Positions 1 to 64,000 of a DNA stretch of 64,000 bases are shown in pieces (within the stretch, counting starts at the first letter, position 1; every line of letters starts with the position of its first letter). The translations under genes and the position numbers were made by a program. This DNA comes from Candidatus Poribacteria bacterium (lineage in GTDB: Bacteria > Poribacteria > WGA-4E > WGA-3G): assembly GCA_022822085.1 (NCBI GenBank), contig JAJECK010000005.1, positions 6,048 to 70,047 of the forward strand. The letters are read 5' to 3'. The notes beneath the pieces are model-generated. The model was not told where the DNA came from and did not search any database. It saw nothing but the letters and a program-made list of their open reading frames with translations.

Positions 1-41
1 TTTCCTATCCCTAATACAAAGGTAAATCAACAAATGTTAGA

Positions 42-3000
42 TTATTTCTCGGAATTTTTAAATTCGTTCATTCCGTTGTTCTTCCAATCTTTCTCTTTCT
101 GTCTCAATCTTTTAATGTCCTCTGGGTTCTTAATGTCTATTATATGTGGTGTAATAACAAAAACGATCTCAGTATCTTGAACTTCGGTCGCTGTACTTTT
201 GAATAGCCTTCCCAGTAACGGAATATCTCCAAGTATAGGTACTTTGTTTTCCACTTGTTTCTGTTTTTTTCGGATGATACCACCGACAATAAGTTGTTGT
301 CCATCCTCAACATCAACATAGGCACTAAGTGAGTTATCATCTGTTATTGGGGCGTTGAAGTCGGTAAATTCGATAAAGTTACTTGCACTGATATTTGTAA
401 TTTCTAATCCGATCGTTCGTTTGCCATCTTCCCCAACCTGTGATTTGGCGATATATGGTGTGAGTGAGATGTTGATACCGACAGGTGGGTCAATAAAATC
501 GTAGTTGAAAAGCGGTTGTGTTGCCGTATCCCCGAGGATGCTATTGGTATCAACGCTTTGCAAATATGGAATTCGGCGTCCACTACTCCACGTAGCTGGA
601 TGACTATCACGGGTGGTGATCGTTGGTGTTGAAAGCGTTTTGACTTTATTTTCACGGATTAAGGTGTGAAGGAGTGCCATATATTCTTTCGTTACCATAC
701 TATAGTTGAAACCTGAAATTTCTTGCCCGAGTCCAAGTTGTGCATTTGTATCACCGATAAGCGGGTTGATCGGGCTGAGTTCAAGACCACCAAGTCGTTT
801 CTCATTTGCAGCGGCTTCAATACCAAGTTTTGTTGTTTCATCAAGAGTGACTTCAAGTATCTTGATATCAATCCGCACTTGTCCTCTAACGAAATCGAGT
901 TGTTTGATGAGTGCTCTCACCTGTTCAAGATATCGACGACGCGTTGTAACGATTAGCGAGTTTGTATCTGGATCAGCATAGACTGTCACCTTACCGAAGA
1001 GCGAATTAATGTCTGTAGATTCTTCCTGATTGCGTCTGTCATCGTCAAAGAATATAAAGAACCCGAAACCGTCATCCTCTGCTTGCGGGTCTTGCCAGAC
1101 TTGCGATAGCACCTGAGCGATAGAAGTCGCAGTTGCATATTCAAGCCGAATTACTTCGGTAACTTCTGTCTGTTCTTTGGGGGTAGGTATATCAAGTTGT
1201 TTAATAAAACTTTCAATCATTTCAAAGTTACGTTTTGTTCCTGTTGAAACGATTAGTGCATTATGACTTGCCAAAGGTTGAGCTGCGACATTCCCAGAAA
1301 GTGAACCTTGTGCCTGTGGTGTACTCTGACGTTGCGGTAGGTAATATCGGTAATAGGAGTAACTGCTGCCTCCTCTAAAGTCGTCTTGATTTCCTTGGTA
1401 ATGTGTGTTAATCAGATTTGCTATATTTTCAGCATCAGCATATTTCAGATAAAAAATCCTTGACCCCCACTCCTGGTCGGGTAAGTTGACATCAAGTTTC
1501 TCAATCAAATCATCAATCATCGGAAAATTGTTAGCAGATGTAGAAATGAGCAAAGCATTTAGTCGTATATCTTCAACGATGTGTACTGTTCCTTGGACAC
1601 CAAAACCGGTATCTTGATTTGATGATCCTCTGTCGTCCCAATCCCACCAGTACCGGCTGCTACTATCGCCCCCAGAATCCTCACCTTCAAACAGTTCAGT
1701 TAATTGTTCTTTGAGGGTTGTTGCATCTGCAAACTCAAGCAGATACATCTTGAACTCATTTTCTGTCTGTTTTTGATCAAGTACTTCAATAATCTTCTCA
1801 ATGATGGTGAAATTGCGTGAATCAGAAGAAACGATGACAATGTTCAACCTATCATCGCTGGTGATATTTACAAGTCCGACGATGCCTTGGAAAATGTCGG
1901 CTGAAAGACCTCGTTCTCGGCGAGCTCTGCTTAATCTTAACATATCATCTCTGTCAAATCTTCCTCTATCACTTTCACTGCTTTCACCGACAATAATCTG
2001 ATCAAGTATTGTTGCGACATTTTCTGCAACTGCATATTGCAGGCGATAAGTGCGAATCTCTGTCTGAATTGTTGGTGCTTGATCAAGATGCCGAATTATT
2101 TCTTTCAGGATTATCAGATTATCTTCTGTAGATTTAATAATCAGTGTATTTGAATTGCTTTCTGCTTCAACCTCAACCATTCCGACAGTCAATGGCACCC
2201 CTAAACCTTGTTCAATAGCCTGTCTGATCTCTTCGGGGGTCATAGGCAGTTGTCCTCGTGGTGGTTTGTTCTCATCTTCGTTATTTTGAAAAATTTTGTC
2301 AAGTGTCTCTTGTAAAGATTCAGCGTCCGCGTAAGTTAGTGGAACTAAAGCGATCTTTAATGGAGAAGGATCCCCTTCATCTGCGAATTGCAAAATAGAA
2401 ACGATTCTACGGATATTAGATGAGACATCGGTTATGACTAATGCATTTGTCACTGAGTCTGCAAATATGTTTCCTCGACTATTCAATAAAGGTTTCATGA
2501 CATTAGCTTGTTCAGATGCCGACGTATTTACTAACTGGATAATGTACGTCTGAATTTCATCTGTCATCTCAACCAGGTCAGGATTAGCCTCTATTACTTT
2601 GACAGGAACATTCATCGTCTTTGCTTTATCAAAGGTAGTGACAAGGAGAGTGCTATTAATTCTAACAAAGGTTAGATTATACTGTGCGAGTACGGTTTTA
2701 ATTGTCTCAATGACTTCCTCAAGTGTAACTCTATTCAGGTTGATGAGTACAAACTTTTTCCCTTGAATATCATTTTCACTGGCGATAATGGTGAGATCGG
2801 TTCGTTCTGAAAGCCATTGAAACACGTTTTTGAGTTCATCACTGGCGAAGTTAAATGTAAACAGTTTTGGTTCACCCGTTTCTTCATCCCGTTCAACAAC
2901 TTCCATCGTGCTTTGCCCCCGTTGCGCGTACAGATCTCCCGGTATATGTGTAAATAATCCAATACACACAAGTAAAATAATATAAAATCTGCAGTGTTGT

Positions 3001-3047
3001 TTTAATAACACATTCATCAAATTTCTATATATTATATTCATTGACAA
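42..3047 (-). CDS. gspD: T2SS secretin (GspD-like), distal paralog; about 1000 aa with six N-domain-like repeats and a C-terminal secretin domain
   Basis: N-terminal signal peptide. Six repeats of an N-domain-like pattern (e.g. TYIIQLVNTSASEQANVMKPLL, RIFYLKYADAENIANLINTHY). C-terminal secretin signature VPILGDIPLLGRLFKS...TEIVFVITPHII. Last gene of the gsp operon. Confidence 0.85.
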   Translation of the reverse strand: MSMNIIYRNLMNVLLKQHCRFYIILLVCIGLFTHIPGDLYAQRGQSTMEVVERDEETGEPKLFTFNFASDELKNVFQWLSERTDLTIIASENDIQGKKFVLINLNRVTLEEVIETIKTVLAQYNLTFVRINSTLLVTTFDKAKTMNVPVKVIEANPDLVEMTDEIQTYIIQLVNTSASEQANVMKPLLNSRGNIFADSVTNALVITDVSSNIRRIVSILQFADEGDPSPLKIALVPLTYADAESLQETLDKIFQNNEDENKPPRGQLPMTPEEIRQAIEQGLGVPLTVGMVEVEAESNSNTLIIKSTEDNLIILKEIIRHLDQAPTIQTEIRTYRLQYAVAENVATILDQIIVGESSESDRGRFDRDDMLRLSRARRERGLSADIFQGIVGLVNITSDDRLNIVIVSSDSRNFTIIEKIIEVLDQKQTENEFKMYLLEFADATTLKEQLTELFEGEDSGGDSSSRYWWDWDDRGSSNQDTGFGVQGTVHIVEDIRLNALLISTSANNFPMIDDLIEKLDVNLPDQEWGSRIFYLKYADAENIANLINTHYQGNQDDFRGGSSYSYYRYYLPQRQSTPQAQGSLSGNVAAQPLASHNALIVSTGTKRNFEMIESFIKQLDIPTPKEQTEVTEVIRLEYATATSIAQVLSQVWQDPQAEDDGFGFFIFFDDDRRNQEESTDINSLFGKVTVYADPDTNSLIVTTRRRYLEQVRALIKQLDFVRGQVRIDIKILEVTLDETTKLGIEAAANEKRLGGLELSPINPLIGDTNAQLGLGQEISGFNYSMVTKEYMALLHTLIRENKVKTLSTPTITTRDSHPATWSSGRRIPYLQSVDTNSILGDTATQPLFNYDFIDPPVGINISLTPYIAKSQVGEDGKRTIGLEITNISASNFIEFTDFNAPITDDNSLSAYVDVEDGQQLIVGGIIRKKQKQVENKVPILGDIPLLGRLFKSTATEVQDTEIVFVITPHIIDIKNPEDIKRLRQKEKDWKNNGMNEFKNSEK

Positions 3048-3091
3048 TTCCTCAGATTCCTACGAACTGGACAGACATGAACTACACTTAT

Positions 3092-3229
3092 AGTTAAATC
3101 CATAATTGCCTGGACATTAGCGAGGTTAGGAAACCTTGCCAGCGGGCGATGGTGTGGGATAGTTAAATCCATAATTGCCTGGACATTAGCGAGGTTAGGA
3201 AACCTTGCCAGCGGGCGATGGTGTGGGAT
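3092..3229. repeat. Perfect 2 x 69-bp tandem direct repeat in the spacer between the two secretin paralogs
   Basis: The unit agttaaatccataattgcctggacattagcgaggttaggaaaccttgccagcgggcgatggtgtgggat occurs at 3092-3160 and again at 3161-3229. It contains the gcgaggttaggaaacc motif shared with the MITE-like family. Confidence 0.9.
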
Positions 3230-3406
3230 TGTTGTTAATTGAAATGTGAACATATTTTCGGATTTTACTATAAATGTTAGATTGTCAAGTTAGGGTTATA
3301 ACTACTGTAGCACAATATGAGAACTATTTTTTCTATTTAGATTAATTTTAGAAGACCGATACCGGACGTATACACAAAAAGACAAGGAAGTAATGGAAAT
3401 CAGTAC

Positions 3407-6400
3407 CTATTTGATTGCCTTATCTAAATCGGTCTGTCCATTTTTTCGCCAATCTTCTTCTTTCTGCTTCAACTTTTCAAGGTCTTCTGGATTCTTTATA
3501 TCTATGATGTGAGGGGTAATAATGAAAACGATCTCGGTATCTTGTATCTCGGTTTCAGTGCTTTTAAATAACCTTCCGAGTAAAGGAATATCCCCGAGTA
3601 TAGGTACTTTGTTTTCGACCTGTTTCTGTTTTTTTCGGATGATGCCGCCGACGATCAGTTGTTGTCCATCTTCAATATCAATATAGACACTGAGTGAATT
3701 ATCGTCTGTTATTGGAGCATTGAAGTCGGTGAATTCAATGAAGTTGCTTGCACTAATATTGGTAATATCTAATCCGATTGTGCGTTTTCCATCTTCATCT
3801 GCTTGTGATCTGGCGATATATGGTGTGAGTGAGATGTTAATTCCGACTGGTGGGTCAATAAAGTCATAGTTGAATAGCGGTTGTGTTGCAGTATCGCCAA
3901 GTATACTATTGGTATCTACACTTTGGAGATAGGGAATTCGGCGCCCACTGCTCCATGTAGCAGGCCGGCTATCACGGGTCGTGATCGTTGGCGTAGAAAG
4001 TGTTTTGACTTTGTTTTCACGGATAAGTGTGTGAAGGAGTGCCATATATTCTTTCGTTACCAAACTATAGTTGAAACCTGAAATTTCTTGAGAGAGCCCA
4101 AGTTCTGCATTCATATCCCCTATCAGTGGATTGATCGGACTCAGTTCAAGTCCACCGAGCCGTTTTTCATTGGCAGCTGCTTCAATACCAAGTTTTGTGG
4201 TTTCATCAAGGGTAACTTCAAGGATTTTAATATCAATCCGCACCTGTCCTCTAACGAAATCAAGTCTCTTTATGAGTGCCCTCACCTGCTCAAGATAGCG
4301 CAGACGCGTTGTAACGATAAGTGAATTCGTGTCTGGATCGGCATAAATAGTCACCTTACCGAAGAGAGAGTTTATGTCTGTCGATTCTTCTTCACTAAAT
4401 CTTGATCTAAAAAATCTACTAAAGCCGAACCCTTCATTCTCGTCCTGTACTTCTTGCCAGACTTGTTCAAGCACTTGCGCAATAGAATCCGCTGTTGCAT
4501 ATTCAAGACGAATAATTTCAGTGACTTCTGCCATTGCTTCAGGTGTCGGTATATCAAGTTGTTTAATAAAGTCTTCAATAAGTTCAAAGTTACGTTTTGT
4601 TCCTGTTGAGACAATGAGTGCATTATGGCTTGCTAAAGGTTGTGCAGCAACGTTACCTGCCAGTGCACCTTGTGCTTGTGGGGTTGTTTGACGTTGTGGC
4701 AGATAGTAGCGGTAATAATAGTAACTATCCCCCCCACCGAAATCATCTTGGTTCCCTTGATAATGTGTGTTAATCAGATTTGCTATATTTTCAGCATCAG
4801 CATATTTCAGATAAAAGATTCTTGAACCCCATTCTTGGTCGGGTAGGTTGACATCAAGTTGTTTAATTAGTCCATCAATCATTGGGAAATTATTAGCGGA
4901 AGTAGAAATGAGTAATGCATTTAGTCTAATATCTTCAACGATGTGGACTGTTCCCTGCACTCCGAAACCAGTATCTTGATCTGAACTTCTACTATCCCGG
5001 TCCCACCAATATCGGTAGCCGCTATCACTACCCGTATCCTCACCTTCAAACAGTTCAGTTAATTGTTCTTTGAGAGTTGTTGCATCTGCAAACTCAAGCA
5101 GATACATCTTGAATTCGTTTTCAGTCTGCTTTTGATCGAGGGTTTCAATAATATCCTCAATGATAGTGAAATTGCGCGGATCAGAAGAAATAATGACAAT
5201 ATTCAATCGATCATCATAAGAGATGTTGACCAAACCGACAATACCTTGAAAAATATCATCTGTGTTCCCTCGATTTCGTCGATATGTCATCATCTCTAAG
5301 ATATCTTCTCTGTCAAAACTTCTTCTACCACCGCCTTGGATACTATCACCAGTAATGATCTCCTCAAGCTTTGTAGCAACATCTTCCGCTACTGCATATT
5401 CGAGACGAAAAGTGCGAATCTCTGTCTGAAGTGTTGGTGCCTGATCAAGATGAAGAATTATTTCTTTAAGAAGTGTTATATTATCTTCGGCTGCTTTGAT
5501 GATAAGTGTATTTGAATTGCTATCTGCTTCGACTTCAACCGATCCCTCAACCAATGGCACTCCCAATCCTTGTTCAATAGCTTGTCTTATTTCCTCAGGG
5601 CTCATAGCAACCTGTCTTCCTGTCGGTTTGTCCTCATCATCGCTCCCCTCGAACACATTTCCAAGTGTTGTTTTTAACGATTCAGCGTCTGCATAAGTTA
5701 GTGGTATTAAAGCTATCTTTAAGGGGGAAGGGTCACCTTCATCAGCAAATTGCAAAATAGAAACGATTCTACGAACGTTAGATGACACATCTGTGATAAC
5801 AAGCGCGTTTGTCATAGAATCTGCAAAGATATTGGCTTGTCTATTCAATAATGGCTTCAAAACACCTGCTTGTTCAGATGCGGATGCATTTTCCAGTTGG
5901 ATAATGTAAGTCTGTATTTCATCGGTCATTTCAACTTGTTCTGGATCTGCCTGTATAATCTTCACTGGCACATTCATCGTTGTTGCTTTTTCAAAAGTCG
6001 TTACAAGAAGTGTGCTGTTAATCCTAACAAATGTAAGTCCATACTGGGAGAGTACGGTTTTAATTGTCTCAATGACTTCCTCAAGTGTAACGTTATTCAA
6101 GTTGATGAGTACAAACTTTTTTCCTTGGATATCGTTTTCACTGGCGATGATGGTGAGATCGGTTCGTTCTGAGAGCCATTGAAACACGTTTTTGAGTTCA
6201 TCACTGGTGAAGTTGAAGTTAAACGTTAGTGCTTCGCCAGTTTCTTCATCTCGTTCAACGACTTCCATCGTGCTTTGCCCCCGTTGCGCGTAGAGATCCC
6301 CCGGTATAACGGTGAATAATCCGATACATAACAGAACAATCAAGAGAGCATTAAGTTTATTGAACCACATCAGCCAAATATCATTACTGCACATTTTCAT
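3407..6400 (-). CDS. gspD: T2SS secretin (GspD-like), proximal paralog; 997 aa
   Basis: About 85-90% amino-acid identity to the 42..3047 product along the whole length, with the same N-domain repeats and C-terminal secretin motif (VPILGDIPLLGRLFKSTETEIQDTEIVFIITPHII). Its stop overlaps the start of the upstream gene. Confidence 0.85.
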   Translation of the reverse strand: MKMCSNDIWLMWFNKLNALLIVLLCIGLFTVIPGDLYAQRGQSTMEVVERDEETGEALTFNFNFTSDELKNVFQWLSERTDLTIIASENDIQGKKFVLINLNNVTLEEVIETIKTVLSQYGLTFVRINSTLLVTTFEKATTMNVPVKIIQADPEQVEMTDEIQTYIIQLENASASEQAGVLKPLLNRQANIFADSMTNALVITDVSSNVRRIVSILQFADEGDPSPLKIALIPLTYADAESLKTTLGNVFEGSDDEDKPTGRQVAMSPEEIRQAIEQGLGVPLVEGSVEVEADSNSNTLIIKAAEDNITLLKEIILHLDQAPTLQTEIRTFRLEYAVAEDVATKLEEIITGDSIQGGGRRSFDREDILEMMTYRRNRGNTDDIFQGIVGLVNISYDDRLNIVIISSDPRNFTIIEDIIETLDQKQTENEFKMYLLEFADATTLKEQLTELFEGEDTGSDSGYRYWWDRDSRSSDQDTGFGVQGTVHIVEDIRLNALLISTSANNFPMIDGLIKQLDVNLPDQEWGSRIFYLKYADAENIANLINTHYQGNQDDFGGGDSYYYYRYYLPQRQTTPQAQGALAGNVAAQPLASHNALIVSTGTKRNFELIEDFIKQLDIPTPEAMAEVTEIIRLEYATADSIAQVLEQVWQEVQDENEGFGFSRFFRSRFSEEESTDINSLFGKVTIYADPDTNSLIVTTRLRYLEQVRALIKRLDFVRGQVRIDIKILEVTLDETTKLGIEAAANEKRLGGLELSPINPLIGDMNAELGLSQEISGFNYSLVTKEYMALLHTLIRENKVKTLSTPTITTRDSRPATWSSGRRIPYLQSVDTNSILGDTATQPLFNYDFIDPPVGINISLTPYIARSQADEDGKRTIGLDITNISASNFIEFTDFNAPITDDNSLSVYIDIEDGQQLIVGGIIRKKQKQVENKVPILGDIPLLGRLFKSTETEIQDTEIVFIITPHIIDIKNPEDLEKLKQKEEDWRKNGQTDLDKAIK

Positions 6401-7758
6401 TATTGATATACCCTCGCAATCATAAGAACATCCACATTTATTTTATTTTCTTTGTGGTCAACGGAAATTTGTAGATCTCTTACCATCAACCATTTGCTTG
6501 TGGTTTCGATTATCTTGTTTAAGTTGACAAGTTTATCGATTTCCGCTTTAAACTTCATTTTTACGGTATAACTTTCTGGTGTATAGGCAACAGGTGCTAC
6601 CTGTAATTTTTGGATAAGTTCCTCAATTTGAGATTGAACCATATCCATGTATTTAAGGAAATCAACTCTGAGTTGTTGCTTATCTAACTCTTCCCCATAA
6701 GTGTCAATAAGATTTGTGAATTTTGCAAGAATATCACTATTTGGTCGAAAGTTAATCTCAGTCGTAGGTTTTCTTGCCCCGAGCCCAAAGAACCCGGCAG
6801 TTGCTCGCGTTTCTGTTTTAAAAAAGTGATTTTCAAAAAGTGCTTTCTCAGCACCAACAAGATGCTGGTCTATCAGTGGTAAAATGAGTTCAATAAGTTC
6901 TATCCTAATTGAAATCGGTATAGAATCCGGCAATGATACAAACTTCCACTCGATTGTATCCTCCACTGCGTTATCAGAATCAATATGATTATTGCCAGAT
7001 TCTTCGGAAGGTTCTGGGTGTTCATCCTTATCACTTTCAACATCGGAAGGTTCTGGGTTTTCATCCTCATCACTTTCAACATCGGAAGGTTTTTCTGGTG
7101 TCCTCTCTTCTTTGTCGTCAGTTTTTTCTTCTTTTTCTTCCTTATATGTTTTATCGTCAGATTTTTCAGTTTCTTTAGAGTTTTCGGGTTCTACATCTGC
7201 TTCACCTAACCATGCATCCATAAACATATCCATAGCGTCAGCATCAGCATCAATTTCTACTTGTGCTTGTGCTTGTGCTTGCAGTTCTGCTTCAATTGCT
7301 GCATTGAGTGCGTCCTTCTCAGCGTTCAATTTTTCCTGATAGGAGAACACAACAAGATTTCGTCGTGCCTGTTGTGAGATTCTCTCAGATTTCTTGCCGG
7401 GAACAACTTCGTAATTTATTTGGTAATTATTAGGTATTCCAGCTCTTTTTACAATTTCAGCCACTTTTTTACGCACAACCGAGGCAGGATAATTTCCATC
7501 AAACATAGTGGCAGTTTCGCCCTCGCCTGCAATTCCAGTTTTTTGGTATAGACCTGCTTCATTAGTTTTCAAGATTTTAGATGCAGTTACTAAATCTTCT
7601 GACGTTTTTAAAGTTTCTCTCTTAGTTTTCATTTTGGGATTTGAGACAATCTTATAGAAACTTGGTCCCCATTGTGTTGCTAAGGCTGCAATCAGTGCAA
7701 CAACCAGAATTCCGAGCAAAATTTTAGTTTGGTTTGTAAGTTCAAAATCTAATTTCAC
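6400..7758 (-). CDS. Bitopic inner-membrane protein at the GspM/N position of the T2SS operon, with a coiled-coil and an acidic PEPSDVESD repeat linker
   Basis: One N-terminal TM helix (ILLGILVVALIAALA). QAQAQAQ coiled-coil. 45-bp coding tandem repeats at about 7008-7097 that encode PEPSDVESDEDENPEPSDVESDKDEHPEPSEE. Location between the gspL-like gene and the secretin. The specific family is not recognisable from sequence alone. Confidence 0.4.
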   Translation of the reverse strand: MKLDFELTNQTKILLGILVVALIAALATQWGPSFYKIVSNPKMKTKRETLKTSEDLVTASKILKTNEAGLYQKTGIAGEGETATMFDGNYPASVVRKKVAEIVKRAGIPNNYQINYEVVPGKKSERISQQARRNLVVFSYQEKLNAEKDALNAAIEAELQAQAQAQVEIDADADAMDMFMDAWLGEADVEPENSKETEKSDDKTYKEEKEEKTDDKEERTPEKPSDVESDEDENPEPSDVESDKDEHPEPSEESGNNHIDSDNAVEDTIEWKFVSLPDSIPISIRIELIELILPLIDQHLVGAEKALFENHFFKTETRATAGFFGLGARKPTTEINFRPNSDILAKFTNLIDTYGEELDKQQLRVDFLKYMDMVQSQIEELIQKLQVAPVAYTPESYTVKMKFKAEIDKLVNLNKIIETTSKWLMVRDLQISVDHKENKINVDVLMIARVYQ

Positions 7759-7817
7759 AATATTATCCTCATCAACCGTAGTAGGTTGGTATTAGCAACG
7801 AAAGGCAAATTTGCCTG

Positions 7818-9590
7818 CTATTCTTCACCATCTTTGTTCTCTTCATCATCTTTGTTCTCTTCACCATCTTTGTTCTCTTCGCCATTTTCCATTTTTTCTT
7901 CAACAGTTTCATCTGTCTGTTGAATATCATCAGATGGTGATGAAACATCAATGTCTTCAGGAATAATCTCATTGAATTCAATAACAGGTTTCGGATGACG
8001 TTTTTGTGCAAATAATTTTGCTGCGTCATTGGTCAAACGACAAGTTATCTTAACTTCAAAAGTTGGTCTTCTTTCATCACCTGTCGTTGTAACTTCACCT
8101 GTCTCAATCTTGTCGAATAACTCTGTCTGATTTAGAACTTCTGGTATAGAATTAATTGCATCATGTGAATTTGCTTGTAAACTAAATGAAATACGAGCTT
8201 TCTGTAAGTCATCTAAATTATTCACCTCAAAAGTTTTCCATGCTATTTTTGTTCTATCATTAAAGAGAGTGCTGAGTGCATGTAGCACATCTAACGGTGA
8301 AATCTGATGTGTTAATTTGTCTGCTAAAATTAGTTCACGAGCAAGCTGCTGATTTGCATCATTTTGGAGTATAGTATATGTGGCTATCCGTTTATCCAAA
8401 TGGTCTTCTTTGGATTTTTGCGATCTGCTAAATGTAATACCGCACAGAACTAACACGACAATAACAAAACCTGTAATGCCAGCAGCGATGAGTTGTTGAT
8501 ATTTCCGAGTAGATTCAGCACGTTTTACACCTACTTCAGTGGGTAATAGTGACACGGGTGTTTCAGTTTCTAATACATGTAGTCCGACCCCCAAAGGCAC
8601 CGCGAGCATATCACCGAAGTTTTCAAGTGTTGATGGGTTGACTCTGCTTGTATCCAAAGCACCAGCGTGAAGCGGATTCCACAGTCTGGTAGGTATTTGA
8701 AGTTGTTCCTGACATGTTTCTGCTAATTCTGGCACCCTCGCTCCACCACCACATAACCATATTTCATCTATTGCATTAGATTGGTCATTGTTTATTTCAC
8801 GTTCAGCAGCAGCGATGGAACGTTCTACTTCTGCAATGAAATTTCTTGTCCAAGTTCGTGTAGGTAATTGATTAGCGGGAATGTGTTGTTTTTCTTGTTC
8901 AGCAGTTTCTTCAACAACTTGCAATTCTGTCATTACGGTTCGTGTCAAGTGATTACCACTCACAGAAAAACCGCGTGAAAATAACAGCGTATTCCCTCCC
9001 ATTAAACAGAAGTCTGTATGCCCTGCCCCAATATCTATGATGATTGTTCTTGTCTCAGGATTTGTTAATGTATCACGGGCGGTTGTCTCTATGGCTAACA
9101 TAGAAGGAATTATCGCTGATGGTGTGTTACCAGTTGCTGTGATTGTCTCTGTATACCGTGTTACAGTGTCGCGCCGAGTTGATACCAGTTCGACAGAAAC
9201 GCCATCAGTTGTCCGTTGAACATCATGGTATGTAAAAACAGACTCATCTACCTGAAAAGGCAGTTCTGTTTCGGCAGCCATTTCAATTAAAGCAGGCAAC
9301 TGGGCATCTGTTGTTGATGCTGGTAAATTAGATAGCCGTTTGGTAACCACAGAACCGCGAGGTAATGAAATCGCAACTTCCATTCTGTGCTTATTGAAGA
9401 TGTTCTGCTTAATACCGAGACGATTCCACAATTGCTTAATGGTAGCAGCTGTCTGTTCCATGTTTTCAGGGTTCGTGATGGATTCTACACCTGCGCCAGT
9501 CAAACGTAATCCGTCTGTTGTCCTTTCAATGTAAAGTATTTTTACGTTTGTATTACCAATATCTATTGCTACAACCTGATTTTTTGCCAT
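7818..9590 (-). CDS. gspL: GspL-like assembly protein: cytoplasmic PilM/actin-like domain, one TM helix, periplasmic PilN-like domain, acidic ENKDGEE C-terminal repeats
   Basis: N-terminus VVAIDIGNTNVKILYIE is an actin/PilM-like fold start. Central TM helix AAGITGFVIVVLVLCGITF. 24-bp coding repeats at 7818-7890. Operon position after gspK. Confidence 0.6.
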   Translation of the reverse strand: MAKNQVVAIDIGNTNVKILYIERTTDGLRLTGAGVESITNPENMEQTAATIKQLWNRLGIKQNIFNKHRMEVAISLPRGSVVTKRLSNLPASTTDAQLPALIEMAAETELPFQVDESVFTYHDVQRTTDGVSVELVSTRRDTVTRYTETITATGNTPSAIIPSMLAIETTARDTLTNPETRTIIIDIGAGHTDFCLMGGNTLLFSRGFSVSGNHLTRTVMTELQVVEETAEQEKQHIPANQLPTRTWTRNFIAEVERSIAAAEREINNDQSNAIDEIWLCGGGARVPELAETCQEQLQIPTRLWNPLHAGALDTSRVNPSTLENFGDMLAVPLGVGLHVLETETPVSLLPTEVGVKRAESTRKYQQLIAAGITGFVIVVLVLCGITFSRSQKSKEDHLDKRIATYTILQNDANQQLARELILADKLTHQISPLDVLHALSTLFNDRTKIAWKTFEVNNLDDLQKARISFSLQANSHDAINSIPEVLNQTELFDKIETGEVTTTGDERRPTFEVKITCRLTNDAAKLFAQKRHPKPVIEFNEIIPEDIDVSSPSDDIQQTDETVEEKMENGEENKDGEENKDDEENKDGEE

Positions 9591-9630
9591 TATGATAGCC
9601 TCTAATATAAACGATAATGAATATTGGTTG

Positions 9631-11244
9631 TTAATCTTGCCGCCAATATGGTATTGTTACTTGGTTGCCATTTCTCACAACGATTCCCACACATGTTGCC
9701 ACGACTTTGCCACCAGCATCAACACCGGATGCTACAATGCGGTATCCATGTGAACGATATGTAACCCAATCTACAACTTCTCGGAACGTCTGGTCATCAA
9801 TTTCTTCAATATCCAATAGTTGTGCGATGTCACTGAACGGGTTTCCTTTAACTGCGCCCTCATATTGTTCTTGAATTTCTGGGTTTTCTTCTTCGCGTCG
9901 GGTTACAATTGCTTGTGCCTTCGCCTGATCCATTCCCGGTAAAAGCTGTAATATTTCAACAGGTGCGGTATTAATATTGATCAATCCGTTTACTGTATTT
10001 CCATCTTTTACAGTGATTTTATCAACAATACTCGCGAGTTCACGAACTGTCATTAATTTTACCTGTTTAATAGCATCAATGTTTTGGAAATTTCCTTGAG
10101 AATTTCGGTGAGCAATAATCCTATCGGCGATTCCACCATCTATGCCATCAAGTTCCTGAAGGTCTTGTGAATTTGCGGTATTGATATTTACTTTTGAATC
10201 GCCTTCATCCTCTCCGGAGTTATTATTGTTTCTTCCACCGCCAAATTCATCATCAGAACCACCACTAAATCCATCATCAAAACCACCACTAAACCCATCA
10301 TCAAAACCGCTGTCATTAGTACTTACACTATCTTCAATAGAAATTTGGTCCTGTATATTATTAAATACATTATCAGATACAACCTGGACATCTAACAATG
10401 CGGAAAGACCACTGTGATTACGACTCTGTATAATTGCATTTGCCTCACCTTGTGAAAAGACATTCTGATTGTTATTAGATCGAATCTGCTGTATCTGATT
10501 TGCATTTGCTGAATTGATATTTACGCGTTGTCCTCCATTTGCATCTGTATTCGTGTCAACGGAATAGATAGTTGCAACATTAACGATACCACCGACACTT
10601 GTCATTGTTAGTGTTGGTGGAAGGGCAGTTTCAGGGGTATCTGTCATTGATTCAGATCCACTTGTTGCTTCTGCCGCTGCAGCTTGTTGCTGTAATCCGT
10701 AAAGTAATTCATCCGTCATTCCCTGTACGCGGGCAACATCTCGGATAGTGCGATAGGGTCGTCCCTCAACTATCCGAGTTGCAAGATCACCTAATTCATT
10801 AATTTCGGGTTGGTACCCTAAATATGAGAGTAGATTTCGGATCTGATCTTCTTCAGCCGCATTGAGATTAATCTTTGTCCCTTCATCTGTAATAGTCACC
10901 TGATAGTTAATGAATCCACCAAGTTGTATACCATCCTCAATTTGCTGTTGAATCGGTTCAGACCACGATTCTCCAAGCGAGTCAAAATTGGTTTCATCTA
11001 CTGCCAATTTTGCAACACCGAATTCAAACCCCGTCTTCGCTGCATAATGATGTTTAACTCTGTCAAAAAAGTTCCGCTGGGCTTTATTTTCAAGCTCGTA
11101 AGAGTACAACATCTGCATAGCCAAAACAGAAAGGACCGTTAAAATCCAAAGCGTTGAAATAAGTGACAATCCATTTGAGTTTCGGAAACACACCAGTCCT
11201 ATAGTGGAGTATTCAGTCTGTGGTTGGAATGTTGATTTACGCAT
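9631..11244 (-). CDS. gspK: T2SS minor pseudopilin GspK-like with helix-hairpin-helix modules and a Gly/Asp-rich repeat insert
   Basis: Pseudopilin-like hydrophobic N-segment GLSLISTLWILTVLSVLA. Large size typical of GspK. HhH-like ININTAPVEILQLLPGMDQAKAQAIV. Repeat GGFDDGFSGGFDDGFSGGSDDEFGGG. Follows gspJ. Confidence 0.65.
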   Translation of the reverse strand: MRKSTFQPQTEYSTIGLVCFRNSNGLSLISTLWILTVLSVLAMQMLYSYELENKAQRNFFDRVKHHYAAKTGFEFGVAKLAVDETNFDSLGESWSEPIQQQIEDGIQLGGFINYQVTITDEGTKINLNAAEEDQIRNLLSYLGYQPEINELGDLATRIVEGRPYRTIRDVARVQGMTDELLYGLQQQAAAAEATSGSESMTDTPETALPPTLTMTSVGGIVNVATIYSVDTNTDANGGQRVNINSANANQIQQIRSNNNQNVFSQGEANAIIQSRNHSGLSALLDVQVVSDNVFNNIQDQISIEDSVSTNDSGFDDGFSGGFDDGFSGGSDDEFGGGRNNNNSGEDEGDSKVNINTANSQDLQELDGIDGGIADRIIAHRNSQGNFQNIDAIKQVKLMTVRELASIVDKITVKDGNTVNGLININTAPVEILQLLPGMDQAKAQAIVTRREEENPEIQEQYEGAVKGNPFSDIAQLLDIEEIDDQTFREVVDWVTYRSHGYRIVASGVDAGGKVVATCVGIVVRNGNQVTIPYWRQD

Positions 11245-11256
11245 TCTATCCTTTTT

Positions 11257-12135
11257 CTACTCAGCATTTGCACTTGGCGGCAAATGCACCATAATCGATT
11301 GAGTTAATGCGCCTGGTGGTAATTCACCTGGGGCCCGAGTATAAGTTTGTGATTCTGCGGTTTGTTTTGCTTCTTCATCTATCACACTAAGCAGTATTTG
11401 AACAACAAGTGGAATCGCGTCTGTCTGAGTCCACGATTCATAAGGTGCTTCTGCATCGTAATACTTAAGATCAAAGTTCACGACCCCATTAATTAATGGT
11501 GAAACTTCAAAGTGAATTGGAGCACCGCTATCATCTACTTGTGGAATCGAGCCGGAATTCATAAATGCATCAACAACTAATTCAGGATCCAATGACGTAG
11601 TTACAATGCGATAAAGCGTTAACGCTTCTTCCTCAGAAGCGTTTTGTCCTGGCACTTCTGACGCAGTATAGGGTGGAGGAATAAAGGTCTCGTTCTGTCT
11701 CATCTCTAATGGGATTTTTTGACCCACATAATACACTACACGACGGACATCACTTAATGGTAGTGTTTGCGTTGTTTGCATTGTACTTTTCCTTACTCGT
11801 AACTGTTCTGCAAACAATTCTGGATCGGTTTTAACCAATGTTACAAAACTGAGGATATCCGTATCGCCTGCTGCTGTAGGTGAGTCTTGTGAAAAAATAG
11901 TCAACATCTCATCAGATGTGTCTGCTTGTATTTGACTTAAGTCTGTGCTTATATGATCTAAGGCGAAACGGACACGTTGTGCCTGAATTAATTTCGATTC
12001 AGCGAGATGATATGTATTTATAGCAGTGTTGAACACAGCATAAGAGGCACCCCCCAAAATTATGATGACACTAACAGCCGTAAGCATCTCAACGAGTGTA
12101 AGTCCACTTTCGCGCTTCTTTATCAGATTCATCAT
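11257..12135 (-). CDS. gspJ: T2SS minor pseudopilin GspJ-like
   Basis: Prepilin-type N-terminus KKRESGLTLVEMLTAVSVIIILG. Size and position between gspI and gspK. Confidence 0.6.
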   Translation of the reverse strand: MMNLIKKRESGLTLVEMLTAVSVIIILGGASYAVFNTAINTYHLAESKLIQAQRVRFALDHISTDLSQIQADTSDEMLTIFSQDSPTAAGDTDILSFVTLVKTDPELFAEQLRVRKSTMQTTQTLPLSDVRRVVYYVGQKIPLEMRQNETFIPPPYTASEVPGQNASEEEALTLYRIVTTSLDPELVVDAFMNSGSIPQVDDSGAPIHFEVSPLINGVVNFDLKYYDAEAPYESWTQTDAIPLVVQILLSVIDEEAKQTAESQTYTRAPGELPPGALTQSIMVHLPPSANAE

Positions 12136-12179
12136 AGTTTTGCCATATCAGTTGTTTTCATTTGCTACAAATGCTAACA

Positions 12180-12587
12180 TTACTGTCCTTGTTGCTGACC
12201 TGATCGGTCTGCCATATAGGTAAATATGCCAATTGAATGCACTTCGTCCAAATGTTCCCATGAGACGGTTAATTCAACCTTTCGGAGTGCCAACATTTCC
12301 TCAGTTTCTATATCCGTTACTACAGATTGCCACTCAAAAATAGAGTTGCCGCCAAACACATCATTATCTTGACCGACTTCTGGGAAACCGTTTGCTTCAA
12401 GTTCTGCCATTTTAGATTGTAGCAGATAAAGTGCGGTGATACGATGATCAGTTTTACCGATGTTGCTTGCCGTGTCACTAAAGACCTTTAACAGTGCAGG
12501 TAATATTGCAGCCATAATTGCTATGGTTACAAGTATCTCTGCAAGTGTATACCCTTCTTCCTGAGAGAAAAAAGTTCGTTTTACCAT
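12180..12587 (-). CDS. gspI: T2SS minor pseudopilin GspI-like
   Basis: Prepilin N-terminus EEGYTLAEILVTIAIMAAIL. 135 aa, typical GspI size. Operon position. Confidence 0.6.
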   Translation of the reverse strand: MVKRTFFSQEEGYTLAEILVTIAIMAAILPALLKVFSDTASNIGKTDHRITALYLLQSKMAELEANGFPEVGQDNDVFGGNSIFEWQSVVTDIETEEMLALRKVELTVSWEHLDEVHSIGIFTYMADRSGQQQGQ

Positions 12588-12594
12588 CTTACAC

Positions 12595-13284
12595 TTAGTT
12601 CCCTAACCCCAAAGCCTGAATCTGTTGGGGTGCCAACTCTTGAAGACTGGATCGTCCAGTCGCCGCTTCTACATTGATTGCAATGATATCGTCATTAGCG
12701 TTTCGCAGATAGACAACAGTTTCTACCGATGTTGCAGTTGGAGTAAAATATACGTAATCCACACCAGTAACAATTTGTTGGTTCACTCCGTTTTGTGTTG
12801 TAACAAGAGATGCAATCGAAACACCTGTATTTAAGGGGCGTGGAATCCCCATGACTCCATCTGTCCGAGCAACCATCACTTGTTGACCATTTGCTTGAGC
12901 GGATTCTATAGTTCTTCCTGCAGAAGCTACAGGGTTTTGTATATCAAATGTTTCACTGGAAGCTAACCAATATCTATTACCATCAATATCAAAGACAACA
13001 AGATGCGTGTTTCGTTCGGTAATCGCCATGTCACGAGCGAAGCTGAGTGTGTCAACAATCGCTTGTGCAGAGGTCTTTAACCGCCGCATTGCAGCGAAAC
13101 CTCGCAAAGCAGGCATAGATATAGAGGACAATACGGCAATAATAGCCAATACTACCATTATTTCCATAAGACTAAAACCACCTTCTGCATTAGAAGTAGT
13201 TCGTCTCTGGCTATCTTTCATCATGAGATGTTTAATTATATGCGACAAAATAGATTTACTGAGCACCGGCTTCTTGTTCCTCAA
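12595..13284 (-). CDS. gspH: T2SS minor pseudopilin GspH-like; the true start is probably an internal Met near 13224, which would avoid the overlap with gspG
   Basis: Prepilin motif GGFSLMEIMVVLAIIAVLSS. Position after gspG. The longest ORF overlaps the gspG 3' end by 29 nt, so a start at MMKDSQ is likely. Confidence 0.6.
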   Translation of the reverse strand: MRNKKPVLSKSILSHIIKHLMMKDSQRRTTSNAEGGFSLMEIMVVLAIIAVLSSISMPALRGFAAMRRLKTSAQAIVDTLSFARDMAITERNTHLVVFDIDGNRYWLASSETFDIQNPVASAGRTIESAQANGQQVMVARTDGVMGIPRPLNTGVSIASLVTTQNGVNQQIVTGVDYVYFTPTATSVETVVYLRNANDDIIAINVEAATGRSSLQELAPQQIQALGLGN

Positions 13285-13723
13285 CCCAGTTAGTTATATC
13301 CGCATCAAGATCTTCGCCTCCAAGTTTCCCATCTCTACCATAAGATATTAGGTCGTAATCATACCCATAGTGCGTTCCAGGGTACCGATATTGGTAGTCA
13401 TTGCCCCATGGATCTACAGATATTGGATCTTCTACGTAAGGCCCTCTCCAACTTGTAAGTTCTTGGCTTGGAGAACGCCATAATGCATCTAATCCCTCTT
13501 CCGATGATGGATATCTACCGACATCTACTGAAAATTTTGATAAGGAAACCCTCAGATTAGCAATCTCTGTACGTGCTTTCCCAACCTTGGCATCGTCAAT
13601 AGCAGTTATTACACGTGGCGCGATAAATGCAGCCAAAATACCCAAGATCGCTATCACGATCGTCAATTCAATCAGTGTTAGTCCTGATTCGTCCGTTCTA
13701 AGTTGTTTAAACATGTAACTCAC
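13256..13723 (-). CDS. gspG: T2SS major pseudopilin GspG
   Basis: Leader plus GLTLIELTIVIAILGILAAF. Conserved GspG C-terminal block DPWGNDYQYRYPGTHYGYDYDLISYGRDGKLGGEDLDADITNW. Confidence 0.85.
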   Translation of the reverse strand: MSYMFKQLRTDESGLTLIELTIVIAILGILAAFIAPRVITAIDDAKVGKARTEIANLRVSLSKFSVDVGRYPSSEEGLDALWRSPSQELTSWRGPYVEDPISVDPWGNDYQYRYPGTHYGYDYDLISYGRDGKLGGEDLDADITNWVEEQEAGAQ

Positions 13724-13841
13724 TCCTTATATATGTGCAGGGCACATTCTTGTATTTAGGTTTTATAACTTGTCTGTGTTTAGACATATATGTTCCATGA
13801 TAGTTTAGAATATTTGACATCGAAACAATATAAAATCTGTC

Positions 13842-15071
13842 CTACTGATCAATCAAATTGTTGACTTCAAAGATTGGCAAAATCATTGCTACAGCAATAA
13901 ACCCGATGAGTAGACCCATTATCAGGATAACTAGAGGTCCTATGGATCCTGTGACACGCTCAAGACTTTTCTTGATCTCCATGTCGTAGTAATCAGACAA
14001 CTTTGTTAACATCGTAACAGGTTCACCTGATTCCTCACCGACAGCGATCATGTGTGTCACAAGTGTAGGAAAATCTTTACGTTGTTCAAGTTCACGTGAC
14101 AGTGTTGAACCTTGTTCTACCTCTATTTCAGTTTCAGCTATAATTTCACTGTAAAACTTGTTGCCAATTGTATCTTTAACAACATTTAGCGCGGGGAGCA
14201 TGCGGACACCGTTTTCCAAGAGCGTCGCCATTGTACGGGTAAAGCGAACGACAGCAAATGTACTAAATATCTGTCCAACGAGTGGTAACTTCGTCTTTAA
14301 TTTATCAAACTGCGTTTTGCCAGTGTCTGTCTGCAGGTAATTCCTGAGTAATATAAACACCGGGGTAGCAACCAAAAGCCCAATCCACCAGTAACCTGCC
14401 AGGGTATCTGATATACCGATAAGGATAAGTGTTGGTACTGGTAATTCTCCGCCGAGGTCCTCAAACATAGTTGTGAACTTCGGAATAACGAAGATCATCA
14501 AAATAGCAACCGATAACATCATTAGTCCGAAGAGAATAGCCGGATAGAACAATGCAGAGACAACTTGGTTTTTGAGAAGTCGTTGCCGTTCTGCAAATTC
14601 TGCGAGACGTTCCAATACCTCTCCTAATACACCCCCGGCTTCTCCCGCTTTGACCATATTTACATAGAGGTCGGAAAAGACCTTGGGATGTTCTTTCAAC
14701 GCATCATTAAAAGTTGCCCCGTGTTCAACATCATATTTGACTTGTGAAATAACTCGGTTCAACTCCGGATTGGCAATTTGTTCTAATGTCACCTCTATCG
14801 CGCGGGGGAGTGCAACGTGTGCGTTCACCAAAGCTGCCAACTGATATGTAAAAAATTCAACTTCAGCTGGTTTGATTTTCTGTGTTCCGATGTTAAACAA
14901 GCGTTTAGCTTTGGTTTCAAGTACCTCACCCTCTTCTACAACTTTCGTCGGCCAATACCCCATTTGTGTCAATTGCGCAATAAGTTCTCCTCTGGAATCA
15001 GCTTCTAAGGTATTGCTGACAGTTTGTCCAGCGTTGGTGAGGGCTTCATATTGAAATCTTGGCATTATCAA
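13842..15071 (-). CDS. gspF: T2SS inner-membrane platform protein GspF
   Basis: 409 aa. Two GspF/PilC-type repeats with 3 TM helices. Follows gspE. Confidence 0.85.
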   Translation of the reverse strand: MIMPRFQYEALTNAGQTVSNTLEADSRGELIAQLTQMGYWPTKVVEEGEVLETKAKRLFNIGTQKIKPAEVEFFTYQLAALVNAHVALPRAIEVTLEQIANPELNRVISQVKYDVEHGATFNDALKEHPKVFSDLYVNMVKAGEAGGVLGEVLERLAEFAERQRLLKNQVVSALFYPAILFGLMMLSVAILMIFVIPKFTTMFEDLGGELPVPTLILIGISDTLAGYWWIGLLVATPVFILLRNYLQTDTGKTQFDKLKTKLPLVGQIFSTFAVVRFTRTMATLLENGVRMLPALNVVKDTIGNKFYSEIIAETEIEVEQGSTLSRELEQRKDFPTLVTHMIAVGEESGEPVTMLTKLSDYYDMEIKKSLERVTGSIGPLVILIMGLLIGFIAVAMILPIFEVNNLIDQ

Positions 15072-15131
15072 TCTCTCATTAAAGTAATTTTATAGGTTGT
15101 TCAAGGGGTTCATAAGTTAATACTCACAACT

Positions 15132-17012
15132 CTATTCAGAGCTAAGTGTATCATCCTCATCAAAATCGTAGACATCTTCTTGAGTAAGTCTAACTACCTC
15201 AGCAATGGTTGTGAGTCCTGCGGTGACTTTTTGCCATCCATCTTCGCGGAGGGTACGCATCCCCATCTTTATTGCCATTTGGCGAAGTTCACTGGTTGAT
15301 GGTCGCTCCAGTGTGAGAGCCCGTAATTCTTCATTCATAAAAATAACTTCAAACATGCCGATCCTACCCTTATACCCTCTACCACGACATTCTTTGCAAC
15401 CATCATCGTTAGCACGAGGTATTTCCAGATCATCTGGTACTTGGACACCGTTGTTGCTAAATATTCCGGCAATATCCTCTTTACTTGGTCGATACATTTC
15501 ACAGCATGAATGACAGACGCGTCTTGCCAAACGTTGAGCAATAATGCCTTCTAATGTTGAAGCGACTAAATATGGTTCAACCCCCATATCCACAAGACGC
15601 GTAATCGCACCAGGGGCATCGTTCGTATGCAGTGTACTAAAGACAAGGTGCCCCGTAAGTGATGTATGGATAGCCATTTCTGCCGTTTCGTCATCACGGA
15701 TCTCACCGACTAACACCTTATCAGGGTCTTGCCGTAGAATATGGCGTAACCCATTTGCAAATGAAAAGCCAATTTCAGGATTAACTTGAACCTGATTGAT
15801 TCCTTCTAATTCATATTCAACAGGGTCTTCAAGTGTAATAATTTTGACGTGTGGCGTGTTAATCTCTTTCAAACATGCATAAAGTGATGTAGTTTTACCA
15901 CTTCCAGTCGGCCCTGTAGCGAGGATGATACCGTGCGGTTTATGAATCATTCGTTGGAAGAGATCAAAATTATCGTCTGTAAGACCGAGTTCCGTTAATC
16001 CGAATTCAATAGACTGACGATCAAGAATACGGAGTACAACACTTTCACTATGTTGCGTAGCGACGGTCGGCACTGTGGAAACACGAAGGTCAATCTGACG
16101 ACCACCGAGACTTCCAATCTCCATGTTAATTTTGCCATCTTGTGGCCGACGACGTTCTGCAACATCCATCTCAGCAAGAATTTTGATACGGGAAGTTATC
16201 GCAGATTGGAGATACGCAGGCGGCTGCTGCTGATCTTCTAACACCCCATCAACACGATAACGAATCTTTAGTTCATTCGGATAAGGTTCTATATGGATGT
16301 CACTTGCCCCTGCGCGAACAGCGTCAATGATCATCTGATAGACTGCCTCGACAACTGTCGGGTCTTCGCTGAGATCCTTTTCATCAATACCAAAGTCTTC
16401 AATACTTGTACGTTCAATTGTCGCAGCAGCACCGACAGGCCCTTTGATACCTGCACTCAAGATTGATGCAGCGTCTTTACCATAGAATCTAACGATAGCT
16501 TCCGTGATCTCGTCTTCATCGGCAAGAAGAAGATTCAATTCACATTCGGTGAAATACCGTATTTGGTCAATCAACATCACATCTTGAATATCCGACACTG
16601 CTATAGTAAGGACGTTGTCTTCAAGATGTATTGGGAAAACTTTATTGCGATTAGCGAAACTTGGCTGTACCTTATCAAGGGCTTCCTTTTTAGGTGTAAT
16701 TTCATCCAAATGGGTTATAGGTGCTCCGGACTCGCGTCCCTTTTTAGCGAGTTCAAGGATTTTCGGCGACACGTAATCGGATATGATGATTTCTTCAGAT
16801 TCACCTGCCTTTTCTATCTCATCAAGTATTTGGTGGTAACTTTCCAATCCCGCCTGATCGTCACTATCAGCTGCATCAACATCAGATTGGACTGGTTTAT
16901 TCACCCAACCTTCAAGTACTTTTTCATGAATTTCATGATAATCTTCATCAGAAATTAGATTCGCATCGCGCAATACTTCTACAAGCGATTTCTTCGTAGG
17001 GGTACCGTACAT
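15132..17012 (-). CDS. gspE: T2SS secretion ATPase GspE
   Basis: Walker A GPTGSGKTTSLYA. Asp and His boxes. C-terminal tetracysteine CHSCC...CKECRGRGYKGRIGMFEV. N-terminal N1E-like domain. First gene of the operon. Confidence 0.9.
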   Translation of the reverse strand: MYGTPTKKSLVEVLRDANLISDEDYHEIHEKVLEGWVNKPVQSDVDAADSDDQAGLESYHQILDEIEKAGESEEIIISDYVSPKILELAKKGRESGAPITHLDEITPKKEALDKVQPSFANRNKVFPIHLEDNVLTIAVSDIQDVMLIDQIRYFTECELNLLLADEDEITEAIVRFYGKDAASILSAGIKGPVGAAATIERTSIEDFGIDEKDLSEDPTVVEAVYQMIIDAVRAGASDIHIEPYPNELKIRYRVDGVLEDQQQPPAYLQSAITSRIKILAEMDVAERRRPQDGKINMEIGSLGGRQIDLRVSTVPTVATQHSESVVLRILDRQSIEFGLTELGLTDDNFDLFQRMIHKPHGIILATGPTGSGKTTSLYACLKEINTPHVKIITLEDPVEYELEGINQVQVNPEIGFSFANGLRHILRQDPDKVLVGEIRDDETAEMAIHTSLTGHLVFSTLHTNDAPGAITRLVDMGVEPYLVASTLEGIIAQRLARRVCHSCCEMYRPSKEDIAGIFSNNGVQVPDDLEIPRANDDGCKECRGRGYKGRIGMFEVIFMNEELRALTLERPSTSELRQMAIKMGMRTLREDGWQKVTAGLTTIAEVVRLTQEDVYDFDEDDTLSSE

Positions 17013-17523
17013 AACTTTTTGTTCCTCATTGGTCTGTCTGATAATCAGTGTTTTTTGACGCAGTAAAACGCAATTAGTTTAAATCAACAAAAACACTTTA
17101 CACAGTTGTTGGTTAACCGATGTCTAAATCATCGTCACCACGGGTGTGGGTTTTCTGCAAGAAAAGTAGTATCATAATGCGGGGATTTATAAAACTTCTC
17201 AATCAAGTTTCGGAAAGGCACAATGTATATGTTGGACTTGAATTTGCCATTTTTAGACGAAACATATTGTAATAAAGTTTAATTACCCAATAAAATTCAT
17301 AACCTATTATATTACCTATTAACTGAAATTTTACCTATCTGTTCGAATATGAATAAAATCTAAGTTTGGTTAACGTTTGGTTTAATCTCAATGGTCTTTT
17401 TCTATTTAGACTAAATAACCTTATTTATGTTCGTAATTTGGAAAAAAGTAGCAAAAAATGGTATTTTCAAGTTTTTTTTTGAAAAATTTCGCAATTCTAT
17501 TGATTTTTTATAAACATTTTGCT

Positions 17524-17554
17524 TGACAATACGTTATAGTATATTGTAATATAT
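17524..17554 (+). promoter_or_regulatory. Candidate sigma-70 promoter for the sigma-factor gene (TTGACA -35, TAATAT-like -10) in the 590-bp AT-rich divergent region
   Basis: gcTTGACAatacgttatagtatattgTAATATatt lies 45-75 bp upstream of the RBS AAGGAGAGGAG. Spacing is imperfect (18 nt), so this is tentative. Confidence 0.3.
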
Positions 17555-17600
17555 TTTTTTGGCAGATTTTTTAGTAATTTAATATAAGGAGAGGAGAAGA

Positions 17601-18569
17601 ATGGAAACCGAGTTCTTCGGTGAAACGGAAAATATTGAAGGTGTTGACACATTTATAGATGAGGTGTATCCTTCGGAAGAAACAGAATATGCAACTGACT
17701 ATAAGGGTAGTGACAGAAGTGCTTTAACAAGTTGGTTACGGAGTGTTGCGGGACACAAGTTATTATCTCGCGAAGAAGAAGTTGAATTAGCGAAACGGAT
17801 TGAAGCGGGAGACACAGCGGCACGCGACGAGTTGGTTCAGGCTAATTTGCGTCTCGTCATTTCTATTGCAGTCAGATATCAAGGCAACAAGGTGCCTCTT
17901 GAAGATCTGATTCAGGAAGGTAATATCGGGTTAATTAAAGCCGCGGGTAAGTTCGATTATCGGAAAGGTTTTAAGTTTAGTACCTATGCAATCTGGTGGA
18001 TTAAGCAATCGATTATGCGGACACTTGATAACTTTGCCCGATCTATTCGGTTGCCTGCGTATATCGTTGCGAAAATGAACAAGTTTGATGCGACTTACGC
18101 TGCACTTTGCCAAGAACTTCAGCGGGAACCGACACGTGCTGAAATCGCTGAAGCACTTGACCTAACTGTACAACAAGTAGAAGAAATTCTTACTTTCAAT
18201 GCTGATACCATTTCAATGGATTTACCGTTGGGTGACGAACGATCATCCCGATCATCTGCCACTTTGGGAGATTTGATTGAAGACCCGGCAACAGCATCAG
18301 AAGATGGTGCTATTGCACATTTGATCACACATGATCTGGTGCAGCAATTTCTTAGCAAACTTTCTGAACGTGAGCAACAAGTTCTAAAAATGCGTTTTGG
18401 GCTTGAAGATGGAGAACGCAAAACTCTCCGTGAAATCGGCGATGCCCTGGACGTTACAAGAGAACGGATTCGACAGTTAGAAATCTATGCAATTTCTCAA
18501 CTAAGCAGCCTTTACAACGAAATGGGTGAATTCCGTGGAAATTATGAAGCTGATCAAACAGCTGCATGA
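17601..18569 (+). CDS. RNA polymerase sigma factor, sigma-70 family (primary-like or group 2, compact 322 aa)
   Basis: Region 2: DELVQANLRLVISIAVRYQG...LEDLIQEGNIGLIKAAGKFDYRKGFKFSTYAIWWIKQSI. Region 4 HTH: KTLREIGDALDVTRERIRQLE. Confidence 0.85.
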   Translation: METEFFGETENIEGVDTFIDEVYPSEETEYATDYKGSDRSALTSWLRSVAGHKLLSREEEVELAKRIEAGDTAARDELVQANLRLVISIAVRYQGNKVPLEDLIQEGNIGLIKAAGKFDYRKGFKFSTYAIWWIKQSIMRTLDNFARSIRLPAYIVAKMNKFDATYAALCQELQREPTRAEIAEALDLTVQQVEEILTFNADTISMDLPLGDERSSRSSATLGDLIEDPATASEDGAIAHLITHDLVQQFLSKLSEREQQVLKMRFGLEDGERKTLREIGDALDVTRERIRQLEIYAISQLSSLYNEMGEFRGNYEADQTAA

Positions 18570-18591
18570 TCTGGATACCCAAGAGGAACCT

Positions 18592-19206
18592 ATGAAGAAT
18601 TTGTTTAAAAAACTTTCGGGAGTTGAGCCTCCTTTATTGGAGGTTACTGAAACCGCACAAGAAAAGATTCAAGCTGTTATTGATGCTGAAGAGGTGGAAG
18701 TGGAAGGGCTGCGGATTGGTATTGAAGGTCGCAGTGCTTCCGATTTCCAATATAGCCTCGGTTTGGCTACGGAAACCGAGGAGGACGACATCGTTATTGA
18801 AATGGATACTTTTAAGGTCTTGGTCGATGCAAAAAGCGCACCAGAACTTAAAGGTGCTGTAATAGACTATGTTGAAGACCTTAATTCCAGCGGTTTTAAA
18901 ATAGAAAACCCGAATAAGCCAACCTGGGACAACCCAAAAGCGCAAAAGATTCAAGAACTCATTGATGAGCGAATTAACCCTGCTGTCGCAGCACACGGTG
19001 GGCAAATTGAACTCTTAAATGTTGAAGATGATGCCATCTATATCCACATGGGTGGCGGATGTCAAGGTTGCGGTATGGCTAACGTCACGCTCAAACATGG
19101 TATTGAAGCGATGATTCAGGAAGTGTTCCCGGAGATCAAGCAGGTCATTGATACAACCGACCATGCCTCGGGAACTAATCCATACTACGCTTCTGGAAAA
19201 GGATAA
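18592..19206 (+). CDS. nfuA: Fe-S cluster carrier NfuA-like (degenerate A-type domain plus Nfu domain)
   Basis: C-terminal Nfu motif INPAVAAHGGQIELLNVEDDAIYIHMGGGCQGCGMANVTLKHGIE. N-terminal HesB-like domain with no Cys, as in NfuA. SD AGAGGAA precedes the internal ATG at 18592. The longer ORF from 18526 would overlap the sigma gene. Confidence 0.65.
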   Translation: MKNLFKKLSGVEPPLLEVTETAQEKIQAVIDAEEVEVEGLRIGIEGRSASDFQYSLGLATETEEDDIVIEMDTFKVLVDAKSAPELKGAVIDYVEDLNSSGFKIENPNKPTWDNPKAQKIQELIDERINPAVAAHGGQIELLNVEDDAIYIHMGGGCQGCGMANVTLKHGIEAMIQEVFPEIKQVIDTTDHASGTNPYYASGKG

Positions 19207-19253
19207 AAATATCGCTGACTCAATTGGCACTACAATTCATCAGAGGTAAAACG

Positions 19254-19766
19254 ATGTCAGTTGAAAAAGATCTACAGTTAACTCAACATATTGCCGAGTT
19301 AGAAAAATCCATCTACCAAATTCAAGCAGCAATAGTTGAAAAAACTGAGATGAAATCTAAGTTAGAAGCAACAATTACCGCGTTTCAAGAGCACGTAGAA
19401 AAGACAAGAACTGAAGCGGAAACCGAGTTCAAAGAATCCATCAATCAAATTCAAGAAGTAATAGATGCAAGAAAAGCAGAACAAAGATCACTCCAGAATC
19501 AAATGCGTGATGCAACTTCAATTAAGAAAAAAGAGTGGGTAAAAGCGTGTATTGAAAACTTGCAAAAAAGCATCACACATCTTGAAGAAGGACTAAAAGG
19601 TAGACAAAACAATTTAACCGAGATTGAAACAATGTTCTCTCTACGTAATCCGGATTTTGTAAGTAGGAAAGAAACTTTAACTGAGGTGGAAAAAAGCATC
19701 GTCCATCATAAGCAAGAACTAATAAATAAGCAAAACGCACTGTTAAGGCTTAAACAGCATCAATAA
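19254..19766 (+). CDS. Coiled-coil protein of unknown function
   Basis: Heptad-rich and highly charged, with no recognisable motif. An alternative start at 19224 is possible. Confidence 0.45.
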   Translation: MSVEKDLQLTQHIAELEKSIYQIQAAIVEKTEMKSKLEATITAFQEHVEKTRTEAETEFKESINQIQEVIDARKAEQRSLQNQMRDATSIKKKEWVKACIENLQKSITHLEEGLKGRQNNLTEIETMFSLRNPDFVSRKETLTEVEKSIVHHKQELINKQNALLRLKQHQ

Positions 19767-19865
19767 CCGGCTTTTACGGACGCACATGTGATACTTGGTT
19801 AATATAATCTACATTTTTTTAGGTTACAATCAAACCTACAAACGATATAATTGATATAAAGACAG

Positions 19866-19900
19866 TTGGTTGAAGCATTAGTCTTCAACCACTTTTTTTA
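19866..19900. terminator. Rho-independent terminator (8-bp stem ggttgaag/cttcaacc followed by a T7 run) at the convergent gene junction
   Basis: ggttgaagcattagtcttcaacc followed by actttttttatc. Overlaps the stop codon of the minus-strand gene. Confidence 0.6.
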
Positions 19901-20880
19901 TCTCCGCACCGATGTTATTCGCTGATGTAATAAAGCAGGTGCCACCACTCGGTAACTTTCTCAAGAATTCTTCTGTTTTCCGTTTCAGGGATTCAATATC
20001 CTCACTCACAGCACAGATAGCCGGTCCCCAACTGCTAACACCTGCCCCCAATGCCCCATTAGTTTGTAAAAAGTCAAGTGTCTGCTGAAGTTCTGATCCT
20101 TGTGCATCAATCTCCACCCTTTTCCATCCAAATGTTTGAATCTCGTTCAAAGCTTTACCCAAACTATGCATATCATTTTCAAGGATAGCAGGCAAAACTT
20201 GAAACAGCAAAATATGTGACAATTTCGGGGCAACAGATGCAGGTTGTGGACAGCGTGTCCGGAATAGGTCTAATTCTTGCTCGCCGTAAATACGAGAACA
20301 ATTGGGTAAAACAGTGAGGAGTTGCCATTCAGGAAATGCGTGTCGGAATAAAATCGGAGGGGGTGAAATACTATCTGCAGCAGCGGATGGTAGAAAGGAG
20401 GATTTCTGTTCAGGATAGCGATGTCCACCATCTACAATAAAACCGCCAGTTTCAAACGCAGCAACACCGATACCAGAGGTGCCACCACGTCCAACAGCAT
20501 TGGCTAATTCCAAGAGATTTAAATTCAGATTGTAAAGGGTATTCACGGCAGAAGCGATGCCGAGGGAGAGTTGCGTTCCTGAACCGAACCCACTATGTGT
20601 TGGGATTTCAGAGAGAAGTTGTAACTTGATACCTGGGAAATGATAGATTTTTTGCAGGCGTGTGAGGATTTCACTTGCCCGCTCACTGTATCCGGCAGAC
20701 TCAACATGTATCTCGGTTGATGGTTCTGCAACAATTTGGAAGTTCGGTTCATTGATAGCTAATCCGAACCCACCATCGATTCGTCCGAGTTTGCCGTTCA
20801 AGTCTATCAAAGAAAAATGCAGTCTGGAGGGGGTTGTAATTCTGACTTCTTTGATTACAGATTTATTCTCGCCTTTCATC
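19878..20880 (-). CDS. GHMP-kinase-superfamily protein, beta-RFAP-synthase-like
   Basis: GHMP N-motif [21 protein letters not shown] plus [12 protein letters not shown]. The start was moved to the ATG (MKGENKS) embedded in the last codons of the ABC ATPase gene (gat gAA AGG cga gaa taa), giving a 17-nt overlap. The longer 390-aa ORF in the track is rejected. Confidence 0.5.
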
Positions 20881-21543
20881 TTGCTCAATGAGTCCATCCC
20901 GAATGTGGAGGACACGTCGCGCATGTTCTGCCACCTCTGGTTCATGTGTAACCATGATAATTGTATTACCTTCATCATTAAGGCGGTCAAAAATTGCGAG
21001 AATTTCAGCACCAGAACGGGTATCCAAGTTTCCTGTCGGTTCATCCGCAAAAATCATTGATGGTTTGTTCACAAGAGCTCGCGCAATCGCAACCCGTTGC
21101 ACCTGTCCACCGGACAGTTCTGTAGATTTATGGTCGACACGGTCAGCTAATCCAACTGCCTCTAAGGATTCAAATGCTCTACGTTTTCGTTCTTTTCTTC
21201 CTAAACCTGAGTAGATAAGCGGTAGTTCAACATTATGGAGTGCACTTGTTCGGGGGAGAAGATTGAATGATTGAAACACAAAGCCAATCTTTTTATTTCG
21301 AATATCCGCTAAACGATTATCAGAGAGTTTCCCTACCTCTTCACCTTCGAGGAAATATTCGCCTGCAGTTGGTGTCGCAAGGCACCCCAAGATATCCATC
21401 ATAGTAGATTTACCGGAACCTGAAGGTCCCATAATTGCAATAAATTCTCCGGATTCTACGGTGAAGGTTACGCCGCGTAAAGCGTGCACCTGCACATCAC
21501 CCATCTCATAGACTTTTGTTATATCACTGACATCAATTAACAT
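20863..21543 (-). CDS. ABC transporter ATP-binding protein (MacB/LolD-type ATPase domain only)
   Basis: Walker [10 protein letters not shown]. Signature [15 protein letters not shown]. Walker [13 protein letters not shown]-loop. 226 aa with no fused permease. Confidence 0.9.
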
Positions 21544-21680
21544 GTTTCGCTATTCCCTCCTTGTTAGTATAATAATTTAGCAGTTGGACTTGTCATGTAA
21601 TTCTGTACACTTCTTGGTATTACAACTTGTGTTAGTTAACTAATTGTTTTTGTTTTATTTACAGTTATTGGGTTTAAATT

Positions 21681-21777
21681 ATAAACATATCGTCCCTACG
21701 GGACTAAAGAACGGACAATCCAATGAGAAGTATTTACATAACAAATCGTTAATGTTGAATAATGCTTAACATATAGT
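21681..21777. repeat. REP-like hairpin repeat (ataaacatatcgtccctacgggactaaaga) plus conserved 70-bp tail; single copy of the family also found at 55027-55297
   Basis: About 90% identical to 55199-55297. Hairpin core gtccc-tac-gggac. Intergenic position between the efflux adaptor gene and the ABC ATPase gene. Confidence 0.75.
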
Positions 21778-21799
21778 TATTTAGTACAACTTGTTGGTA

Positions 21800-23758
21800 T
21801 TATTTACTTTTATTTGATTCTCCCTTTGTCAATTCCATCATAGAAGGCACAAAGACACGATCACCTTCTTTTAGTCCGTGGACGACTTCAAAGTGTGTTT
21901 TATTACGTTTACCAACTTTAATATGCGTTTTTACGCCTTTTTCCCCGTTCTTCTTCTTTGATGGTTCCCCTGTGTCAAGCTTAACAAAATGCTGGCGTTC
22001 ACTCCTGATTTCTGCTTCAATATTAGACAAACGGTTGTTTTCCGAGATCACGATGACAATTTCAGTAGGACCTGGACGCATACCTTTTGGTGGTTCGTCA
22101 AACAAGATTTCAAGATTGCCACGCGTTTCCGATGGTGAGATTTTGCTAACCTGTCCATCAAATTGATTACCAATTAGATTTTGAACTTTTAACCGCTGTC
22201 CTTGTTGGAATTGTCCGATTACATCTGAATTGACTGTGGCTCTGACTGTAAATACCTCTGGACTTAAAACCGCTGCAATCGGAATTTGAAGGATATCCTT
22301 TTTTTCAAAGACAATGATATCTACATCGGCAGACATCCCCGGTAATAGTTGAAATTCTTCCTCTGGTATATCTACTTCAATTTCTACCTCAAAGGTTATT
22401 ACAGCATTTCCACCTTGTGGGCGATGCGTGGAACTGGGTGAAATTTCACTCACTCTACCATTAAACACCTTATTTCGATAACTATCGACTCGGATTTCTA
22501 CACGTTGTTGTTCTTTTATCTTACCGATTTCTACCTGATTGATTTGGGTTATGACTATCATCTTTGTAAGGTCAGCGATACGCATGATAGCCTCCCCACG
22601 CGAAAATGCTGAACGTCCAGAAGTGATAATCTCCCCCTCTTCCACAGATATGCGAGTAATTGTCCCAGACATAGGAGCTTTGACCGTTGTCCAAGATAAC
22701 CTTTCCTCCTGAGATTTCAGCCGGCTTGCAGCTTGAAGGAGGTTGGCTTGTGCGCTGACTTTGGAATGTTTTGTCAGTTCCTTTTCTTCTTCAGTGGTTT
22801 CTTCAGTCTGTTTAAGTCGGGTTTGCGCATTTTCCAAATCCGCTTTGAGCTGCTTTTCCTGTGCATCTTGCGATTCTTTTACTGTTTGGACGTTCTTTTT
22901 ATTTAGGGCAAGCGTTGCCTCTCTACTTTTGATCGCCTCCTTCATCGCATTTATATTTTCTTCACGAGATTTAATTGTCTCCTTTTGAGACTCAACCTCT
23001 TTCTGGGCAGTCTCGTATTGCGATGTATTGAGTACGAGTTGTTTTTGTGATTGTTCTAATGCTTGCTGTGATATTAATTCCTTTTTATATAAATCTTCAT
23101 TCCGTTTGTGTTCCGACTGAGTTGTTTCAAGCGTAACTTTTGCGGATTGTACATTTACATTGGCACGATCGAGCGTTAGTTTTGCCTGTGTTAATGAGAT
23201 TTCATCCTGTTTCAGTGAAATTTTGTCTCGGTTGAGAAGATTTTGTGTTGTCGCTACGAGAGTCTCTGCTTCCGTGATACGTTGTTGTTTGTTTGCAGCA
23301 AAAGAAACGAGAGATGCGTTAGATTTTGCTACCGCATTTCTTGCCTGCAGAAGATCACTTGTTTCGCGTTTTTCTGCTATCTGTATACGAAGTTCCGATT
23401 GATCTAATTCAGCTTTACGCGCATCCCGATAAGCTTCTGCCTGCTTCATATCCTCTATAATCTGTTCATCGTCAATTTTTAGGAGTGGGGCACCCGCTTC
23501 TACAAGTTCCGATTCTTCAACATAAATATCCAAAATTTCGCCTTCTACGTTGGAACGGACATCTACCTCAACAAGAGAACGAAGTCTACCAGACTCTTGA
23601 ACTTTTACAAGAAATTCACCACGCCGGACTACCTCTCGCTTGTCCTCATCATCATCACTATTATTCCCAAATTTAATTTGGGTCGCGCCTATAACCCCAA
23701 TCACAATCACTACTACGGCGATTGAACCGAATATAAACCACTTTTTACCAATTTTCAT
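21800..23758 (-). CDS. HlyD-family periplasmic adaptor (membrane fusion protein) with an unusually long coiled-coil hairpin
   Basis: N-terminal TM anchor. About 300 aa of coiled coil. Lipoyl-like and beta-barrel segments (ISVEEGEIITSG, ADLTKMIVITQINQVEIGKI). Confidence 0.8.
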   Translation of the reverse strand: MKIGKKWFIFGSIAVVVIVIGVIGATQIKFGNNSDDDEDKREVVRRGEFLVKVQESGRLRSLVEVDVRSNVEGEILDIYVEESELVEAGAPLLKIDDEQIIEDMKQAEAYRDARKAELDQSELRIQIAEKRETSDLLQARNAVAKSNASLVSFAANKQQRITEAETLVATTQNLLNRDKISLKQDEISLTQAKLTLDRANVNVQSAKVTLETTQSEHKRNEDLYKKELISQQALEQSQKQLVLNTSQYETAQKEVESQKETIKSREENINAMKEAIKSREATLALNKKNVQTVKESQDAQEKQLKADLENAQTRLKQTEETTEEEKELTKHSKVSAQANLLQAASRLKSQEERLSWTTVKAPMSGTITRISVEEGEIITSGRSAFSRGEAIMRIADLTKMIVITQINQVEIGKIKEQQRVEIRVDSYRNKVFNGRVSEISPSSTHRPQGGNAVITFEVEIEVDIPEEEFQLLPGMSADVDIIVFEKKDILQIPIAAVLSPEVFTVRATVNSDVIGQFQQGQRLKVQNLIGNQFDGQVSKISPSETRGNLEILFDEPPKGMRPGPTEIVIVISENNRLSNIEAEIRSERQHFVKLDTGEPSKKKNGEKGVKTHIKVGKRNKTHFEVVHGLKEGDRVFVPSMMELTKGESNKSK

Positions 23759-23760
23759 GA

Positions 23761-25101
23761 TTACTGTAAGACTCCCATTGCATCCTGCAATCGTGCCAGG
23801 GCAATTTTGTAATCGTAAAATGCATTAACTTGATTTGTCAATGCTTGTGCATAACTTGTTTGTGCATCAAGCACTTCAAGCAGAATTGCCTTTCCCACTC
23901 TATACCGTCCTTGAATGACTTCTAAACTCAGTCGGGCATTTTCTACCTGTGTGTTGGATATTTCTACTACCGTTTCGCTTCGTTTTAGATTGAGATAGCT
24001 TTGTCGCACATCGAGTGCGACAGACCGTTCTAAGTCGCTGGCATTTTCACGCGCCTGTTCTAACTGCATGCTGCGTTCCTTGACGATATTCCCCAACACG
24101 CCACCATCATAAAGCGTAAAGTTGAGGGATGCCCCGACACTCCAACTCCGAAATTCAGAGAAATTTATTCGTTCGCGCAAGTAATTATCAAGGTCTACGT
24201 TATAGTTTGCATTTGCGCTCAACCGGGGCCAACGTTGCAATTTCGAAAGTGTTAAACTCCATTCCTGTTGTTTTAGTGACGCTTCGGTTTCCTTAAATTC
24301 CGGTCGATTATCAAGTGCGGTCTGTATCGCTTCTTCAACAGTAATCTGTATCTTTTCAATCGTTCCTCTATCCAGATAGAGTTGAAAGGATTCGTCAACT
24401 TCTACGGTAATAAGTGATCCTGGGTCTAATCCCATGAGGCGTGGCAAAGTCGCTTGTGAAATTTGCAGAGCATTTTGATTGTTAACCAATGACAATTCAT
24501 TACTTGCTTGACGAACTCTTGCAGTTGCAACATCAGCAGGAATAAGAACACCTGCCTCTTTCAAAGCAATGGTTTGTTCTGTGTCCTCTATCGACCTTGC
24601 CAACACATCTTCACTTACCTTGACAAGTTCGGTGTCTTTAAGCACATTATAATATGCTTGTGTAATTTGCAGGATTACACTCTGTTTTAATCCCTCATTT
24701 CTGTTAGTTGTTGCTTTTAACCCTTCTTTTGCTTGTGCTAAACCCACTTCCCGTTGTCCATTATCCCAGAGCGTATAACGTCCTGTCAACCCTAAATTGT
24801 AGTTTTCGGGTTCAAATCCGAAGTCAAGCCGGTCATTGGAGTTATAGCTGCCAGACGAGGTAATAATAGGGAAATAATCTGCGCGTGCATTTTTCAAACG
24901 TAGTTCCTGAATAGCAAGGCTCAGTCGGGCATTTCGCATACTGGTTGATCTTTCCAACCCCAATTGGATACACTGTTCAAGGGTCAGCGGTTGAGATAAA
25001 TCAATTTCCTGCGGTTCTTGCGCGTCCACACACAGCAATACTGTACATTGTATAATAACCAAAATTAATGTTAACCTAATAATCCATTGAAGCATTAGCA
25101 T
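23761..25101 (-). CDS. TolC-like outer-membrane efflux protein
   Basis: Signal peptide. Two OEP repeats. 446 aa. Its stop is 3 nt from the start of the adaptor gene. Confidence 0.8.
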   Translation of the reverse strand: MLMLQWIIRLTLILVIIQCTVLLCVDAQEPQEIDLSQPLTLEQCIQLGLERSTSMRNARLSLAIQELRLKNARADYFPIITSSGSYNSNDRLDFGFEPENYNLGLTGRYTLWDNGQREVGLAQAKEGLKATTNRNEGLKQSVILQITQAYYNVLKDTELVKVSEDVLARSIEDTEQTIALKEAGVLIPADVATARVRQASNELSLVNNQNALQISQATLPRLMGLDPGSLITVEVDESFQLYLDRGTIEKIQITVEEAIQTALDNRPEFKETEASLKQQEWSLTLSKLQRWPRLSANANYNVDLDNYLRERINFSEFRSWSVGASLNFTLYDGGVLGNIVKERSMQLEQARENASDLERSVALDVRQSYLNLKRSETVVEISNTQVENARLSLEVIQGRYRVGKAILLEVLDAQTSYAQALTNQVNAFYDYKIALARLQDAMGVLQ

Positions 25102-25332
25102 CTCCTTACGACAACTTAAACTTTTCCTGCTGAAGATTGTGATATTAATGTTTTCACTTGTATATTTTTGACAAAAATCAATTTCAAAAGTTCAGGACAT
25201 ATTTTGAGAGACATATTATGGTATGGTATATGATTAATTTTGACGCATTTATATGGAATAAAGTTTAGTATTTATTGAGAGGACTATTCAAGTAAAATAG
25301 TTTGAAGAATTTCAGGAGATGTGTATAACTGA

Positions 25333-25520
25333 ATGAAGATTAAGAAAATAAATCTGTCCTTTGGCGAGGTTAGGAAGAAATCAAGAAATCAACGGTATGA
25401 ATGACATTTAGTCATTCCCCGGGTATGAATGCCATTTAGGCATTCCCCGCCTCGCCAGCGGAGGAGCGAAACCTGCCTCGTCCGGATAAAAAAGGACCGA
25501 TTTAATAAATTAATCTTCAT
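25333..25520. mobile_element. MITE-like element, copy 1 (188 bp), with imperfect terminal inverted repeats and internal nested hairpins
   Basis: Left end ATGAAGATTAAGAAAATAAATCTGTCCTTT. Right end AAAAAGGACCGATTTAATAAATTAATCTTCAT. Internal ggcgagg...cctcgcc long stem enclosing gaatgac/gtcattc and gaatgcc/ggcattc hairpins. Confidence 0.65.
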
Positions 25521-25690
25521 AGAGTTATAGTATCGGCAGGTTTCGCTGAGGAGTAACTTATTGGAAAAAATATAATATCAAGTGAGTTCGGTACAACCAA
25601 TTATGGAAAGCAGTGCGATCAGAAAACCGTACCATACGCGTCAATAATTTAAGGAAATATTTCTTGTTCTAAAAACCCTTCTGAATAGCT

Positions 25691-25835
25691 CCGAAGATTG
25701 AGACTGTCCCATATTTCAGTCCCACTGAATGCCGAAAAGGCATTCATAGCATTGATTTGGTAGGGACTGAAGAGCACTTAAATTGTTCCAAATATGCATA
25801 ATGAAAAAGGACCGATTTAATTACTTAATCTTCAT
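25691..25835. mobile_element. MITE-like element, copy 3 (degenerate left end)
   Basis: Right end AAAAAGGACCGATTTAATTACTTAATCTTCAT matches copy 1. Left end cgAAGATTgAG. Internal tgaatgcc/ggcattca hairpin and a gggactgaag motif. Confidence 0.5.
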
Positions 25836-25966
25836 TTAGTTTGCGTATCAGAATATAGAAAACAGAATAAACCTTGCTCAACACTGATTTTTCTTGCAAA
25901 TTTACCTTGATTTCTGTAAAATAAGCGAACAAAATACAATATCTATCAATTCCAAAGTCTTGAGTT

Positions 25967-27634
25967 ATGATAAATACAATACAAAAATCTATTTTAATAG
26001 GACTTTTCATCTTTTTTGTAGTGCTTACAGAATGGAATGTCTACGCAGACCCAGTCGATTCAGAAACCTATTGGCTGATGGTTGATACCTCTCCTGATGC
26101 TGATGCAAATGCCCTGTTTAAGTCTTTAGACAAACTATTGAAAGAAAAAGGAAAGGTTCTTCAGGAAAATATACAACGCCTTAAAGGTGATAGAGCAACG
26201 AAAGATGAAATTGAGAATGCCCTCATTGACATAGGGACCTTGTCAGATAAGATTAGGATGAATAGTCTAATTTTTCTGTATCATGGGGAAGTATCTAAAC
26301 AACCACGCGGAAACGCAATGCACATTTCAACACAATCTGAAGAAACCCTGCAAGATTCTGAACTCAATCAATGGCTTAAAGCGGCAGGCACAAATCGTAT
26401 CCTTGTTATCATTGATGGTTACGCCTATGATGAAAGACTTACCGTCTATTACGCAAATAGAGTAACCCTTGGCACCGCTGCATTAAATGTAATTCATCCT
26501 GCAGAAACGGCTGATAGAACAGGTAAGAAATCCTTTCTTCACGCATTAATTAATACCTTAGCCACAGAAACAATTGACGCAGATGATAACAGGCACATCA
26601 GCATAATTGAGATATATCAGCATTTACAAAACGAATATTCTTTTGAGAATGCCATTTTTGCACCTACGGGTAATGTTGAAGAAACTGTTATGAAACTCAG
26701 CCCGGCAGTTAAAGTCACATCGTTTCCAGAAGGGGCACAGATTCTGTTAAACGGTAAAGAAAATGGAATTACGCCTAAGCTATTCACGAACAATTTACAG
26801 CAAGGAACTTATACTGTCTCCATAAAGAAACCAGGATATCTAAGTCCAGAGGAAAAGACTGATGAACTAAAGTTAACACAGGGTGAAGTTATCAATTTTA
26901 TTTCGGTACTTAAACCGATTTCTGTTTACGGTACTGTTACAGGCCCTCCCGATATACCGGTGTCAGAAACAAAAGTTTCAATTGATGGTACTGACTATGT
27001 TGAGATCGTGGGAGAAGATGGCAAATTTTCATTCAAAGACTGGAAAGTCTCGGCAATGCTAACCCCCGGAACAGATTACACGCTTTACGCAAAGCAAGGA
27101 GATTTCCATCACGGTTCTGTAACTTTCACGTTCGACGGATATGAAGCGATTAACCAACCGATAGAATTGATTAAAAAAACATGGTTTGAAATCGCCGAAA
27201 TGGAATATAGTCGGGATGCCCATCAGAAAGCGATTGAAGCCTTCCAAAATGGTATAGCAACAACAACAGATTTTCCACAGATGTCAAAAGAATTAACAGT
27301 TTTGCTATTTTCATCTTTTGCCGATGCTATTGATCGTGGAGAGGTGGAAGACATCAATTATATTGTCGCCACAGCAAAGTTAGCAGAGGCATATCAACAG
27401 CCAGAAGCCGCTAAAAAGTATTGGAAACAGGTGTTATTGAGTGCAGAAAAAGGCACATCCGCTGCGAAATTAGCAGGACAGCGTCTGTGGCAGATGAACC
27501 CCTGGCGGATTGTTATCAATATCGGTGTGGGTTGTTTGCTGATTATCATAATCGCCTCTGGTATTTGGACATTTTTCCGATATAGAAAATTGGTGCAAAC
27601 TGAGACTGAGACTGAGGCTGAAACAGATGCGTGA
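25967..27634 (+). CDS. Secreted, C-terminally membrane-anchored protein with a PEGA domain and an Ig-like beta-sandwich; the N-terminal region may be caspase-like but lacks a catalytic Cys
   Basis: Signal peptide. PEGA motif VKVTSFPEGAQILLNGKENGITP...GTYTVSIKKPGY. C-terminal TM helix IVINIGVGCLLIIIIASGIWTFF. LYHGEV / IIDGYAYDE resembles a caspase His/Cys block with the Cys replaced. Confidence 0.5.
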   Translation: MINTIQKSILIGLFIFFVVLTEWNVYADPVDSETYWLMVDTSPDADANALFKSLDKLLKEKGKVLQENIQRLKGDRATKDEIENALIDIGTLSDKIRMNSLIFLYHGEVSKQPRGNAMHISTQSEETLQDSELNQWLKAAGTNRILVIIDGYAYDERLTVYYANRVTLGTAALNVIHPAETADRTGKKSFLHALINTLATETIDADDNRHISIIEIYQHLQNEYSFENAIFAPTGNVEETVMKLSPAVKVTSFPEGAQILLNGKENGITPKLFTNNLQQGTYTVSIKKPGYLSPEEKTDELKLTQGEVINFISVLKPISVYGTVTGPPDIPVSETKVSIDGTDYVEIVGEDGKFSFKDWKVSAMLTPGTDYTLYAKQGDFHHGSVTFTFDGYEAINQPIELIKKTWFEIAEMEYSRDAHQKAIEAFQNGIATTTDFPQMSKELTVLLFSSFADAIDRGEVEDINYIVATAKLAEAYQQPEAAKKYWKQVLLSAEKGTSAAKLAGQRLWQMNPWRIVINIGVGCLLIIIIASGIWTFFRYRKLVQTETETEAETDA

Positions 27635-29075
27635 GAACCCGCCGAATATCCTATGGATATGTAGCGACCAACAACGATTTGATACACTCGGTTGCTACGG
27701 AAATCCTTATGTCCATACTCCGAATTTAGACAATTTAGCACAAGAAGGTGTGCTTTTTAAAAACGCTTATTCGCAAAGTCCCGTCTGCACACCAAGTAGA
27801 GCCAGTTTCCTCACTGGACGCTACCCGCGTACCACAAGATGTCGGCAAAATGGACAAGCAATCCCACCGGATGAAATGCTGATAACAAAACTGCTTCAAG
27901 ATGCAGGGTATGTATGTGGTTTGGCTGGCAAACTTCACCTTGCACCGTGCAATCCACGTGTATGTAAGGGCACTGAACAACGGATTGACGATGGATATGA
28001 CCAGTTCTTCTGGTCACACGATCCGGCAGATGCTTGGGCAACACACGATTATATTCAATGGCTTTCAGATAAAGGGCTCCGACGGGATAGCACACCGTTT
28101 TCCGATTCAAAATATGTCCGAGTGCTTCCATCTGAGGAACATAGTCAAACGACATGGAGTATTGAACGTGCAATGTCATTTATTGGCAGCGCATCAAGGT
28201 TTAAGCAACCGTGGCTATTCTCTGTGAATATGTTTGATCCACACCATGCTTTTGACCCGCCAGTTGCAGCGTTAGAAAGATACAGAGACATATTAGATGA
28301 AATTCCATTACCGAACTATGTTGAAGGTGAACTTGATAATAAACCGATATGGCAACAGATTGATCACGGTGCTGCTTACGGTGGGAAATCGGGGTATCCT
28401 TACAAAGATATGAGCGAATCTGATCACCGTTGGGTAACCGCTGCGTATTGGGCAATGATTGATGTTATAGACACGCAGATCGGAAGATTGTTTGACTTTT
28501 TAGAGGAGGCAGGACAACGAGAAAACACAATCGTTATCTTCACATCAGACCACGGAGAAATGCTTGGTGACCACGGTATCTACCTGAAAGGCCCTTATTT
28601 CTACGAACCTGCTATCCGCGTGCCACTGATTATCTCTGGACCGGGGATGCTAAATAACGGAGCGAGTTCAAATGCCCTCGTAGAATTAGTGGATTTAGCA
28701 CCGACTCTTTTGGAAGCAAGCGGTTTAGAACGTTATCTCGGTATGCAAGGGCAAAGTCTTCTACCTCTACTAACAGGTGAAAAAAGTCTGGATTCGCATC
28801 GGGACGATGTTTATTGTGAGTATTACAACGCTATGCCGTGGCACAGTGAACCCGCTGCAAACGCCACGATGGTTCGGAGTGAACACTATAAATTAGTTGT
28901 AGCACACGGCACAGATAGTGGTGAACTTTATGACTTGGTTGATGATCCGAATGAGACACACAATCGTTGGGATAATCCAGACTATACAGATGTAAAATTA
29001 GATATGCAAGAACGACTTATTCATCGGATGGCATGGACAGTTGACCCATTACCAGAACGTCAAGCACCTTGGTAG
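27627..29075 (+). CDS. Arylsulfatase (formylglycine-dependent sulfatase family)
   Basis: Sulfatase signature SPVCTPSRASFLTGRYP. GKLHL. Overlaps the upstream gene by 8 nt. Confidence 0.9.
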   Translation: MRENPPNILWICSDQQRFDTLGCYGNPYVHTPNLDNLAQEGVLFKNAYSQSPVCTPSRASFLTGRYPRTTRCRQNGQAIPPDEMLITKLLQDAGYVCGLAGKLHLAPCNPRVCKGTEQRIDDGYDQFFWSHDPADAWATHDYIQWLSDKGLRRDSTPFSDSKYVRVLPSEEHSQTTWSIERAMSFIGSASRFKQPWLFSVNMFDPHHAFDPPVAALERYRDILDEIPLPNYVEGELDNKPIWQQIDHGAAYGGKSGYPYKDMSESDHRWVTAAYWAMIDVIDTQIGRLFDFLEEAGQRENTIVIFTSDHGEMLGDHGIYLKGPYFYEPAIRVPLIISGPGMLNNGASSNALVELVDLAPTLLEASGLERYLGMQGQSLLPLLTGEKSLDSHRDDVYCEYYNAMPWHSEPAANATMVRSEHYKLVVAHGTDSGELYDLVDDPNETHNRWDNPDYTDVKLDMQERLIHRMAWTVDPLPERQAPW

Positions 29076-29102
29076 GAATAGTGTAAAAAGGAAAAGGGTA
29101 AT

Positions 29103-29705
29103 TTGAAGTATCTCCAACCTCGATCAAATTTTGTAAGACTAACCATCATTCTAATTGTCTTTTGGGGTATAACAGGATCAGAAGTAAACGCTGATAATAT
29201 CTTAGCACGATGGGATCAGCGACTCTTTGACCGTTTCTACGATGCCCCGCCACATAGTGAACCGATGTGGACAGCGATGGAGGTAACTACAGAGTTTGGG
29301 CATTACCGATCCGTCATGGGGTTATCTATCTTACTGATGGCTTATGGGAATAAGGATCGTCAAAACACTGGGAGGTTGTTATCTTCAGCATATTTAAGCA
29401 CTGGAGTTATCACCTATGGAATGAAACAGTTGTTTCAACGCAAGCGACCACTTGATGATATGCTCGGAAATCCATCAATGCCATCGGGACATGCTTCAAT
29501 AGCGTTTAGTGCTGCAACAATTCTTGGGTATCGTTATCCGAAATGGCGAATACCGTTATACCTGGGTGCGGGATTGGTAGGTTTTTCGCGTATCTATCTG
29601 GGGCGGCACTATACTTCTGATGTGTTAGTCGGGGCAGTGATAGGAACTACAATGGGTGTGATAGTCTGGCATAATCGTGTAACACTGTTGCAGTGGAAGT
29701 TTTAG
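29103..29705 (+). CDS. PAP2-family phosphatase (membrane-associated)
   Basis: KRPLDD ... PSGHAS ... SRIYLGRHYTSD tripartite PAP2 motif. TTG start per the ORF track. Confidence 0.8.
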   Translation: MKYLQPRSNFVRLTIILIVFWGITGSEVNADNILARWDQRLFDRFYDAPPHSEPMWTAMEVTTEFGHYRSVMGLSILLMAYGNKDRQNTGRLLSSAYLSTGVITYGMKQLFQRKRPLDDMLGNPSMPSGHASIAFSAATILGYRYPKWRIPLYLGAGLVGFSRIYLGRHYTSDVLVGAVIGTTMGVIVWHNRVTLLQWKF

Positions 29706-29804
29706 ACCTAAAGGAAACCTTACGTAAAGCAATTCAGTATTTACCTTCATAGCGATTGACAATTCTAACTAACGGAATGTATAATTACAATAAGGAGGGT
29801 ATAT

Positions 29805-30011
29805 ATGCTAAAAATCAATCCCCAATACCTTTTTAATGACAAGGGTGAGAAAACTGGTGCTCTTTTGTCAATTAAAGAATTCCAACTGCTCATGCAGTAC
29901 CTTGAAGATTTGGAGGATGCTATAGAGATGGATGCTGCTGTCAAAACCGAAACAGACTTTCGTGACTATCAAGATGTTCAAGCTGAGTTAATAAGAGAAG
30001 GAAAACTTTGA
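29805..30011 (+). CDS. Type II antitoxin (RelB/ParD-like) paired with the downstream RelE/ParE toxin
   Basis: 68 aa. Acidic C-terminus. Its stop abuts the start of the toxin gene. Confidence 0.5.
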   Translation: MLKINPQYLFNDKGEKTGALLSIKEFQLLMQYLEDLEDAIEMDAAVKTETDFRDYQDVQAELIREGKL

Positions 30012-30280
30012 ATGCTCCAAGGATTTATACTGTCCGTTTAACACGTCGTGCGGAACAGGAACTACGTCGCTTACCTAACGATGTCATTAGCCGTATTGAT
30101 GAAATTTTCGATCAATTGAGACAGAATCCGCGTCCACATGGTGTTGTTAAACTTACTGGACAAAAAGATTCACATTGGCGGCTAAGAGTTGGGACATATC
30201 GAATACTATATCAAATTGACGATCAACGTTGGCGTGTTGACGTTTATCGAATCAAACATCGCAGAGAAGTATATCGTTAG
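30012..30280 (+). CDS. RelE/ParE-family toxin
   Basis: About 89 aa. RILYQIDDQRWRVDVYRIKHRREVY matches the RelE/ParE C-terminal core. Confidence 0.7.
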
Positions 30281-30361
30281 TGATATGTAAATTTTATGTC
30301 CATCAGTATATGTTATGTCAAGAACCCAAAGATAATAATGAATTAAGTTCCCCCATTTATC

Positions 30362-31852
30362 TTACTTCAACGTGTTCACGTTATTCTCAGACTTGGTATA
30401 GTCTATATATACTGTGGGATTAGTGCCGTTGAGATACTCTTCAATGTTAGTGTAACCATCGTTGTCTGTATCCTTTGAGGTATCAGAACCATCATTGGGA
30501 TCAAACCCGTACCGCTTTTCCCATACATCTGGCATACCGTCCCTGTCGCTGTCAAGCGGTGCCGGCAGACTTTTGAGTTCCGGCCACCCACCGACATCTT
30601 TCTGTGAGTCAATCATACCGCATTTTTTAGATTTATCGGGAACAGATGATCGCTTTTTGTATGTTGCCCCTTCATAAGTGGCATAGCCGTTTCGGGTTTC
30701 GTCAACAATGCGTGTGTCTATGGCATCGCGTTTAGGCAATGAGGCACCAACACGCTCGAGAACAGCCTGATACGCCTCTTCAGCAGTTTGCTGATTGATA
30801 GGCATAGATTCAAAAGGTCTATGAAGTCTTAGTGGATGTGGACCGTATGGACTACGACCCGCTGGCTGCACACCAGCGGTCCAGTTTTTGCCGGTAACTC
30901 TAAGGTTGCCATAAACAACATTATCTTCCACATACCACTTACCAAACCCGTCGTCCGAGCCGCTCGATGATGGGTTTACAATGCGGTATGTCGTGTGACC
31001 CGGACGGGTTGCGGGGCCCGGCTTAAAATAGTTTGCCACCATGTTGACAACGGTAAAGTTAAACCTCTCATCGCCTGTGTGTTCTTTTTCACCACCGTAG
31101 ACACTGTTATAACCCCAGTTGTATATCACATTATTTCTGAAATCGTTATATCCGCAACCAGATGCAAAACGGGGATTGCGACTGCTGTGGTGCGCAAACA
31201 GGTTATGATGGTACGTGCTACGGTTTGAGCCCCATATTCCGCCATACCCATGAGCACCTTTTTCATGTCCGGCAAAATACAAACTTTCTGATATCAAACA
31301 CCATTGAATCGTTACATTTTCGCAATAGTAGATAAATACTGTCTCATCTATACTCCAACTTGCCGACACATGGTCAAGGATAATGTTCTTATGATATCTT
31401 CCCGATATTGCATCTGCATCATTATCCGTTTCATCTCCTAATCTCACCCTGATATACCTGATAATTACTTCATCGGCATTGATTGTGAGTTGATATTTCT
31501 TAATACAGATACCGTCTCCTGGTGCTGTTTGCCCGGCAATGGTGATATAGGGATTGGAAATTGTCAATGGACTTTCAAGGGTGATAGTACCTGATACCGT
31601 AAATACGACTGTCCGTGGTCCTTTCGTTTCCACTGCTTTGCGCAAGCTGCCTGGTCCGGAGTCATTCAGATTTGTCACCAGAATTACTTTCCCACCTCTA
31701 CCACCGCGAGTGACAGCACCATAACCTTCTGCGCCAGGAAATGCGGGCACAGTTGGCATATCCGCTAACACGTCTGGCATTAGCGCGAGAATGCCAAAAC
31801 ATATAAGCAGTAGGTATTTGTGGAGGCGTGTTGGGATGTAGCGTTTATTCAT
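30362..31852 (-). CDS. Secreted pectate-lyase-like parallel beta-helix enzyme with C-terminal dockerin / TSP3-type Ca-binding repeats
   Basis: Signal peptide. ILDHVSASWSIDE (WIDH-like). Asn-ladder beta-helix repeats. C-terminus DSDRDGMPDVWEKRYGFDPNDGSDTSKDTDNDGYTNIEEYLNGTNP. Confidence 0.55.
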   Translation of the reverse strand: MNKRYIPTRLHKYLLLICFGILALMPDVLADMPTVPAFPGAEGYGAVTRGGRGGKVILVTNLNDSGPGSLRKAVETKGPRTVVFTVSGTITLESPLTISNPYITIAGQTAPGDGICIKKYQLTINADEVIIRYIRVRLGDETDNDADAISGRYHKNIILDHVSASWSIDETVFIYYCENVTIQWCLISESLYFAGHEKGAHGYGGIWGSNRSTYHHNLFAHHSSRNPRFASGCGYNDFRNNVIYNWGYNSVYGGEKEHTGDERFNFTVVNMVANYFKPGPATRPGHTTYRIVNPSSSGSDDGFGKWYVEDNVVYGNLRVTGKNWTAGVQPAGRSPYGPHPLRLHRPFESMPINQQTAEEAYQAVLERVGASLPKRDAIDTRIVDETRNGYATYEGATYKKRSSVPDKSKKCGMIDSQKDVGGWPELKSLPAPLDSDRDGMPDVWEKRYGFDPNDGSDTSKDTDNDGYTNIEEYLNGTNPTVYIDYTKSENNVNTLK

Positions 31853-31863
31853 AGATTTGTCAT

Positions 31864-32208
31864 CTATTTGCTAATGTAAATCTTACCATTCTGGCGCATT
31901 ATAGTAACGCCTTCTAGAAGTTTAATCGTAGATGTTCCAGAACCTAAAAGCTTATTGTCTATAGAAACACCTGGACTTTCCTTTTTGATCCTGTGTCCAT
32001 CAGTAATTTTTACAAGTTGATAGCCATGCTTCTCAAGCCATTGTCTCGATGCATCTTCATCCAAATAACCATCCGGAGTTGATGGAGGTGCCGGTTGTGA
32101 CGGTTCAGTTGTTACCCCAGGCGTTGTTGTTGGCGATTTAGTTTGCTGTTGATTACAACCCACTATAAACGCAATTATCATTATCGTAACTACCATTTTA
32201 ATTTTCAT
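31864..32208 (-). CDS. Small lipoprotein
   Basis: Lipobox IVGC at the end of the signal peptide. Pro/Thr-rich linker. Confidence 0.5.
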   Translation of the reverse strand: MKIKMVVTIMIIAFIVGCNQQQTKSPTTTPGVTTEPSQPAPPSTPDGYLDEDASRQWLEKHGYQLVKITDGHRIKKESPGVSIDNKLLGSGTSTIKLLEGVTIMRQNGKIYISK

Positions 32209-32279
32209 TAGTAATTATCTCCTTTTAGTTATAACGCGCGGGATTGATTTCTCCGCGCAGGATATATAGCTCAACGTTT

Positions 32280-32654
32280 TCACTCAATATGCATATCTTG
32301 GTTTTCTTTTACTAAAGATATAACTTGATTTGCAAAATCATCATCAACTATCAGGTCTGAGATATTTATAGTTATTCGTTTAGCATCTACATCATGGTTA
32401 ATATGACTGATGAAATCCCAAAGATCCTCACTGGCATATTTTGCTGCAATTTTAAGGGACTTATCTGAGCCATACTTCTTTAACAATCCCAATAAATGTG
32501 GATCTGAGATACCTACAAGATTAGTCTCATATTCATCAATAAAGTGCAATGCGACACGCCGTGCAAGCGGAAACAAAGTCGCAGCTAATTTCTCTTTACG
32601 GATTCTCTCTTTTCTTTCTCTTATTGCTTGTAAACCTAACATAAATCCGTACAC
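32280..32654 (-). CDS. Hypothetical protein
   Basis: ORF with coding-like composition only. Confidence 0.35.
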   Translation of the reverse strand: MYGFMLGLQAIRERKERIRKEKLAATLFPLARRVALHFIDEYETNLVGISDPHLLGLLKKYGSDKSLKIAAKYASEDLWDFISHINHDVDAKRITINISDLIVDDDFANQVISLVKENQDMHIE

Positions 32655-32803
32655 TTTAATAACCTCCGAGTATGACTATACCACAAAAAAGACTAAACCT
32701 CAAGTTAAAATGTTCACAGGTGTAAACTTAAGAAAATTTCTGTGTTTATATGAACACTACTCAATACACATTATGGTTGAGACTTTCCTGTATTTAGTCC
32801 CTA

Positions 32804-32916
32804 ATGAAGATTAAGAATTTAATCGGGTAATGTGGCGAGGTTAGGAAACCTCGCCAGCAGGAGTACAACTGTCTTCGCCCAAAAGAAAAAGGACCCAATT
32901 AATAAGTTAATCTTCA
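32804..32916. mobile_element. MITE-like element, copy 2 (113 bp, internal deletion variant)
   Basis: ATGAAGATTAAGAATTTAATCGGG...ggcgaggttaggaaacctcgccagc...AAAAAGGACCCAATTAATAAGTTAATCTTCAT. Followed immediately by acgggactgaaga, which matches the REP core. Confidence 0.65.
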
Positions 32917-33046
32917 TACGGGACTGAAGACCAGGACCCACATTCGGAAGATTCTTAAGTTGACAGTTATGGGTTTCACTACGTTTTACCAACCGACAAA
33001 CTTAGGTTATTTGTAATACTCAATTAAAGGCCCTATCTTGCAACCG

Positions 33047-34006
33047 TTAACGCCTAAGCAACTGACTATTTTTGAGGTATTTATAGAGTTCACTATCGGT
33101 TGTCAAGATGAGTTTCGTGCTCTCGTTTGTTGACTTGCGATAGGTCTCTAAGGTTTGTAGGAAGGCGAAAAATTCAGGGTCTTTGCCGTGTGCTTCTGCA
33201 TAAATCTGGATAGCTTGCGCATCAGCATCCCCTTTAATCTGTTCCGCTTCCTTGTATGCCTCTGATTGGATACGTTCTAATTCTTTCTGTTTCTGTCCCA
33301 TGATATTTGCCGCTTCGCCTTCGCCTTCCGATTTGTATTTCTCAGAGATACGTTGGCGTTCAGAAATCATTTGGTCAAAGACTTTCTGTCGGACTTCGTC
33401 TACATAGTTGATCCGTTTTATGCGTACATCAACAAGTTCTATGCCGAATCGTGGTACTGCCTCGCGTGCTTTTTCAAGGATTTTTTGTGTAATATCTTCC
33501 CTGCCAATCTGTATCTCTTCTAACTGCTCTTTGGTTTGACCTTCTTCTTCTCCAAGCATTTCCGCATCAAGTTCTAACACTCTGTTTGAATTTCGCACAA
33601 CTTCAATTAATATATGTGCTGTTACTAAATCCCGCGCGGCGGAATCTATAATATCATCAAGTCGTGATTGTGCAAGTATTTCTGTTCCGAGTGCTTGATA
33701 GAAGATGAGAGCGTCTTTTATTCGCCATCGTGCCGTTGTGTCAAGCCAGATGAATCTCTTGTCTTTGGTTGGTATTTGGTTTGGGGATCCGTCCCACTCC
33801 ATGATGCGTTTTTCAAAGCGATGTACCTGTTGAATGAATGGTGTCTTTATCTTTAAACCTGCATTGACAGTGGGTTCACCCACGGGGCGACCAAATTCAG
33901 TAATAACAACCTGTTCACCTTCTTTTACAATATAGAATGCACCTGAGGCAAATATAATCCCTATAATAACAACGATAATCAATGGGACCAGTATCTTGAA
34001 TTTCAT
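33047..34006 (-). CDS. hflC: HflC (SPFH/band-7 protease modulator)
   Basis: N-terminal TM helix, SPFH domain, and pairing with hflK upstream. Confidence 0.85.
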   Translation of the reverse strand: MKFKILVPLIIVVIIGIIFASGAFYIVKEGEQVVITEFGRPVGEPTVNAGLKIKTPFIQQVHRFEKRIMEWDGSPNQIPTKDKRFIWLDTTARWRIKDALIFYQALGTEILAQSRLDDIIDSAARDLVTAHILIEVVRNSNRVLELDAEMLGEEEGQTKEQLEEIQIGREDITQKILEKAREAVPRFGIELVDVRIKRINYVDEVRQKVFDQMISERQRISEKYKSEGEGEAANIMGQKQKELERIQSEAYKEAEQIKGDADAQAIQIYAEAHGKDPEFFAFLQTLETYRKSTNESTKLILTTDSELYKYLKNSQLLRR

Positions 34007-34047
34007 GAGTAGTCTCCTTTTGTGTTGATATGGTAATCTGTTGTAAA

Positions 34048-34995
34048 TTACTCTTTCAGCTGCAGAATTGGGATTGGTGTGTTTGCTTTATCGTCAATGA
34101 TATAAATCTCTTTAACTTTTGGCAAAACTTCCTGCATCGCTTCCAGATAGAGTCGTTGGCGTGTTACCTCTTTTGCTTTTTGATATTCTGTCCGTATTGC
34201 GTTGAATTTATCTGCGTCGCCTTGTGCTTGGTTGACTCGTTTCAGTGCGTAGCCTTGTGCTTCTGAAATTTGTTGCTGTGCCAACCCTTTGGATTTCGGG
34301 ACAGATTGGTTATAATCCCGCCACGCTTCATTGATGAGCCGTTCTTTTTCCTGCTTCGCCTCGTTAACTGCGTTAAATGCAGATTTCACCTTTTCTGGTG
34401 GATTTACATCCTGCAGGGTCACAGTCGTTACATCCAAACCCGTTTCATATAAATCCAACAGAGTCTGCAGATGTTGTTCGACTTTTCCTGCAATTTCTAT
34501 ACGTCCGATGGTCAGCACTTCGGTAACAGTGTGGTCCCCGATTACCCGGCTCATGACTGATTCTGATAGGTCGCGCAAAGCACGCTGAGGGTTCCTCACG
34601 AAAAACAGAAACTTTTGAGGGTCCTTAATTTTATATTGGACTACCCATTCAACATCGGCGATGCTTAAATCTCCTGTCAGCAGCAAGGATTCCTCCGGGT
34701 AATCTCGTGTGTCGTACTGGGTGCGAACGCCTGCTTTGCGAGTCCGAAATCCGAATTCTTCTTTGAAGACCTTTCTGACCGGAACATTTATTGCTTTCTC
34801 AATACCAAGTGGTAACTTGAAATGGAGACCGGGTTCGGATTGTCTGACAGATTTGCCGAACAAAAGAACGACAGCAATTTCATCTGCTTCAACGGTATAA
34901 AAACTCGTGGCTAAGCATACCAAGATTAGTAATCCAAGTATGACAAATAAAATACGTTTCGGGTTAATTAGAGTCAAAAAATCGGTTAGATCCAT
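34048..34995 (-). CDS. hflK: HflK (SPFH/band-7 protease modulator)
   Basis: TM helix plus SPFH domain. Adjacent to hflC. Confidence 0.85.
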   Translation of the reverse strand: MDLTDFLTLINPKRILFVILGLLILVCLATSFYTVEADEIAVVLLFGKSVRQSEPGLHFKLPLGIEKAINVPVRKVFKEEFGFRTRKAGVRTQYDTRDYPEESLLLTGDLSIADVEWVVQYKIKDPQKFLFFVRNPQRALRDLSESVMSRVIGDHTVTEVLTIGRIEIAGKVEQHLQTLLDLYETGLDVTTVTLQDVNPPEKVKSAFNAVNEAKQEKERLINEAWRDYNQSVPKSKGLAQQQISEAQGYALKRVNQAQGDADKFNAIRTEYQKAKEVTRQRLYLEAMQEVLPKVKEIYIIDDKANTPIPILQLKE

Positions 34996-35026
34996 TTTAT
35001 TCTCCTTTATATTATTGAACGGTGTA

Positions 35027-36010
35027 TTAAATTTCGTATCTGACTAACTTCCGCGCAGCATCAACAATCTGTTCTGTATCAGGGATAACAAAGTTCTCCA
35101 TCACAGGGGCAAACGGGACAGGAACAGGGGCAGCGGCAACACGTTCGATCGGTGCATCAAGGTAGTCAAACGCTTCACGCACTACCAACGCAGCGATCTC
35201 TGCACCAAATCCCGCCCTACCAACAGCTTCATGGGCAATTAACAAGCGATTTGTCTTCTTAACGGATTCGAAAATTGTTTCTTTGTCAAGCGGCATCAAT
35301 GTCCGCGGGTCAACAATTTCAGCGGAGATTCCTTCTTCGGCAAGTTCATCCGCTGCAGCGAGTGCTTTCAGCACCATACGCGATGTCGCTAAAATCGTTA
35401 TATCCTCACCTTCTCTTTTAATATCTGCTTCTCCTAACGGAATTGTGTACTCCTCATCTGGAATCTCACCCTCCTCCGTATAAAGCAGTTTATGTTCAAT
35501 GAACATAATTGGGTTGTCATTTCGGATAGCGGTTTTCAGCAAACCTTTTGCATCATAAGGTGTAGCAGGCATTATTACAAGGAGTCCAGGAATATGTACA
35601 AACCATGCCTCAAGACTCTGTGCGTGTTGTGCAGCGGAGGATCGTCCTGCCCCACCTTGCGTGCGGATAACAAGTGGGACATCTAACTGTCCACCCACCA
35701 TATATCTTATTTTGGCAACTTGATTAACTATCTGGTCCATACCGACTGCAGTGAAGTCAATGTACATCAGTTCTGCCACCGGACGCATACCTGTTACAGC
35801 AGCCCCCAATGCTGTGCCGATGATAGCTGCTTCAGAAATCGGTGTGTTACGGATACGATCTTTACCAAATTGCTTAAAGAGGCCATCAGTAACCTTATAT
35901 GCACCACCGTATTCAGCAATATCTTCCCCCATGAGAAAGACCGCATTGTCCCTTTCCATCTCCTCTATCAGTGCTTCTTTTAAAGCATCACGATAGGTAA
36001 TTGTTTTCAT
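35027..36010 (-). CDS. 2-oxoacid dehydrogenase E1 component beta subunit (transketolase-like)
   Basis: Typical E1-beta sequence: FLMGEDIAEYGGAYKVTDGL...RIRNTPISEAAIIGTALGAAVTGMRP... Confidence 0.85.
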   Translation of the reverse strand: MKTITYRDALKEALIEEMERDNAVFLMGEDIAEYGGAYKVTDGLFKQFGKDRIRNTPISEAAIIGTALGAAVTGMRPVAELMYIDFTAVGMDQIVNQVAKIRYMVGGQLDVPLVIRTQGGAGRSSAAQHAQSLEAWFVHIPGLLVIMPATPYDAKGLLKTAIRNDNPIMFIEHKLLYTEEGEIPDEEYTIPLGEADIKREGEDITILATSRMVLKALAAADELAEEGISAEIVDPRTLMPLDKETIFESVKKTNRLLIAHEAVGRAGFGAEIAALVVREAFDYLDAPIERVAAAPVPVPFAPVMENFVIPDTEQIVDAARKLVRYEI

Positions 36011-36081
36011 GTTTTGTTTATTCCTTTCAGTATCTATATTCTATTCCCGTATGTATTTATATTCTCTACCACTTTATCACT

Positions 36082-37704
36082 TTACCTTTCTGATGAAGGA
36101 CGTTCTTGCATTATAGGAATGACATAACTACGGACTGACATTCCGTTCACAGTCTCTGTTTCCACTCTCGGTTCAGGATTATCTCGGTGATCAAACACGA
36201 CATAGTAACCTGCTTTGACACGTTCTAATTCCATATACGCTGCGAGTTGTTTTTTACCTGTAGCATAACGATTTTTACCTTCCCAAATTTTTGTTTCAAC
36301 AATATATTTCTGTTGATTGTGTATGAGAAGAAGATCCATTCTACCACGTCCTGTTTGCACTTCCAGATACAAATTTCCTCCTACACTTCGGACGAACTGA
36401 TCAAGGTATGCATATAGTAGGTGCTGACCAATATACTCTCTCGGCTTATCTGGTACTTGCAAGATACGAAAACCTGCACGTGCAATAAAATCTCTGAAGT
36501 TATCAAGTAGGCGCGGCATATCAATCTGTCCATCGGAAGTTAGATAATCTAAAGAACATTCATCCCGCTCTTCAGAGAAATATTCGTTCTCCAACCCATT
36601 TACCATTGGTTTGAATGTCCGCATGATACGATAAAGATATATCGGATTAGCAATCTCACACATTTTATCAGTAGATTCTCGTATAACACCATAAGTTGCA
36701 AGTTCACTGATGATGTCGTCATCTAAATTGAAGTCTACACCCTGATCACGAGCCATAATTTTCATCAACATACTCTCAAAACGTTTATCTCTACGAATAT
36801 TTGTAGTTAGATGTTGTATATTTACGTTTTGTTCGCGGAGGATCTTTGTATGTGCATCTGAAAAGTGTAATTGATTTATGGTTTCAGTTTTAGGAATCTC
36901 CATTTCCTCAGTGAGGATTTGGCCGATGCGGTTAACTAAGAAAGGTTGTCCTCCTGTCTGTGTATGGAGAGTTTTGATGCCTTCTGGTGCAAAGGATTGC
37001 CCTACTTCATCCGTATATTGCCCAAATAGGTCTTGTATTTGCTCTAATGTAAAGTTAGGTAATAGAAACTCGTCTTGGACATTAAACGGGGAAACTGAAC
37101 GATCATAGTTAAGTTGATTTATACTCTTAACACCTACTATTCCAACACTGTGTGGACAATGAAGTTCATCAGAGAGATATACGGTTCTTAAAGCGTATAA
37201 GAATTCACTTACAACGTTTTGAGGGATACCATCAAATTCGTCTATGAGTAACACAACTTTGTTATGTGTGGACACATTATTATCTGCATCGTTATCCAAC
37301 AAATTTGAGAGATGTTTAAAAAACATTATCAAAGAAAAGTCATCTGATATGGTTGTGTTGTTCAAGAACTCCTTTAACTCATCAGAAGGTCCACTTCCTC
37401 GTTTTTTGAATACACTCTCGATTTGCATACCTAACATTTGGTATAACCTATCGTAAAAAATGGGAGGCGAACAATTGCGCATTATTTGGAAATCCAATTG
37501 AATTGGAAAATAGGATGGGTCATTTGTAGAAAGGGTATCAAGTGCCATTCGAAAGAAAGTGGTTTTACCTGTTTGGCGGGGTGCGAACAGAACGATATAT
37601 CGTCCATCCTTGACACGCATGTTGAAGTCATCTATTTCTTTAGTACGTGGTACTACATAGTGCTTATCAGGGTAAACGCGTCCTTGTGTTCCAAAACGTC
37701 TCAT
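36082..37704 (-). CDS. AAA-ATPase-like N-domain fused to a PD-(D/E)xK nuclease-like C-domain (PDDEXK_9-type architecture)
   Basis: P-loop APRQTGKTTFF. Walker B LLIDEFD. C-terminal GRGRMDLLLIH...YIVETKIWEG matches the PD-(D/E)xK pattern. Confidence 0.5.
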   Translation of the reverse strand: MRRFGTQGRVYPDKHYVVPRTKEIDDFNMRVKDGRYIVLFAPRQTGKTTFFRMALDTLSTNDPSYFPIQLDFQIMRNCSPPIFYDRLYQMLGMQIESVFKKRGSGPSDELKEFLNNTTISDDFSLIMFFKHLSNLLDNDADNNVSTHNKVVLLIDEFDGIPQNVVSEFLYALRTVYLSDELHCPHSVGIVGVKSINQLNYDRSVSPFNVQDEFLLPNFTLEQIQDLFGQYTDEVGQSFAPEGIKTLHTQTGGQPFLVNRIGQILTEEMEIPKTETINQLHFSDAHTKILREQNVNIQHLTTNIRRDKRFESMLMKIMARDQGVDFNLDDDIISELATYGVIRESTDKMCEIANPIYLYRIMRTFKPMVNGLENEYFSEERDECSLDYLTSDGQIDMPRLLDNFRDFIARAGFRILQVPDKPREYIGQHLLYAYLDQFVRSVGGNLYLEVQTGRGRMDLLLIHNQQKYIVETKIWEGKNRYATGKKQLAAYMELERVKAGYYVVFDHRDNPEPRVETETVNGMSVRSYVIPIMQERPSSER

Positions 37705-37748
37705 TCTTTATCCTCGTTGTGGAAGTGAATTATCAGTCAGCTTGTATA

Positions 37749-39008
37749 TTAAACAGACAAACAAGAGTTGCCTTCAAAAACTACTCCAAGATTATCTTCT
37801 CCACGAATAAACGCTGCATGCCCATCGGTTTTAAAGGTATTACCATAGAAACGGATGTTGCGGATTCCATCGGTCATGCAGTCCACAGCAGCGGGATTTC
37901 CTGTAGTAGATTTAGAAGATATGATTGTATTCTGATAAATAGTCGTATTTCTAATACCGCCATTTGAACCTGTTGACCATAGGTGAACACCACCATAAGT
38001 ATTTTTTCGACCATCGTTTTCACTGAGATTATAACGAATTACGTTATTATGAAATGCCTTTGCCCCTTCAAATTGTGCCATTAGATATCCTGCCCCATCA
38101 TTTTCGTGCGAATAGTTATATTGCACAATTGAATTCCGCACACCTCCATCCAGATCAAACCCCCCACCGTCTTTTTTGCTGTTTGTTCGGTTATGATGCG
38201 ATTCGTTTCTCTGAATTAGCACACGATTTGAATCCCATGCCCATATTCCAACGGGTCCACCGACATCACAATCGTTGTACCTGCCGTTATCATATACCTT
38301 ACAATGTTCAATTGTGGCACCATCCACTTGTCCAAGGACTATTCCGTTTCCTGAATGACTTCCCTTCCCTGGAATACCAAAGTTTTTAAAGACACGACAT
38401 TTCGCAATATAGATGTCAGAGTGTGAATATCTTGTTTCTTCAGGATTCCAACTGCCTATACAGTTTATTCCCGTGTCTCCGTTGTCATGAACAGTAGCAT
38501 GTGTTATTTTTACATTGCTAAACCCACACAGCCCACCCTCAATAGGTTGTGCTGCGATATTAATCCCAGCGAACTTAAAACCGCTGATGTTAACATTCTC
38601 AATGTGTAGATGCTTTAACTTCTTGTGTTCTGGTAGTGTATTTACAAACCAGATCCCAGAATTGATATTCTGTTCTGTTCCCGCCCCAACGAAATTAAGA
38701 TCAATTATTCGCACATCACCTATGTTTTCGGCGTAAAAACCAGCACCAATTCCAGCATCTATCGTCGCCCTTCCACCACCATAAGAACTGAATGTTATAC
38801 TTTCATCTGCAATATCTATATCTATATCTGTATCTGTATCTGCAAAAGTCGGGGTTAGGTTCCCCTTGAATGTCTGATCGCCTTGAAACAACACCGAATC
38901 ACCCGGTAATAATTGCTCTGCATTTACACGGTCAATACTTTGCCACGGATACTTATGCGAAATACCTGAGTTTGAATCGTTACCGAATGGACTGATATAG
39001 TAATCCAT
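37749..39008 (-). CDS. Right-handed parallel beta-helix repeat protein (pectin-lyase fold)
   Basis: Repeated G/N-rich beta-helix rungs (NVNISGFKFAGINI, VHDNGDTGINC, YDNGRYNDCDVGG...). No obvious signal peptide. Confidence 0.55.
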   Translation of the reverse strand: MDYYISPFGNDSNSGISHKYPWQSIDRVNAEQLLPGDSVLFQGDQTFKGNLTPTFADTDTDIDIDIADESITFSSYGGGRATIDAGIGAGFYAENIGDVRIIDLNFVGAGTEQNINSGIWFVNTLPEHKKLKHLHIENVNISGFKFAGINIAAQPIEGGLCGFSNVKITHATVHDNGDTGINCIGSWNPEETRYSHSDIYIAKCRVFKNFGIPGKGSHSGNGIVLGQVDGATIEHCKVYDNGRYNDCDVGGPVGIWAWDSNRVLIQRNESHHNRTNSKKDGGGFDLDGGVRNSIVQYNYSHENDGAGYLMAQFEGAKAFHNNVIRYNLSENDGRKNTYGGVHLWSTGSNGGIRNTTIYQNTIISSKSTTGNPAAVDCMTDGIRNIRFYGNTFKTDGHAAFIRGEDNLGVVFEGNSCLSV

Positions 39009-39034
39009 TGACTTTATGTTTGCCTAATTTGAAT

Positions 39035-40381
39035 TCAGATTAACCCATCTGCCTTCATCCACTCTATTGTTTGTACAAATGCATCCACCGTTTTTGTGAT
39101 GTCTTCTTCGGTGTGTGCAGCCGTTGTCATACCACCATTCGTTGCAAGGTCAACGCCGTTGAGCAACAAACCGCATCGAAGATGTATGAGCAACTCTTCA
39201 TCATTGCCACCTTTGAGTTTCCGATAATCCCAAGTGTATGGATCAAAATCGGCAGCACGCATATCTTTCTCTCCGTGTCCGATGAGGAGTCTAATACCAG
39301 AAAACTCACCGTAAATCACCCAATCTAATCCATAATCATCAATTACACTGTTGAGTTCACCACGTAGTTTTTGTGCTATGTTGTTTGCGTGTTCATTCGG
39401 TTTTCCTGTCTTAACGATGTTGAGCGTAGCAATCCCTGCAGATGCAGAGAGAGGGTTAGCATTAAATGTGCCAGGATGCGGCATTTTTAGTCCATCTTCT
39501 TCAGCCTGCATAGAAATTAACTCAAGAATTTCTTTTTTTCCAACGAGTGCACCACCAGGTAATCCACCTGCTACAATCTTCGCCAGTGTTGTCATATCTG
39601 GAGTTACATTGTAATATTCCTGAGCACCACCTGGGGAAACACGAAAACCTGTTATCACCTCGTCGAAAATGAGTAGAACATCGTGTTTCTGAGTAATTTC
39701 GCGTAGTTGTTGTAAAAATATACCACCAGTAGGAACAATTCCAAAAGATGCTCCTGTCGGTTCAAGAATAACACATGCGATGTCCTTATCTGTTTTCAAC
39801 ACCTTATTAACAGTATCAATATCATTTGGAGGGCACAGTAGGGTAGTATCGCGCACTTCTTGCGGAATACCTGGGACAGACATATCAAAGGGTGGATATG
39901 CACCGAAGATAAGACTGTCGTGCCAACCGTGGAAATGTCCGGCAAACTTCAACACCTTATTCTTCTGGGTGTATGTTCTGGCAAGCCGAATCGCCATCAG
40001 CGTTGCCTCAGTCCCAGAACTGACAAATCGCACGCGTTCTGCCGAAGGAATGAGTTGTTTTACAAGATCCCCCCATTCCAATTCAAGCGGATGGCATGCT
40101 CCGTAATGTGTGCCGCGATGCATCTGTGTTGTTACCGCTTCTACAACATCAGGTGAATTATGACCGAGCAGCAATGCCCCGTGTCCTGCCCAATAGTCAA
40201 TGAACACCCTGTCTTCAAGCCCCCATTTTACTGCCCCATCAGCTCGGGTGATATAGATAGGAAATGGGGACATATATCGGCTATCGTGCGTAACACCATC
40301 GGGAAAAAGTTGGTTTGCAGCCTGTGCCAGTTCCCTATCTTTTCCAAAAGTTTTTTGATACTGCTCCAATATTGTTGGCAT
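39035..40381 (-). CDS. Class-III PLP-dependent aminotransferase (glutamate-1-semialdehyde aminomutase-like)
   Basis: VSSGTEATLMAIRLAR and LIFDEVITGFRV motifs. Confidence 0.8.
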   Translation of the reverse strand: MPTILEQYQKTFGKDRELAQAANQLFPDGVTHDSRYMSPFPIYITRADGAVKWGLEDRVFIDYWAGHGALLLGHNSPDVVEAVTTQMHRGTHYGACHPLELEWGDLVKQLIPSAERVRFVSSGTEATLMAIRLARTYTQKNKVLKFAGHFHGWHDSLIFGAYPPFDMSVPGIPQEVRDTTLLCPPNDIDTVNKVLKTDKDIACVILEPTGASFGIVPTGGIFLQQLREITQKHDVLLIFDEVITGFRVSPGGAQEYYNVTPDMTTLAKIVAGGLPGGALVGKKEILELISMQAEEDGLKMPHPGTFNANPLSASAGIATLNIVKTGKPNEHANNIAQKLRGELNSVIDDYGLDWVIYGEFSGIRLLIGHGEKDMRAADFDPYTWDYRKLKGGNDEELLIHLRCGLLLNGVDLATNGGMTTAAHTEEDITKTVDAFVQTIEWMKADGLI

Positions 40382-40452
40382 TTTTACCCCCTATATGTCC
40401 TGATCTCAAATTCGGTGAGCACATAATTCTATAATACATCAATAGATGCCTA

Positions 40453-40484
40453 ATGTCAATGAAAATGGAAGAATGGAAGAATGG
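40453..40484. repeat. Octanucleotide microsatellite (aatggaag)x4 in the divergent promoter region
   Basis: aatggaag aatggaag aatggaag aatggaag, read directly. Confidence 0.9.
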
Positions 40485-40965
40485 AAGAATGGAAGGGTGT
40501 ATTTGTTGCGTGGGAAATGAATAGACTTTTACATGATTGTGTTACTAAATAATGTAAATATGCTGGATTATTTAGTTTTCTGGTAATTCAGATACTTTTA
40601 TTCATAATCGTTACCGTATTCTGTGATTTAGATAAAATACACGATTCTGGGAAATCCGAGATTCAGACAATAGAATCCCAATATATTACACCTTAATCTA
40701 TTGTCCTTATCCAGAATTATTCTTCACATCTCATCCCACCATCCGTTATAATATAACTTGAAACCAGCACAATGAAGAGACAAACACAGTCATGAATGAA
40801 AGTGCTATTCAATATTAACTTTGAAATTGCTCACTGCCCTTATATGTCAACTTACTCCACCTGACTGAAAATAATTACCGAACTCACTCTATAAATATCA
40901 GATTTTCTACACTGGTTTTACATTTTTTTCAAGTTTTGCACCCTTTTCGCCTCAAATATGTGTCA

Positions 40966-40973
40966 TGTATAAT
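40966..40973 (+). promoter_or_regulatory. Candidate extended -10 element (TGTATAAT) upstream of the ECF sigma gene
   Basis: TGTATAAT lies 30 nt upstream of the start codon. The -35 is weak. Confidence 0.3.
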
Positions 40974-41002
40974 CGTAAACCAAACTAAGGCGGAGGTTAA
41001 TG

Positions 41003-42349
41003 ATGGAAAAAGACGATGTTCAACTTATTCACCAAATATTATCTGGTAATGGCACTGCATTTAATACTTTATTCCAAAAATACCAAAAGAGTATTCACGC
41101 TATCGCCTGGCAAAAAATCGGGGATTATCACGTTGCGGAAGAGATCACCCAAGATGTCTTTCTACAAGCATATAACAAACTGTCCACGCTGAAAGACCCG
41201 AACAAGTTCTCCAGATGGATTTACATAATTGCAAAGCGACGTTGTGCTAACTGGAATCAACGTGAAAAAACTACTATGCAATCCTTGGAAGCCACTGATG
41301 AAGCTATCTTGGAGAAATCCGCTTATGCAAACTATGTCGCTGAACAGCGCGAAAAGGCTGCAACAGAACACCGCCGAGAAGTTGTTGATATGCTTCTGGA
41401 AAAATTACCAGAACGTGAACGGCAAGTAATTACACTTTATTACCTTGGTGAAATGACATCCGAAGCGATAAGTAATTTTCTTGGGGTGTCTGTCAACACG
41501 ATAAAAAGCCGTCTTAGAAGGGCACGCCAACGTCTGCAGGAGGAAGAACTTATACAAGAAACTCCTGGGAACATCCAACCACCTGCTAACTTATTCAAAC
41601 ATAGAGATAATGTGAGTATCTCTTCTCAAAACACCAATAATAACCAAAATATAAGGAGTAAATCAGTGAGCGAAAGAAAAGAAATCACTACCTATCCATT
41701 CATAGTTGAATGCTACGAGCAACCCAAATGTAGAGGGAAAAAAGTAACTATTCTTCAAACGACTGAGAACCTACAGGATAGTCTGGATCGTGTTGGGTTT
41801 GAAGACAGTATCGCGTCTGTGCGGATAGTTAAAGGTCCAGGCTGTCCACGAGAAGGCGGGGAAGTTACATTTTATGAAAACCCCAATTTTTCAGGTGTTA
41901 CCTTACCATGTGACTTGGGACCGGAAATAATAGTGTCAGAGATACCTGATTATAAGGCTCAAATTTTATCAATTAAGATAGATGTGAATCTGTCTACACA
42001 GAATAGCGATGAAGGACAACATAGAAAGGCCGAAAACAAGGAAATCGGTATCTATCCATTTTTCGTTGAATGTTTTGAAGAACCCAAATTTAGGGGGAAA
42101 AAAGTAGTCATCATTCAAACTAATGAGAATCTTCACGAAAGCCTGGAACGGTCTGGGTTTGAAGACCGTATATCTTCTATGCGGATATACAAAGGCACTG
42201 ATTGTCCACCTGATGGCGGAGAAGTTGTGTTTTATGAAAAACCCAATTTTACAGGACACTTTTTACCTATCAACATGGAACCGAAATCATTAATGAAAGA
42301 GATACCTGAATTTAATAGGACAATTCTCTCAATTAAGATGGAATGTTGA
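41003..42349 (+). CDS. ECF (group 4) sigma factor with a C-terminal extension of two beta/gamma-crystallin-like domains
   Basis: Sigma-2 region HAIAWQKIGDYHVAEEITQDVFLQAY. Sigma-4 region LPERERQVITLYYLGEMTSEAISNFLGVSVNTIKSRLRRAR. Two Greek-key domains (YPFIVECYEQPKCRGKKVTI...FEDSIASVRIVKG...VTFYENPNFSG; YPFFVECFEEPKFRGKKVVI...FEDRISSMRIYKG...VVFYEKPNFTG). GGAGG SD 6 nt upstream of the ATG at 41003. Confidence 0.8.
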   Translation: MEKDDVQLIHQILSGNGTAFNTLFQKYQKSIHAIAWQKIGDYHVAEEITQDVFLQAYNKLSTLKDPNKFSRWIYIIAKRRCANWNQREKTTMQSLEATDEAILEKSAYANYVAEQREKAATEHRREVVDMLLEKLPERERQVITLYYLGEMTSEAISNFLGVSVNTIKSRLRRARQRLQEEELIQETPGNIQPPANLFKHRDNVSISSQNTNNNQNIRSKSVSERKEITTYPFIVECYEQPKCRGKKVTILQTTENLQDSLDRVGFEDSIASVRIVKGPGCPREGGEVTFYENPNFSGVTLPCDLGPEIIVSEIPDYKAQILSIKIDVNLSTQNSDEGQHRKAENKEIGIYPFFVECFEEPKFRGKKVVIIQTNENLHESLERSGFEDRISSMRIYKGTDCPPDGGEVVFYEKPNFTGHFLPINMEPKSLMKEIPEFNRTILSIKMEC

Positions 42350-42432
42350 GTATCCTTTCAAACAATTAATCGAGACATAAAATATCACGCTCAGTGATTA
42401 TGCAACGAACAAAGGATAATAGGGTGAACATT

Positions 42433-43056
42433 ATGACAAAAGATGTTTCAATAGAAAACTGGATTCTCGGTGGAACAGTTTTCATCCTGATTTTCACGAT
42501 CGGATGCTTTGTGTGGTTTCAATACCGGATGTCTATTATTGAACAATATGACAACAAGGACAAAATGAAACCCCTGCACATTGATAAATCCTCACAATCT
42601 GGACAAGAGGAAATATTTCATATAGAAATTAATGATGCTGTGGAACAGGGGACAATTAGGGATAATAGTACTGATATAGAAGAAATGGACGATATAATAT
42701 CTGAACGAAACATTGATAAATTTCATAGTAGTAAGAGCGAAAGTAAGAAAACCACTACCTATCCATTCATAGTTGAATGTTATGAACAACCCAAATGTAG
42801 AGGGAAAAAAGTAACTATTCTTCAAACGACTGAGAACCTACAGGATAGTCTGGATCGTGCTGGGTTTGAAGGCAGCATCGCGTCTGTGCGGATAGTTAAA
42901 GGTCCAGGTTGTACCTCAGACGGTGGGGAAGTTACGTTTTATGAAAACCCCAATTTTACAGGTGTTACCTTACCATGTGGCTTGGGACCGGAAGTAATAG
43001 TGTCAGAGATACCTGATTATAAGGCTCAAATTTTATCAATTAAGATAGAAGGTTGA
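42433..43056 (+). CDS. Single-pass membrane protein with one beta/gamma-crystallin-like domain near-identical to the sigma factor's first crystallin domain; candidate sigma-partner or anti-sigma
   Basis: TM helix WILGGTVFILIFTIGCFVWF. C-terminal domain TTYPFIVECYEQPKCRGKKVTILQTTENLQDSLDRAGFEGSIASVRIVKGPGC...VTFYENPNFTGVTLPC...ILSIKIEG. Nucleotides 42750-43045 are about 95% identical to 41680-41975. The start is taken at the ATG at 42433; a GTG at 42394 is possible. Confidence 0.7.
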   Translation: MTKDVSIENWILGGTVFILIFTIGCFVWFQYRMSIIEQYDNKDKMKPLHIDKSSQSGQEEIFHIEINDAVEQGTIRDNSTDIEEMDDIISERNIDKFHSSKSESKKTTTYPFIVECYEQPKCRGKKVTILQTTENLQDSLDRAGFEGSIASVRIVKGPGCTSDGGEVTFYENPNFTGVTLPCGLGPEVIVSEIPDYKAQILSIKIEG

Positions 43057-43290
43057 TCGTCCTTGTTTTTATGTATGATGAATAACCGATGAGCTACACC
43101 GTATAAGGATCGGTTTGTAAGTCGCACCATAGCCACCACTTTAAGGAAATATACTTGTCTGAATCCGAGATTCTTCCAGAAAGTAATTCCAAAAATTGAT
43201 GCCTATCGGTGCGGTTTAGAAACCGCTTCTACCTTCTTGGACAATCTAAGATGAACTGTTGCTGGTTTCCTTCCGTTTCCTGATTTAATT

Positions 43291-43319
43291 TTGACAAGTA
43301 CCGCTTTTTATAGTATAAT
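43291..43319 (+). promoter_or_regulatory. Consensus sigma-70 promoter TTGACA-N17-TATAAT upstream of rplM
   Basis: TTGACAagtaccgctttttatagTATAAT lies 61 nt upstream of the rplM ATG. Confidence 0.6.
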
Positions 43320-43380
43320 ACAATAGGTATGTGAACTTACATTAATGATATAATAAGATTTACTGAAAAGGTCAAGTATC

Positions 43381-43824
43381 ATGGTATTGAAAACGAAAAC
43401 ATTTTTTCCTAAATCCGACAAAGAAATTAAGTGGTATGTCGTGGATGCAGAAGGACAGGTGCTTGGACGGTTAGCATCGCAAATCGCACAAGTGCTCAGA
43501 GGGAAGCATGATCCCAGTTTTACACCACATGCGGATTTAGGGTATCGTGTCGCTGTGATTAACGCAGAAAAGGTCGTCGTCACTGGTGACAAAGCAGAGC
43601 AAAAAACTTACTTCCGATATAGCGGTTATCCTGGTGGTGATAGATACAGAACTTTCAATGAACAGATGGAACGCGACCCGAAGTTTATCATTACAGCGGC
43701 TGTTAAAGGGATGGTACCGAAAAATAAACTCGGAGCAAAATTGATGAAAGGTTTAAGGGTCTACACAGGACCTAACCATCCACACCAAGCACAGGAACCA
43801 GAAGTCCTAACATTTAACACTTGA
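43381..43824 (+). CDS. rplM: 50S ribosomal protein L13
   Basis: [16 protein letters not shown]... Confidence 0.9.
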
Positions 43825-43832
43825 GGAATTAT

Positions 43833-44228
43833 ATGGCTATAGAACAATTTTGGGGAACAGGAAGACGTAAAACCTCCGTAGCGCGTGTCAGAATCATTCC
43901 GGGTGGTGAAGGCGGTATTGTCGTCAATAAAAAGCCTATTGAGGATTATTTTGATCGTTCCGACCACATACAGGTGGCACGCAGACCTATTGAACATGTT
44001 GAGAAAGTCGGTGAGTTCGCTGTGCATGTCAATGTCCGCGGTGGTGGAAATACCGGACAAGCAGGTGCTATTTCTCACGGTCTCGCTCGCGCACTCGTTA
44101 AAGCAGATGAATCATTGAAACCTTCTTTGAAAAAAGGTGGATTCCTAACACGTGACCCACGAATGGTTGAACGTAAGAAGTATGGACAGAAGGGTGCTCG
44201 GGCACGTTTCCAATTCTCCAAACGTTAA
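43833..44228 (+). CDS. rpsI: 30S ribosomal protein S9
   Basis: [12 protein letters not shown] ... [19 protein letters not shown] ... C-terminal [25 protein letters not shown]. Confidence 0.9.
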
Positions 44229-44257
44229 TCATGGAATACGTCCAGTGGAATTGATAG

Positions 44258-45568
<1,311 letters not shown>

Positions 45569-45619
45569 TTTCCATACCAAATTTTCTTCTAACAAATTAC
45601 CTCGATTTTGCACTTTAAC

Positions 45620-45648
45620 TTGACATTTGCCGAAAAAGGTTGTATCAT
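45620..45648 (+). promoter_or_regulatory. Strong sigma-70 promoter for the tRNA pair (TTGACA-N17-TATCAT with TG extension)
   Basis: TTGACAtttgccgaaaaaggtTGTATCAT ends 16 nt before the tRNA-Lys 5' end. Confidence 0.55.
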
Positions 45649-45664
45649 TTAATATTGTGAATTT

Positions 45665-45740
45665 GAGCCGTTAGCTCAGCAGGTAGAGCATCTGACTTTT
45701 AATCAGGTGGTCACAGGTTCGATTCCTGTACGGCTCACCA
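45665..45740 (+). tRNA. tRNA-Lys (anticodon UUU), CCA encoded
   Basis: Cloverleaf folded by hand. Acceptor gagccgt/acggctc. Anticodon loop cuUUUaa. T-loop ggttcgattcc. 3' ACCA. Confidence 0.85.
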
Positions 45741-45749
45741 AATATTGCG

Positions 45750-45824
45750 CCCCCGTCGTCTAGCCTGGCCAAGGACACCGCCCTTTCACGGCGGCGACAC
45801 GAGTTCAAATCTCGTCGGGGGTAT
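45750..45824 (+). tRNA. tRNA-Glu (anticodon UUC)
   Basis: Acceptor gcccccg/cgggggt. Anticodon stem ccgcc/ggcgg with loop cuUUCac. T-arm acgagttcaaatctcgt. No encoded CCA. Confidence 0.8.
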
Positions 45825-45837
45825 TTTTCATTAAGGA

Positions 45838-45876
45838 ACCCAACCTATTCTCTATAGGTTGGGTTTCTTATTTTGC
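45838..45876. terminator. Rho-independent terminator (12-bp stem aacccaacctat/ataggttgggtt followed by a T-rich run); bidirectional position
   Basis: Perfect 12-bp inverted repeat followed by tcttatttt. Lies between the tRNA-Glu 3' end and the convergent ferredoxin gene. Confidence 0.7.
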
Positions 45877-45910
45877 GACCATTTCTATTTTTTGAAGGTG
45901 TAGGTAACTA

Positions 45911-46369
45911 TCAATCTGCAGCCTCAGCGAGTTCCAATAAAATAGGTGATTCTACGCGGATAGCATCTTTGATGCACACCTCTTCACATAGCAAACAACC
46001 GACACAATCCTTCGGTTTCACAAGTTCACAGATACCAAAGAAACTATCAGCCTGTTCATTTGACACGGGGTCAATGATTTCGAGGCACTCCCACGGACAG
46101 ATTTGCACACAGAAATCACATCCGGAACAGAGTTCCTCATAGATTACGGCTTTGGGACGATGCATACGAACAGGAATAAATTTACACACATTGCCGAACT
46201 GGTCACGGATTGCTTCCACTGGACACACCATGCCACATGCACTGCAATCAATGCACACATCTGGGTCAATAATGTGCATCTTGTTTCGATCACCAGTAAT
46301 CGCATCAACAGGACATTTATCTAAACACTGTATACACCCGATGCATTCCTCAGTAATAAAATATGCCAT
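45911..46369 (-). CDS. Poly-ferredoxin-like protein (multiple 4Fe-4S CxxCxxCxxxCP motifs)
   Basis: CIGCIQCLDKCP, CIDCSACGMVCP, CSGCDFCVQICP and CVGCLLCEEVC motifs. Start taken at the internal MAYFITEE to avoid overlapping the neighbouring gene. Confidence 0.7.
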   Translation of the reverse strand: MAYFITEECIGCIQCLDKCPVDAITGDRNKMHIIDPDVCIDCSACGMVCPVEAIRDQFGNVCKFIPVRMHRPKAVIYEELCSGCDFCVQICPWECLEIIDPVSNEQADSFFGICELVKPKDCVGCLLCEEVCIKDAIRVESPILLELAEAAD

Positions 46370-46392
46370 AATAGTTACCTCAATTTTATTTA

Positions 46393-48783
46393 TCACAGTC
46401 CAAGATGGATAGCAACAAGTTCTTCCAATTGCGCATTCCATTCTTCAGGTGAATGCACTTCTCTATTACGTGACATTATAACCTTTCCTTCTTTATCAAT
46501 CAACACAATTGCTGGATACGTTCGTCCTGCACCAATACCAAATTGCCGCGCCAATGGACCATCCCAGTGACCACCATCATAAATATGTCGTCCAATTACT
46601 TTTTCCTTACGGACATAATCCCGCAATTGGTCTTCGTCACTATACATCATAACACTGACTCCAATAACCTCAAAACCATTTTGGTGATATTTTTGGTATA
46701 CTGCTTCCAAATCATCCAGTACTTGATTCGGAAATCCCAGATAGAGCAGGGTAACTTTCCCTTGGAATGTTGCTGGGGATATAGGATTTCCATCAATATC
46801 AATCGATGTGAAATCTGATATTACCCTACCAATCCGTGTGGCTTCTGTCCTATTTAGGTTTTGTCCAAGTAGAAACTGTCTATTCATAACAGAAATTATT
46901 GTGCCATCACGATCAATGAGCCACTGGGATGGCAGCCTGTTAATACCAAAGAATTCTGCAGGGCCGCCCTCAATACCACTATTCTCAAAAACCTGGACCC
47001 ATGGAATATCATGTTCCTCAATATACTTGCGCAGATCTTTTTCCTCTTCGTCAACACTAATGCGGATGACTTCAAATCCGTTCTTGTGATGTTCTTCGTA
47101 GACCTCTTTGACATAAGGTATTTCACCTGTGCAGGGACCGCACCACCATGCACAAAAATGGAGCAAAACTAATTTACCGTGGTAGTCAGAAAAAGATATT
47201 TGAGTGCCATCAAGTGTTGTTGCTGAAAAATCGGGTAGTTGCAGACCTTCCCACGCGGGTTGTGCCCACCGATATTCTGAATGTGGTTCCCATGGATATT
47301 TACTTGCTAATTCAGTTTCACCTAACGTTTCATAAATATCACCGAGACCGCGTAAAGAATACCAGTCGTCAGGTTCTTCTTCAAGTCGTTGTTCAAAGAT
47401 ATATTTGGCTTGATGAATTAAGGTTTTGCTCCTTGCAAGCAGTTCAGTGTTTCCTTCGGGATTTCTCATCAGTTTACGATAGATATGGCAAGGAGTTTTT
47501 CCGTATTCTGAATAAACTCTTGTAAGCCAATGATACAATCCGTATTCATCTTGTCGCTGTGCTCTTTCAAACAGTTTCTCAAGTGCTGGGAGCACCAGTT
47601 CAAATAGAATATTTTCATTTTGGTTGAAAGGGTTATCATCACGACTAATTGCATAAAAACATATTTCCGCGTCATTCGGCAACAAATCAATTGCTTGTTC
47701 AAGGAATGGGTATTCTTTATCTTCAACAATAAATGCTAATAACTTTGCTGCAGTCCCGTTGTTCGGCTGCATTTCAAGTACCTCTTCAGCGAATTCTCGT
47801 AGTTCCATACGCAAATATTTTGGAAACCGTGGAATGTACTCTGATAGATCCGCTGGCAACTTCGCCTGTCCATCAACAACACCTACTTCAATCCGCGTCT
47901 TGAAATACGTCAGAAGTTGTTTCTGAAGTTTGAGGGAGAATTCCCATCTGCTACTCGACAATTCACGGTCATCAAGCGCATTGAGATAAGTCTCCCAAAA
48001 ATCAACCTTTTCGGTAGTTGGATCTCCAAAGTCCTGTTGTTCACCTATTTCTTGAAGTAACTCTTTTTGAAACGCCGCAATTTCATTGTAGAAGGCGGTT
48101 CTACATCTGTTAATCAACGCGTTACACTTTTCAATTAGATATCTCCGTTCATTCTGATCTTCTGGTCTTTCAGGGTTATCCTTAAGTTCCTGAAGCTTTT
48201 TCTTTGCCTTTTTATATACTGAACCTGGACTTCTACCGATTCTATTGTAAGTAGACTTCGCATCTTGATACCGATCAGTTGCTCCTTCTTGTTTTGCCCA
48301 TTCAAATAGATTTTCAAGCGCAGTGAGAAATCTCTCCTGGTAATCATCACCTTGTCTGATTACACCAGAGTTTCTATGGTATTTGTGAATGAAGATTATA
48401 TTCGCACAAGGATCTTTTGGTACTAATTTCATCAATGTTTTTATATATGACCAATGGTCAGAGTTATTCTCAGCATCTGCCACAATTGTCAAAATTATAG
48501 TTGCAGCAGCATTTTCTGGATCTGTAGCGAGACAATCTCCTGCTAATGCCCGAAGTTTTGATAGCATTTCCTTCGGAAAACGCCAAAAGTAATCTTGAAA
48601 ACCAGGGGCAAGTGTAGTTACGCCATCAACAACATCTTCTCCAATCTTTTCTTTGATATATGCAAGGAATTGTTCCTGCGTCTCCTCGTCCATCTCCAAT
48701 TCACCTGTGCCTGCTGCATGTCCAAAGTCATATTGTGAATTGAGGAATGTATACCAGAAATCTGCGGAAGTGTATTTATCCAT
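46393..48783 (-). CDS. Large protein with no signal peptide: duplicated alpha-helical N-region (2 x about 230 aa), one redox-active TlpA-like thioredoxin domain (WCGPC) and one degenerate thioredoxin-like domain
   Basis: Internal repeat DFWYTFLNS...ELEMDEETQEQFLAYIKEKI versus DFWETYLNA...KQLLTYFKTRIEVGVVDG. LPDFSATTLDGTQISFSDYHGKLVLLHFCAWWCGPCTGEIPYV is an active thioredoxin fold. Second domain LPDFTSIDIDGNPI...GKVTLLYLGFPNQ has no Cys. SD AGGAGAA. Confidence 0.7.
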   Translation of the reverse strand: MDKYTSADFWYTFLNSQYDFGHAAGTGELEMDEETQEQFLAYIKEKIGEDVVDGVTTLAPGFQDYFWRFPKEMLSKLRALAGDCLATDPENAAATIILTIVADAENNSDHWSYIKTLMKLVPKDPCANIIFIHKYHRNSGVIRQGDDYQERFLTALENLFEWAKQEGATDRYQDAKSTYNRIGRSPGSVYKKAKKKLQELKDNPERPEDQNERRYLIEKCNALINRCRTAFYNEIAAFQKELLQEIGEQQDFGDPTTEKVDFWETYLNALDDRELSSSRWEFSLKLQKQLLTYFKTRIEVGVVDGQAKLPADLSEYIPRFPKYLRMELREFAEEVLEMQPNNGTAAKLLAFIVEDKEYPFLEQAIDLLPNDAEICFYAISRDDNPFNQNENILFELVLPALEKLFERAQRQDEYGLYHWLTRVYSEYGKTPCHIYRKLMRNPEGNTELLARSKTLIHQAKYIFEQRLEEEPDDWYSLRGLGDIYETLGETELASKYPWEPHSEYRWAQPAWEGLQLPDFSATTLDGTQISFSDYHGKLVLLHFCAWWCGPCTGEIPYVKEVYEEHHKNGFEVIRISVDEEEKDLRKYIEEHDIPWVQVFENSGIEGGPAEFFGINRLPSQWLIDRDGTIISVMNRQFLLGQNLNRTEATRIGRVISDFTSIDIDGNPISPATFQGKVTLLYLGFPNQVLDDLEAVYQKYHQNGFEVIGVSVMMYSDEDQLRDYVRKEKVIGRHIYDGGHWDGPLARQFGIGAGRTYPAIVLIDKEGKVIMSRNREVHSPEEWNAQLEELVAIHLGL

Positions 48784-48865
48784 TATAATTCTCCTATTTT
48801 CGTTTGTAATTCAGTCCGTAGATAGAAACTGGAACAAATGATTTCTGTGAATGTTTAATGGTTTT

Positions 48866-51352
48866 TTATAGAATTTCAGTAACAAGTTCATCCAGTCTTG
48901 CCCCCCAAGTTTCAACTGAATGTACTTTTCCATATCGTGCATCAATCACCTTTCCAGCAGGATCAATGAGTATAAAAGCAGGAAGTGTAACTTTTCGGGT
49001 GTTATCACTCCAACCGAATCCGAACAACTCACCCACTGCAGCATGATCTCCATCATGATCCGCATAGATATAGTGTCCTTGATGGTTTTCTCTGCGTACG
49101 ATGTCACGCAATACCTCTTCATCTCTCCATCCACCAACGTTGAAACCTACAACCTCAAATCCATTTTTGTGATGTTTTGTGTATAGTTTGTCAATGTGTT
49201 CAAGTTCTGGTTCTTGGCGAATGTAACCAAAATGGAGAAGGGCAACTTTGCCTCGTAATGTAGCGTTGGAAACAGAATTTCCATCTACATCAACTGTAGT
49301 AAAATCTGGAAGCATGTTGCCTATACGTGTAGCTTCTGTCCACTTCACCAGTTGACTAAGCTGTTCGCTTCTTGTCCCAACAGAAAGAATCTTTCCATCT
49401 CTGTCAATGAACCACTGTGATGGAACACTTAATATTCCGAAAAACTGTGCAAGTTCAGCTTTCCATCTTTTTCCATCGTAAACTTGCAGCCACGGTATTT
49501 CATGTTCCTTAGTAAATTCGTGCAATTCTGCTTCATTCTCATCCAAACTGATCCCTATAACTTCCAGTCCTTTGTCATGATATTCTTCATAGACTTTTTT
49601 GAGATGGGGAATTTCTGGGGCACAGAAACCGCACCATTTCGCACACCAATTTAGCACCAACAATTTTCCGTTGAAATCAGAGACTGATATAGGTGTGCTA
49701 TCAACAGCAACAGCAGAAAAATCAGGAAGTTGTTTCCCTACCCATGCTTCCTGTTTCCATCTGTTTTCAGCATGTGGTTTCCATGGATGTTTTTGCGCTA
49801 ATTCGGTTTCACCTAACACTTCATAGACATCACCGAGTCCGCGTAAAGCGTACCAATCGTCCGGTTCATCTGAAAGCCGTTGTTGGAATGCATGGAGCAT
49901 GTGGTCTATCAAGGGTTTAACCCTATTAATCAGTTCAGCATTTGCATCAGGATTGTTCAACAAATTCCTATAAATATGACACGGTGTTTTGCCTACTTCT
50001 TTGTACAGTTTTGCCAACCATTGATACAATTCAGGATCATTATGCAACAGCGACCTTGCAAACAGTCGTTCAAGTGCAGTGACTGTGAGAATAAGCATCG
50101 GATCATAATATTCATCATATTTTCTAAGAGCAAAATAGCACGTTTCCGTATCTTTGGGTGCCAAATTCATCGCTTGTTCAAGTAAGATTAGGTCTCTGTC
50201 CGATTCTCCATATCTGACATTCTTACTTTCCCACACAATGATTGCTATTATCTTAGCCGCAGCCCCGTTATCAGGTTGGGTTTCAAGCATTTCTTCCGCA
50301 AATTCACGGAGTTCCAGATGCATCGCTTCAGGAAAATCAGGGACGTAATCTTGTAGATTTGCAGGCAAGGTTGTATTTCTGTCAATAACACCTGCTTCAA
50401 TCTTCGTTTTAAGGTATTCTAAAAGATGTTCTTGGTCATTCTGTGTGAGTCTTCTTGGCGGTGCATTCTTATGGTTTTCATTCGACTTTAGAAACGCCTC
50501 CCATATATCTGTACTATCGGAAGTTGAATCAACTAAATCTTGTTGTTCTTCTGAATGTTGTCCAAAATTTTTCCGAAATGCAGCATTTTCCATAGGAATC
50601 AAATCTCTACATTTCTTAATTAGTGTTTTATATCTTTCAACTTCTGGATTGTTTTCTTTAGAGATTGCTGAATCGTCAAGAAGTTCCTGGAACTGCCGAA
50701 GGTTATCTTTGAGTTGTCTATAAACTTTATAAGGGGTTACCCTATGCTGTCGATAGAATGAACGTGCTTCTTGATAACGTGCTGAATCTTCCTGTCGTTT
50801 TGCCCACGCGTAAAAGTTTTCAAGTACCCGAAGGACTTTTACTTCTTGCTCAATGTCATCCCCAAAAAAGTGATCCATTCTGTATTGGTCTATCACTACC
50901 AAATTCATACACGGATCATTCGGTATTGGTCCCCTTCTATCATCTATATGTGGGTCGTTTTCAGCATCCCAGTCTGAGATTTCCACAAGTGTGCGAAGTA
51001 AGGCTGCTACCCCATTTTTCGGATCAGATTTTAAATAAGTATCCGTTAACTCCCGTGTTTTGGGTAACATTTCTAATGGAAACCGCCAAAAGTAATTGTG
51101 AAGCCCCGGAGGAAGTGTAGTTTCACCATCTGTTATCCCTTCCTCAATTTTTTCTTTTAGATAAGCAAGGAATTTGTCCTGCATCTCTTCGTCCATCTCC
51201 AATTCACCTCTTCCATAAGAGAGCCCTTCATTATAGAGTGAATTGATAAAGGTATACCAGAAATCTGTGGAATTGTACATATTTTTCACCATTGCCTCCG
51301 ATGTATGTAATAACTTATTGATAGTATCGCGTATTTTAGGTTTAGTTGCCAA
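48866..51352 (-). CDS. Paralog of the upstream large thioredoxin-domain protein (same architecture, about 45-50% identity)
   Basis: STDFWYTFINSLYNEG...ELEMDEEMQDKFLAYLKEKIEEG. LPDFSAVAVDSTPISVSDFNGKLLVLNWCAKWCGFCAPEIPHL is the active CxxC. Second domain GKVALLHFGYIRQEP is degenerate. The start is uncertain: TTG at 51352, or ATG at 51292 or 51280. Confidence 0.65.
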   Translation of the reverse strand: MATKPKIRDTINKLLHTSEAMVKNMYNSTDFWYTFINSLYNEGLSYGRGELEMDEEMQDKFLAYLKEKIEEGITDGETTLPPGLHNYFWRFPLEMLPKTRELTDTYLKSDPKNGVAALLRTLVEISDWDAENDPHIDDRRGPIPNDPCMNLVVIDQYRMDHFFGDDIEQEVKVLRVLENFYAWAKRQEDSARYQEARSFYRQHRVTPYKVYRQLKDNLRQFQELLDDSAISKENNPEVERYKTLIKKCRDLIPMENAAFRKNFGQHSEEQQDLVDSTSDSTDIWEAFLKSNENHKNAPPRRLTQNDQEHLLEYLKTKIEAGVIDRNTTLPANLQDYVPDFPEAMHLELREFAEEMLETQPDNGAAAKIIAIIVWESKNVRYGESDRDLILLEQAMNLAPKDTETCYFALRKYDEYYDPMLILTVTALERLFARSLLHNDPELYQWLAKLYKEVGKTPCHIYRNLLNNPDANAELINRVKPLIDHMLHAFQQRLSDEPDDWYALRGLGDVYEVLGETELAQKHPWKPHAENRWKQEAWVGKQLPDFSAVAVDSTPISVSDFNGKLLVLNWCAKWCGFCAPEIPHLKKVYEEYHDKGLEVIGISLDENEAELHEFTKEHEIPWLQVYDGKRWKAELAQFFGILSVPSQWFIDRDGKILSVGTRSEQLSQLVKWTEATRIGNMLPDFTTVDVDGNSVSNATLRGKVALLHFGYIRQEPELEHIDKLYTKHHKNGFEVVGFNVGGWRDEEVLRDIVRRENHQGHYIYADHDGDHAAVGELFGFGWSDNTRKVTLPAFILIDPAGKVIDARYGKVHSVETWGARLDELVTEIL

Positions 51353-51452
51353 TTGATATACACAAATTAATTTGAAGTTCTACTATGTACAGCAATACGA
51401 ACCACATAGAACAAACGGAACTGGTGTTGATTTGAACTACACATCCTCTGAA

Positions 51453-51956
51453 TTACTTGAGAAATTGTTGCGAACTCATTTTCAGCTTAATCTCTTTTCC
51501 GTTATCGTCTAATATAACCTGCTTAGGTTTTATTTCTTTGACACTGACTTTGCCGAACGTTTCACCTACTTTAACAGTCCTCATTTGTTTTGATCTTCGT
51601 TCCAGGATAATTGCCTCAGAATAGGCATTATTAGGATCACTTGTCGTACCAATGAGCGTATATTCTGGTTCTTTTTTGGGCGGTCTCCATCCCAGTGGAC
51701 GAAAGATATTGTTGTCAACGATTACCTTGAAGTAATCATCAGGACTTTTACTGTCTGTATTTGTGCTTTTCTTTTGATGGGGTTTGACAACATCAATCTT
51801 TACAGGTTTTTCCTTGACAGGATATCCCACATCAGCGTTAAGTTTATTTGTGGTATGTCTATAAATAAACGCACTTATTGTGAATATGAACACAATGACG
51901 CAACCTGAGATGAAAACACTTTTTATGGACATGGCTTTTAAAACCTTCCTTATCAA
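51453..51956 (-). CDS. Membrane-anchored GspC/PilP-like protein (HR-domain-like C-terminus); orphan T2SS accessory candidate
   Basis: N-terminal TM helix. NIFRP motif. C-terminal EYTLIGTTSDPNNAYSEAIILERRSKQMRTVKVGETFGKVSVKEIKPKQVILDDNGKEIKLKM matches the GspC-HR/PilP beta-sandwich pattern (Y.L.G....AII....VGD.I..I....V.L..NG....L). Confidence 0.45.
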   Translation of the reverse strand: MIRKVLKAMSIKSVFISGCVIVFIFTISAFIYRHTTNKLNADVGYPVKEKPVKIDVVKPHQKKSTNTDSKSPDDYFKVIVDNNIFRPLGWRPPKKEPEYTLIGTTSDPNNAYSEAIILERRSKQMRTVKVGETFGKVSVKEIKPKQVILDDNGKEIKLKMSSQQFLK

Positions 51957-52152
51957 AGTTGTATATTAATGAGTTTAGCAATTTTGGGAACAACAGAACA
52001 GATATAATGATATGTATTCAGTTACTATAGAGTCTAATTGGAAGGTAAAAGGTTGCACAATTATTGAGATAATTCCGGTAACTGTTCAAATTTTACTTTA
52101 TTTTTCAATAAAGATGAAACCAAATTACCTTGTGGGGTAAATGTGGCTAATT

Positions 52153-53844
52153 TCAATCTTCGTCTGAAGTGTGTTCAACTTCCACCTTCTCCATTTGAGT
52201 GTATTCTCCACATTTCGCTATCACTTCTCTCGCCTCCAATACCTTCGTCACAACGGTTTTCACATCTTCTTCATCTACAAACGGAGATAGGATATACGAT
52301 TTTAAGGCGACAATCGGTTCTCCATAAGTCGTTTTACGATAGCAGTCTGTTGTAGAGATGAAAACGCCTCTACCTTCCATCGCCTCAGAATTTACATATT
52401 GAAAGATTTCCTTGTTGTAGTCATTATGGGAAAGTAGACTATCACGAAACCTATCATCCTCAAATTCTTGGCGTTTGATTTCAAAAGTATCCACACCGAC
52501 TGGATAAGCGCGGAAGAGAGTGACAGTTCCGAAATTTCCGCGGTTCACCACAGTAGTGCCTTCATGTCCTTCAAGATGTTCACGGAGCAGTTGTGTCATT
52601 TCGACGATATGTCCCATAATAGCCCGCAATCCTTCAATGCCAAATAATTTAAGATTTGCAAGTGCAGCAAGCGGTCCTGTGCCAGATCGGGAGGTCTCAA
52701 GCGTGAACATACCGGGACGATACTGTCCAAAGTGATAGAGAAAGGGCATTTGCTCAGGTGTGCGTTTCAGTAAATCAAGATCTGTCTGATCTTTTACAAG
52801 GACAAGGCTTGAGATATAAGGAACAAAACCCGTTTTATGAAAGTCAATGCCTACTGAATCGGCAAGGGAAAGGTGTTGAATCCGCCTGCAGGCACCTGCT
52901 AATGCACGAATAGTGCGTGGACGAAAACCTAACGGATTATCTTCAAAATCGTAGTTATTGAACACCGACCAGGCCCATCCGATCACAGCGTCAGCGTGGA
53001 TATGTGGTTGATAATCAAGTTCATATTCCGTCACAAGAGTTTCTCGCAGCGCGACAATACGCATTATATTGTCCAAACCAAATGCATCGGTCGTGCCTAA
53101 TGTTGCGATAATTGCCGCTACCCTTTTGCCATCGGTGAGGACTTGACGCAATTCCTGTTCAAGTATCTCCATATCAATCTCATTTTCATAAGTTGTTGGG
53201 ATAGTTATCAGATTATCAGTGCCAATACCGAGCCAACCCGTTATAGTTGAAGCACAGTAGTGTCCCGCATCCGAGACAAAAACAACCGCATCTTCAGGTG
53301 TACCCTTCTTGATTGTGCCCGGACATGCTTTTTCTAACCCGATCTTCACACCATAAAGTGTCGTTCCTGTTCCACCGAAGGTAAATACACCACCAGAATG
53401 TACAGAATCATATCCGATGAGTTTAGATGTCATTGCGATGACTTCAACTTCAGCCAATGCGATTAATCTACTGGACTCATCCCAACATAGGTTCGGATTG
53501 TATAGCGAGGCAAGGAGAACTCCAATGAGACTGGGAATTGTCGTTGGGCAAACTACGTTCTGTTGCGTGCGCGGATGTCCAAAGATAGTCATCCCTTCAA
53601 GATAACTGACAAGTTCCTTTGTTACCTCTTGAACTGAGGACATGGTATCTGGTAATGTTGTCTTTTTACCTTCCTCAAAATCCGCAACGATCATGTTCCC
53701 GAGAAACGGCAAATGTGTTTTGAGATCATCAACTTGATCTAAAGCACGCATCATGGAGTGTATAAAATATGAATCATGTATAGTGTCGGATATAGGTTGG
53801 GGAAATGCCAGTCTTATTTCTTCTAAAATGTCGCGATATGTCAT
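52153..53844 (-). CDS. Group II PLP-dependent decarboxylase (glutamate / aromatic amino-acid decarboxylase family)
   Basis: About 560 aa. SVGIDFHKTGFVPY gives the PLP-lysine HK motif. Gly-rich FTFGGTGTTLYG. Confidence 0.7.
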   Translation of the reverse strand: MTYRDILEEIRLAFPQPISDTIHDSYFIHSMMRALDQVDDLKTHLPFLGNMIVADFEEGKKTTLPDTMSSVQEVTKELVSYLEGMTIFGHPRTQQNVVCPTTIPSLIGVLLASLYNPNLCWDESSRLIALAEVEVIAMTSKLIGYDSVHSGGVFTFGGTGTTLYGVKIGLEKACPGTIKKGTPEDAVVFVSDAGHYCASTITGWLGIGTDNLITIPTTYENEIDMEILEQELRQVLTDGKRVAAIIATLGTTDAFGLDNIMRIVALRETLVTEYELDYQPHIHADAVIGWAWSVFNNYDFEDNPLGFRPRTIRALAGACRRIQHLSLADSVGIDFHKTGFVPYISSLVLVKDQTDLDLLKRTPEQMPFLYHFGQYRPGMFTLETSRSGTGPLAALANLKLFGIEGLRAIMGHIVEMTQLLREHLEGHEGTTVVNRGNFGTVTLFRAYPVGVDTFEIKRQEFEDDRFRDSLLSHNDYNKEIFQYVNSEAMEGRGVFISTTDCYRKTTYGEPIVALKSYILSPFVDEEDVKTVVTKVLEAREVIAKCGEYTQMEKVEVEHTSDED

Positions 53845-54156
53845 TTTTTATCCTTAAGTGGTGTGTATTTTGTTTTTTACAGAATAGTGAACTTAGGTAT
53901 TTTGTGTTGATGGGATAAATTGTGTGTGAATATGTATAGTTTTTGCGAATTTTTATACATATTGTAGATAATATGTATACTTTGTATACATATCTTGGAT
54001 TATGTTGTTTGTATCCCTCTGGTGATAACTTGTAAAGGGGATCGCTCAGACGAATCAGTCTTCATTATGACTGGCGGTTGTTTTTATTCCTATCCAATTC
54101 AAGGTAGGCATGTATGCGGTTTCCTCGTTATCCCTACATGGGTGGGAATCAGATGA

Positions 54157-54894
54157 CTATTGCTGAGATGTTTCATCTAAGGTTTTACCCTCAGTTGATG
54201 CTAACTTTTTCTTACGTTCCGATGGTGGGACATAATACGAAACTACTTTCATGCCGTTCCGTCTGCACTCTTCTTGAACCTGTCTCAAATGTGCTGAGAG
54301 TTCTTCCAAAGAATCAAATTTGGCGTTGAATTCTTCTTTTATACGATAGCATTCTTCAAGGATAGGATCCGTGTAATTTTCAAATTCTTTTTCTTTCATT
54401 TGAAATTCCCTCATTAATTCTGTTGGTGTGCAAATGGTTATAGGTGAAAAACCTGCATTTCTACAAACTTGGTTTATATGTTCTCGTTTGTATTCATTTA
54501 CAATATGTTTTTGGTTCCATGATACAAGATATTCAACACCGTGTGTTGTCGCAATGGCAATATGTTGTGCATCCGATCGAGAACTTTTTGGTACGGCTCC
54601 AGCATCTAACAGTTTCTGTGCTAACATAACAGCTTCAGGTAAAACTTCTAATACTGTTAGATGTGATAACACATTAAGTCGCCGCTGGACTACGTTTGCA
54701 TCACCTTGTCTTGCCTCAGTAAAAACTATAGGTGAAACGACATAAGTAAATTCATCCGTATAGTCTTCCCAAAGCTGCTGTGTTATCTGTTGCCAAGATG
54801 TTAACTTTACATTGCTGCTTGGCCGAGCTACCAAATAACTGATAACCGTCGTTTCAAGATAGACTCTTGGTTTGCTTTCTATATAGTATAGCAT
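54157..54894 (-). CDS. PIN-domain protein with an approximately 80-aa charged C-terminal extension
   Basis: VYLETTVISYL (the beta1 acidic position is Glu). SDAQHIAIATTHGVEYLVSWNQKH matches the PIN DxxHxA...T.D block. No adjacent antitoxin ORF. Confidence 0.45.
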   Translation of the reverse strand: MLYYIESKPRVYLETTVISYLVARPSSNVKLTSWQQITQQLWEDYTDEFTYVVSPIVFTEARQGDANVVQRRLNVLSHLTVLEVLPEAVMLAQKLLDAGAVPKSSRSDAQHIAIATTHGVEYLVSWNQKHIVNEYKREHINQVCRNAGFSPITICTPTELMREFQMKEKEFENYTDPILEECYRIKEEFNAKFDSLEELSAHLRQVQEECRRNGMKVVSYYVPPSERKKKLASTEGKTLDETSQQ

Positions 54895-55026
54895 GATATA
54901 CTGTTATTTTGAAGATAAAACACTATAGGTACAGGGTTATTCAGTTTTCAATATTTTGATAATATTATGCTATTACGTTAATGTTATATTTCGGGACATT
55001 GTCCGTGTCTTTAATCCCGTAGGGAC

Positions 55027-55297
55027 GATATGTTTATAGAAAAATATTGTCTAACCTCTTGAGTTCTGTCCGAACGACATATAATGATAAACATATCGTC
55101 CCTACGGGACTAAAGAGAGGCGGTGACAACTTTTTTCTATAAACATTCCGTCCCTACGGGACTAAAGAGGGTATATTATGACGTTTTCTATAAACATATC
55201 GTCCCTACGGGACTAAAGAACGGACAATCTAATGAGGAGTATTTACAAAACAAATCATTAATGTTGAATAATGTTTAACATATAGTTTTTTAACACA
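55027..55297. repeat. Cluster of four REP-like hairpin repeats (one inverted, three direct at 51-bp period) plus the conserved 70-bp tail, in the same family as 21681-21777
   Basis: Copies at 55027-55050 (inverted), 55097-55128, 55148-55180 and 55199-55231. Core cgtccctacgggactaaaga, with an 18-19-bp unique DNA stretch between the direct copies. The tail 55232-55297 is about 90% identical to 21711-21777. Confidence 0.8.
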
Positions 55298-55309
55298 ATT
55301 AATTACAGA

Positions 55310-56797
55310 TTATAGATAAGTTACCGATCTTTGAATCCGCTTCAAAACTTCATCTCTACCAAGCAGCACAACAATATCAAAGAGACTTGGACCAAACGAT
55401 AATCCTGTCAACGCAATCCGCATCGCCTGCATGGCTGCGACGCGTTTGATGTCGTTTTCATCCGTATATTTCCAAACAGCAGCTTCAACGGTTTCAAGGT
55501 CAAACGTTGAGATGTCTTCCAATATTTGTCCGAGATTAGTAAGAATTTCTCGGGTTTTCTGCTTCTTCTCGTCTGAACCACCCCACCATTTCTTTACTGC
55601 TTTAGGCTCATACTCAAAATCATCGGTAAAGAAATAACGGGTCTGCGGGAGGATGTTTTGTAAGGTTGTCAACCGTTCACCAACTGCTTCAACAATCTTT
55701 TCAAGCCAGTCGCGATTTGTGTCGGAATCTACCAAGCCTTCCTGTTCCCAGAAAGGCATCACTGCATCTGTGCGTGCAGAAACATCCAACTGATTGATAT
55801 AATGTGAGTTGAGCCATTCCAACTTCTTAATATCAAACACGCTACCACTTTTGCCAACCCGATCAAGGTCAAATTTCTCTATCAGTTCATCAACTGAGAA
55901 AATCTCTTGCTTATCGTCGTAAGACCAACCGAGTCTGGCAACAAAGTTCAGCATCGCTTCGGGGAGGTATCCTTGTTCACGGTAGCGGTTCACCGCGACA
56001 AGGTCGCCGTGATGTCTTTTGCTAAGTTTACTACCTGTATCGTCAAGTACAAGTGGAATGTGTGCAAATTGAGGAATGTTTAAACCGAGAGCATTGGCAA
56101 TTGCAATTTGCTTCGGTGTGTTATTGAGATGTTCTGTTCCACGGATAACGTGCGTTATCTGCATTTCTGCATCGTCTATAATAGAGGTGAGATTATAGTT
56201 CGGCATACCGTTAGAACGGACAATTACTTCATCTTCAAGTGTAGCGGGGTCAATGGTCCGTGTACCGAGAATAAGGTCATCAACACGGATAGGTGCATCA
56301 GGCATTTTGATGCGGACGGTCGGTTTTCTTCCATCTACGAGAAAACCTTCAATCTTTTCTTGTGTGAGTTCACGACACCGTCCGTCGTAAGAGCGAGTAG
56401 ATTTAGCAGCGCGTGCTGCTGTGCGTATTTCTTCTAACTCATCAGGGGTACAATAGCAACGGTATGCATTGCCACTCTCAAGTAGTTGCGTAATATATTT
56501 TTCATAAATACTCTTGCGTTCAGATTGAACATAAGGACCGTAGGGACCCCCTATATCACCGCCTTCGTCCCATTCCAATCCCAACCATTTCAGAGCGGAA
56601 TAAATCTCTTGCATAGATTCATCAGTGGAACGTGCAGTATCAGTATCATCAATCCGGAGTATAAATGTTCCTTCGTGGTGTTTAGCAAACAACCAATTAA
56701 ACAGTGCTGTCCTGGCACCTCCGATATGCAAGAAACCGGTGGGAGAAGGAGCCATACGGACTCTGACTTGGTTATACGGAATAGGTGTCTCGCTCAT
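55310..56797 (-). CDS. gltX: Glutamyl-tRNA synthetase
   Basis: HIGH motif [20 protein letters not shown] variant KLSKR. The start is taken at the internal Met, which gives a 4-nt overlap with the glnS stop. Confidence 0.9.
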
Positions 56798-58527
56798 TTC
56801 TGTCCTTTCTGAATTTTTGCCCAACTATCCCGCAGTGCAACTGTCCGATTGAAGACCAATTTTTCGGGTGTTGTGTCTGGGTCAACACAAAAATATCCTA
56901 TTCGTAAGAACTGATATCGACTTTCAGGTGGTGCATCAACAAGACTCGGTTCGACTTTGCAATGATTTAGAATTTCTAAAGAGTCTGGATTGAGAAATTC
57001 AATCCAATCTGTACCATCCGATGTGTTTTCAGGTTCACGTTCTGTAAAAAGAGTGTCGTATAAACGCACCTCAGCATCAACAGCGTGTTCAGCAGAAACC
57101 CAGTGCAATGTGCCTTGCACCCGCCGTCCATCTTCCGCCCAACCGCCTCGCGTCTCTGGATCATAAGTGCAATGAATTGCAATAATTTCGCTAGTGTTTT
57201 CATCTTTAACAACGCGATTGCATGTGATGTAGTATGCGTGCTTGAGTCGCACTTCGCGCCCAGGAGCAAGTCTATAGAATTTCTTGGGAGGGTCCTCCAT
57301 AAAATCATCACGTTCAATATAGATTTCTTTTGAGAATGGAATTTCTCTTGAACCAGCATTTTCATCTTCAGGATTATTATCAGCATCAAGCATCTCTACC
57401 TGTTTCTCTGGGTAATTATCTATGATCACCTTGACAGGGTTTAGTACACCCATAACACGCGGAGCATTACGGTTCAGATCGTTGCGTATTGAATATTCAA
57501 GTTGACCAATTTCTATAAGATTATCAGCTTTCGACACACCGATTCGATTGCAGAAGTCTCGAATTGATTCGGGAGTATACCCCCGACGCCGCATTCCAGA
57601 AAGTGTCGGTAACCTTGGATCGTCCCATCCATTGACGGATCCACCTTCAACAAGCATTTTTAGTTTCCGTTTGCCGAGGACTGTATAGGTGAGATTTAGA
57701 CGTGCAAATTCGATCTGCCGAGGTGGGTAAATTTCCAACGCCTCCAAAAACCAGTCGTATAGAGGACGATGATCTTCAAATTGGACATCACATAGGGAAT
57801 GCGTTACCCCTTCAATGGAATCAGATTGTCCGTGCGTGAAATCATACGTAGGATAGATACACCAATTCGTTCCGTGTCTGTAGTGAGGTGCACGAAGCAC
57901 TCGATACATCACAGGGTCGCGCATATTTAGGTTCGGACTTGTCATGTCAATTTTGGCACGGAGTGTGCGTGAACCATCTGGGAATTCCCCATCACGCATG
58001 CCATGAAACAAGGTGCGATTTTCCTCAACTGAACGGTTTCGGTATGGACTATCTTTGCCCGGGGTGACTAACGTCCCCCGATAATCGCGCATTTCGTCTG
58101 GTGTAAGATCGCAGACATAAGCCATCTCTTTCTCAATCAGTTTGACAGCGTACTCATAGAGGGTTTCAAAATAGTCAGATGCGTAGAATTCACGATCTTC
58201 CCAATCAAATCCAAGCCAATTCACATCGCGTTTGATTGCTTCTACAAATTCATGTTCTTCCGTTATAGGATTGCTGTCGTCAAAACGAAGGTTATAAAGT
58301 CCATTATAATCTTCTGCAATCCCAAAACTTATGCAGATGGCTTTAGCATGTCCAATATGGAGGTATCCACTCGGTTCTGGGGGAAATCTGGTATGCACCC
58401 TGCCATCGAACCTATTGGAAGTTATATCTTCCTCTATTGCTTGTCGGATAAAATTTGTGTCAGAGGTGTTGTTATCGTTCTCTGATGGACTTTTAGTTCT
58501 TTTTGAGTTGTACACTGGATGATTCAT
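56794..58527 (-). CDS. glnS: Glutaminyl-tRNA synthetase
   Basis: [20 protein letters not shown] region. GlnRS-type anticodon-binding beta-barrel C-terminus. 577 aa. Confidence 0.85.
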
Positions 58528-58705
58528 GAATAACTCCTAACCTTTATAAATTATACTTTCAATCTACTATATAGTCAAATATTTGAAGAGATACATGTGT
58601 AGGTTATTTTCTCCTCCCTCAAAAAATATGAAACTCTATATCTGTCTGTAGCGTTTAAGAGAAATAGGATGGGGAAAATCAAAATAATAATATAAGGGGG
58701 AAGCC

Positions 58706-58909
58706 ATGTATCAAGATAAAGGACAATCTGAAAAAGATCGGCAATTGGTAGACAATAGAAAACTTGGGTATTATGAATTGGCGTTGTATTTTGCTGCTGC
58801 AAAGGCGAAAGAGGAAGAATTCCATTGGGAGAACTTTATTGACAATCTATCATTTATCTGTGATAAATACGCCACTCAAATCAAGTCCGGCAATATTAAT
58901 AATGTTTAG
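58706..58909 (+). CDS. Small hypothetical protein (67 aa) with a strong SD
   Basis: AAGGGGGAAG lies 3 nt upstream of the ATG. No similarity recognisable. Confidence 0.35.
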   Translation: MYQDKGQSEKDRQLVDNRKLGYYELALYFAAAKAKEEEFHWENFIDNLSFICDKYATQIKSGNINNV

Positions 58910-58984
58910 GTGCAATTCAAGTAAAAGTTGTTATTGACATAAATCGCAATTTCTTTTATAGGGTAAGACTTCTTATAGTCTACC

Positions 58985-60247
58985 CTATTTTTCTTTAATC
59001 TTATCCTTTAGTTGTGAATGATCTTTGAATATTCCGACGAGATTTGTCACCAACTTTTCGGGATCATGGCGAATAACGTTCATCTGAGCACCACCTAACC
59101 ATGTTCCAATTTCAGTAACAACCATGTCTCTAATAAGATCTGCCTCTACGACGATAATACCATCATCCTCAAGTTTTTCTATTTTAGGGTTATAGGACAC
59201 TTGAACTTTTGAAGCGTCCGCGACATGCATAGTTTCTGCAGAAAGCGATGAAATATCTTTGGATAAGTTCAGCACCTCAGTAAGATGTTCTGTATCATCA
59301 GCCAGCTTCGCAAGTCCTTCTTCAGCAAACGAACGAATACGGGTCAGTTGTGAGACCATTTCTTTCCGTACATACTCCTGCATAATTTCCTGCGGAGCAG
59401 GTTGGTTATTTACCAATACATAGTCAATTGGTATCTTGGCATGGTCAAGAATGGCATTGACATGATCAGTAACTGCATAACCGTCAGTCTCTCCTGGTTG
59501 GGTCATCACATTGCATACATAGATTTTCAGAGCGTTTGACCGTTGAATAGTGTCAACAATACCTTTAATCACCAGATTTGGCATAATACTGGTGTATAGG
59601 CTACCCGGTCCGATGATAATTGCATCGGCGTTAACAAGTGCTTCAATTGCTGTTTCGTGTGCTTTGCATTCATAACCTACGTCATAGTGATGTGTTTTCC
59701 CATTCTCACGCGGTTCAAAGAACACACGCTTTATCGGTTCACGATTTTCTCGGATCGGTATTGTTGATTCTCCTTTGACGATTTCTCCATCCGCAAGTTC
59801 TGCACATAGTACGGTATAATCTAATGTCACAGGAATAATCTGACCGCGCACAGATAACAGTCTTGATGCGGCTTCAATCGCCATCGGAAAGTTCCCTTTG
59901 AACTGCTCTGTCAGTGCGGTTAGCAATAGATTACCTATTGTATGTCCCCCCAGATCACCGTTGCTTGAAAATCTATGTTCAAATAGTCCAGCAAGTTCAT
60001 CTGCATCGGATAATGTGCACAACAATCTACGGATATCACCTGGAGGGAGCATATCAAATTCTTCAACAAGGCGTCCCGAACTTCCACCGTCATCAGATAC
60101 AGTAACGATCGCAGACAGACTGTCCAGGTCAATAATTCTATGGTCCCCGTTTTCTAAATCGGCAAATTGCTTAATTCCGCTAAGCAAAGCAGATAATCCA
60201 CTTCCACCACCAATGCAGGCAATTTTCAAAGACATAACCTCTCCCAA
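58985..60247 (-). CDS. yvcK: YvcK/CofD-family gluconeogenesis factor (UPF0052) with an approximately 90-aa C-terminal extension
   Basis: IACIGGGSGLSALLSGIK ... VTVSDDGGSSGRL motifs. Confidence 0.8.
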   Translation of the reverse strand: MGEVMSLKIACIGGGSGLSALLSGIKQFADLENGDHRIIDLDSLSAIVTVSDDGGSSGRLVEEFDMLPPGDIRRLLCTLSDADELAGLFEHRFSSNGDLGGHTIGNLLLTALTEQFKGNFPMAIEAASRLLSVRGQIIPVTLDYTVLCAELADGEIVKGESTIPIRENREPIKRVFFEPRENGKTHHYDVGYECKAHETAIEALVNADAIIIGPGSLYTSIMPNLVIKGIVDTIQRSNALKIYVCNVMTQPGETDGYAVTDHVNAILDHAKIPIDYVLVNNQPAPQEIMQEYVRKEMVSQLTRIRSFAEEGLAKLADDTEHLTEVLNLSKDISSLSAETMHVADASKVQVSYNPKIEKLEDDGIIVVEADLIRDMVVTEIGTWLGGAQMNVIRHDPEKLVTNLVGIFKDHSQLKDKIKEK

Positions 60248-60380
60248 CCTTCAATAACCACGTTTATTCATTTTATCCGTAAACTTGACTACCCCATAGA
60301 ATCACCATAATCTCCAAATTGGACGAAATTTGTCTGATTTTTCAATTCAAAGACTCAGATATTATATGTGACAAATAACG

Positions 60381-61796
60381 CTATTTAAGGTTTATCTGTT
60401 TCATTAACAAATTTAAACTTTTTAGTGTATCATCACAAAGCCTTTCTGCTTCAGATGCGGATGGTGCCTCACTGAAAACTCTAATTACTGGTTCTGTCCC
60501 GGATTTACGTATGTTCACCCATCTATCATCCCAAACGCGTTTGATCCCATCTGTCAACTCAAGATATGGTGCGGATTTCCCCGGGGTTGCTGATTTAATC
60601 TCATTTTCGGACATTTCCAAAGCAAGTTCAACGAGTTGGGTCGCAACTGCTTGAGATGGGATCTCAAATTTCTTTCTACACATCTCGTAGTTCGGTATAG
60701 CATCAACAAGTTCTGTCAATGTGATTTGTGATTCGACAAGATGTTGACTGATTGTTGCAATAGAGGTAATACCATCTGTCGTATAGTTGATAGACGGATA
60801 TATTATACCGCCTGTGCCTTCTCCACCTATAACAGCATTAACCTCTCGCATTTTTTCAACTACCCATCCCACACCAACTTTTGTTCTATGGAGTGTTACA
60901 CTATGTTTTTCTGCAATATCATCTAACATTCGACTTGTTGAAACTGTCGCAACGATGTCTCCTTTTTTCTTACGCAGCATAAAATCAGTTACAAACGCGA
61001 GTGTCCATTCTCCGCTGAGAGGAACTCCACAATCTGTCACAATCACGACCCGATCCGCATCACCATCATGGGCAAATCCGATATCTGCGTTGGTGTCCTT
61101 TACGACTTGACACAGTTCATCCAACGCATCAGGTGTAGGTTCAGCGGGGCGGCGGAAGTTGCCATCTGGTACATCATTTATTTCAACGACATCGCAACCG
61201 AGTTCCCGTAAGAGCACAGGACTAATCACACACCCCGCGCCGTTGCCACAATCAAGTGCTACCTTCAGATTGGATTTTCTGATTAAATTCACATCAAGCC
61301 ATGGGGAATTGAGGATCTGCTCCAGGTGTTGATGGACTGCATCTTTGTTTTCTTCAAGCCTACCTAATTTATTCCATGAGGCTAAAGCAAATTCCTCTGT
61401 TTCATATATCTGTGTCAACTCATCACGTTCTGTCTGTGACAGCAGTCTTCCGGATTCTGATGCAAACTCCATACCGTTCCACTCGACAGGATTATGGCTG
61501 GCAGTGATGGTAATACATCCTTGTGCCTTGAGTGTCTTTGCCATCAAGAGCACTGAGGGCGTAGGGCAGACTCCGACATCAATGACGTGGCAACCAGTAG
61601 CGAAAAGTCCAGATAGCATTGCATGCCGAATCATTGGACTGGAGGTGCGTGTATCACTACCTACAACTACCGTTTTTCCACCAACAAACGTGCCAAAAGC
61701 CAACGCGAACCGGGTAACAGTACGCATATCAAGCGAAACACCGACCTGCCCACGCACTCCTGAAACACTAATGATTGGATCTTGTGTTTTAGCCAT
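60381..61796 (-). CDS. Phosphoglucosamine mutase / phosphomannomutase (alpha-D-phosphohexomutase family)
   Basis: Active-site TASHNP. VSGVRG start. Start taken at the internal MAKTQDP. Confidence 0.85.
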   Translation of the reverse strand: MAKTQDPIISVSGVRGQVGVSLDMRTVTRFALAFGTFVGGKTVVVGSDTRTSSPMIRHAMLSGLFATGCHVIDVGVCPTPSVLLMAKTLKAQGCITITASHNPVEWNGMEFASESGRLLSQTERDELTQIYETEEFALASWNKLGRLEENKDAVHQHLEQILNSPWLDVNLIRKSNLKVALDCGNGAGCVISPVLLRELGCDVVEINDVPDGNFRRPAEPTPDALDELCQVVKDTNADIGFAHDGDADRVVIVTDCGVPLSGEWTLAFVTDFMLRKKKGDIVATVSTSRMLDDIAEKHSVTLHRTKVGVGWVVEKMREVNAVIGGEGTGGIIYPSINYTTDGITSIATISQHLVESQITLTELVDAIPNYEMCRKKFEIPSQAVATQLVELALEMSENEIKSATPGKSAPYLELTDGIKRVWDDRWVNIRKSGTEPVIRVFSEAPSASEAERLCDDTLKSLNLLMKQINLK

Positions 61797-61824
61797 AATA
61801 TCTCTTATCCAAAACAGCTCCCTG

Positions 61825-62616
61825 TTAATTGGTAGCTGCAAATGTTGGGGATCTATACAGTCCCCATGTCCACAGAAAACAAACACCACCAAGGACAAGC
61901 TGCCAGAAGCAACTGACATACCATGGTGGATATGAGTAAATATAATCTGTAAGCGGTGTTAGCGCATAAAACAACGGATTTCTAAAAATGTCCAAACCGT
62001 CAAAGATGTTACACACAGCAATCATCGGATTTAAATGCAGGACGGGATGAATCATCGGTGGTATGTTATCAATATATCGTGCTAAAGGTTTTAGAATAAA
62101 TGCACTTCCGATCAAAACTGCCCATATAAAACACGCAAATTCTGTTCCAAAAATCACATCCTTAAATACCCGAGCACCCCACATACCAACTGCTCCTGCA
62201 GAAAAACTATAAAGTGTCAGCACTATTAACATCGCCAACACTTTTCCGATTGATATCTCGGTAGTAAAAAAGGAAAAAGTTGTTGATAATAGTACCCAAC
62301 ACAATAGTGGAATTTGACTAATAATAAGCCTTTTTAATAAGGGATTAGCTGAGGGAATTGGATTGAGTAATAACATCTGCGCGGCTATAGGAGTCCGATT
62401 ATCAGTGTCAGTACGTGACGCTGCCAGATATGGTGCTACTAATAGTACTACGAACACTTGCGCAAGTGCAAAACATTCGGAAGATGATCCCAGATTGGCC
62501 TGTCTCAATAATTGAAATGTCAACCATAGTAAGAGACTCGCTATGCCATTTGATAAGAAGATGATTTTTATTTTGATACGATCTGTCTCATTAACAGTGT
62601 TCATGAGATTTCCCAT
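61825..62616 (-). CDS. Polytopic integral membrane protein of unknown function (6 or more TM helices)
   Basis: Hydrophobicity pattern only. Confidence 0.45.
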   Translation of the reverse strand: MGNLMNTVNETDRIKIKIIFLSNGIASLLLWLTFQLLRQANLGSSSECFALAQVFVVLLVAPYLAASRTDTDNRTPIAAQMLLLNPIPSANPLLKRLIISQIPLLCWVLLSTTFSFFTTEISIGKVLAMLIVLTLYSFSAGAVGMWGARVFKDVIFGTEFACFIWAVLIGSAFILKPLARYIDNIPPMIHPVLHLNPMIAVCNIFDGLDIFRNPLFYALTPLTDYIYSYPPWYVSCFWQLVLGGVCFLWTWGLYRSPTFAATN

Positions 62617-62617
62617 A

Positions 62618-63280
62618 CTATTCTTCTTCCTCTAACACGCGCCGAAGCTGAATAATTGCCTTAGCAATAGAGATAAGATTCGGATTAATTGTCAATGCTT
62701 GTTTGTATGACTCAATCGCATTCTCTATTTCACCTAATCTTAAATATACATGTCCCATACCGGCATAAGCACCAAAATGAAAAGGGTTAAGCTTCACTGT
62801 CTGTTTGCAATCTTCAAGGGATTTTTCCCATTCTCCGAGCACAAAACGGACAATCGCTCGTTGATTATATCCTTCAGCAAAATTCGGTGCAACTTCAATT
62901 ACTTCTGTAAATTGTTCATAAGCCTCTGAGAATTTCTCATTCTCTATATGTTTTTTCCCAGTATTTAGCATCTCGTCAATTTCATCATTCTCCGAGCGTG
63001 ACCATATATTCCACAAGGCTGTTTCTGCATTGATGGCTGCGCGATGATCTTTGTTTTTTAGGTTTTCTACTAGGACATGTGCTACGTTCATATCACCTAT
63101 CAATCCAAGTGCAGTGGCAGCCGATCGAACTACAAGCGGATCTTCGTTTTGTAGATAATTTACGAGATCATGGACTGTATATTTAGATGAAAGTACCTGT
63201 TTAAGATTGTCCTCATCTACATCATTTGTAAACATGAGTGCTGCTAATTCCGAATACCCGTTACCTGTTGGCATTTTCAA
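62618..63280 (-). CDS. HEAT/PBS-lyase-like plus TPR repeat protein
   Basis: EDPLVVRSAATALGLIGD (HEAT-like). TPR consensus in AEGYNQRAIVRFVLGEWEKSLEDCKQTVKLNP and AYAGMGHVYLRLGEIENAIESYKQALTINP. Confidence 0.55.
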   Translation of the reverse strand: MKMPTGNGYSELAALMFTNDVDEDNLKQVLSSKYTVHDLVNYLQNEDPLVVRSAATALGLIGDMNVAHVLVENLKNKDHRAAINAETALWNIWSRSENDEIDEMLNTGKKHIENEKFSEAYEQFTEVIEVAPNFAEGYNQRAIVRFVLGEWEKSLEDCKQTVKLNPFHFGAYAGMGHVYLRLGEIENAIESYKQALTINPNLISIAKAIIQLRRVLEEEE

Positions 63281-63428
63281 CCCTCCTCATACCAATTTGA
63301 TTATAACACATCTTTTTTCAAATGACAATTATAAGTCTATGGTATCTACTAACTTAAATGTTTGGTACAAATTGATAGACATGCTATAATTTACCGATAA
63401 AAAACTTGATTGCTAAAGGAATGCAACG

Positions 63429-64000
63429 ATGAATGAAACCTCAATAGAACTACTGAAATCCCTAACACAAGCAGATGGAATCCCCGGTTATGAAGGAGAG
63501 GTGAGAGATGTATTTCGTGATGCTGTCTCCGACGTTGGCCCGATTGAGACTGACAAACTGGGGAGTATTTTTTGTACCCGCGCAGGCAGCTCAGAAAAAC
63601 CCCGTATTGTCCTCGATTCTCATTTAGACGAAATCGGGTTTGTTGTAACAAATGTTACAGATAACGGTTTTGTCAAATTCCTTCCACTTGGCGGATGGTG
63701 GGGGCATACACTATTGGCACAACGGGTCAATATTACAACGAAGCAAGGTAAAATTCCGGGTGTAATCGGATCAACACCACCGCACTTGTTATCAGGTTCA
63801 CGTGATAAAGTGTTAGAAATAAAAGACCTATTTATTGACGTGGGAGCAGAGAATGAAGAACAAGCAGTGGAGGAATATGGTATCTTACCCGGTTGTCCAA
63901 TCGCACCTTATGGACCTTTTATGCCATTGATGAATGAGAAATTACTCACTGCGAAAGCATTTGACAATCGTGTCGGTGTTGCCCTTGTTATAGAAGCACT
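63429..64000 (+). CDS. M42-family aminopeptidase / CelM-FrvX-like protein (5' partial; runs off the window)
   Basis: DGIPGYEGEVRDVF...IVLDSHLDEIGFVVTNVTDNGFVKFLPLGGW...LTAKAFDNRVG is typical of M42 peptidases. Confidence 0.7.
   Translation, partial: MNETSIELLKSLTQADGIPGYEGEVRDVFRDAVSDVGPIETDKLGSIFCTRAGSSEKPRIVLDSHLDEIGFVVTNVTDNGFVKFLPLGGWWGHTLLAQRVNITTKQGKIPGVIGSTPPHLLSGSRDKVLEIKDLFIDVGAENEEQAVEEYGILPGCPIAPYGPFMPLMNEKLLTAKAFDNRVGVALVIEA

Follow-up and report, generated by a model that had tools for sequence, protein, structure and literature searches.

A Poribacteria-restricted family of tandem proteins joining a probable TPR-like scaffold to one CxxC-bearing and one cysteine-less thioredoxin fold

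What kind of system is encoded by two adjacent paralogous genes for proteins with ResA/TlpA-type thioredoxin folds, no signal peptide and a poly-ferredoxin gene as neighbor? The locus lies in a 64,000-nucleotide stretch of Candidatus Poribacteria DNA, the whole of which we call the window. A reading made from the sequence alone (the sequence-only reading) had proposed an undescribed cytoplasmic redox system. We examined the gene calls, domain structure, probable cellular location, gene neighborhood and evolution of the two proteins, here named A and B.

RESULTS

Gene calls at the locus

Three genes on the minus strand make up the locus.

48866..51289 (-), gene A, the upstream paralog; 807 amino acids (aa) from GTG 51289; active site WCGFC
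46393..48783 (-), gene B, the downstream paralog; 796 aa, ATG start, AGGAG site; active site WCGPC
45911..46369 (-), ferredoxin gene; 152 aa, four CxxCxxCxxxC motifs in two di-cluster domains; convergent with purA

The longest open reading frame of gene A (48866..51352, minus strand) opens at TTG 51352 and would encode 828 aa. The start is most likely GTG 51289, since a GGAGG site lies 5 nt upstream of it and the orthologs in loci L004 and L033 have 807 aa, a length found in the closest orthologs of A. Gene B encodes a protein identical to database protein P0001. For the ferredoxin gene, the longest frame (45911..46441, minus strand) is most likely to be read from ATG 46369; because this codon sits 23 nt past the B stop, the 152-aa product is encoded without overlap with B.

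Aligned from end to end, A and B share 46% identity (41 to 55% by segment), and both are encoded on the minus strand. The description of the pair as tandem paralogs of about 800 aa was thus correct, as was the placing of a four-cluster ferredoxin directly downstream in the same orientation. The WCGPC active site that had been ascribed to both proteins is present in B, but A has WCGFC.

One thioredoxin fold carries a CxxC motif and the other has lost its cysteines

The C-terminal part of each protein contains two thioredoxin folds.

49355..49762 (-), A thioredoxin fold 1, ResA/TlpA type; Pfam AhpC-TSA, 4e-33
49622..49645 (-), A motif C570-x3-C574-G-F-C577, in fold 1
48869..49354 (-), A thioredoxin fold 2; cysteine-less, cis-Pro kept; second Pfam stretch
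46864..47268 (-), B thioredoxin fold 1, residues 506 to 640; cis-Pro P618; found by Pfam, PDB search and Foldseek
47131..47154 (-), B motif C544-x3-C548-G-P-C551, in fold 1
46396..46863 (-), B thioredoxin fold 2 (pseudo-redoxin), residues 641 to 796; "GFPNQ" replaces WCxxC; cis-Pro P757

The Pfam models AhpC-TSA, Redoxin and Thioredoxin_8 matched two stretches in each protein, with Redoxin and AhpC-TSA well above their cut-offs. A PDB sequence search of B was led by ResA (2e-18) and tryparedoxin. Both thioredoxin folds were confidently modelled in a full-length AlphaFold2 prediction (pLDDT 86.6, pTM 0.80), and Foldseek comparison of the full model with the PDB returned DsbE, ResA and TlpA-like chains with target TM-scores of 0.76 to 0.86 and rmsd values of 1.4 to 2.1 Å; for fold 1 of B against DsbE/ResA the values were ~0.8 and 1.4 to 2.0 Å. 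The two folds resemble each other (E = 6e-18 in B and 6e-16 in A), and fold 2 is therefore an internal duplicate of fold 1. In all 64 aligned family members, fold 2 lacks the active-site cysteines and keeps the cis-Pro; the cysteines were lost before the family diversified. The predicted pairing of one CxxC fold with one cysteine-less fold was in this way confirmed, the latter evolving with a dN/dS of 0.18 to 0.38.

Fold 1 is strongly conserved. In B numbering, 98% of members have C548 and 100% have C551, and every one of the 64 aligned sequences keeps the cis-Pro P618. WCGFC is the majority form of the active site, WCGPC being the form in B. In the family signature, F-C-A-K-W-C-G-F-C, the usual Pro is replaced and a third cysteine, C544 (90%), stands beside the CxxC. 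The TPR region has conserved cysteines of its own, at C227 (95%), C375 (99%), C432 (100%) and position 452 (83%). The replaced Pro and the conservation of C544 and of these TPR-region cysteines are not explained by a simple disulfide reductase.

A peroxidatic cysteine within PxxxT/SxxC marks the peroxiredoxins, and FPCNQF together with WNF marks the glutathione peroxidases. The peroxiredoxin context is missing from the active site, LL(N/H)FCA(K/W)WCG(F/P)C, which has no Pro at −7 and no Thr or Ser at −3, and scores against the NCBIfam peroxiredoxin equivalogs were far below the cut-offs. Inspection of the sequence by eye found neither FPCNQF nor WNF.

The N-region is duplicated and probably a diverged TPR-like solenoid

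The remainder of each protein consists of two helical units of about 245 aa.

50543..51289 (-), A helical unit 1; head made up of DFWYTF helix, long helix and G-V-x-D-G-x-T-x-LP beta hairpin, with TPR-like helix pairs after it
49763..50542 (-), A helical unit 2 and terminal TPR; weak Pfam TPR_17 match
48049..48783 (-), B helical unit 1, residues 1 to 245; internal repeat and predicted structure
47269..48048 (-), B helical unit 2 and terminal TPR, residues 246 to 505; carries the conserved C375 and C432

Internal BLASTP of residues 1 to 250 against 251 to 520 detected the repeat in both proteins (E = 4e-18 in A and 1e-22 in B, ~30% identity), in agreement with the duplication originally noticed; helical unit 1 is 41% identical between A and B. 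The head of the unit, comprising the amphipathic DFWYTF helix, the long helix and the beta hairpin, is specific to the family.

The sequence-only reading had found that the N-region resembled nothing recognizable. This stands insofar as no curated Pfam or NCBIfam family spans most of it. Residues 458 to 495 of B matched TPR_19 and TPR_17 at 18 to 22 bits, below the cut-offs of 24 to 25; the gathering score was reached nowhere in the N-region, and no Pfam TPR match was obtained outside these residues. TPR_17 was matched by 11 of 13 family members, with a best E value of 1.4e-6. The model of the N-region (pLDDT 80) is an alpha-solenoid, and the structural comparison that had been suggested as a check returned only TPR proteins as best PDB matches, at TM-scores of just 0.28 or less. 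Profile positions 273 to 499 align with the remote homologs P0131, P0139 and P0166, in which the same stretch is recognized above cut-off as TPR_1, TPR_2, TPR_19 and TPR_CcmH_CycH. The model type, the weak Pfam matches and the TPR-bearing homologs thus speak against a region without relatives, and by sequence and model the N-region is best described as a probable TPR-like solenoid that has diverged and bears a head specific to the family. This assignment draws in part on TM-scores of 0.28 or less and on sub-threshold Pfam matches.

A and B most likely stay in the cytoplasm

No signal peptide or transmembrane segment was detected in A or B, the highest 19-residue Kyte-Doolittle window scoring 1.2. 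In-frame stops lie 9 to 10 codons upstream of both starts, and ~115 of 120 family members share a non-hydrophobic N terminus, M..KYDSTDFWYTF. A signal peptide is impossible given these stops and a start common to more than 100 orthologs. The reported lack of such segments accordingly held when the start of A was corrected, and both proteins most likely remain in the cytoplasm.

The ferredoxin gene is separable from the family

The ferredoxin contains four Fer4 and four Fer4_21 stretches (Pfam) and the motifs of a 2 × 2[4Fe-4S] poly-ferredoxin. It reached no specific NCBIfam equivalog; the RnfB model matched in its Fe-S domain alone. Across Poribacteria it is 86 to 95% identical with a dN/dS of ~0.05; the gene evolves slowly, in the manner of a housekeeping gene, and is anchored beside purA.

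Four-cluster ferredoxins follow the last family gene by 9 to 29 nt at 17 of the 28 loci next to purA. At 17 of these 28, a small FdxA-type ferredoxin is encoded upstream in the same orientation, and one type or the other is found on the same strand in 26. Since ferredoxins are neighbors in 26 of 28 loci, a redox link between them and the family is possible; the shared gene order is weak evidence because the compared genomes are close relatives (PurA 87 to 95% identical). In loci L057 and L058, the same ferredoxin adjoins purA, and the surrounding 7 kb contain no family gene. Conversely, at least nine purA-adjacent loci with ample downstream sequence contain a family gene and lack this ferredoxin, as do 22 of 23 loci away from purA. 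The ferredoxin is therefore not an obligate partner, and the electron-transfer module that had been envisaged is not a fixed unit: among other genomes, where co-occurrence of the three genes had been the proposed check, ferredoxin and family genes each occur alone. In this genome the ferredoxin is probably co-transcribed with B, and it is more likely to be a bystander than a partner. No gene for coupling of the ferredoxin:thioredoxin reductase (FTR) kind, whether an FTR catalytic subunit or a flavoenzyme, was found by Pfam between 45911 and 53844 or in the orthologous clusters.

A fast-evolving family restricted to Poribacteria

The family is restricted to Candidatus Poribacteria, which are sponge symbionts; when 1.84 billion representative proteins were searched exhaustively with the profile, only 48 matched. 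Orthologs are labelled "TlpA disulfide reductase family protein" by NCBI. Relatives outside the family include single-unit proteins; the distant relatives P0131, P0139 and P0166 have canonical TPRs and redoxin folds of the FWATWCGPC/FWASW type, and P0122, P0139 and P0166 have signal peptides.

Genomes carry one to three tandem copies plus lone copies, and copies in L028 and L048 are frameshifted. The paralogs are mosaic, indicating gene conversion. Between compared genomes, the family proteins are 49 to 81% identical, versus 87 to 95% for PurA, and their dN/dS values are 0.11 to 0.38, versus ~0.05. By segment, dN/dS was 0.11 to 0.16 for fold 1, 0.18 to 0.38 for fold 2 (0.18 to 0.29 for that of B) and 0.15 to 0.34 for the helical units; all parts of the protein are thus under purifying selection. 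In 14 loci, the gene directly upstream encodes a giant protein in which an ECF sigma factor is fused to a membrane span and WD40 repeats, and a 200-aa ECF sigma factor occupies this place in other family loci. Fast evolution, copy-number variation and mosaicism are also compatible with a role in host interaction.

DISCUSSION

A proposed function and its rivals

We propose, at about an even chance of being right, that A and B are cytoplasmic scaffolded protein-disulfide oxidoreductases/isomerases or redox chaperones in which a ResA/TlpA-type fold is mounted on a TPR-like scaffold. The proteins would remain cytoplasmic, and the TPR-like solenoid and cysteine-less fold would offer surfaces for binding clients or partners. 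The single CxxC would carry out thiol-disulfide exchange on the bound client, and the general cytoplasmic thiol system would recycle A and B. A client-binding scaffold, a single CxxC and recycling would together make a scaffolded disulfide reductase/isomerase or redox chaperone, with a logic like that of PDI, CnoX and TDX. The analysis shows the architecture and folds, the conserved motifs, the lack of an export signal, the purifying selection, the restriction to Poribacteria and the separability from the ferredoxin; the catalytic activity, the client binding by TPR region and cysteine-less fold, the reductant and the physiological role are inferred.

The neighborhood invites the alternative that the four-cluster or FdxA-type ferredoxin supplies the CxxC of A and B with electrons, making them ferredoxin-dependent disulfide reductases in a cytoplasmic module. 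Its same-strand position 23 nt after B, the spacing of 9 to 29 nt in 17 other genomes, the ferredoxins adjoining family genes in 26 of 28 purA-adjacent loci and the third conserved cysteine beside the CxxC would all fit. We nevertheless consider it unlikely: L057 and L058, the nine or more purA-adjacent loci and the 22 of 23 loci elsewhere, which have no ferredoxin, separate the genes; the adjacency to purA, which is non-functional, is equally well conserved among these close genomes; the ferredoxin (86 to 95% identity, dN/dS ~0.05) shows no sign of co-evolution with a family at 49 to 81%; and the cluster contains no FTR-like coupling protein. We know of no one-electron ferredoxin that reduces a thioredoxin disulfide without an Fe-S or flavin enzyme. 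A more radical variant, to which we give very little credence, would turn the TlpA-type fold into a metallo-redox protein whose C-x3-C-x2-C, possibly with C227, C375, C432 and C452, binds an Fe-S cluster beside the redox pair. Such a protein might take ferredoxin electrons directly as a single-polypeptide FTR analog, or might be an Fe-S sensor or a ferredoxin repair factor.

Two further explanations place the emphasis outside the cytoplasm or outside redox chemistry. That A and B are extracytoplasmic TlpA-like oxidoreductases acting on envelope proteins, through non-classical export or a mis-called start, is suggested by the periplasmic nature of the closest solved structures and named families (ResA, TlpA and DsbE), by the signal peptides of P0122, P0139 and P0166, and by a gene for a small GspC-like membrane protein just upstream in this sub-clade. 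It is very improbable in view of the upstream stops in both genes and the conserved non-hydrophobic N terminus; moreover, most other family loci lack the GspC-like gene, no ccdA, dsbD or ccm genes lie nearby, and tryparedoxin, a cytoplasmic member of the same Pfam family, is among the best PDB matches. "Eukaryote-like protein" repeat families are known from sponge symbionts, and A and B could belong to a fast-evolving family of this sort, engaged in host or envelope-stress protein-protein interactions under ECF sigma control with redoxin chemistry secondary. The variable and frameshifted copies (L028, L048), the low identity relative to PurA, the mosaic paralogs and the ECF sigma genes upstream, fused to a membrane span and WD40 repeats in 14 loci, favor it. 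We rate it as doubtful, because the CxxC and cis-Pro are near-invariant, fold 1 is under the tightest constraint, no segment reaches a dN/dS of 0.4 and so none hints at gene-wide positive selection, and there is no export signal by which to reach the host.

What the family means

If the proposal of a cytoplasmic scaffolded redox chaperone is true, Poribacteria hold a lineage-specific, multi-copy form of it built by re-use of a periplasmic TPR-TlpA design: the signal peptide would have been lost, the scaffold duplicated, and the redoxin fold duplicated and then inactivated. This would be a clear case of an envelope oxidoreductase moved into the cytoplasm and may bear on how sponge symbionts handle oxidative stress. 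Of the undescribed cytoplasmic redox system put forward in the sequence-only reading, an uncharacterized cytoplasmic-type family without an export signal survives. The family nevertheless represents a variety of an enzyme type that is already known rather than a novel sort of system, its ferredoxin is separable, and the "ferredoxin module" mostly reflects inherited gene order among close relatives.

Comparison with known systems

TlpA, ResA and CcmG (DsbE), which belong to the Pfam families PF08534 Redoxin, PF00578 AhpC-TSA and PF13905 Thioredoxin_8, share the thioredoxin fold, CxxC and cis-Pro with A and B and are their best sequence and structure matches. The NCBIfam equivalog cut-offs were missed by a wide margin, however (ResA, 98.1 versus 170; TlpA, 62.5 versus 230; DsbE, 32.2 versus 123; StoA, 41.7 versus 210). 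Unlike these proteins, A and B lack a signal peptide, a lipobox and a membrane anchor, their family active site reads F-C-A-K-W-C-G-F-C instead of F-W-A-T-W-C-x-P-C, and the fold is joined to a helical-repeat region of ~500 aa and to a second fold devoid of cysteines. By Pfam, neither cytochrome c maturation genes nor CcdA/DsbD genes were found among the neighbors at seven family loci (including L001 to L004, L055 and L056) or beside A and B.

The secreted TPR-redoxin fusions P0122, P0131, P0139 and P0166, labelled "peroxiredoxin/tetratricopeptide (TPR) repeat protein" by JGI, share homology with A and B in helical unit 2, the terminal TPRs and the redoxin fold. Their helical unit is single where A and B have two, and a cysteine-less second fold is missing; their TPRs are canonical in P0131, P0139 and P0166, signal peptides are present in P0122, P0139 and P0166, and the active site is the canonical FWATWCGPC in P0122 and P0131. 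Proteins of this kind are likely the ancestors of the family.

Ferredoxin:thioredoxin reductase systems are similar in that a ferredoxin gene adjoins a thioredoxin-fold gene; they differ in that here the cluster encodes no FTR-type subunit or flavoenzyme and the genes are separable. Two thioredoxin folds also occur in PDI, as the a and b′ domains, and in the PDO of archaea and thermophiles. By analogy with these, A and B place an active thioredoxin fold in tandem with an inactive, possibly substrate-binding one, and PDI WCGHC and A WCGFC both have Gly followed by an aromatic residue or His. Beyond the fold there is no homology to PDI (pdi_dom, 19 bits versus a cut-off of 107 in NCBIfam), and fold 2 of A and B arose by internal duplication.

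Plant TDX is a cytoplasmic protein that combines a thioredoxin domain with a TPR domain and ties the holding of clients to thiol redox chemistry. The sequences of A and B showed no relationship to CnoX/YbbN or TDX, and YbbN/CnoX chains were absent from the PDB sequence matches of the whole protein and of the N-region profile. CnoX has its thioredoxin domain at the N terminus and its TPRs at the C terminus, the reverse of the order in A and B, and, in contrast to both CnoX and TDX, A and B have a redoxin of the ResA/TlpA type rather than a classical thioredoxin, a far larger helical region and an added pseudo-redoxin. The CnoX/YbbN chaperedoxins are cytoplasmic proteins with a thioredoxin fold and a TPR domain that couple client holding to thiol redox (PMC8129009, PMC6282202, PMC10998233). 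Together with TDX, they are the nearest parallel to the way in which A and B may work.

Tandem paralogs upstream of a ferredoxin gene

Two paralogous genes, A and B, and a ferredoxin gene follow one another on the minus strand.

48866..51352, minus strand: gene A, longest ORF, 828 aa; likely start GTG 51289, giving 807 aa
46393..48783, minus strand: gene B, 796 aa
45911..46441, minus strand: ferredoxin ORF; likely start ATG 46369, giving 152 aa

The start of A is most likely GTG 51289, because a GGAGG site lies 5 nt upstream and orthologs are 807 aa long. ATG 46369 of the ferredoxin is preceded by GAGG and lies 23 nt past the B stop; the resulting 152 aa is the length on record in public databases. 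Apart from these two corrected starts, the coordinates of the sequence-only reading held, and the tandem paralogs, the active and dead thioredoxin folds, and the ferredoxin downstream on the same strand were all found.

Over their whole length, A and B share 46% identity. Each is internally duplicated in its N-terminal half (residues 1 to 250 versus 251 to 520; E = 4e-18 for A and 1e-22 for B, ~30% identity), giving helical units 1 and 2, and each has two stretches matching the Pfam models AhpC-TSA/Redoxin/Thioredoxin_8. These stretches, Trx1 and Trx2, are related to each other within one protein (E = 6e-18 in B and 6e-16 in A). The WCGPC active site described for both proteins is present in Trx1 of B, while A has WCGFC; Trx2 has no active-site cysteines. 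The ferredoxin contains four CxxCxxCxxxC motifs.

The redoxin folds

The full-length AlphaFold2 model was confident (pLDDT 86.6, pTM 0.80), and Trx1 superposed on DsbE, ResA, and TlpA-like structures with a target TM-score of ~0.8 and an rmsd of 1.4 to 2.0 Å. The top PDB sequence matches were ResA and cytoplasmic tryparedoxins. Because every score against curated equivalog models was far under the cut-off, A and B are judged orthologous to none of ResA, TlpA, and CcmG. The Pfam matches could also be read as peroxiredoxin, glutathione peroxidase, or SCO1, but these readings were discarded, as the catalytic motifs are absent.

Among full-length Poribacteria homologues of A and B (the family; residues in B numbering), C548 and C551 are conserved in 98% and 100%, and the cis-Pro P618 is invariant in 64 aligned members. 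In all 64, Trx2 has G-[FY]-[PS]..[EQ] in place of WCxxC and keeps the cis-Pro and ~20 further conserved positions. A search with Trx2 alone in a word index of 5.8 billion proteins retrieved only two fragments and missed even the parent family; the word index limits such a search, and the outcome carries no information.

The family Trx1 motif is F-C-A-K-W-C-G-F-C (C-x3-C-x2-C; nt 47131..47154 in B and 49622..49645 in A; F-C-A-K/W-W-C-G-F/P-C). Its third cysteine, 90% conserved, lies four residues ahead of the CxxC where Trp is usual, and within the CxxC the common Pro has given way to Phe. The canonical FWATWCGPC is retained in P0122 and P0131, which are secreted relatives. The helical region has conserved cysteines too, at C227 (95%), C375 (99%), C432 (100%), and position 452 (83%; B has Ser here, A has Val). 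Since these and the third Trx1 cysteine are unexplained, we leave a very small probability to a putative Fe-S or other metal site in the family protein.

The N-region resembles a diverged TPR solenoid

The N-region (residues 1 to 505) had been described as matching nothing recognizable. This is true of Pfam and NCBIfam, in which no model covers it save for a subthreshold TPR match at residues 458 to 495; structure and distant homologs, however, point to TPR. The AlphaFold2 model of the region (pLDDT 80, pTM 0.76) is nearly all helix; each unit adds a single small beta hairpin. Searched against the PDB with Foldseek, the model best matched TPR or TPR-like helical-repeat proteins (Ctr9, SPY, OGT, SKI3, IFIT5, APC subunits, and consensus TPR designs), with probabilities of ~1 but E values of ~1e-3 and TM-scores of ≤0.28. 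A profile of the region matched only designed TPR proteins among PDB sequences, at positions 448 to 493, which supports a terminal TPR and nothing else. In three nonfamily relatives (P0131, P0139, and P0166), the stretch aligned to unit 2 is assigned by Pfam to canonical TPR_1, TPR_2, TPR_19, and TPR_CcmH_CycH, and a standard FWATWCGPC-type redoxin fold follows. Taken together, the helical model, the structure matches, and the canonical TPRs of these relatives point to a diverged TPR-like solenoid, with a family-specific head, as the probable identity of the N-region. The head comprises ~70 residues per unit: the DFWYTF helix, then a long helix, then a G-V-x-D-G-x-T-x-LP hairpin with Y..RFP after it.

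Poribacteria express microcompartments (PMC5087111). An encapsulation peptide formed by the amphipathic DFWYTF helix and linker was rejected: the helix opens unit 2 as well and is also present in relatives with a single unit, and so belongs to the repeat unit.

Family distribution, ancestry, and location

The B N-region retrieved 132 proteins from the 5.8 billion word-indexed proteins. Most of the 120 listed were ~800 aa long (760 to 830 aa in 108 of them), and all named proteins were from Candidatus Poribacteria. Scanning one genome from each of 185,579 species gave 50 loci, whose titled records were all Poribacteria bar one "uncultured bacterium." Searching 1.84 billion cluster representatives exhaustively with an HMMER profile gave no more than 48 matches: one full-length representative, several fragments, a few single-unit relatives of 416 to 471 aa, the distant P0131, P0139, and P0166, and generic TPR matches at positions 448 to 493. 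A literature search on Poribacteria with thioredoxin and TPR retrieved nothing on the family. Clear signal peptides were found in P0122, P0139, and P0166. Secreted TPR-TlpA fusions are the apparent ancestors of the family.

A and B themselves are predicted to be cytoplasmic because they lack a hydrophobic segment (highest 19-residue Kyte-Doolittle window, 1.2), because in-frame stops lie 9 codons upstream of the B ATG and 10 codons upstream of the earliest possible A start, and because ~115 of the 120 database relatives listed share the N terminus M..KYDSTDFWYTF. The proposed lack of a signal peptide was thus borne out, and cryptic export of A and B is highly improbable. The ferredoxin opens directly on its first cluster motif.

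Selection and copy turnover

dN/dS of window genes against their five closest orthologs
Trx1: 0.11-0.16
Helical unit 2: 0.15-0.23
Trx2: 0.18-0.38
Helical unit 1: 0.18-0.34
PurA: ~0.05
Ferredoxin: ~0.05

Both paralogs are judged functional in all domains, yet far less constrained than housekeeping genes. There are apparent signs of gene conversion between them. Synonymous divergence of B Trx1 (46864..47268) is ~1.1 against four of the five closest orthologs, compared with ~0.45 for the rest of the gene, and P0002, a protein from the databases, is mosaic: it combines a mostly B-like sequence with an A-like N terminus and a WCGFC Trx1. At two loci elsewhere (L028 and L048), tandem arrays contain fragmented or frameshifted copies (ORFs of 80 to 640 aa matching the N-region), which suggests ongoing gain and decay.

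Other neighboring genes

41000..42349, plus strand: ECF sigma factor in fusion with Beta/Gamma-crystallin domains (Crystall, 46 bits in Pfam against a cut-off of 25)
42394..43056, plus strand: 220 aa, membrane span and a C-terminal segment nearly identical to the preceding crystallin-like one
51453..51956, minus strand: small protein with a membrane anchor and, at its C terminus, a GspC-like domain (T2SSC, 29 bits in Pfam against a cut-off of 27)
54157..54894, minus strand: weak PIN-domain protein, 245 aa, upstream of the cluster
55310..56824 and 56794..58527, minus strand: GltX-like and GlnRS-type class I tRNA synthetase genes, overlapping by ~30 nt

The crystallin fusion is unusual for a sigma factor and has orthologs in L004, L005, and L008. 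The GspC-like gene is flanked by gene A and by a gene for a PLP-dependent decarboxylase; it was dismissed as an export partner because this arrangement occurs only in the window's subclade (L004 to L006, L008, and L033). In other Poribacteria (L001:21-7966, L003:4726-7536, L056:3919-6792, and similar loci), family genes are preceded by a conserved cluster of an ECF sigma factor, two paralogous ~240-aa proteins without a Pfam match, and two to three FdxA-type ferredoxins (87 to 92 aa); 14 such loci add a giant protein (1,250 to 1,390 aa; ECF sigma factor, membrane span, and WD40) and a 243-aa unknown protein. By tblastn, the 64-kb window has neither the FdxA-type ferredoxins nor the ~240-aa proteins, and the other members of that cluster are likewise absent.

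Is the ferredoxin a partner?

We surveyed 51 loci carrying a full-length family gene. In 28, as in the window, family genes converge on purA-rpsI-rplM. The 152-aa ferredoxin lies 9 to 29 nt downstream in 17 of these 28, one to three small FdxA-type ferredoxins lie upstream on the same strand in 17, and one or the other kind is present in 26, which speaks for a link. However, these genomes are close relatives (identity to the window of 87 to 95% for PurA, 92 to 99% for S9, and 86 to 95% for the ferredoxin, but only 49 to 81% for family proteins), and the purA adjacency, which has no functional meaning, is conserved as well as the ferredoxin adjacency; shared gene order is therefore expected from ancestry alone. 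The genes also occur apart. The 152-aa ferredoxin is absent from at least 9 purA-side loci with ample downstream sequence, and 22 of the 23 family loci away from purA have no ferredoxin. Conversely, L057:7001-7459 and L058:7001-7459 hold the ferredoxin (within 90% identity) next to purA and lack a family gene closer than 7 kb, so this adjacency is independent of family genes; a giant TPR/Laminin_G protein (~3,000 aa or more) takes their place ahead of it. No coupling enzyme of the ferredoxin:thioredoxin reductase type is encoded near the cluster or orthologous clusters.

From these comparisons we conclude that the ferredoxin is a housekeeping-type gene anchored to purA, ahead of which family genes were inserted and duplicated. 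Cotranscription of B and the ferredoxin is likely in this genome, but a functional partnership is putative and is not required. The proposed electron-transfer module thus retains its co-oriented ferredoxin 23 nt past B but, across genomes, is not a fixed unit and is mostly an effect of inherited gene order; a true ferredoxin-driven module is unlikely. We consider it similarly doubtful that A and B are fast-evolving interaction proteins under ECF sigma control.

A possible scaffolded disulfide-exchange protein

Our general reading, to which we give roughly even chances, is of a cytoplasmic scaffolded disulfide-exchange protein. The solenoid and dead fold would hold client or partner proteins, the Trx1 CxxC would exchange disulfides with them, and a general cytoplasmic thiol system would recycle the enzyme. 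The firm base of this reading is the architecture, the intact CxxC and cis-Pro, the constrained dead fold and TPR-like scaffold, and the absence of an export signal.

The sequence-only reading had also proposed an undescribed cytoplasmic redox system. The proteins are indeed uncharacterized and predicted to be cytoplasmic, but A and B, a real and well-defined pair, are best classed as a Poribacteria-specific variant of TPR-TlpA redoxin fusions, labeled "TlpA disulfide reductase family protein" by NCBI, and not as a categorically new system. Plant TDX follows a similar thioredoxin-TPR logic. The a-b' pair of PDI works on the logic proposed here for the active and dead folds, and the chaperedoxin CnoX/YbbN likewise joins a thioredoxin to TPR (PMC8129009, PMC6282202, PMC10998233). 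A and B fall outside the PDI, CnoX/YbbN, and TDX families, since they differ in domain order and have no detectable sequence relationship to them.
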